Shown here in pieces: positions 1 to 27,269 of a stretch of 27,269 nucleotides of DNA; the first letter of the stretch is position 1; each line of letters starts with the position of its first letter. Position numbers and translations under genes: made by a program. Location: NCBI GenBank assembly GCA_030747675.1, contig JASLKH010000091.1, forward strand, positions 1-27,269, written 5' to 3'. Below the pieces are notes generated by a model that worked only from the letters and a program-made list of their open reading frames with translations, had not been told where the DNA came from and ran no database searches. Source of the DNA: Candidatus Thalassarchaeaceae archaeon. GTDB taxonomy: Archaea; Thermoplasmatota; Poseidoniia; Poseidoniales; Thalassarchaeaceae.

Positions 1-1
1 A

Positions 2-955
2 GGAAACAGTGATTCATGGCATGTCGAAAGAATAATCGAAGGTGATTATGAAATTGATACAAAGTATCACGGTGAAGTCCCCCAGATTATTGAAAAACAA
101 CGCACTGGATGGTATTTACTACCACATCCAATTCATGCAAAGGCTAGAAATTTCATTAACATCGCAGTAATGATATTATTGACCTGTCTATTCTACTTGT
201 TCACAACTCCATTACAAACCTCAATTGGAATTCCTACCTTTGGTACCGGTAAAATTCGACTTGGACTTCTCGATTACCCTCTGCTAGCTGTTGTTGTTGT
301 TCCACTTATGCTGATTCCAATAGCACTCAGAATCGCAGCAAATCTAGGGGATTTAAGAAGGCAGAAATTTTTCTTGTTCAATTCGCCGCCTAGGCCTGAA
401 ATCAGTGTCGATGAAGTTGAAAGCGGTTCAAATCTGAAAGGGAAAATTGAGTTTCAGGAACCCTGTAATGATTGGAAGAGCATGAAATTATCATGGAGAG
501 TTGGCATTCTGCCACCGGCTAGACACAAAGTTTTCGCAGCATTAAATCTCGACCCATCAGGACAACCACCTCCCGGTTTAACGACTCCATTACCACATCA
601 CTGGGAAAAAGGACTGGATGACGGGACCGGTATGGGAGAGGATGCGCCTATGGAGAGGCATGATGTCCCAGGTGGTGTATTTTTGCGACCTATGCGAATC
701 ATGAGCACTAGTGAACCCGTACCACTAGAGATTGCGGGTGATGAATTTGAGTTGTCACCACCACCAGGCGAGTGGCCAGGAACTGTATATGGAGGACTTG
801 TTCGAATACACTGGGAGTTGGTGATTAACATCGAAAGGGAAAGTGGTGGACCATTACTCTGGGTCGAGCCACTAACAGTTATTCACAGAAATAATGCAAT
901 AGTCAATCAGGATATTTCAATATCCGATGGTCGTACAGAAAGTGATGCATTGTAG
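2..955 (+). CDS. 5'-truncated hypothetical membrane protein: two TM helices followed by a possible arrestin/SpoOM-like beta-sandwich
   Basis: The frame of ORF 170..955 is open back to nt 2 (GNSDSWHVERIIEG...), so the gene starts upstream of the window. It has two hydrophobic segments (FINIAVMILLTCLFYLF; LLAVVVVPLMLIPIALRIAA) and a C-terminal 'PGEWPGTVYGGLVRIHWELVINIE' strand pattern. Confidence 0.75.
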   Translation, partial: GNSDSWHVERIIEGDYEIDTKYHGEVPQIIEKQRTGWYLLPHPIHAKARNFINIAVMILLTCLFYLFTTPLQTSIGIPTFGTGKIRLGLLDYPLLAVVVVPLMLIPIALRIAANLGDLRRQKFFLFNSPPRPEISVDEVESGSNLKGKIEFQEPCNDWKSMKLSWRVGILPPARHKVFAALNLDPSGQPPPGLTTPLPHHWEKGLDDGTGMGEDAPMERHDVPGGVFLRPMRIMSTSEPVPLEIAGDEFELSPPPGEWPGTVYGGLVRIHWELVINIERESGGPLLWVEPLTVIHRNNAIVNQDISISDGRTESDAL

Positions 956-993
956 ATGCAAGGATTCATTTGCCTACCCCTTTGTCACAGTTC

Positions 994-3984
994 ATGGAGC
1001 GCAAGGCACTCAGTGCTGTTTTCTTAACTCTCATCATGCTTCTATCCGGTTGTTTAGGTTCTGAAGAAACCGAGAAGGAAGTTATTGAAAGCGTTCCAGA
1101 ACACCAACTAGTTGCAAATTTTTCGCTAGTAACCAGCGGTATTTCTACCGTGGGAGATATATTTTTGGTAGATGGTTTGGCAGAAGTTAGCCCGATTGAT
1201 ACTGAATATTTCATCGAATACGACATTATTACCCCTAGTGGGATAAGACCTGTTGATGCCACATTTACAATAACCGATACTGGAATGAGATTAATCTTAA
1301 TGCCCGACGAACCAGGTCAATGGAAAATCATGGGTCGACTGATTGTTTCTGGACTTGATGATTCCATAAAGAGCGATGTTGAATTTGAAGTACTTCCTCC
1401 AAACGAGGGAGACACAATACTTTCAGTAGATTCAATCATTGAAATGGATTATTCAGCACCCCTCACAATTAGCGGCAAAGTAATCCATTCAAGTCCAACA
1501 TCTTGCATAGTTGCAGATGGTTCTAATTCTCAATCACCTAATGATGCCGGAGAATTCTATCTCGGACAAGGAGTTGTTGAAGAATCCTACAATGTTACAA
1601 TCACTGCAACATGTGGAATTTGGACAGAAAGTCAGGACTCAAGAATCGTACGGGTGATACTGTCTACAGGAAATGACATGGATGGTGATGGGATTCCAGA
1701 TGATTCCGATGCTTGTCCGAATGGGTTTGGCGAAGATGAAGGATGGAATCCTAACCAAGCTACTGATCGAGATGGAGACGGTTGCCATGATTTTGAAGAG
1801 GACATCGATGATGATAATGACATGATTCCAGATTTAGATGACCAATGTGATTCAGAAATCGGATGGGTTAGCACTGAAATTAATGACTATGATAGAGATG
1901 GTTGCGCTGATTCAAGTGAAGATTTAGATGATGATAATGACGGAATATACGACGAATTCGATTCATGTCCAACCGGCGAAATAGGTTGGGAGTCGAAACC
2001 ATACACTGATTGGGATGGAGACGGTTGCCGAGATTTGTCTGAAGATAATGATGATGACAATGACCAAATTAATGACAGTCTAGATGACTGTTGGAGAGGT
2101 TTGTCGAATTGGGTTAGCAACTCAGAATTCGATTATGATGGTGACGGATGCAACGATTTGGTTGAAGACGAAGATGATGATAATGATGGAGTCAATGATG
2201 TAAACCAAACTGGAGTTACCCTAGATGAATGCCCAAGAACTCCTCTAAATGCGCAGGATGTTGACGAGAGGGGTTGTGATGCTACTGAAAGAGATACAGA
2301 CAGTGATGGAGTCATGGATTCTGATGATGACTGCCCAGGCACACCAATGGGCAATGTGGTTAACTCCGTGGGCTGTGCTGACTTAGACGGAGATGGTGTG
2401 TTTTCAAATGTAGATAATTGCGAAAACACTCAATCAAAATGGACACCGGATTCCCAAGGATGTGCAGTCTACCAACTGCCTGTTGCATGGAAAGAAAATG
2501 GGCATGGAAATGGTAGAATGGATACTGTTGCTCATTTCTCAGTTCCAACATTGGATGGAACTTGGTCATTCAGAAATGAATGGAATGGAGAAGATGTCTA
2601 CATTTTCCTATTCAAGTACACTGATTCATCAGGAAATGGAAACAATGCAGACTGGTCAAAGAGCCCGGGCTCAATGATTCGTCAATTACCAGACAACGCT
2701 CATCTGTTCTACGGTTCATTCGACAATTCCTACCAAAGTGATGTACAAGGACGGAAAAATGCCGTTCAGAATGCACTCAATGCTGATGAGGAATTGAAAT
2801 GGCAAGATCGAATTCATTACATCGACCAAGATATGTCCACTGCTAGTGGCGGATTGGGTGATTTGATTAACAATTGGAATTCGCTTTACTATGGAATTGA
2901 TAGATTCCAGCGTGCACGTGAAATCGGTTCAATTTATGCTTGGACTTCGCAAACAAATGACATTACTCACTGGGCATATGAGGCTAGAATGTACAATTAT
3001 GAATATCCCACAGAAGTTAGAGAAAGTGACCCTAATGTGCACTCAGTTACTGTTGTTGATGAATTATGGCATAGCGGAGGATGGAGTGGAGGATATACTT
3101 CAACTTACGAAAACGTCAGTATCAGTTTACCCAATAATATCTCTTCATACGATACCCTAGAAGTATTCCATGAGCACGCATGTGAAGATAGAAGAAATCG
3201 ATATGCAAAGTCGGATGGTGGTTACGGAGGTTGCCATGAATGGGATTATCTAGCATACATGAAAATTTGCGACCGTGATAATGCTAGTAAGTGCGGTACA
3301 GAATTCATGCGATGGATTACAACTTACGGGAGAGAAGGTAGATGGTTAACCGATATTACTCCTTACCTTTTCATGCTAGAGGAAAACGATTCTCGAACAT
3401 TCAAGTATCAAGGTGCAAATAAGGGAACTATGACTGTCAAGTTACTATTCTCTGATTGGGACGTGGGTGAGCGAAGTAGTAGTGGTGAGCAAGCATTCAC
3501 TGGAGGCCAATTTAAGGGCGAATACAATAACGAGTCACAATACAAACGCCAGCACAACTTTACTGCACTTTCTGATTATCATAGCGTGAAGATTGTTTCA
3601 ACAATCACTGGACATGGCTTCAATCAAGACCAAGCAAATTGTGCTGAATTCTGCGACCACGAACATCACTATTATCTCAATGGAAATACCGCTTACGAAT
3701 GGCATCCAATCGTCTATGATAGCCAAGGATGTGAGAAGGAAGTTGACAGAGGAGTCGTAGCTAATCAATTTGGTTCTTGGCCATTCGGAAGAGCCGGCTG
3801 GTGTGCAGGACAAGATGTAAAACAATGGACATTTGACATAACAGACTGGATAGATAATTCATCTACAAATAATCTGCAATACAAGGGATTATTCAATGGT
3901 CAAGAGTATGTGCCTCAAGATACCAATGGTGGAAGCAGAGAAATCAGAGCCAACATATGGTTGGTGTGGTATGATCAGAACTGA
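994..3984 (+). CDS. Lipoprotein with Ig-like domains, thrombospondin type 3-like Ca-binding repeats, a redoxin-like linker and a C-terminal peptide-N-glycosidase F (PNGase F)-like domain
   Basis: ATG at 994 (track starts at TTG 970). Signal peptide MERKALSAVFLTLIMLLSG|C with lipobox Cys at 1051. DxDxDGC..D..ED.DDDND repeats. PNGase F motifs CHEWDY (3235-3249), ITGHG, CAEFC (3640-3654) and GRAGWCAG (R at 3790). Confidence 0.85.
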   Translation: MERKALSAVFLTLIMLLSGCLGSEETEKEVIESVPEHQLVANFSLVTSGISTVGDIFLVDGLAEVSPIDTEYFIEYDIITPSGIRPVDATFTITDTGMRLILMPDEPGQWKIMGRLIVSGLDDSIKSDVEFEVLPPNEGDTILSVDSIIEMDYSAPLTISGKVIHSSPTSCIVADGSNSQSPNDAGEFYLGQGVVEESYNVTITATCGIWTESQDSRIVRVILSTGNDMDGDGIPDDSDACPNGFGEDEGWNPNQATDRDGDGCHDFEEDIDDDNDMIPDLDDQCDSEIGWVSTEINDYDRDGCADSSEDLDDDNDGIYDEFDSCPTGEIGWESKPYTDWDGDGCRDLSEDNDDDNDQINDSLDDCWRGLSNWVSNSEFDYDGDGCNDLVEDEDDDNDGVNDVNQTGVTLDECPRTPLNAQDVDERGCDATERDTDSDGVMDSDDDCPGTPMGNVVNSVGCADLDGDGVFSNVDNCENTQSKWTPDSQGCAVYQLPVAWKENGHGNGRMDTVAHFSVPTLDGTWSFRNEWNGEDVYIFLFKYTDSSGNGNNADWSKSPGSMIRQLPDNAHLFYGSFDNSYQSDVQGRKNAVQNALNADEELKWQDRIHYIDQDMSTASGGLGDLINNWNSLYYGIDRFQRAREIGSIYAWTSQTNDITHWAYEARMYNYEYPTEVRESDPNVHSVTVVDELWHSGGWSGGYTSTYENVSISLPNNISSYDTLEVFHEHACEDRRNRYAKSDGGYGGCHEWDYLAYMKICDRDNASKCGTEFMRWITTYGREGRWLTDITPYLFMLEENDSRTFKYQGANKGTMTVKLLFSDWDVGERSSSGEQAFTGGQFKGEYNNESQYKRQHNFTALSDYHSVKIVSTITGHGFNQDQANCAEFCDHEHHYYLNGNTAYEWHPIVYDSQGCEKEVDRGVVANQFGSWPFGRAGWCAGQDVKQWTFDITDWIDNSSTNNLQYKGLFNGQEYVPQDTNGGSREIRANIWLVWYDQN
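1675..2420 (+). repeat. Intragenic TSP3-like Asp-rich Ca-binding repeats (four ~39-40 aa units plus shorter DxDGDG..D.CP units)
   Basis: Units DRDGDGCHDFEEDIDDDND, DYDRDGCADSSEDLDDDND, DWDGDGCRDLSEDNDDDND and DYDGDGCNDLVEDEDDDND, each followed by a spacer typically containing D.C and often a W.S motif. Confidence 0.9.
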
Positions 3985-5141
3985 GAGGGCGGAGGTGAAG
4001 CTAACTCGCTTAGTTTCGTTTTTGGAGAAGGAGTCTCAAGGTGTTCATAACGTGAATTTCTTCTTCTGGGAACAAAACCTGCTCTAACAATCGCGTCTTG
4101 CAATTCTAATTCACTCGCTTGGATTTTATTTGTTCCAGATGCAGATACGACATTCTCTTCCATCATTGTTGAGCCTGCATCATCAGCGCCACCTAAAAGT
4201 GCCATTTGTGCTATTGATAAGCCCATAGTAGGCCAGGAGGCTTGAATGTGGTCAATATTGTCAAAGAATAATCTTGAAACTGCTACGTGTCTAAGGTATT
4301 CGCTAGGACCTGCCCCTAGCTCGAATTTGTTCCTTCCACGATTTCTCTTACCATACGAGTTATTTTCTAACTGAACCGGCCATGCAATAAATGAGGTGAA
4401 TCCGTTAGAATAATCAGCAAGACTGCTGTCTTGTAATTCTCTTACCCTGCTCATATGCTCAATCCTGTTTTCAATGGTTTCTCCAAAACCAAAAACATTG
4501 GTAGCACTAGTGATTAGACCAAGTGATTGAGCTTCTTGCATAACTCTGAGCCAATTGTCTGGTGAACCTTTCTTTGGTGAAACATCATTTCTCACTGATT
4601 CAACTAACATCTCAGCACCACCTCCCGGTAGTCCGTGCATTCCAGCACCCTTCAGATGCGTTAGAACTTCTAGAGTTGAGAGATTTGCAACCTCTGCTAT
4701 TCCTTCGATTTCAATCGGTGAAAAGCAATCTAAATCGATGGTTGGATGCTTTTTTCGTAAAGATTTCAGTAAATCGGTATAGTAATCAATTCCTAAATCT
4801 GGATTAACTCCACCCTGCATTAGAATTCTAGTTCCATCAATGCCCTCTAACTCACTAACTCTCTGACTGATCTCGTCGAGTGTCTGTGTATACGTCTCTT
4901 CATGCCCGGGTGCCCGATAGAATGAACAAAATTGACAATTGATTGTACAGACGTTCGTGTAGTTGATGTTTCTATCAATAAGATAGGTGACATGCTTGTC
5001 ACCATTCATATCCACCCGCCTTTGATTAGCTGCATTACGAAGAGCATACAGAGGTGCATCTCTGTAGAGTACAACTGCATCTTCTTGACTCAATCTTGAC
5101 CTACTAGCCATGTGAGAATCAAGGATTTGACTCCAGGACAT
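3975..5141 (-). CDS. mqnC: Cyclic dehypoxanthine futalosine synthase (radical SAM, CofH/MqnC family)
   Basis: NINYTNVCTINCQFCSFYR (CxxxCxxC), MQGGVNP, PGGGAEML, SFIAW, HIQASWPTMG and GADDAGSTMMEENVV; the last three are MqnC-type rather than CofH-type. Confidence 0.85.
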   Translation of the reverse strand: MSWSQILDSHMASRSRLSQEDAVVLYRDAPLYALRNAANQRRVDMNGDKHVTYLIDRNINYTNVCTINCQFCSFYRAPGHEETYTQTLDEISQRVSELEGIDGTRILMQGGVNPDLGIDYYTDLLKSLRKKHPTIDLDCFSPIEIEGIAEVANLSTLEVLTHLKGAGMHGLPGGGAEMLVESVRNDVSPKKGSPDNWLRVMQEAQSLGLITSATNVFGFGETIENRIEHMSRVRELQDSSLADYSNGFTSFIAWPVQLENNSYGKRNRGRNKFELGAGPSEYLRHVAVSRLFFDNIDHIQASWPTMGLSIAQMALLGGADDAGSTMMEENVVSASGTNKIQASELELQDAIVRAGFVPRRRNSRYEHLETPSPKTKLSELASPPPSQF

Positions 5142-5150
5142 ACTAACAAC

Positions 5151-6554
5151 TCATGCTGAACCTACTATTGATTCAATATTAGCGATTGTTTTCGGGCAAT
5201 CCCCTGACAACACATCCGGACCATCTTTGGTAACTAATACATCGTCTTCTATTCGAATTCCAATATTTGCATATCTTTCTGGACATTCTACGTCTGGTCT
5301 CCATGCTCCGAAATACAATCCCGGCTCAACAGTGATTACCATCCCTTCTTCGAACAAGCGTGGTTCATCATCAGGGCGATAAATTCCAACGTCGTGAACA
5401 TCGATACCTAGCCAATGCCCTGTGTTGTGCATGTACCATTTATTCAAGTCGCCATCAGAAGACAGGGCTACGTCAAGTGATTGGTCAATAATTCCCAAAT
5501 TGATTAGACCCTCTGCCAAAACACGCCTTGCAGCCTTGTGAGGAGCGTCATAAGAATTGCCTACACGACATTCGTCGATTGCTGCAATTTGAGCATCGAG
5601 TACAATCTGGTAAATTTCTGCTTGAGCATCACTAAACTTGCCATTTACCGGCCACGAGCGAGTAATATCAGAAGCATATCCTTTGTACTCGCAACCTGCA
5701 TCGATTAGAATCACTTCACCATCATCACAAGTATCATCATTCACAGTGTAGTGAAGGATAGTTGCATTCTCTCCACTGCCAATAATACATGGGTAGGCTA
5801 TTCCAGAGGTTTTGCAATATTTGAACAATCCTTCGATAATGCCCTCTAGTTGCCATTCGCCTACACCTGGCTTTGTGTTTGCCATTGCTTGAATATGAGC
5901 TTGTGCTGCTATCTTTGCTGAATGACGCATCAAATCTATTTCTGCATTCGACTTACGAAGCCTTAATTCGTTAATCATCATTGAAGGGTCCACAATACTA
6001 ATCGGTCCGAGGCCAAATTTCTGACGTTCTCTTGAATTAGATTTCATTTCGCTTTCGACTAAATTGTCAACATCGGAATCAACTCCCATTTTGACAAAAA
6101 TACGTGAAGACTTGACTAGCATAGACGAAAGAATGTCTTGAAGTGACTCATGAGACTCTGCATTATCTACTGGCCAATTTGCTTCAGCACCTTCAACGCC
6201 TGGTCTTCGACCTTCCCATATCTCCTTCAGAACATCCTTAGGTTGCACGAATAGAGTTGTTTTCCACTCGCCATCATCATTGGAGGCACAGAAAACTGCG
6301 TCTGGATCTTCCCAGCCACACAAATACAACATATCGCTACTAGTACGGAATGGATAGTGAACATCATTTGAACGAATAGACTCATGCGGGGCAGTGATTA
6401 TTAGTAAATCACTAGGGCGTAACTGAGAGAACAATCGTGACTGACGTGAGCGATATTCATCGTGGCTAATACCCGCAGGTTCTTGCCCGACTGCTCGAAG
6501 AGATTCCTCCCACATGTATATGCGGTATATGGACTGATTTTTCATTCCTTTCAT
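5151..6554 (-). CDS. pepP: Xaa-Pro aminopeptidase (aminopeptidase P, M24B) with N-terminal AMP_N domain
   Basis: Metal ligands in IDAG, YASDITR, HNTGHWLGIDVHD, TVEPGLY and GIRIEDD; N-terminal 'YPFRTSSDMLYLCG'. Start uncertain: ATG 6554 (2 nt after the upstream stop) or ATG 6515. The track start 6581 overlaps the upstream gene. Confidence 0.93.
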   Translation of the reverse strand: MKGMKNQSIYRIYMWEESLRAVGQEPAGISHDEYRSRQSRLFSQLRPSDLLIITAPHESIRSNDVHYPFRTSSDMLYLCGWEDPDAVFCASNDDGEWKTTLFVQPKDVLKEIWEGRRPGVEGAEANWPVDNAESHESLQDILSSMLVKSSRIFVKMGVDSDVDNLVESEMKSNSRERQKFGLGPISIVDPSMMINELRLRKSNAEIDLMRHSAKIAAQAHIQAMANTKPGVGEWQLEGIIEGLFKYCKTSGIAYPCIIGSGENATILHYTVNDDTCDDGEVILIDAGCEYKGYASDITRSWPVNGKFSDAQAEIYQIVLDAQIAAIDECRVGNSYDAPHKAARRVLAEGLINLGIIDQSLDVALSSDGDLNKWYMHNTGHWLGIDVHDVGIYRPDDEPRLFEEGMVITVEPGLYFGAWRPDVECPERYANIGIRIEDDVLVTKDGPDVLSGDCPKTIANIESIVGSA

Positions 6555-6556
6555 GA

Positions 6557-8074
6557 TTAGGAGGATTCTTCGCCTGTCCACATATCATTCTCTGACATCG
6601 ATTCACGTTCTGAATCCGCAATATTTGTACTCGGCTTTGAATCCCATTTTGGCAAAACTGAGACCTCGTTTTCAGTCATCCTCATTCGACGGAACATCAT
6701 TATGCTGAAGGCAATTATCCCAAGCAACATTAGAACGGCTGTAATATTGAATTCGCCTGAATCTGATTTTGGTTCAGCCTTGACACTAATCTGAATCTCA
6801 TGCGTATCCTGTGCGCCGTCATCATCAACTACGACTAATCGCAAATCATATTCCCCAACCTCCAAATCCTTGAGAGTCAGATTTAGTGAGGTTGAGATTA
6901 GTTCTTCATCCAAGTACCAGGAGTAGGTTAGAGAATTTCCATCTTCACCTGTTTCAATTGTGGTAGCAACAAGTTCCAGTGCATCATTTTGCAAAAATTG
7001 CCACGAAGTTGGATTCGTCACACTACTCCCTTCCATTTGCAAGTCAATTACAGGTGCCACATTAGTGACATAAATTGTAGTGTTAGAGGAAGACATACGG
7101 CCAACCCAATCAATAACGTCCAACCTCACTGTATAATTTCCAGATTTACTCAATGCAATGTTGAGTAGTTCATCCGTAGTGTTTGAAGTAGGAACATATG
7201 TTACTCCTTCTGGGTCGGTTACATACCAAATTGATTGTAGATTATTGCTCCATACTCCGTCTGTAGAGCCGCTACCGTCAATGACAATCATTTCTCCTTC
7301 AAGAGCGGTTTGTGGGCTTATTAGAACCGAATTAGGGTCTGTCTGATCAACGAAAACCACCAATTCAATTTCAGGAGATGTTCTAAGATATACATCTTGC
7401 AAATGGTATGTGAATTTCCAAACCCCATCATCGAGTTCCAAAGCTTCTGCGTCTATTGAAAATGTGCCAATGTCGTTTTCCCAACTAACATTGACTTCAG
7501 TATCGAAGGTAGTACCATCACATGCACCATTAGGGGCGAGACACCAACTCAGAATTAATTTTGAATCAACAGCCTGAGAATCTGCCAATATCGCTCGTGA
7601 TGACATAACATACTCGCCATCAACAATGATATTTGTTTCATGGTTAGGAGAAATAACTGGATTATGTGGGCCTTCACCAATGAAAACAATACGATTTAGG
7701 AATTCTTTACCCAAACCATCGGTTTGACTAACTTCAAGCCAGCATGTACAATTTTCGCCTTCGACATTAATCGAGATTGACCAAATCCAAAGCCCTTCAT
7801 CGACCGGGGTAACTGATGTAAAATATTCTCCACTTGCAACAATTGGCCATTCAGTATATGGATTAGTCACATCATACAATACCCAATCTGCGTTCTGTGG
7901 TGGCAAAGTGGTTGAACCATTGATTTCTAATGTATCATTTATCCAAATTCCATCACCAAGCGGACTAGTCAATTTCTGACCTACATCAGTAGTGGCAGAT
8001 GTTGTGTCAGTTATTGAAATAGACATCAATAACAACGAAGTCACGAAAAGAACTGACTTCGGATATTGATTCAT
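6557..8074 (-). CDS. Secreted, C-terminally membrane-anchored protein with PKD/Ig-like domains
   Basis: N-terminal signal peptide (MNQYPKSVLFVTSLLLMSISIT). PKD-like motifs VIDGSGSTD...SIWYV...GNYTVRLDVIDWVG and YSWYLD...GEYDLRLVVVDDDGA. C-terminal TM (AVLMLLGIIAFSIMMFRR) and a short acidic tail. Confidence 0.8.
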   Translation of the reverse strand: MNQYPKSVLFVTSLLLMSISITDTTSATTDVGQKLTSPLGDGIWINDTLEINGSTTLPPQNADWVLYDVTNPYTEWPIVASGEYFTSVTPVDEGLWIWSISINVEGENCTCWLEVSQTDGLGKEFLNRIVFIGEGPHNPVISPNHETNIIVDGEYVMSSRAILADSQAVDSKLILSWCLAPNGACDGTTFDTEVNVSWENDIGTFSIDAEALELDDGVWKFTYHLQDVYLRTSPEIELVVFVDQTDPNSVLISPQTALEGEMIVIDGSGSTDGVWSNNLQSIWYVTDPEGVTYVPTSNTTDELLNIALSKSGNYTVRLDVIDWVGRMSSSNTTIYVTNVAPVIDLQMEGSSVTNPTSWQFLQNDALELVATTIETGEDGNSLTYSWYLDEELISTSLNLTLKDLEVGEYDLRLVVVDDDGAQDTHEIQISVKAEPKSDSGEFNITAVLMLLGIIAFSIMMFRRMRMTENEVSVLPKWDSKPSTNIADSERESMSENDMWTGEESS

Positions 8075-8077
8075 CTA

Positions 8078-11000
8078 CTACTCCTCAAACGGATTACACA
8101 ACTGTCCTTGGCCAGGGAAACTGTTGATGTCACGTGGGTTCGTATCCCACTTGTACTCACAGTAATTTACGTGGCCGTCACCGTCAGTATCCACCATTCT
8201 GTCTGCATCATCGAATGGGTCGAAATTGAAGTAATACTCCCAACCAGTAGCCATACCATCATCATCGTGATCTTGGTAATACACTTCAGGCCCATCGTCC
8301 CATTCATCGCCATCAGTATCGTTGCGAATTGGATTAGTACCATTGACGAATTCTTCGAAACTGGTGTAGTTTTCTAGGTTATCATAGAACATCTTACCAT
8401 CGGGAGTATCCGGGTCGATGTGACAGTTGCTAGATTGTGGGTCTTCATAGGAAGGGCAGTACTTGGCAATTAGACCTGTACGGTTCAAACCATCATTGTC
8501 TGGGTCTTCCATACCATCATCAATTCCGTCTCCATCTGAATCTTTCAATGCAGGATCCATAACACCACGAGCACCATAGGCGCTGTAGGTTGAATTGTCA
8601 ACTAAGCCTATGATTAGTGCTTGCTCAGAGTACTTTACTTCCCAACCATCAGGCAGCATATCTCCATCGGTATCATCATCGACAGGGTTAGTATTCCAAC
8701 GGTCTGGAGCTTCAGCACTGTTAGCCAATGTATCATTGTCAATGTCATATGTGTCATCTTTCAGTGATGCCTCGGAAGGGTCCAATGCCCATCTTCCATA
8801 ACATCCGTTGCAGAGAGGATTTGCCGGTACGGCGAAGTTTGTTAGATTCATTTCATACACTTCGTACTTCTTCTCTAATATGAATCCACCAAGCCAGTTC
8901 TTCCAAATGTACCCACCTTCATCTAGGCCACACTCAATCATTGAGTCACAGCCAGGAGGTAGCCAAAGATCTGTAGCAACCCAAAGTGAATGTGACTTGG
9001 AATTGTCCTCGATTGATTCCACTTGCATTTCCCATCCATCAAGCATTCCATCTGAATCTGAATCATTGATTAGTGGGTTGGTTGGATTTTGATATGGCCT
9101 AGGAACGAATAGAACCTCATATCCATCGATCAAACCATCATCATCAGTGTCAGAGTCGTTTGCATTAGTTAGGAAGTTGTCCTGACCTAGGATAACCTCT
9201 TCACCATCTTCTAATCCATCATTGTCTGTGTCATACATACAAGGGCTTGTGAAATACTCCTCTCCATACCAAGAGAAACCGTTCAGTGCTTCTGCTTGGT
9301 CTCCTAGTCCATCACCATCAGTATCTGCATTGGATGCATTGGAGCCTGTACCACACACATCGTTGAATTCTTTGAAATCAGAAAGACCATCTTCATCTGT
9401 ATCCCACAGACCTGGGTCTGAAGTAACATGAGTATTCTGAACTCCACGGTTAACAACCAGTATTTCCCAACCAATGACTTCAATTCCATCCTTCAATCCA
9501 TCACCGTCGGTGTCTGGATTCAGCGGATCGGTTGAGCGCCCATCAATGATGCCATCGCCATCTGAATCTCGGGCATTGTATTCCATCAAATTAGTGAACA
9601 TTTCATCCAATTCAACAATCTCTACCCACACATCCAAACGACTCTCGATAGTATCACCAACTTCGACATTGATTGAGTAAACATAACCATCAACTGGAGC
9701 AACTAAAGGTATGACTTGTTGATTTCCACCAGATAGAGTAATTCTAGCCCTTGCAACTGTTTGATTAGCACTAACCCAATCATCGAGTTCAACATCAATA
9801 GCAACTACTAGAGCCACATTTTCAAGTTGGTCAAATGTGACTGAACCATCTCCATCGGCATCATATCCGTCTCTGTCTGAATCAATGTCACCATTTGAAC
9901 CATCACGTGGATCTAATCCGTTGGTTGCTTCCCAGCCATCTGGCATGCCATCCTCATCAGTATCTTCATGCCAAGGGGATGTGAACTTGTCCTCTCCAAA
10001 TAATAGCGCAACTTGGTATTCTTCGATGTTATTCATTCCATCTTCATCCCAGTCGCCATATCCATCGGAATTGTTAGCAGGGTCGAGAGTTTGTGACGCT
10101 GCAGTAGCTCCTGAGCCTGGATGTTCCAATACATTGGAGAAACAGAACTCGTAGCCATCTGGCATGCCATCACCATCAGTATCCCAATCAGAAGGACCGT
10201 TTAGGCGACCATCGCCATCCATGTCTTCCTTGAACCATGCAAGTCCATGCTCCAGAGCATCTGATGCGAATGGTGCTTGTCGGTTGACAGGGTCAAGCAA
10301 ATCTAGTCCACAATTTTGCCCAGTTGCCATCATTACCCAAATGGTTGAGTTTGATATTTCGTGGATGTCATTCAGCATGTCTCCATCTGAATCCGGCTTG
10401 GTAGGGTCGGTTCCATATTCTTCTTCTTCAAGGTTGAACAATTCATCATTGTCCGAGTCTAGAACTTGGTCACAGGAATGTTCACCTGCTGCATTTGCTA
10501 AGTCATCCCAGTTTGCAACACCGTTTTCTCCATTGAAGTGGTCCTCCAGAGTTTCCTCCATTGCATCGGTCAACTCAACACAATCCCAGTTTCCTGAAAG
10601 AGGGTCAAAAAGTGTGTAATTGCCAGCAGGGTGGTTAACTACACGCTTGTAGGTAACTTCCCACTTGTCGTTTAGACCATCGCCATCTGTATCTGCTAGT
10701 CGGGGATTGGTACCTTCCTCAACTTCAACCGAATTTATCAGGCCATCACGATCTGGATCTCCCTTAGGACCATCATCTGGGTCAGGCCAGGAATCTTCCT
10801 CTTCCTGCTCTTCAGCGCCTTCAGAACTTGCCTCACTAGGATCATTCTCTGCATCGTCGGATTCACCATTGTCAAGCGGATTAAGTCCATTTTCGACTTC
10901 CCAGCCATCTTCCATGCCATCTCCGTCGGTATCCGGGTTGCCTGGATCTGTACCGTATTGTAACTCTACTGCGTCTACAAGACCATCGCCATCATTGTCC

Positions 11001-11173
11001 ATAGATTGGCCAGAATTGGAACCCTCACCTATCAAATCATCCTCGGCTGCAGGGTCAAAATCACCGGCGCCTTCACTGGTTTGGAAGAAGCCTGATGCTC
11101 CAACGAATAATGATCCGAAAATCAATGTTGATACAATTGCAACGTAAGCCATCTGATTATGTGACATTGTCAT
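8078..11173 (-). CDS. Giant acidic Ca-binding repeat surface protein (bacterial TSP3-like DTDGDG repeats) with an internal biotinyl/lipoyl-like domain
   Basis: N-terminal hydrophobic anchor (AYVAIVSTLIFGSLFVGA); roughly 25 DxDxDG.xDxxE / GTDP-TNP motifs; paired Cys in inserts; internal 'DVELDDWVSANQTVAR...LVAPVDGYVYSINVEVGDTI' segment. Confidence 0.85.
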   Translation of the reverse strand: MTMSHNQMAYVAIVSTLIFGSLFVGASGFFQTSEGAGDFDPAAEDDLIGEGSNSGQSMDNDGDGLVDAVELQYGTDPGNPDTDGDGMEDGWEVENGLNPLDNGESDDAENDPSEASSEGAEEQEEEDSWPDPDDGPKGDPDRDGLINSVEVEEGTNPRLADTDGDGLNDKWEVTYKRVVNHPAGNYTLFDPLSGNWDCVELTDAMEETLEDHFNGENGVANWDDLANAAGEHSCDQVLDSDNDELFNLEEEEYGTDPTKPDSDGDMLNDIHEISNSTIWVMMATGQNCGLDLLDPVNRQAPFASDALEHGLAWFKEDMDGDGRLNGPSDWDTDGDGMPDGYEFCFSNVLEHPGSGATAASQTLDPANNSDGYGDWDEDGMNNIEEYQVALLFGEDKFTSPWHEDTDEDGMPDGWEATNGLDPRDGSNGDIDSDRDGYDADGDGSVTFDQLENVALVVAIDVELDDWVSANQTVARARITLSGGNQQVIPLVAPVDGYVYSINVEVGDTIESRLDVWVEIVELDEMFTNLMEYNARDSDGDGIIDGRSTDPLNPDTDGDGLKDGIEVIGWEILVVNRGVQNTHVTSDPGLWDTDEDGLSDFKEFNDVCGTGSNASNADTDGDGLGDQAEALNGFSWYGEEYFTSPCMYDTDNDGLEDGEEVILGQDNFLTNANDSDTDDDGLIDGYEVLFVPRPYQNPTNPLINDSDSDGMLDGWEMQVESIEDNSKSHSLWVATDLWLPPGCDSMIECGLDEGGYIWKNWLGGFILEKKYEVYEMNLTNFAVPANPLCNGCYGRWALDPSEASLKDDTYDIDNDTLANSAEAPDRWNTNPVDDDTDGDMLPDGWEVKYSEQALIIGLVDNSTYSAYGARGVMDPALKDSDGDGIDDGMEDPDNDGLNRTGLIAKYCPSYEDPQSSNCHIDPDTPDGKMFYDNLENYTSFEEFVNGTNPIRNDTDGDEWDDGPEVYYQDHDDDGMATGWEYYFNFDPFDDADRMVDTDGDGHVNYCEYKWDTNPRDINSFPGQGQLCNPFEE
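8110..11000 (-). repeat. Intragenic DTDGDG(L/M)xDGxE...(G)T(D/N)P Ca-binding repeat array
   Basis: Examples: DTDGDGMEDGWE, DTDGDGLNDKWE, DTDGDGMPDGYE, DTDEDGMPDGWE, DTDGDGLKDGIE, DTDNDGLEDGEE, DTDGDMLPDGWE. The repeats are degenerate at DNA level. Confidence 0.9.
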
Positions 11174-11218
11174 ATTGATACTCTCCCCAGACTACGCAAC
11201 TTCACCCACTACAGTCCT

Positions 11219-11234
11219 ACAAATAAACCTTCAC
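11219..11234 (-). promoter_or_regulatory. Putative archaeal BRE/TATA promoter of the Ca-repeat/PKD/pepP/mqnC unit
   Basis: Minus strand reads GAAGGTTTATTT about 48 nt upstream of ATG 11173, with a GGGGAG SD-like motif just upstream of the ATG. Confidence 0.5.
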
Positions 11235-11256
11235 GGTGAATGATTTGACCTAAAAC

Positions 11257-12297
11257 TCACCCTTCGGGTGACAAATCGCTCAATTCATACCTAGTCTGTA
11301 AGGAGATATATTGGAAACTTTCTTCTGAGCGAATCGCAACTTTAACTGGCCTACCTTCGCACCTAACCCATGCACCAGCTAGTAATCCAACAGTTAAAGA
11401 GAGGAGGGGGATCTCTGAAAATTTCAGTTCAATTCCACCATTTGAATCTAATTCCTTGGCAGAAATAGGACTGGACATCCCCATTGGTCCAAAGAAGGAA
11501 CTACAACTGTCAATCCATCCACTCGCATCAGCAGCTAAGAAAATCTCCTCACCTGCAATGAACAAACGTTTGGCAGCAATAGCGAATGAAAGGAAACCAT
11601 CACTAATTTTTGGCCATGAACTTCTCTCATCATCACTGGTATTTGCTACTAATCCAGCACAAGATTCCTGCAATCTCTCAAAAATTCCAACAGGAAGTAA
11701 ATGATGTTTCAAACCATCTATTCTCCAACCTCTTTCAACACCAACATCGTATGGCTCTCCCGAAAGATGACTCTTACCCCTTGGTTTAGAAGCCATAACG
11801 GGAAGATTTGTTTCATCTAAAGTCAAAATACAATTCTCTACAGATTTCTCTTCCCACCTCATACGATATCTTTTCGAATTTATCCTCTCGAAGTCTGCTT
11901 GTAAAATCCCTGCAAACAATGGCGTCAACCCGTTGCTTGTAAAACTAGGCGGTTTGAGATTTGGCTCACCCCATCCATGCAACCACCATCTTTCTTCAAG
12001 AGCTTTGGATATCTTCTTTCTCCGGAAAAGACCGGTGAAATCTAGAGCGCCTGAATTCAATAACCCCTCTTCCTCATCACAGGCAGCATTGGCTAATTTT
12101 CTACCCATTGGGGCGTCGATAATTTCTTCGAACATTCGCCACCAGGCTTCCAAGCCATCTGAACGCCACCTATACCAACAATGACCTTGCGCGTCGAGAA
12201 TAAGACCATCTCTGTAAGAAAAATTCTCCCTCAAGGACAATATTAGCGATGCATCGAGTAGAGAATCTGATTCATCGATTAGAGGCATGTATATCAC
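11257..12297 (-). CDS. Hypothetical soluble protein, probable tandem V4R/Bet3(TRAPP)-like ligand-binding folds
   Basis: GTGA overlap with the glyA stop (alternative ATG 12288). Two halves carry V4R-like patterns (WLHGWGEP...FAGILQADFE...C and FFGPMGM...VGLLAGAW..CEGRPVKV). Confidence 0.6.
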   Translation of the reverse strand: MIYMPLIDESDSLLDASLILSLRENFSYRDGLILDAQGHCWYRWRSDGLEAWWRMFEEIIDAPMGRKLANAACDEEEGLLNSGALDFTGLFRRKKISKALEERWWLHGWGEPNLKPPSFTSNGLTPLFAGILQADFERINSKRYRMRWEEKSVENCILTLDETNLPVMASKPRGKSHLSGEPYDVGVERGWRIDGLKHHLLPVGIFERLQESCAGLVANTSDDERSSWPKISDGFLSFAIAAKRLFIAGEEIFLAADASGWIDSCSSFFGPMGMSSPISAKELDSNGGIELKFSEIPLLSLTVGLLAGAWVRCEGRPVKVAIRSEESFQYISLQTRYELSDLSPEG

Positions 12298-13607
12298 ATT
12301 GGATATCCGCTTACATTTTCTTCATTGAAGCAATACCTGATGACTTGGTAATTGGATTTGAATTCACGGACATCATTCTTTACCGATGCTGGGTCTTCAT
12401 TTTCGATTAACACACGAGCATAAAACCGGGCTACATCTATCATCTCATCTGTACCCATTCCTACACGTGTCAATTCTTGTACTCCAAGCCTCAGACCTGA
12501 TGGCGTCATTGCTTTGGTATCTCCTGGAAGCATGTTCATGTTAGTGATGATTCCAGCCTTTTCAAGTAAATCGGCTGCTTTAGCACCAGCTCCAGAATCT
12601 AATTCACCATGCCGTGTAAGAACTTGATGTGAAGCAGTATAACCACGAGATTCGGCTAAAACATCGAATCCTTCTGCTGCAAGAGACCCGGCAAATGCTT
12701 GTGCATTTGCTACAGTATTCTTTGACAATTCTTCACCATATTCAATGAATTCAGATAGTGCTACCACTTTACCAGCAACATGGTGAAGATGGTATGAAGA
12801 GCAAGTTCCCGGGAAAACGGCATTGTTCAATTTTCTTTGAAATTTTTCATCTTCAGAAGATGATAATATGAAACCTCCTTGAGGCCCTGGGAATGTTTTG
12901 TGTGAAGAACCTGTCATTATATCTGCGCCTTCGTGAAGTGGGTCCTGGAAGCAACCTCCTGCAATTAATCCCAAAACATGTGCTCCATCGTACATTACCT
13001 TAGATCCAACTTCATGTGCTGCATCCGCTAATTCTCTAAGAGGAGTAGGGAATAGGAAAACAGATTGCCCGAATAAAGCGATTTTTGGTGCAACCTCACG
13101 GATTAGTTTAGCCGAGGCATCAATGTCCGGCTCCATCCTTTCCTCGTCCCACGGATAAGTAGAGAGATTTAGGTCTCTTAGTCCAACTGCACCCATTCTT
13201 GCATGAGAAATATGGCCACCGTCAGCTGTTGATACCGCAGTAATATCGTCACCTGGTTTAGCAAGAGCCTTCAATGCTGCAATATTGGAGACTGTCCCAC
13301 TTGTTGATTGAATGTTAGCAAAAGGAACATTGAACAGTTTTTTTGCCAGATTAATACCTAATTCTTCAATGGTATCAAAATCGCCACAACCTTGGTAGTA
13401 GCGCTTGTATGGCAAACCTTCTGCATATCTTCCGTGAAGATCACTTGAAACAATTTTCTGAACCATTGGAGATACGATATTTTCACTCGCAATCATACCT
13501 AAACCATCACGATATAATGTACCACTATCCATAACGGCGCCCAATACAGTTTGAGCATGATTCAAATTTTCTGGACTCCCTTTCCAATCCCCTCTGGAAC
13601 CATCCAT
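12294..13607 (-). CDS. glyA: Serine hydroxymethyltransferase (archaeal type)
   Basis: MIASEN, YAEGLPYKRYYQGC, GGHISHA, YDGAHVLGLIAGG, PLP-Lys motif GSSHKTFPGPQGG, and PSGLRLG. Confidence 0.97.
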   Translation of the reverse strand: MDGSRGDWKGSPENLNHAQTVLGAVMDSGTLYRDGLGMIASENIVSPMVQKIVSSDLHGRYAEGLPYKRYYQGCGDFDTIEELGINLAKKLFNVPFANIQSTSGTVSNIAALKALAKPGDDITAVSTADGGHISHARMGAVGLRDLNLSTYPWDEERMEPDIDASAKLIREVAPKIALFGQSVFLFPTPLRELADAAHEVGSKVMYDGAHVLGLIAGGCFQDPLHEGADIMTGSSHKTFPGPQGGFILSSSEDEKFQRKLNNAVFPGTCSSYHLHHVAGKVVALSEFIEYGEELSKNTVANAQAFAGSLAAEGFDVLAESRGYTASHQVLTRHGELDSGAGAKAADLLEKAGIITNMNMLPGDTKAMTPSGLRLGVQELTRVGMGTDEMIDVARFYARVLIENEDPASVKNDVREFKSNYQVIRYCFNEENVSGYPM

Positions 13608-13625
13608 ACAGGTTCCTTTAGCATT

Positions 13626-13645
13626 CGGCCTTTGACCCTTTGGAA
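13626..13645 (-). promoter_or_regulatory. Putative weak BRE/TATA-like element for leaderless glyA
   Basis: Minus strand reads CAAAGGGTCAAAG ending about 23 nt upstream of ATG 13607, within a 59-nt intergenic gap. Confidence 0.3.
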
Positions 13646-13666
13646 TCCAAGATAGTCAGTATTTTA

Positions 13667-16600
13667 TCAACTGGGTCGCCTTGGCCCACCCTGTCTAGTA
13701 GCTCGAGATTGCTTCTCAGAGCGTATTGTATTGTGAGGTATTCCTTTGCGTCCTAAGTTTGTTGACATGATTTCTCGCCGTCCTCTACTGCGACCTAACG
13801 GCTTTGCAGCACGCCCTGATTTTCTCTGAATCTGTTGATTACGACCGCGATATGCAACAGGGCCCACTAGCCTTTCCATTGCTGGCACGTCTGAACCTTC
13901 CTCCTTAGGACGCTTTAACCACCATCCTGGAGATAAATTCTGCATGCGTGCATCACGTTCCCGCTTCATCGAATTTGCACGGCGCGCCAATTTAGGCCGT
14001 ACTGACCTTTCACTTTCTTTGGGCACCAAATCAGTCATCCAACCTGGGAATCCAATATCGTAAACCACTCCATTAATCGTTAGCAGCATTCCCGACAAAA
14101 GCAAGTGTGTTCCCACTGGTAATTCGCTCCTCTGCAACTTGATTTTATGCCTTCGCATTCGCTTAGAATAAGCAACCATCGCTTTCTGATCTCTATGGCG
14201 AATCACCTTATTCTGTTGCTTACTAAAGCGCCTTGCACTCTGATGGATGAAAATCAAACCAAATGCAATACTCATCCCTTCTAGGAGTCCAATTTCACCA
14301 GAGGCATAAATTCCTGCAAGTAACCAAATTGGAGTTAAAACTCCCCAATTGAAAACCTGTGAAATTATTCCTGATGTATAGCGAGGTGTCATTTTCTTTT
14401 CAACAGCAGCAGCGGCGGCAATCATAACGTTAGCATTGACCGCTTCATCTACTCCACCTTTCACCATCATTGCAGCAATTGGATTAACTGGTGCATCATC
14501 AATCCACCTTCGTGAGCGCTTTGTAAGTGCCTTAGTTAGAGCTACTTCTAGCACTTCATCCTCGTCATCACTCTTCGGCCTACCCAAAATATTTGCCAAA
14601 GCACGAACTCTTGGATCGAAAGGATCTGTCTCTTCAAGTTCAGTTAGTACGCTTAATGCACTATGCCATTCACCCTTGTCAACTAAACAAAGGGCTGCAG
14701 CTATTCTTGGACGAGCCATTAGAGGATTTTCACGCACGAGTCTCAAAGCGATATCCATGGCCTCTTTGTGCATATTTTGAGCACGTAATAATGCAATGTG
14801 CGAGAGCCTTGCGCTGATTGAAATATTGTCTTTATGTAGAGCTCCATCAACTGGTTGAGGGCTCCAAGAGCGTAGCATTCTCATCAAATCATTGAGGTGA
14901 TCAATGCACGGATTGTTTTCCCAATCCCACAAATCATCTTCATCAACCGAACCATTCCAAGGGTCGAACCATTCGCAAATAAATGCGAGAAGTTCTGGCT
15001 CATCGTATCCTTCCGGCTGTTGGAGGTTGTGAAGAGCTTCCCTTGCAGCATCAAGTCTGCGACAAGCTATATGCCCAGCCGCAATAATCATTCGCGCCTC
15101 ATCATTTTCTCCACCAGACTGGGCTAGTAGTTTCTTAGCCTCCTCTATCGCAGATGGCCACAAACCTCGTAGTGCCATCTCAATCATTCTGGCACGACTT
15201 TTTGCCAAACGAACAACTGCTTCGTCCTCGCCAATTGAACGCTCTTGGAATCTAATCAACGCATCTAAATCATTGCTTAGAGCCGATTCTTCTACTAGAT
15301 CAAACATCCAATTTCCACCACCGCTCATGATGGCACCTTCTCTGCGCTGATCCGGATTCAAATCAAACTTTAGATTACGTAACGAGTTGAACTTGGAAAT
15401 AGATAGCACCCAGGTAAGTAGGAAAATTGTTTGTCCTACGGCGATAAATATCCACGTTACTAACAAACGGTATTCCTCATCGAAACCTATTCCTTCAAAC
15501 CATTCAATGAAAGGCATAAGACTGCCAAATTCTTTGTAACATACTAAAATCAAAAGTAATGCAGTATACCCACTAAAACCTGCAAATGCGAAGTACAGGA
15601 CTCTTGCTTGAGCCTTGTCCTCTGAACGAATTTCTCTAGGTGTTGCTAGTAGTACTCCACCTAATCCTCCGAATGATTGACCTCCAAGGAATAGGTTACG
15701 AATTAGTTCGAATATGAACGCAAGACCAACGATTGCAATATTCAATGATAGATATGCAGCCAAAATTTCTGGTAAGCTCTTGAGTGCCTCCCATTCTGCA
15801 AGTAAGGGGTTTTCTTGAATCTGGAGATAGACTTGGTGACCTAAAATTCCTCCGTAGTTCAAAATTTCTTCAGAATTTGCAGGGTCGTTAATCATCACTA
15901 AAGCAACAGTTACTATTCCATTAATCGCTGTTATAGGCATAGTTAGTAAGAACAAAATCAGAATAAATGCAAACGACCTTCCTACAAATCCAAGTTTCTT
16001 TGCGTCGATTGGGTTTGGCTTTCCAAGCCAAGTTCGGAATTTACCTACAATCAACATGTTCCAAGATGCACCCATAATTCTGCCATATGCCAAGATTGTA
16101 GGGCCCATGAATACCAATCCTGCTATTGCAAATGCAAGTGGTTTTTGTGATTCATCAATTCTAGGTACAAGCAAAAGATATGTTCCAATCGATACTGCAA
16201 ACAATCCAATAAGCGTCCCTGTCCGTCGGAAAAATAATTTGAAAAATTTGTTCTTAGTTGCTCCAATGCGCTTACCAACTAACTGACCATTGAGAGATTC
16301 CCAAGGTGAAATTAATATGGGAATCAGAACAAGTATACCCATTAAGAATAGATTTGGAAGATAGTACACTCCTGAGTCGAAAATTAACTCAGAAATCAGA
16401 AGTAAAACTCCTGTCATCGCCATCATGTAAAGTGCGATACCAAAACCAACATTTGGCAATTGGAGTAAACGTTTAACGCCACCCCGGCCCTTGGTTAAAC
16501 TGTGTACCTCATACAATCCTTCATCAATCTCAAAACCTACTTGTAATCCTGATAACTGAGTTGGTATCATCCACTTCCACAGAATTAGTGCAGTGGCAAA

Positions 16601-16720
16601 AGCGACCAAAAAAGGAATAGCGTGATTGATTGACAGGTTGGCAGGATTCTCAACCGTTCCTGCGCTTGCTAATGGTATCAAAACCAAGCAAGCAAAACAA
16701 GCGAATAGCCACCTCCTCAT
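13667..16720 (-). CDS. Large multi-pass membrane protein with a TPR-like helical region and a basic C-terminal tail (function unknown)
   Basis: ATG 16720 (track starts at TTG 16747). Signal-like N-terminus plus about 9 TM segments; helical repeat-like region (AIEEAKKLLAQ..EARMIIAAGHIA..LDAAREAL; RPRIAAALCLVDKGEWHSALSVL..LEETDPFDPR); 2 further TMs; R/K-rich tail. Confidence 0.8.
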   Translation of the reverse strand: MRRWLFACFACLVLIPLASAGTVENPANLSINHAIPFLVAFATALILWKWMIPTQLSGLQVGFEIDEGLYEVHSLTKGRGGVKRLLQLPNVGFGIALYMMAMTGVLLLISELIFDSGVYYLPNLFLMGILVLIPILISPWESLNGQLVGKRIGATKNKFFKLFFRRTGTLIGLFAVSIGTYLLLVPRIDESQKPLAFAIAGLVFMGPTILAYGRIMGASWNMLIVGKFRTWLGKPNPIDAKKLGFVGRSFAFILILFLLTMPITAINGIVTVALVMINDPANSEEILNYGGILGHQVYLQIQENPLLAEWEALKSLPEILAAYLSLNIAIVGLAFIFELIRNLFLGGQSFGGLGGVLLATPREIRSEDKAQARVLYFAFAGFSGYTALLLILVCYKEFGSLMPFIEWFEGIGFDEEYRLLVTWIFIAVGQTIFLLTWVLSISKFNSLRNLKFDLNPDQRREGAIMSGGGNWMFDLVEESALSNDLDALIRFQERSIGEDEAVVRLAKSRARMIEMALRGLWPSAIEEAKKLLAQSGGENDEARMIIAAGHIACRRLDAAREALHNLQQPEGYDEPELLAFICEWFDPWNGSVDEDDLWDWENNPCIDHLNDLMRMLRSWSPQPVDGALHKDNISISARLSHIALLRAQNMHKEAMDIALRLVRENPLMARPRIAAALCLVDKGEWHSALSVLTELEETDPFDPRVRALANILGRPKSDDEDEVLEVALTKALTKRSRRWIDDAPVNPIAAMMVKGGVDEAVNANVMIAAAAAVEKKMTPRYTSGIISQVFNWGVLTPIWLLAGIYASGEIGLLEGMSIAFGLIFIHQSARRFSKQQNKVIRHRDQKAMVAYSKRMRRHKIKLQRSELPVGTHLLLSGMLLTINGVVYDIGFPGWMTDLVPKESERSVRPKLARRANSMKRERDARMQNLSPGWWLKRPKEEGSDVPAMERLVGPVAYRGRNQQIQRKSGRAAKPLGRSRGRREIMSTNLGRKGIPHNTIRSEKQSRATRQGGPRRPS

Positions 16721-16743
16721 AGAATACGCCTGTGGGAATGACT

Positions 16744-17958
16744 TCAAGACATCTTCGCCAGCCTGTGGCGAGTAAGGAATGAATCAATACGGTCAAAAGC
16801 CGCATTCAATGTTGATTCATCGGCCAGGTATACTATGCGGATGTGCCCCACTCCTTTTTCTGGAGAAAAACCACTTCCATGAACGACTAATACATGCTCT
16901 TCATGCAACAAACTTAGTACAAACTCTTTGTCATTTTTCGACCAATATTTATCTGTCAAACGAGCGAACATGTAGAATGCTCCGCCTGGTGCTTCAACTT
17001 CAAGACCCTCAATATTTGCAATCCTATCCAAACACAATTGCCTGCGGCTTTGAACTTTCGATGAATGTTCATCCATCCAATCTCTGTCACCTTCAAGTCC
17101 TGCGAGATACCCAAGCTGTGCTGGTGTGCTAGCACACAACCTTGAGCGTAATAATCTCTCAATCCCATCCCGAACATCAATCAATACATTAGTTGGATCA
17201 TGAATTGCCATGTAGCCAATCCTCCAACCGGGAGCGTAGTAGACTTTCGAGACACCATTCAATGCGAAAACAGGAACTTCATCTGATAATGAAGCGACGG
17301 ACACATGTTCTCCGCTAAAGTCTAGACCATCGTAAATTTCATCTGCAACTATCATACAATTAGGCCACTTTTTTGCTATGGATAGAAGCTTTTGAATTTC
17401 TTTTCGGCCCGCAACATTCCCTGTAGGATTGTTCGGATTAATTAGGACCAATAAACGAACATCTGAATCCATTTTTGATTCAATATCATCTAAATCGATA
17501 CACCATCCATCATCCGATTTCAGCGCATATTCAATAGTCGTAGCCCCATACATCTGAGGGTATGCCATGTAAGGCGGATAATGCGGACCTGGTGCCAAGA
17601 CTTTCGAGCCTTCCTCGAGAGTTGCTGCAAAAATAATCTGTAAAGCCTCAGTAACTCCGTGGCAAACATAGACATCATCCACATTACAATTCCAGCCTTT
17701 TCTAGTTTCATCTGCAGCAATCGCTGAGCGCAATATAGGAAGACCGTACGATGGTGAGTAACCATTGTTTCCAGAGGCCAACCCATCGCGATATGCTTCA
17801 ACCATGTGTTGAGGCGTGGGCAATCCAGGATATGCGATTGGGTCACCAATATTCAATTTGATAATTTCATGCCCCTCTGCTTCCAACTTGGTTGCTGGAA
17901 CGACCACGTCCCTAATCGCATATTCGATTGTAGAAGCACGAGAGGATACTGGTATCAC
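16744..17958 (-). CDS. PLP-dependent class I/II aminotransferase, alanine aminotransferase (Thermococcales AlaAT/AlaA)-like
   Basis: IEYAIRDVV..A..LE..G..IIKLNIGDP, INPNNPTG, ADEIYD, NGVSKVYYAPGWRIGY (PLP Lys), PGGAFY and HIRIVY. A GTG start at 17958 forms a GTGA overlap with the EVE stop (track start is TTG 17979). Confidence 0.92.
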   Translation of the reverse strand: MIPVSSRASTIEYAIRDVVVPATKLEAEGHEIIKLNIGDPIAYPGLPTPQHMVEAYRDGLASGNNGYSPSYGLPILRSAIAADETRKGWNCNVDDVYVCHGVTEALQIIFAATLEEGSKVLAPGPHYPPYMAYPQMYGATTIEYALKSDDGWCIDLDDIESKMDSDVRLLVLINPNNPTGNVAGRKEIQKLLSIAKKWPNCMIVADEIYDGLDFSGEHVSVASLSDEVPVFALNGVSKVYYAPGWRIGYMAIHDPTNVLIDVRDGIERLLRSRLCASTPAQLGYLAGLEGDRDWMDEHSSKVQSRRQLCLDRIANIEGLEVEAPGGAFYMFARLTDKYWSKNDKEFVLSLLHEEHVLVVHGSGFSPEKGVGHIRIVYLADESTLNAAFDRIDSFLTRHRLAKMS

Positions 17959-18416
17959 GCTATTCCACCCATCCTGCAAATTTCGTCATATTGTTCCTTA
18001 GAAACAGGTTGAACGGATAATCTCTGGCCCCTCTGAACAAGTGGCATTTCATCTAAAGCAGGATTTGCTTTTATGTCGACTAAACTAACCATTTCCATTT
18101 CTTGAACTGCTTCAATATCGACCATCATCCATCTAGGGTTATCAGGTGTTGACTTTTCATCGAAATACTTGCTATTAGTGTCCCAAGAGGTGTGATCAGG
18201 GTAACCTTCACGGCAAACTCTAGCTAAACCAGCAACATGTGGAGGCTTGGTATTTGAATGATAAAATAACACCATGTCACCCATTTTCATCTTATCGCGC
18301 ATCATGTTTCTAGCTTGGTAATTTCTTACTCCATCCCAATGAGTTGAACCATCTGCAACCAATTGAGAAAAGGGGTAGACGTCGGGCTCAGACTTCATTA
18401 GCCAGTAGTTCACCAT
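17955..18416 (-). CDS. EVE domain protein (PUA-like, THYN1-like)
   Basis: YWLMKSEP...WDGVRNYQARN.MR..MK.GD.VLFYHSN...SKYFDEKS....PRW.MVD...RLSVQPV. Start is ATG 18416 or ATG 18455 (the latter overlaps the RND stop). Confidence 0.95.
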   Translation of the reverse strand: MVNYWLMKSEPDVYPFSQLVADGSTHWDGVRNYQARNMMRDKMKMGDMVLFYHSNTKPPHVAGLARVCREGYPDHTSWDTNSKYFDEKSTPDNPRWMMVDIEAVQEMEMVSLVDIKANPALDEMPLVQRGQRLSVQPVSKEQYDEICRMGGIA

Positions 18417-18448
18417 GTAGGGGTCGTCTAAGCGACATCCCTTAGATT

Positions 18449-21394
18449 TCACCATGCATCGCCATGGTCAGGAATTAGGGCGGCATCAACAACGTCAATG
18501 TCACCTCTCGCAGCAACACGGCCCAATCCAAGTTTCCTTGCCATCGAACTAGCACCGCCAGTAGAGCCTATTCCCAACTCTTCGAGTAACACGAAAATGG
18601 CAGGTAGCAAAATTAGTGCACTTGCTGCTGCAATCCATAGTAGAATAATGATTACCGTAATGAACGGTTTAATTTCTGGAATTGGAATCTGATATGCTGT
18701 AACCATTCCCAGCGTGGTTACAGTTGCAGCTTCGAACAATGACATACCCGTACTAACAGTCGACGTACGTATCGCTTCTATCCCACCGCCTAATTCGCGT
18801 ATACGGTTGGCTATGTGTATTGAGAAATCAACACCTACTCCAACAAGAATTGAGCCAATCATAACTGTGACCAGAGATAATGAAACATCCATTTGCCACA
18901 TTACAAGCCATTGTAAGGCAACCGTGGCGATAACAGGAGCAGTGGTCCAAAACGAAAATCTGATGTCCTTAAACACAATTGCTAATGTCATCAAGGTAAG
19001 TGCTACTGCGAAACCTAGTGATGACCATTGGCTTCCGACTATGAGTTCGTTAACAGCTATTGCTGTTGCTGCAACTCCGGTTAAATCGCCAGCATATATG
19101 TCTCCTTCATAGTCACGTGATGTGTATTCATTAACTTGAGCAACTGCTTCAGAAGTCTCAGCAACTGGTACGAATGGCATGTCAACATAGATCAAGTTTC
19201 TACTATAATCATCTGAAATAAATAGACCCCTTGTTTCATCTGTTAGGCTTGAATAAAACACATCTAGAAGGAAACCTTCTGCTCGAGGATTGTTAGTGCC
19301 ATTAGCACGTGGCGAAGTTAGAATCTCCCAGAAAGTGACATCTTCGTTATATTGACGGTTAAGATATGGTTCTAAGGCATCTTTCAAGTCGTCTGGAACA
19401 AGTGGATTATCGGTTAAATTCCAAAGTGGTGTTCCGCTAATATTTGCTCCCAAACCAACAGATTTCATCAAGAAGACTATGCTTACTGCGTTAGTTTGTT
19501 CAATAGTGTTGAGCTTATCTTCTAGCGCTGATAATCCCAATAGTTTCTCAACCGGCTCACCCTCGGTTGGGTCTGCATCTCCTGAAATATCACCCTCAAT
19601 GAGTATCATCCCAACTTGGCCTGCGTTGAAGTCTTGTGAATATTGTTTCATAGTTACAACAGATGCTTCATCTTCTGGAGCCATACCTAACAAGTCGATG
19701 TTCTCCTCAACATTTTCCTGACCCCAAAACCCTGAAATGAAAATCATAACCATGAAAACTGCAATCACACCTTTGGACCATTTAATCGGAACTTGAACGA
19801 CCTTCTCAAAGACAGGTAGTGGCGGGTGTTTGGGCTTTCGCAGATCGAGAAGTAATGTCAGATTAGGCACCATCGCCATAGTCAATAAGTAAACAATTAC
19901 AATACCGCCGGAAAGTGCTATTCCTACTGTCTCAATTGGTTTCATTGGCGTGAAGGTTAGGGAAATGAAACCGATAACTGTAGTTACTGCTGAAAGAAAT
20001 ACTGCCCTACCTGTTGATGATAGCGACTGCCGTATTTTCTCATCTTTAGTACCAGTTTCTTCTGCATATCGATTAGTGATGTGCAACCCATATGATACGC
20101 CCAACGCCAATAAAATTGGACCGACTATAATTACAGTCATAGTAACTTCATATCCAGTATAACCCATTATCCCTAATGTCCAAAATACAGAACACAGAGT
20201 TGGGAGACCGGCTATCACTACTACTTTGAAACCTTGAACCGGCCTCCATGAACCAGTTTGTAATACATCGGAGTGGAATACAAACAATCCCAGTGCAACC
20301 AAAACAATCGCCAGCGGGAAAATCTGCCAAAATAGTTTGAAAGAGAATTCTGTCACCGCATTAGTAATTGGAACAGGCCCTGTTAATGTCATCGAGATTC
20401 CTAAATCCTCCCAATCACACAAATCAGCACCGATTGGCTCACCGTTTTGATCGTACTCACATGGACGCTTTTCTTTGGAGATGTTATCCAGTATTTCTTG
20501 TGTCTTATCTATTACTTCCTTTGCAGTCTTAGTTTCGTCAACAGCAATAATAATTACTGCTTTGTCTAGAAGACCGTCTCCATCAGTATCTCTAGACATT
20601 TTATCTAATCCGGGCGAAGGCGAACCATCGTCTTCGTACATTTCATCCACTATAGTGTCGATTGTTGTTTGAGAAGGAATACTGTAATTGCCCCAAATAG
20701 GATCGCCGATATCCAAGACGTCCTTTACTAATTCTCCAGCAGCATGTCCAATACAATTTTCATCACCAGGGGGGCAAATTTCTGCCACTAGTTCGTCAAC
20801 GAACGCATCTTGGATACGAGGTAAACTCGAGTTTACTTCCTTGACTACCGTCGATAGTGAAAGAGCATAAATTACGTCATCTGTCGGGTCAGATAGCCTT
20901 GGATTTAGTTTGGTCTCTACATAAGACATCTCTTGCAATATTCTTCTATCATCGATTGGTTTCTCGGGAGAGTCGATGTAAATAATCATCACATTAGTAG
21001 ACCAATTCTTCTCTACCTCTTTTATGCTCTCTAGAACCGGAGAACCTTCTGGCAGATAAACGTCTAAATCGCCATTTACATTCAATGATGGTTCATCACC
21101 TGGTTTGATGGAAGTTCCGTCGACGAAACCAGAATGGTAAGCAAAGAAGACTGATGCCATCAGACAGACAACTACCATGAAAATTGGAAATTTGGTCAAA
21201 ATTCCAGTCGCACCATGTTTTTGCCATTCGCGTTGAAGTGATTTGGGAGCATCTAAAACAGCATCAAGAGTTTTTCTAGCATTCCAATCCTTGACGCTTC
21301 CACGAAGCTTTTCTTGGCCGTGCCCAAAGATTCGCGACAGTTTATCCTGCAACGATGAAGGGTCATCTTTCGGCCCTGACTCATCTTCGGACAT
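18449..21394 (-). CDS. MMPL/RND family transporter (archaeal HAE3-like), two repeats
   Basis: Two halves, each with TM + large external loop + TM bundle. TM4 LALGVSYGLHITNRYAEE and TM10 VGVGVDFSIHIANRIRE; 'TGRAVFLSAVTTVIGFISL' and 'TGMSLFEAATVTTLG'. Confidence 0.92.
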   Translation of the reverse strand: MSEDESGPKDDPSSLQDKLSRIFGHGQEKLRGSVKDWNARKTLDAVLDAPKSLQREWQKHGATGILTKFPIFMVVVCLMASVFFAYHSGFVDGTSIKPGDEPSLNVNGDLDVYLPEGSPVLESIKEVEKNWSTNVMIIYIDSPEKPIDDRRILQEMSYVETKLNPRLSDPTDDVIYALSLSTVVKEVNSSLPRIQDAFVDELVAEICPPGDENCIGHAAGELVKDVLDIGDPIWGNYSIPSQTTIDTIVDEMYEDDGSPSPGLDKMSRDTDGDGLLDKAVIIIAVDETKTAKEVIDKTQEILDNISKEKRPCEYDQNGEPIGADLCDWEDLGISMTLTGPVPITNAVTEFSFKLFWQIFPLAIVLVALGLFVFHSDVLQTGSWRPVQGFKVVVIAGLPTLCSVFWTLGIMGYTGYEVTMTVIIVGPILLALGVSYGLHITNRYAEETGTKDEKIRQSLSSTGRAVFLSAVTTVIGFISLTFTPMKPIETVGIALSGGIVIVYLLTMAMVPNLTLLLDLRKPKHPPLPVFEKVVQVPIKWSKGVIAVFMVMIFISGFWGQENVEENIDLLGMAPEDEASVVTMKQYSQDFNAGQVGMILIEGDISGDADPTEGEPVEKLLGLSALEDKLNTIEQTNAVSIVFLMKSVGLGANISGTPLWNLTDNPLVPDDLKDALEPYLNRQYNEDVTFWEILTSPRANGTNNPRAEGFLLDVFYSSLTDETRGLFISDDYSRNLIYVDMPFVPVAETSEAVAQVNEYTSRDYEGDIYAGDLTGVAATAIAVNELIVGSQWSSLGFAVALTLMTLAIVFKDIRFSFWTTAPVIATVALQWLVMWQMDVSLSLVTVMIGSILVGVGVDFSIHIANRIRELGGGIEAIRTSTVSTGMSLFEAATVTTLGMVTAYQIPIPEIKPFITVIIILLWIAAASALILLPAIFVLLEELGIGSTGGASSMARKLGLGRVAARGDIDVVDAALIPDHGDAW

Positions 21395-21530
21395 ATTGCC
21401 CCCCTAGTACCCCGTCACGCTTAGACCATTTGAAAGCATACCCATCATGGTCATCCAATCACTTCAAAAGTAAGACCCATCAGCACCAAACGGACCTGTG
21501 AGGATAACGCACGCAGGGCCGGTGAGCAAT

Positions 21531-23999
21531 ATGCCATCTCCTAAACTAAACGACAAAAGATGGTCAATCGACCTAGAAAAGAGAATACAAGAGGAACATT
21601 ATGCAGATGAGGCTGCATATTCCAAGCGATATGGCTTCAATCCAGAATCTGGCAAGGAGATATTCGTAATCGACACACCACCACCATATCCGAGCGGAAC
21701 TTGGCATATTGGAGCTGTAGCACAGTACAGTATGATCGATGTTATCGCACGTTCGCAGAGACTGCTAGGAAAGGAAGTTAAATTTCCGTGGGGAGTTGAC
21801 AGAAATGGTATCAATGTTGAATTCACAGTGGAAAAGAATACTGGAAGGAAAATGAAAACTTATGACCGAGCTGAATTCCTCAAATTATGTGAAGAAACTA
21901 TCGAAGAATTCACTCAATCCATGCGAAACACTGCACGGCGAGTTGGACTTTCAATGGATTTTGCAAATGAATACCTCACAGATGCACCAAATTACCGAAT
22001 GGTAACTCAAACCATTTTCACAGAACTGTTCAAGAGAGGTGCAATAGTTGAGGATTTACGGCCAAATATCTACGACCCTGTTGAAGGCACAACTATTGCA
22101 GATGCAGAAGTTGAAAGATTGCAAAGAAGAACCAAGCTCGTAGATGTGAAATGGCAAACTGAAAATGGTGAAGAGCTAATTATCTCTACAACGAGGCCTG
22201 AACTCATTTGTGCTTGTGGAATAGTAGTTGTTCATCCCGATGATGAGCGATATAAGCACTTGATCGGTAAGAAAGCAATGCTTCCTCTGCCGGTTGAAGG
22301 AAGGGATATCAGTGTTGAAATTTCTACCCATCCATCGGTCAAGAGTGAATTTGGTTCTGGAATTCTAATGGTATGTTCTTTCGGTGACCAAAACGACGTT
22401 GCTGTATTCCGTGAATTAGGATTAACACCCTTCCAAGCGATTGATTTAGACGGATGCATGACTAGTATTGCCGGACCATTCGCAGGAATGAAGGTAGCAG
22501 AAGCAAGAAAATCCGTAATTGAGCATCTTGAAAATGAAGGAAAGATTCACCAAATTGTTGAGAAAGAGCAGGAGGTTCCTGTCTCCGAAAGAGGCAAAAA
22601 TCCAGTAGAAATTATTCTTTTGAAAGAATGGTATGTTAGACAAACTCACATTCAGGACAGAATTACAGAGTTGGCTGAAGAGATTGACTTCCACCCACCT
22701 AGAAACAAACAATTCCTCCTCGATTGGATGGAGAACATATCTATCGATTGGCCAATCAGTCGAAGACGATGGTATCACACGGAAATACCAATTTGGTATG
22801 CAGATGAAGGAACTAAGGTAATTTGTGCACCATCAGGTGTTTATGTTCAACCATGGTGCCAATCTCCACCGGATAACAGCGAAGTTCTTGACAGAGAAAC
22901 TAGGGAAGTTCTCGGACTGTATGGTGAAATGAAAAGTGACTTGGGAGAAATTGTAGGTGAAGAAAAGGTATTCGATACTTGGATGGACTCCAGCAATTCA
23001 AATCTCTTTGTCTCAGGGTATCTAAACGAAATGGATACTTTCGAGAAAGCATTCCCAACAGCAATCCGGCCTCAAGGCAAAGAAATTGTTAGAACTTGGT
23101 TATACTACACTCTTCTAAAGAGTGCTTTATTACTTGACAAGCCTGGATTTAAACACGTTTGGATTGACGGTCTTGGAATGGATCCATGGGGCAGGAAAAT
23201 GTCCAAGTCATTAGGAAATGGAATCGATGCTGATAGCGTTCTCGAATGTGGCGCAGGCGGTAGAACCGGCTCATGGCGTGTCAAAGGTCCAGAAAAGAGT
23301 GTTCAGTTGAAAGCAAACAAAATCGGTTCAGAGTGTTTTAGATTATGGAAAGCATGTGATGCACAAGTCGGTGATGACTTCCACATTAACCCTGAAGAAA
23401 TTGAAGCAAAATATTTCGGGGTCCTTACCAAATTGTTCAATGTTGCAAGATTTGCTAGTCAATTCGATGTACCTAAGGACTTGGAGACAACTCCAGACAA
23501 ACTCTCTGTAGAAGACCGCTGGATTTTATCAGAATTTGCTGAGACTATGAATAAAGTTGAGAAAGCATGGACTAACCTTGACATTTACACCGCAACACAG
23601 GGATTGAAAACATTCGGGACCGGCATTCTACCTAGCCACTGGTTGGAGATGTCGAAGTCGAGACTGTATGACGGTGACACGAATGCAGCTTGGACAATTC
23701 ATCGAATTGTACGTGACTTGATGTCAGCATTATCGCCAGTGTGTCCTTTCTTCACCCATCATATATCGAGCACATTGTATGAACAGAGTGCTGTTGATGC
23801 AAGAGAATTTCCGTCTAGAACTCCTGAAGACGAAGAACTTAGGAAATTGACTAATACAATTGAGGATTTCAATGGTTCCACTTGGAAACAAAAGAAAGAC
23901 TCAGGATTATCTCTAAATGCACCGATTTCTGGAATAGAGATTCCAGAACAATTGAACGAATTCAAGATGATTTTAACTCAAATGCACAAACTGGAGTAA
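21531..23999 (+). CDS. valS: Valine--tRNA ligase (archaeal type, no C-terminal coiled coil)
   Basis: FVIDTPPPYPSGTWHIGA (HIGH), STTRPEL, CSFGD..D, DWPISRRRWY, DTWMDSS, RPQGKEIVRTW and KMSKS (23196-23210). ATG 21531 is preceded by a GGTGA SD (track start is GTG 21498). Confidence 0.97.
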   Translation: MPSPKLNDKRWSIDLEKRIQEEHYADEAAYSKRYGFNPESGKEIFVIDTPPPYPSGTWHIGAVAQYSMIDVIARSQRLLGKEVKFPWGVDRNGINVEFTVEKNTGRKMKTYDRAEFLKLCEETIEEFTQSMRNTARRVGLSMDFANEYLTDAPNYRMVTQTIFTELFKRGAIVEDLRPNIYDPVEGTTIADAEVERLQRRTKLVDVKWQTENGEELIISTTRPELICACGIVVVHPDDERYKHLIGKKAMLPLPVEGRDISVEISTHPSVKSEFGSGILMVCSFGDQNDVAVFRELGLTPFQAIDLDGCMTSIAGPFAGMKVAEARKSVIEHLENEGKIHQIVEKEQEVPVSERGKNPVEIILLKEWYVRQTHIQDRITELAEEIDFHPPRNKQFLLDWMENISIDWPISRRRWYHTEIPIWYADEGTKVICAPSGVYVQPWCQSPPDNSEVLDRETREVLGLYGEMKSDLGEIVGEEKVFDTWMDSSNSNLFVSGYLNEMDTFEKAFPTAIRPQGKEIVRTWLYYTLLKSALLLDKPGFKHVWIDGLGMDPWGRKMSKSLGNGIDADSVLECGAGGRTGSWRVKGPEKSVQLKANKIGSECFRLWKACDAQVGDDFHINPEEIEAKYFGVLTKLFNVARFASQFDVPKDLETTPDKLSVEDRWILSEFAETMNKVEKAWTNLDIYTATQGLKTFGTGILPSHWLEMSKSRLYDGDTNAAWTIHRIVRDLMSALSPVCPFFTHHISSTLYEQSAVDAREFPSRTPEDEELRKLTNTIEDFNGSTWKQKKDSGLSLNAPISGIEIPEQLNEFKMILTQMHKLE

Positions 24000-25100
24000 T
24001 TACTCATCCACATCAAGAGTAGATTGCCTTGATAGTGGCATTTCCAAATTTCCAAGACGGAAACCAACCAATCTTACTGGCCTGTCAAACTCAATGTTCT
24101 CTGCAAATAATCCATGCGCCAAGCGCATGAATACAGTTTCATCATCCATTGCAACTGGGATGGAACGGCCATGTGTATGAGTTTCGAACCCTTGGTAACG
24201 AATTTTTACTTCTCCCAGACGACCTGCAACACCCATTTCTTTTGCTCGTTTGATAACTTTACTTACCAATACTGACAATTGTGATAATACACTCTCGCTA
24301 TCTGTTTGGTCGAACTCAAAGGTGTGTTCTTTCCCAACTGATTTTCTACTACGCAATGGACTGACATCATTACTAGTTTCTCCTTCTAGTACTCTTATTA
24401 TCCATGATGCGAATCGTTCCGAAGTGAATCTTGCCAAGGCGATTTCACCATATTCCGCTGCTTCAAACATTGTATTTATTCCCCATTCTGCTAATCTTGT
24501 TGCTGTTTTAGGCCCAATTCCAGGAACCTCACGAACTGAACGGCCATTGAAAAAATCTTCAATTTGATCGGGAAGTGTTCTATGAATACCTGCTGGTTTG
24601 TATTCCTCACTCCCCATCTTTGCTAGAATCCGAGTTGGACCTATTCCGAACGAAGTGGATAATCCCAATTCGTCCAAGATCTTTGTTTGCAAATTTCTTG
24701 CAAATGCTAACGCTTTATCCCAATCTCCTTCACAGAATTCAGTAATATCAAGGTAAGCTTCATCGATGCTTGCTTGCTCGAACTTGTCGGCATTTTGAGA
24801 TAGAATAGACATTACCTTTCTACTTGCACGTGAATACAATCCTCTGGTTGATTTCAGGTAATGACCAGGACCATGCGGGGGTCCAGGGCATCTTCTCCAT
24901 GCTTCTCCAATTGGCATTGCTGAACGGATCCCATATTTCCTTGCAGCATAATTACACGTAGATACAATTCCTCTTCCTTTCCCTTCTTTTGGGTCTGAAC
25001 CAAGTATCAATGGAATTTCCGGATCCAAATTGTGGTGCAAAGTTTCTACCGCTGCGAAAAAGGCATCCAAGTCACAATGGATTAGTATCCTCGATGCCAT
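24000..25100 (-). CDS. dinB: DNA polymerase IV (Y-family, DinB/Dbh)
   Basis: HCDLDAFFAAVE, STCNYAARKYGIRSAM, catalytic SIDEAYLD, VPGIGPKT, RKSVGKEHTF and VRLVG. ATG 25100 lies just before motif I. C-terminal QSTLD resembles a clamp-binding motif. Confidence 0.95.
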   Translation of the reverse strand: MASRILIHCDLDAFFAAVETLHHNLDPEIPLILGSDPKEGKGRGIVSTCNYAARKYGIRSAMPIGEAWRRCPGPPHGPGHYLKSTRGLYSRASRKVMSILSQNADKFEQASIDEAYLDITEFCEGDWDKALAFARNLQTKILDELGLSTSFGIGPTRILAKMGSEEYKPAGIHRTLPDQIEDFFNGRSVREVPGIGPKTATRLAEWGINTMFEAAEYGEIALARFTSERFASWIIRVLEGETSNDVSPLRSRKSVGKEHTFEFDQTDSESVLSQLSVLVSKVIKRAKEMGVAGRLGEVKIRYQGFETHTHGRSIPVAMDDETVFMRLAHGLFAENIEFDRPVRLVGFRLGNLEMPLSRQSTLDVDE

Positions 25101-25122
25101 GTATTGAATAGAATGTCGGAGG

Positions 25123-25133
25123 TTTTTGAATAA
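25123..25133 (-). promoter_or_regulatory. Putative TATA-like element for leaderless dinB
   Basis: Minus strand reads TTATTCAAAAA about 22 nt upstream of ATG 25100, in the divergent gap. Confidence 0.35.
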
Positions 25134-25178
25134 CGCGAAACCCATGCTTTGATGAAGAAGTATTGTCTAAGGATGTAC

Positions 25179-25769
25179 ATGGGCAGAGTCCAGTCAATAC
25201 TTACTATTGCGGTAGGGGTACTATTGCTGGCATCACTCATCGGTTATTCCGGGGAAGAATTAATCCCCGATGTCCCAAAACCTGATGCTGGACTTTGTGG
25301 AGTAACGAAAGAAGCATTTGACACTGTCCCAGGTGCTAGTGCCTTGCTAGATATCGAAGTTGAAGTCACGTGGGATGACAAAACCGTATGGATTGGAATT
25401 ATCTCCGTAGAAGATTACAATTCACTAGCAAAACTAGGAGGCAATTCGGATGGTGAAATCGTATCCTGTGATTCAAAAATAGATTTCATTGCAGGTGGCC
25501 CAACATCGGCTTCAGATTCCATGTTCGAATGGACACCGGATGGAGAGGATTTCCACATAATGATAGGCTCATTAGAAGATGCTGATGAAGAGGAAGATGA
25601 CGACGATGATGATCCTTGGCCATTCAACGGCCAAGTTAGTTCTAAATCATTCATTGATGAATTCAATGTGAATGTGGATTATGATGTATCTGGGGGCTGG
25701 TTAGCAATAGTGATTTTGTTTGCAATTGAAATTACCCTAGTTTACTTTGCAGTTCTCGATAAGGCTTAA
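25179..25769 (+). CDS. Hypothetical membrane protein (N- and C-terminal TM, beta-rich external domain, acidic tract)
   Basis: ATG 25179 (track starts at TTG 25149). TM ILTIAVGVLLLASLIG; two Cys; DADEEEDDDDDD tract; TM WLAIVILFAIEITLVYFAVL. Confidence 0.75.
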   Translation: MGRVQSILTIAVGVLLLASLIGYSGEELIPDVPKPDAGLCGVTKEAFDTVPGASALLDIEVEVTWDDKTVWIGIISVEDYNSLAKLGGNSDGEIVSCDSKIDFIAGGPTSASDSMFEWTPDGEDFHIMIGSLEDADEEEDDDDDDPWPFNGQVSSKSFIDEFNVNVDYDVSGGWLAIVILFAIEITLVYFAVLDKA

Positions 25770-26746
25770 CTAAGAAATTTAGAGTTAACCAATGTTGAAG
25801 GCTTCTGACCTTTCAACGCAATGATCACTTCGTGTGCAATATCAATTCCAACTCTATGTTGTGCCTCTAATGTTGCTGCTCCGATATGAGGGGTCCCGTG
25901 GAAATTTTCATGTTGAATTAGTGGAGAATTTTTAGGGACAGGTTCGATTTCAAACACATCCAAAGCTGCACTAGCAATTGTACCGTTTTCCAATGCAGAC
26001 AATAGTGCATCCTCATCTACAATACCGCCGCGTGCACAATTTACAATGTGATTGCCACAATTGATCCCACCTTTTTTACCGGGCATCATTTTCATGCGCT
26101 TCTCATTTACCAAATGATGTGTTTCTTCAGTGAGATTACAATGAACAGAAATGTGGGTACAGGTCTTGAATAGGGAGTCTACTTTTTTGTGTAAATATGC
26201 ACCTTGGGCTTTGGCTACCTTTGGAGGCAAGTATGGGTCATAAGTATGAATTTCCATGCCAAGAGAGGTGGCTACTTTTGCAACGCCTTGAGCAATCCTT
26301 CCAAATCCAATCAGACCCAAGCACTTTCCGGAAAGTTCTGTTCCCTTCATTGCTTTCTTTTCCCACTTATTTTGCCTCATACTTCTGTCGGATTTTAGGA
26401 TATGCCGCACAGATGCCAAAAGATGACCAATGGTTAACTCGACTACTGACTGGGTTGAAGCATTAGGAGCATTAACCACCATGATTCCCACTGAACCTGC
26501 TGCTTCGAGGTCGATATTATCAACACCTACTCCGGCCCGACCAATGACAGAAAGTCCTTGACTGACCTCGATTACATCTGCTGTCAACTTCGTCGCACTG
26601 CGAACAATAATTGCATCAAAACCCTCTAGTGCGCCAGATAACAAATCTGATTTTCCTATGGACCCCAGTACTACTTCATGGCCAGCTTTTTCTAAGACCG
26701 CTACAGCAGCCGGCGCCATACCGTCCGTCACAGCAATTCGTGCCAT
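25766..26746 (-). CDS. serA: D-isomer-specific 2-hydroxyacid dehydrogenase, D-3-phosphoglycerate dehydrogenase-like (short form, no ACT domain)
   Basis: IVRSATK, GRAGVGVDNID, NAPNAS, GLIGFGRIA, NCARGGIVDE, ALDVFEIEP and TPHIGAAT.EAQ.RVG. ATG 26746 (track start 26830 is an over-extension). Substrate specificity is not proven. Confidence 0.8.
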   Translation of the reverse strand: MARIAVTDGMAPAAVAVLEKAGHEVVLGSIGKSDLLSGALEGFDAIIVRSATKLTADVIEVSQGLSVIGRAGVGVDNIDLEAAGSVGIMVVNAPNASTQSVVELTIGHLLASVRHILKSDRSMRQNKWEKKAMKGTELSGKCLGLIGFGRIAQGVAKVATSLGMEIHTYDPYLPPKVAKAQGAYLHKKVDSLFKTCTHISVHCNLTEETHHLVNEKRMKMMPGKKGGINCGNHIVNCARGGIVDEDALLSALENGTIASAALDVFEIEPVPKNSPLIQHENFHGTPHIGAATLEAQHRVGIDIAHEVIIALKGQKPSTLVNSKFLS

Positions 26747-26810
26747 TATCGGCAGTTCAGACGGAGTCCCTCCATGAACATTCTTGAGGGGTAGGCCTAC
26801 ACGGTGTAAT

Positions 26811-27269
26811 ATGGCCTCAACTCTCGACATCGGGAATTTGTTGTGGGCTATCGGAATTTTGGCGCTTCCAGTTCTGCTTGCTTTGCCGGCAAAATTACTC
26901 TACCAAACCGTGATTTTAGGAGTAGGGCCTGCTGAGAGAAATTACAGATCAACAGTACAGAAAATTCTTGATTCTGGAATGCAAGTTGAACATTTTCGTG
27001 AAGTCCTAGACGATGAGTCGAGAAGATTGGGAATCAAGGCTAGTAAAGCCAAACTGAATGAAACAGATATGTTGTATCCGCTTACAATTACTCACTTCTT
27101 GTTAGTTCCAATGATATTCATTCTACCTGTCGTAGCAATCGCCACCCTACCAATCATCATTCTTGGAATCCCAGTTCTATACCTGTTGGAAGTATTGTTG
27201 ATTCGTAGAAAATTATTGATTAATGCAATCAAATTGCTTGAAACTTGGTTTGGAAAACAAATTATTCAC
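26811..27269 (+). CDS. 3'-truncated hypothetical membrane protein (missing from the ORF track)
   Basis: ATG 26811 opens a stop-free frame to the window end (153 codons: MASTLDIGNLLWAIGILALPVLLALPAKLLYQ...LLVPMIFILPVVAIATLPIIILGIPVLYLLEVLLI...) with several TM segments. Confidence 0.8.
   Translation, partial: MASTLDIGNLLWAIGILALPVLLALPAKLLYQTVILGVGPAERNYRSTVQKILDSGMQVEHFREVLDDESRRLGIKASKAKLNETDMLYPLTITHFLLVPMIFILPVVAIATLPIIILGIPVLYLLEVLLIRRKLLINAIKLLETWFGKQIIH

Follow-up and report, generated by a model that had tools for sequence, protein, structure and literature searches.

A stalked, lipobox-bearing member of the PNGase F family in Marine Group II archaea, with zebrafish Ngly2 as closest characterised relative

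Results

Gene and domain layout of the locus

The window (the whole 27,269-nucleotide stretch of DNA analysed, contig JASLKH010000091.1 of a Candidatus Thalassarchaeaceae archaeon) opens with two genes on the + strand. The second of these, the subject of this report, is an open reading frame that ends at position 3984 (TGA stop, 3982–3984) and could begin at either 970 (TTG) or 994 (ATG). The ATG is the start in all 17 aligned homologues, which sets the gene at 994..3984 and its product at 996 aa. In the translation, a signal peptide with a lipobox, two Ig-like domains, a stalk of thrombospondin-3 (TSP3) type, a domain resembling thioredoxin (Tx-like domain) and a PNGase domain follow one another. 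Position 2 to position 955 is occupied by the 3′ part of a conserved gene that ends 38 nt ahead of the ATG of the PNGase gene; its homologue in relative L007 is complete, with 359 aa and predicted membrane helices. The two genes adjoin in nine of ten loci, and the gene order around the PNGase gene is kept across two families. The upstream product has no match in Pfam, NCBIfam or PDB and belongs to no known family, its clusters in the Atlas stem from Thermoplasmatota only, and the gene is a possible operon partner of the PNGase gene.

The N-terminus (signal peptide, 994..1053) consists of MERK, a hydrophobic stretch and the tetrapeptide L17-S-G-C20 (1042–1053), which fits the lipobox consensus of a signal peptide ending in [L/V/I][A/S/T/V/I][G/A/S]C as given in PMC12462473. 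All 18 of the aligned sequences share G19 and C20, and in an alignment of 61 rows conservation of both residues is at least 90%, so that the lipobox proposed in an earlier reading of the sequence alone (hereafter, the sequence-only reading) holds. Lipid anchoring of Cys20, as predicted from this motif, is uncertain given that the archaeal lipidation enzyme family arCOG02177 is reported in the same source to have gaps in Thermoplasmata.

The Ig-like domains span aa ~40–134 (1111..1395; strands at residues 20–114 of model m7d54221c0fe8) and aa ~142–223 (1417..1662), the latter with invariant C171 and C207 in the homologue alignment. The model, which covers aa 21–229 with a pLDDT of 93.4, shows two beta-sandwiches, and Foldseek places pairs of tandem Ig domains, titin Z1Z2 and NCAM Ig1-2 among them, at the head of its matches (E ~1e-7, prob 1.00), bearing out the two Ig-like segments recognised earlier. 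They are followed by the Asp/Cys-rich stalk (aa ~226–490; 1669..2463), which is ~265 aa long, with 24% Asp and 14 Cys. Nine DxDxDG and four DDDxD motifs, two of them overlapping and all counted over aa 216–500, make up 11 Asp-rich loops, whose Asp, Gly and Cys columns do not vary among the homologues. The assignment to the TSP3 type, likewise made from the sequence alone, agrees with these tandem loops and cysteines and with a partial match to the NCBIfam thrombospondin-3-type model throspo3_MtsC, although the Pfam TSP_3 score (19.9 bits) lies below the 25-bit cut-off. By its sequence, the stalk probably binds calcium.

The remainder of the protein comprises the Tx-like domain of ~180 aa with its linker helix (aa ~502–678; 2497..3027) and the PNGase double jelly-roll domain (aa ~680–996; 3031..3981). 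The latter contains the motifs CHEWDY (aa 747–752, from nt 3232), ITGHG (aa 871–875, from nt 3604), CAEFC (aa 883–887, from nt 3640) and RAGWC (aa 933–937, from nt 3790), all at the codons named previously. The sequence-only reading was right about these motifs and the family of the C-terminal ~300 aa, but it overlooked the Tx-like domain: because this domain follows the stalk and precedes the PNGase domain, the conserved C-terminal unit measures ~500 aa rather than ~300. Consequently, the expression construct proposed in that reading (nt ~3040–3981) would truncate the catalytic unit by removing its Tx-like domain.

A putative catalytic unit with the predicted fold of PNGase F and the layout of Ngly2

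Pfam N-glycanase_C (PF09113) matches aa 844–981 far above chance (E 2.1e-19, 70.1 bits against a 25-bit cut-off), whereas N-glycanase_N, the other profile suggested as a check, has no match at E<=1 in the 996-aa protein; the N-terminal jelly roll is thus predicted from the fold and from profile alignment. With phmmer, the protein aligns with zebrafish Ngly2 (PDB 9lwg) at E 4.2e-38 and has no PNGase F match at E<=1. A 69-row family profile finds Ngly2 at E 7.8e-107 and PNGase F (1pnf, 1pgs, 3pms) at ~1e-27, the alignment extending over PNGase F residues 8–305 and hence over both jelly rolls.

These sequence relationships are mirrored in the AlphaFold model of the ~500-aa C-terminal unit (pLDDT 94.7, pTM 0.91). 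Foldseek matches it to 9lwg with E 9e-37 (TMq 0.81) and to 1pnf with TMt 0.76. In VIA, model residues 12–504 superpose on Ngly2 51–662 with Z 39.0 and rmsd 2.3 Å over 456 aligned residues (26% identity). Superposition on PNGase F, which had been put forward as a check on the sequence-only reading, recovers the double jelly-roll with Z 26.4–27.0 over 278–282 aligned residues from model residue 188/191 to 506; the best of these matches (Z 27.0, rmsd 2.7 Å, 279 aligned) places model residues 190–506 on PNGase F 4–305. By sequence and predicted fold, the protein belongs to the PNGase F family and would be expected to have amidase activity, and its closest characterised relative in sequence is not PNGase F itself but Ngly2, the zebrafish acid PNGase.

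The Tx-like region (model residues 12–188, with the linker helix at 169–187) has VIA matches to peroxiredoxin and thioredoxin folds (Z 8–9.4). It also aligns with the N-terminal part of Ngly2 in VIA, and the profile match over Ngly2 chain index 68–202 has an E of 2.4e-8. There is no Cys anywhere in aa 491–700, and the domain is redox-dead. The same combination of a Tx-like domain without CxxC, a linker helix and a double jelly-roll is found in Ngly2 (J Biol Chem 2025, PMC12753239), as are the motifs W-D, G-H-G, C-x-E-F-C and R-x-G-W-C. However, the Tx-like domain of Ngly2 is interrupted by a PA (protease-associated) domain that lies beside the active site, and the archaeal protein lacks such an insert: it has no Pfam PA match, and the family profile matches it in one contiguous stretch. 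Furthermore, Ngly2 is a soluble lysosomal enzyme, whereas the archaeal protein, with its lipobox, Ig-like domains and TSP3 stalk, is predicted to face seawater.

Elizabethkingia PNGase F shares the double jelly-roll and has neither the Tx-like domain nor the stalk nor the lipobox. More distant still are PNGase F-II and other solved bacterial PNGases (4r4x/4r4z, 7zgn, 9vla, 3ks7, 4qhb), which have the catalytic double jelly-roll in common with the archaeal protein (VIA Z 13.4–21.9; Foldseek E 1e-10 to 1e-14) but only 11–18% identity, other N-terminal accessory domains and no Tx-like domain.

Active-site residues and the sugar site

Profile alignment to 1pgs and 3pms and phmmer alignment to 9lwg equate W750-D751-Y752 with W59-D60-R61 of PNGase F and W420-D421-H422 of Ngly2. 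The catalytic Asp corresponds to D751 (codon 3244..3246) and the catalytic Glu to E885 (codon 3646..3648), the two codons at which mutations had been proposed. E885-F886 aligns with E206-W207 of PNGase F and with E555-F of Ngly2, H874 with PNGase F W191 and Ngly2 H546, and R933 and W936 with PNGase F R248 and W251. All four PNGase F residues that had been claimed to have equivalents here (D60, E206, R248 and W251) are therefore conserved in the profile-to-PDB alignment, and the Phe in place of W207 is seen as well. From the alignment of these residues and the common fold, they would be expected to converge in a single cleft.

Neither D751 nor E885 varies in any of the 18 archaeal sequences. 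Among 150 representatives of roughly 25–60% identity, the Asp is kept in 141, the Glu in 145, H874 in 147, R933 in 146 and W936 in 147, while the position of Y752 is held by Tyr in 86, Arg in 37 and His in 3. Alanine mutants at active-site residues of Ngly2 lose activity, and its H422 and H546 have been proposed as the cause of its acid pH optimum (PMC12753239); of these two histidines, the archaeal protein keeps the latter as H874 and has Y752 in place of the former.

PNGase F residues W59, R61 and W191 are named in the Ngly2 paper as chitobiose contacts (PMC12753239). W59 is kept as W750, and R61 and W191 are replaced by Y752 and H874, respectively. E118 and W120, which we take to be further chitobiose-contacting positions of the sugar site, correspond to Q806 in the profile alignment and to a segment missing from the family profile, respectively. 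In these alignments, the Elizabethkingia-type sugar site (W59, R61, W191, E118, W120) is not preserved as a set, so that specificity for the chitobiose core is not simply transferable from PNGase F.

Relatives and taxonomic distribution

Of the 74 genomes in Poseidoniales family f3, 66 carry the gene, which makes it near-universal there, whereas its occurrence in the other family is patchy (21 of 74). Outside these two families, the search of the phylum recovered it from a single sister family. Archaeal origin, assumed in the sequence-only reading, agrees with the labels of the best 80 loci, 78 of which are assigned to Poseidoniales or other archaea. Beyond the archaea, uncharacterised proteins of ~530–620 aa align end to end with the 497-aa module of Tx-like and PNGase domains at ~28–39% identity, and the module is contiguous in 93 of the 150 representatives; three relatives (P0128, P0152 and P0184) carry a PA domain (PF02225 match). 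Those of the ~530–620-aa proteins that are labelled are bacterial: one from the uncultured bacterium HF130_AEPn_1, one from Myxococcales, a T9SS-tailed protein and an Acidobacteriota protein with TSP3 repeats. Most consist of a leader and the module, whereas the archaeal proteins carry ~470 additional N-terminal residues, namely the Ig-like domains and the TSP3 stalk. The archaeal proteins form their own clade in the tree (SH-aLRT 100), the nearest relatives of which include EGF-domain proteins that look eukaryotic.

In public records, relatives are named ‘putative N-glycosidase F’ or (NCBI) ‘peptide-N-glycosidase F-related’. Novelty is limited accordingly, annotation pipelines having already given the correct family name; the protein is, on solid grounds, an uncharacterised member of a known family. 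We found no paper on a characterised archaeal enzyme of the PNGase F family, in line with the sequence-only reading, nor any characterisation of the ~530–620-aa relatives in the literature.

Discussion

We consider it probable, if by no means certain, that the protein is an outward-facing peptide:N-glycanase with which a Marine Group II archaeon strips N-glycans from exogenous, probably eukaryotic glycoproteins, so that peptidases reach the polypeptide. Following export through its Sec signal peptide, the protein would be tethered to the membrane at Cys20, and the two Ig-like domains together with the ~265-aa, presumably calcium-loaded and disulfide-rich TSP3 stalk would keep the ~500-aa catalytic unit off the cell. 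In this unit, which has the predicted layout of Ngly2 minus the PA insert (redox-dead Tx-like domain, linker helix, double jelly-roll), D751 and E885, helped by W750, H874, R933 and W936, would hydrolyse the Asn-GlcNAc amide, releasing the whole N-glycan and converting Asn to Asp. Removal of N-glycans from phytoplankton-derived glycoproteins and glycopeptides would open the polypeptide to the peptidases of the cell, the prize being protein rather than sugar. A proteolytic lifestyle is common to all genera according to Rinke et al. That 66 of 74 f3 genomes keep the gene, with neighbouring genes in an order shared by two families, speaks for selection on it.

The same activity might instead be directed at the archaeon itself, trimming or recycling the N-glycans of its S-layer or surface glycoproteins in remodelling, turnover or phage-receptor shedding. 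AglB/STT3 is present in five of five Poseidoniaceae genomes, making the cell's own glycoproteins possible substrates, the enzyme is predicted from its lipobox to be tethered to the producing cell, and the protein itself has 11 N-X-S/T sequons within its 996 aa. We nevertheless regard this as unlikely: many archaea are not known to use the GlcNAc-Asn linkage, and the long stalk would place the active site away from the membrane. Moreover, the ~500-aa module also occurs in relatives labelled as bacterial (uncultured bacterium, Myxococcales, Acidobacteriota, type IX secretion substrate), a distribution with which, to judge from these labels, outside substrates would fit better.

If N-glycans are removed from exogenous proteins, they could also be imported and catabolised as sugars. 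PNGases release glycans intact, and sugar degradation varies among the genera according to Rinke et al. However, searches of five Poseidoniaceae genomes (87–97% complete) for six glycoside hydrolase families, GH20, GH92, GH38 (GH38N), GH18, GH3 and GH29, yielded none of them in any genome, while control genomes gave matches in every search. For these six families and five genomes, the result favours deglycosylation that unmasks protein, renders glycan harvesting quite improbable and counts against the sugar-scavenging half of the idea advanced in the sequence-only reading.

Ig-like domains and TSP3 repeats are typical of adhesins, and Rinke et al. file the thrombospondin genes of Poseidoniales under adhesion; the PNGase-like domain could accordingly be a non-catalytic lectin that merely binds glycans in adhesion to particles or cells, as the ‘thrombospondin adhesion genes’ of the literature would imply. 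Yet the catalytic Asp and Glu are retained in 141 and 145 of the 150 distant relatives, respectively, and are invariant in the archaeal family, a retention that a module serving binding alone would not be expected to show. Nor, across the genera of family f1, does the PNGase gene follow the archaellum: three genera have both, three the PNGase gene only, two archaellin only and five neither. A purely adhesive role is, in our view, very improbable. Least probable of all is an amidase of the same fold acting on a glycosyl-amide or other amide outside canonical protein N-glycans: the sugar site is unlike that of PNGase F (His, Tyr and Gln for W191, R61 and E118, and no W120 equivalent), but Ngly2, a demonstrated PNGase that tolerates a broad range of glycans (PMC12753239), has the same His and Phe substitutions, and the VIA match to it reaches Z 39.

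Turning back to the unmasking of exogenous glycoproteins, a wider scenario can be offered, albeit as a speculation that we ourselves doubt. The class that holds Marine Groups II and III may have gained an Ngly2-type PNGase in a single interdomain transfer and then raised it on a calcium stalk at the cell surface, where it would unmask the glycoproteins of phytoplankton. Archaeal de-N-glycosylation could then be a near-core step, overlooked so far, by which marine high-molecular-weight dissolved organic nitrogen is turned over, and such enzymes could account for part of the ‘thrombospondin adhesion genes’ of earlier surveys.

The module is compact and its model very confident, which makes expression and assay straightforward, and a seawater-adapted PNGase could serve as a glycomics reagent. 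If shown to be active, it would bring the PNGase F family its first archaeal enzyme, and the distribution in ‘aquatic organisms’ noted for Ngly2 would reach a third domain of life. Much extracellular eukaryotic protein is N-glycosylated, and the glycans shield proteins from proteases. According to Rinke et al., no planktonic archaea in the surface ocean are more abundant than Marine Group II, which is uncultured and presumed to feed on proteins and peptides; a near-core N-glycanase displayed on the cell surface would offer these cells a specific route into glycosylated protein.

Predicted lipoprotein architecture and surface stalk

The gene lies in a forward-strand open frame that extends from 970 (TTG) or 994 (ATG) to 3984 in the list of open frames for the window. 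Translation from the ATG at 994 yields a protein of 996 aa, and the equivalent methionine is the start in all 17 aligned homologues; the TGA stop codon (3982-3984) falls within a 10-nt overlap with the 3′ end of a convergent gene. The lipobox proposed in the sequence-only reading is borne out: the N-terminus consists of MERK, a hydrophobic run and L17-S-G-C20, which matches the lipobox consensus as excerpted from PMC12462473. All 18 of 18 family members share Gly19 and Cys20, and conservation of both residues in a 61-row alignment is at least 90%. The two Ig-like segments are equally apparent in an AlphaFold model of aa 21-229 (61 sequences; mean pLDDT 93.4), which shows two β-sandwiches; the best Foldseek matches to this pair are tandem Ig domains, such as titin Z1Z2 and NCAM Ig1-2 (E ~1e-7, prob 1.00). 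The region that follows (aa ~226-490) is 24% Asp, has 14 Cys and contains nine DxDxDG and four DDDxD motifs, two of them overlapping, with motif columns invariant across homologues. Its earlier description as a thrombospondin type 3 (TSP3) stalk thus stands by motif, and NCBIfam returns a partial match to a thrombospondin-3-type model, but the Pfam TSP_3 match is under the curated cut-off (19.9 vs 25 bits). The stalk is predicted to bind calcium.

A thioredoxin-like and PNGase module related to Ngly2

The C-terminal enzyme had been delimited as a unit of ~300 aa. The conserved unit is instead ~500 aa long: homologues span 98-100% of aa 500-996, and many proteins of ~530-620 aa align end to end with the whole 497 aa at roughly 28-39% identity. 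We modeled aa 491-996 from an alignment with 68 relatives (a 69-row profile), obtaining pLDDT of 94.7 and pTM of 0.91. The first-ranked Foldseek match of the module is the zebrafish lysosomal PNGase Ngly2 (PDB 9lwg; E 9e-37, TMq 0.81), followed by PNGase F (1pnf, TMt 0.76) and then PNGF-II and other PNGases, with peptidylglycine monooxygenase and viral double-jelly-roll capsids ranking below these PNGases. In VIA-align, 456 residues were aligned with 9lwg (Z 39.0, rmsd 2.3 Å, 26% identity), model residues 12-504 corresponding to Ngly2 residues 51-662. Superposition also recovered the predicted PNGase F fold, with Z-scores of 26.4-27.0 and 278-282 aligned residues for four PNGase F entries; this match covers model residues 188/191-506. 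The preceding part (residues 12-188) matches peroxiredoxin and thioredoxin folds (Z 8-9.4), hereinafter the Tx-like domain. The lack of any cysteine in aa 491-700 rules out a redox function for this domain; the eight cysteines of the module are found at aa 730, 747, 759, 767, 883, 887, 913 and 937.

In Ngly2, a CxxC-less Tx-like domain, interrupted by an inserted PA domain, is joined to the PNGase domain through a linker helix (PMC12753239). The archaeal protein shares this layout except for the PA domain, for which Pfam gives no match, and the family profile matches the protein in one contiguous stretch. Among the 150 best representatives of the family, the module is contiguous in 93, whereas in 39 an insert of 47-797 aa occupies the place of the Ngly2 PA domain; a further 15 consist of the PNGase part only, several being fragments, and three are fragments. 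Ngly2 dimerises via its Tx-like domain; homodimer prediction for aa 500-996, based on the 69-row alignment, scored 0.00 against a mark of 0.42 and speaks neither for nor against an archaeal dimer.

Catalytic and sugar-site residues

At the sequence level, phmmer with the single sequence retrieved Ngly2 (E 4.2e-38) and did not find PNGase F at E ≤ 1. In Pfam, the proposed family assignment was supported for N-glycanase_C (70.1 bits), but N-glycanase_N gave no match, and no NCBIfam model names the C-terminal module. The 69-row family profile matched Ngly2 at E 7.8e-107, with its Tx-like domain included (E 2.4e-8), and PNGase F at ~1e-27 over residues 8-305, that is, both jelly rolls. The four motifs reported previously are present, namely CHEWDY (aa 747), ITGHG (aa 871), CAEFC (aa 883) and RAGWC (aa 933), and the codons of D751 and E885 are at nt 3244 and nt 3646, where they had been placed. 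Counting along the printed phmmer and profile alignments, we matched W750-D751-Y752 with W59-D60-R61 of PNGase F and W420-D421-H422 of Ngly2, H874 with W191 and H546, and E885-F886 with E206-W207 and E555-F, respectively, whereas R933 and W936 correspond to R248 and W251 of PNGase F. Accordingly, the equivalents of D60, E206, R248 and W251 are conserved, with W207 replaced by Phe, as initially suggested. Asp60 and Glu206 form the PNGase F active site, and activity of Ngly2 is lost in alanine mutants of the catalytic Asp421 and Glu555 (both per PMC12753239).

Across the 150 representatives, the column of the catalytic Asp holds Asp in 141 (five gaps, three Pro and one Asn) and that of the Glu holds Glu in 145; His874 (147), Arg933 (146), Trp936 (147) and Trp750 (139) are similarly retained, and at position 752 there are 86 Tyr and 37 Arg. 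The sugar site differs from that of PNGase F, with W191 replaced by His and R61 by Tyr. Furthermore, of E118 and W120, which we take to be sugar-site residues of PNGase F, the former is replaced by Gln and the latter is absent. Given these differences, PNGase F specificity is not simply transferable to the archaeal protein.

Genomic neighborhood and a second copy

The PNGase gene is preceded by an upstream gene on the same strand and faces, in order, convergent genes for an MqnC/CofH-like radical SAM protein, an M24 Xaa-Pro aminopeptidase, a PKD-domain protein and a 1031-aa TSP3 protein. This order recurs in both f3, the Poseidoniales family in which the PNGase is nearly universal, and f1, in which it is patchy; of ten loci inspected, nine have the upstream gene, nine MqnC, nine M24, eight PKD and seven TSP3, and the f2 locus has none of these neighbors. 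The upstream gene, whose 3′ part occupies window positions 2-955 (+), is the sole same-strand neighbor and ends 38 nt before the PNGase ATG. Its full-length version (L007:11281-12360, minus strand) encodes 359 aa with predicted membrane helices. Pfam, NCBIfam and PDB sequence searches returned nothing for it, look-alikes are confined to Thermoplasmatota, and an arrestin-like Atlas lead scored 0.76, below the trustworthy level. It is possible that its product is a functional partner of the PNGase. A look-up of RNA sequencing runs for window positions 1-5200 listed none.

The 1031-aa protein (8078-11173, minus strand) consists almost wholly of bacterial-type TSP3 repeats and has a hydrophobic N-terminal anchor without a lipobox. 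It partially matches the model of the myxobacterial gliding lipoprotein CglD (118.9 bits, far under the 400-bit cut-off) and is 56-93% identical in seven of the ten syntenic loci. Together with the PNGase gene, it probably underlies the ‘thrombospondin’ genes tallied in genome surveys. The 505-aa PKD-domain protein (6557-8074, minus strand) probably sits at the surface as a type I protein, since its translation shows a signal peptide as well as a hydrophobic C-terminal segment with basic residues after it. Its divergence is rapid, with 66% identity within the genus but 24-28% outside it.

The window contig (C91 of bin G000) appears to be mis-binned. Its PNGase module shares 85-91% identity with that of genus g17 of f3, its SHMT is 90-92% identical to those of g17 genomes, and its gene neighborhood is shared with a g17 contig (G100:C17), whereas the bin, classed as f1/g1, has its own g1-type SHMT on C50 (78%) and PNGase on C4 (48%). 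The latter copy (L016; G000:C4:3885-6911, minus strand) is full-length (1009 aa, ~40% identity overall), keeps all four catalytic motifs, has a variant lipobox, GSGC, and is the orthologue present in other g1 genomes; MqnC and M24 genes flank it as well.

Distribution and phylogeny

The nearest proteins carry the name ‘peptide-N-glycosidase F-related protein [Candidatus Poseidoniaceae archaeon]’, and a fosmid record dating from around 2014 has the title ‘putative N-glycosidase F [uncultured marine group II/III euryarchaeote]’. Among species-representative genomes, the best 80 of 559 related loci are all of the Poseidoniales type, 78 bearing Poseidoniales or other archaeal labels. Copies in MAGs of a Rhodobiaceae bacterium (L062) and a Verrucomicrobiales bacterium (L084) show 60-63% identity to the window module, as Poseidoniales copies do, and most likely represent archaeal contigs binned into bacterial MAGs. 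Within the order sample, the module was found in 90 of 151 genomes (f3, 66/74; f1, 21/74; f2, 2/2) and in 36 of the 58 that are at least 90% complete. In the phylum sample, matches at E ≤ 1e-10 occur in 49 of 301 genomes; besides G000, these belong to f1 (8/21), f3 (37/42) and a family of the same class, f4 (3/8), with no match at this threshold in the 229 genomes of other families. Genome G003, a single contig, has an open frame of only 560 aa around the module (L009; C1:1319799-1321310, plus strand), and tblastn matched aa 445-994 only; the N-terminal half there is either interrupted or highly divergent. Two f4 genomes (G344:C3 and G349:C36) give two separate matches to the module, the distal one containing a stop codon.

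A quick IQ-TREE phylogeny (LG+G4, SH-aLRT support only, unrooted) was built from 109 rows: 87 contiguous-module representatives, 14 of the 38 insert-type ones, seven MGII homologues and the window protein. The 14 archaeal-type rows form one clade (SH-aLRT 100), although this group is partly defined by query similarity and archaeal names are attached only to the P0123 and P0126 clusters and some MGII rows. Its tree neighbors include EGF-domain proteins: the nearest non-archaeal representatives P0129, P0132, P0133 and P0238 have EGF domains of the teneurin type ahead of the PNGase module, and another neighbor, P0137, sits on a 5.0-Mb contig. These neighbors may be eukaryotic; the tree supports no claim on the direction of transfer.

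Novelty and biological role

The family assignment is one already made by annotation pipelines. Our search of openly accessible main-text literature found nothing linking Marine Group II, Poseidoniales or Thermoplasmatota with PNGase or N-glycosidase, and for the Pfam accessions only the Ngly2 paper, which in its excerpted parts mentions bacterial but not archaeal orthologues (PMC12753239). New here are the recognition of the Ngly2-type Tx-like and PNGase module in an archaeal protein, its near-core status in one Marine Group II family and its mounting on a lipobox, Ig domains and a TSP3 stalk.

AglB/STT3 is present in five of five Poseidoniaceae genomes (87-97% complete), indicating that these cells have N-glycoproteins of their own. 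In four of them, the STT3/AglB domain (G100:C34:10429-11619, minus; G066:C16:268448-269638, minus; G044:C2:311144-312322, plus; G012:C2:292114-292839, minus) lies within a stop-free frame of ~3186-3189 aa (1603 aa in G003), which suggests a giant AglB-containing protein. The glycoside hydrolase families GH20, GH92, GH38N, GH18, GH3 and GH29 were not detected in any of the same five genomes, whereas control genomes matched each time. Rinke et al. described a proteolytic lifestyle in all genera and placed ‘thrombospondin genes’ under adhesion. A simple link to an adhesion module (archaellum or particle adhesion) was dropped, since the PNGase does not track archaellin across f1 genera (both in three, PNGase only in three, archaellin only in two, neither in five). 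Genome size tracks presence better, carriers having 1.6-2.2 Mb and non-carriers 1.3-1.6 Mb (rounded sizes). The six hydrolase families undetected in these five genomes and the proteolytic lifestyle lead us to favor a role in which the enzyme would deglycosylate outside glycoproteins and thereby expose their polypeptide, which appears likelier than remodeling of the cell's own glycoproteins, sugar harvesting or mere adhesion.
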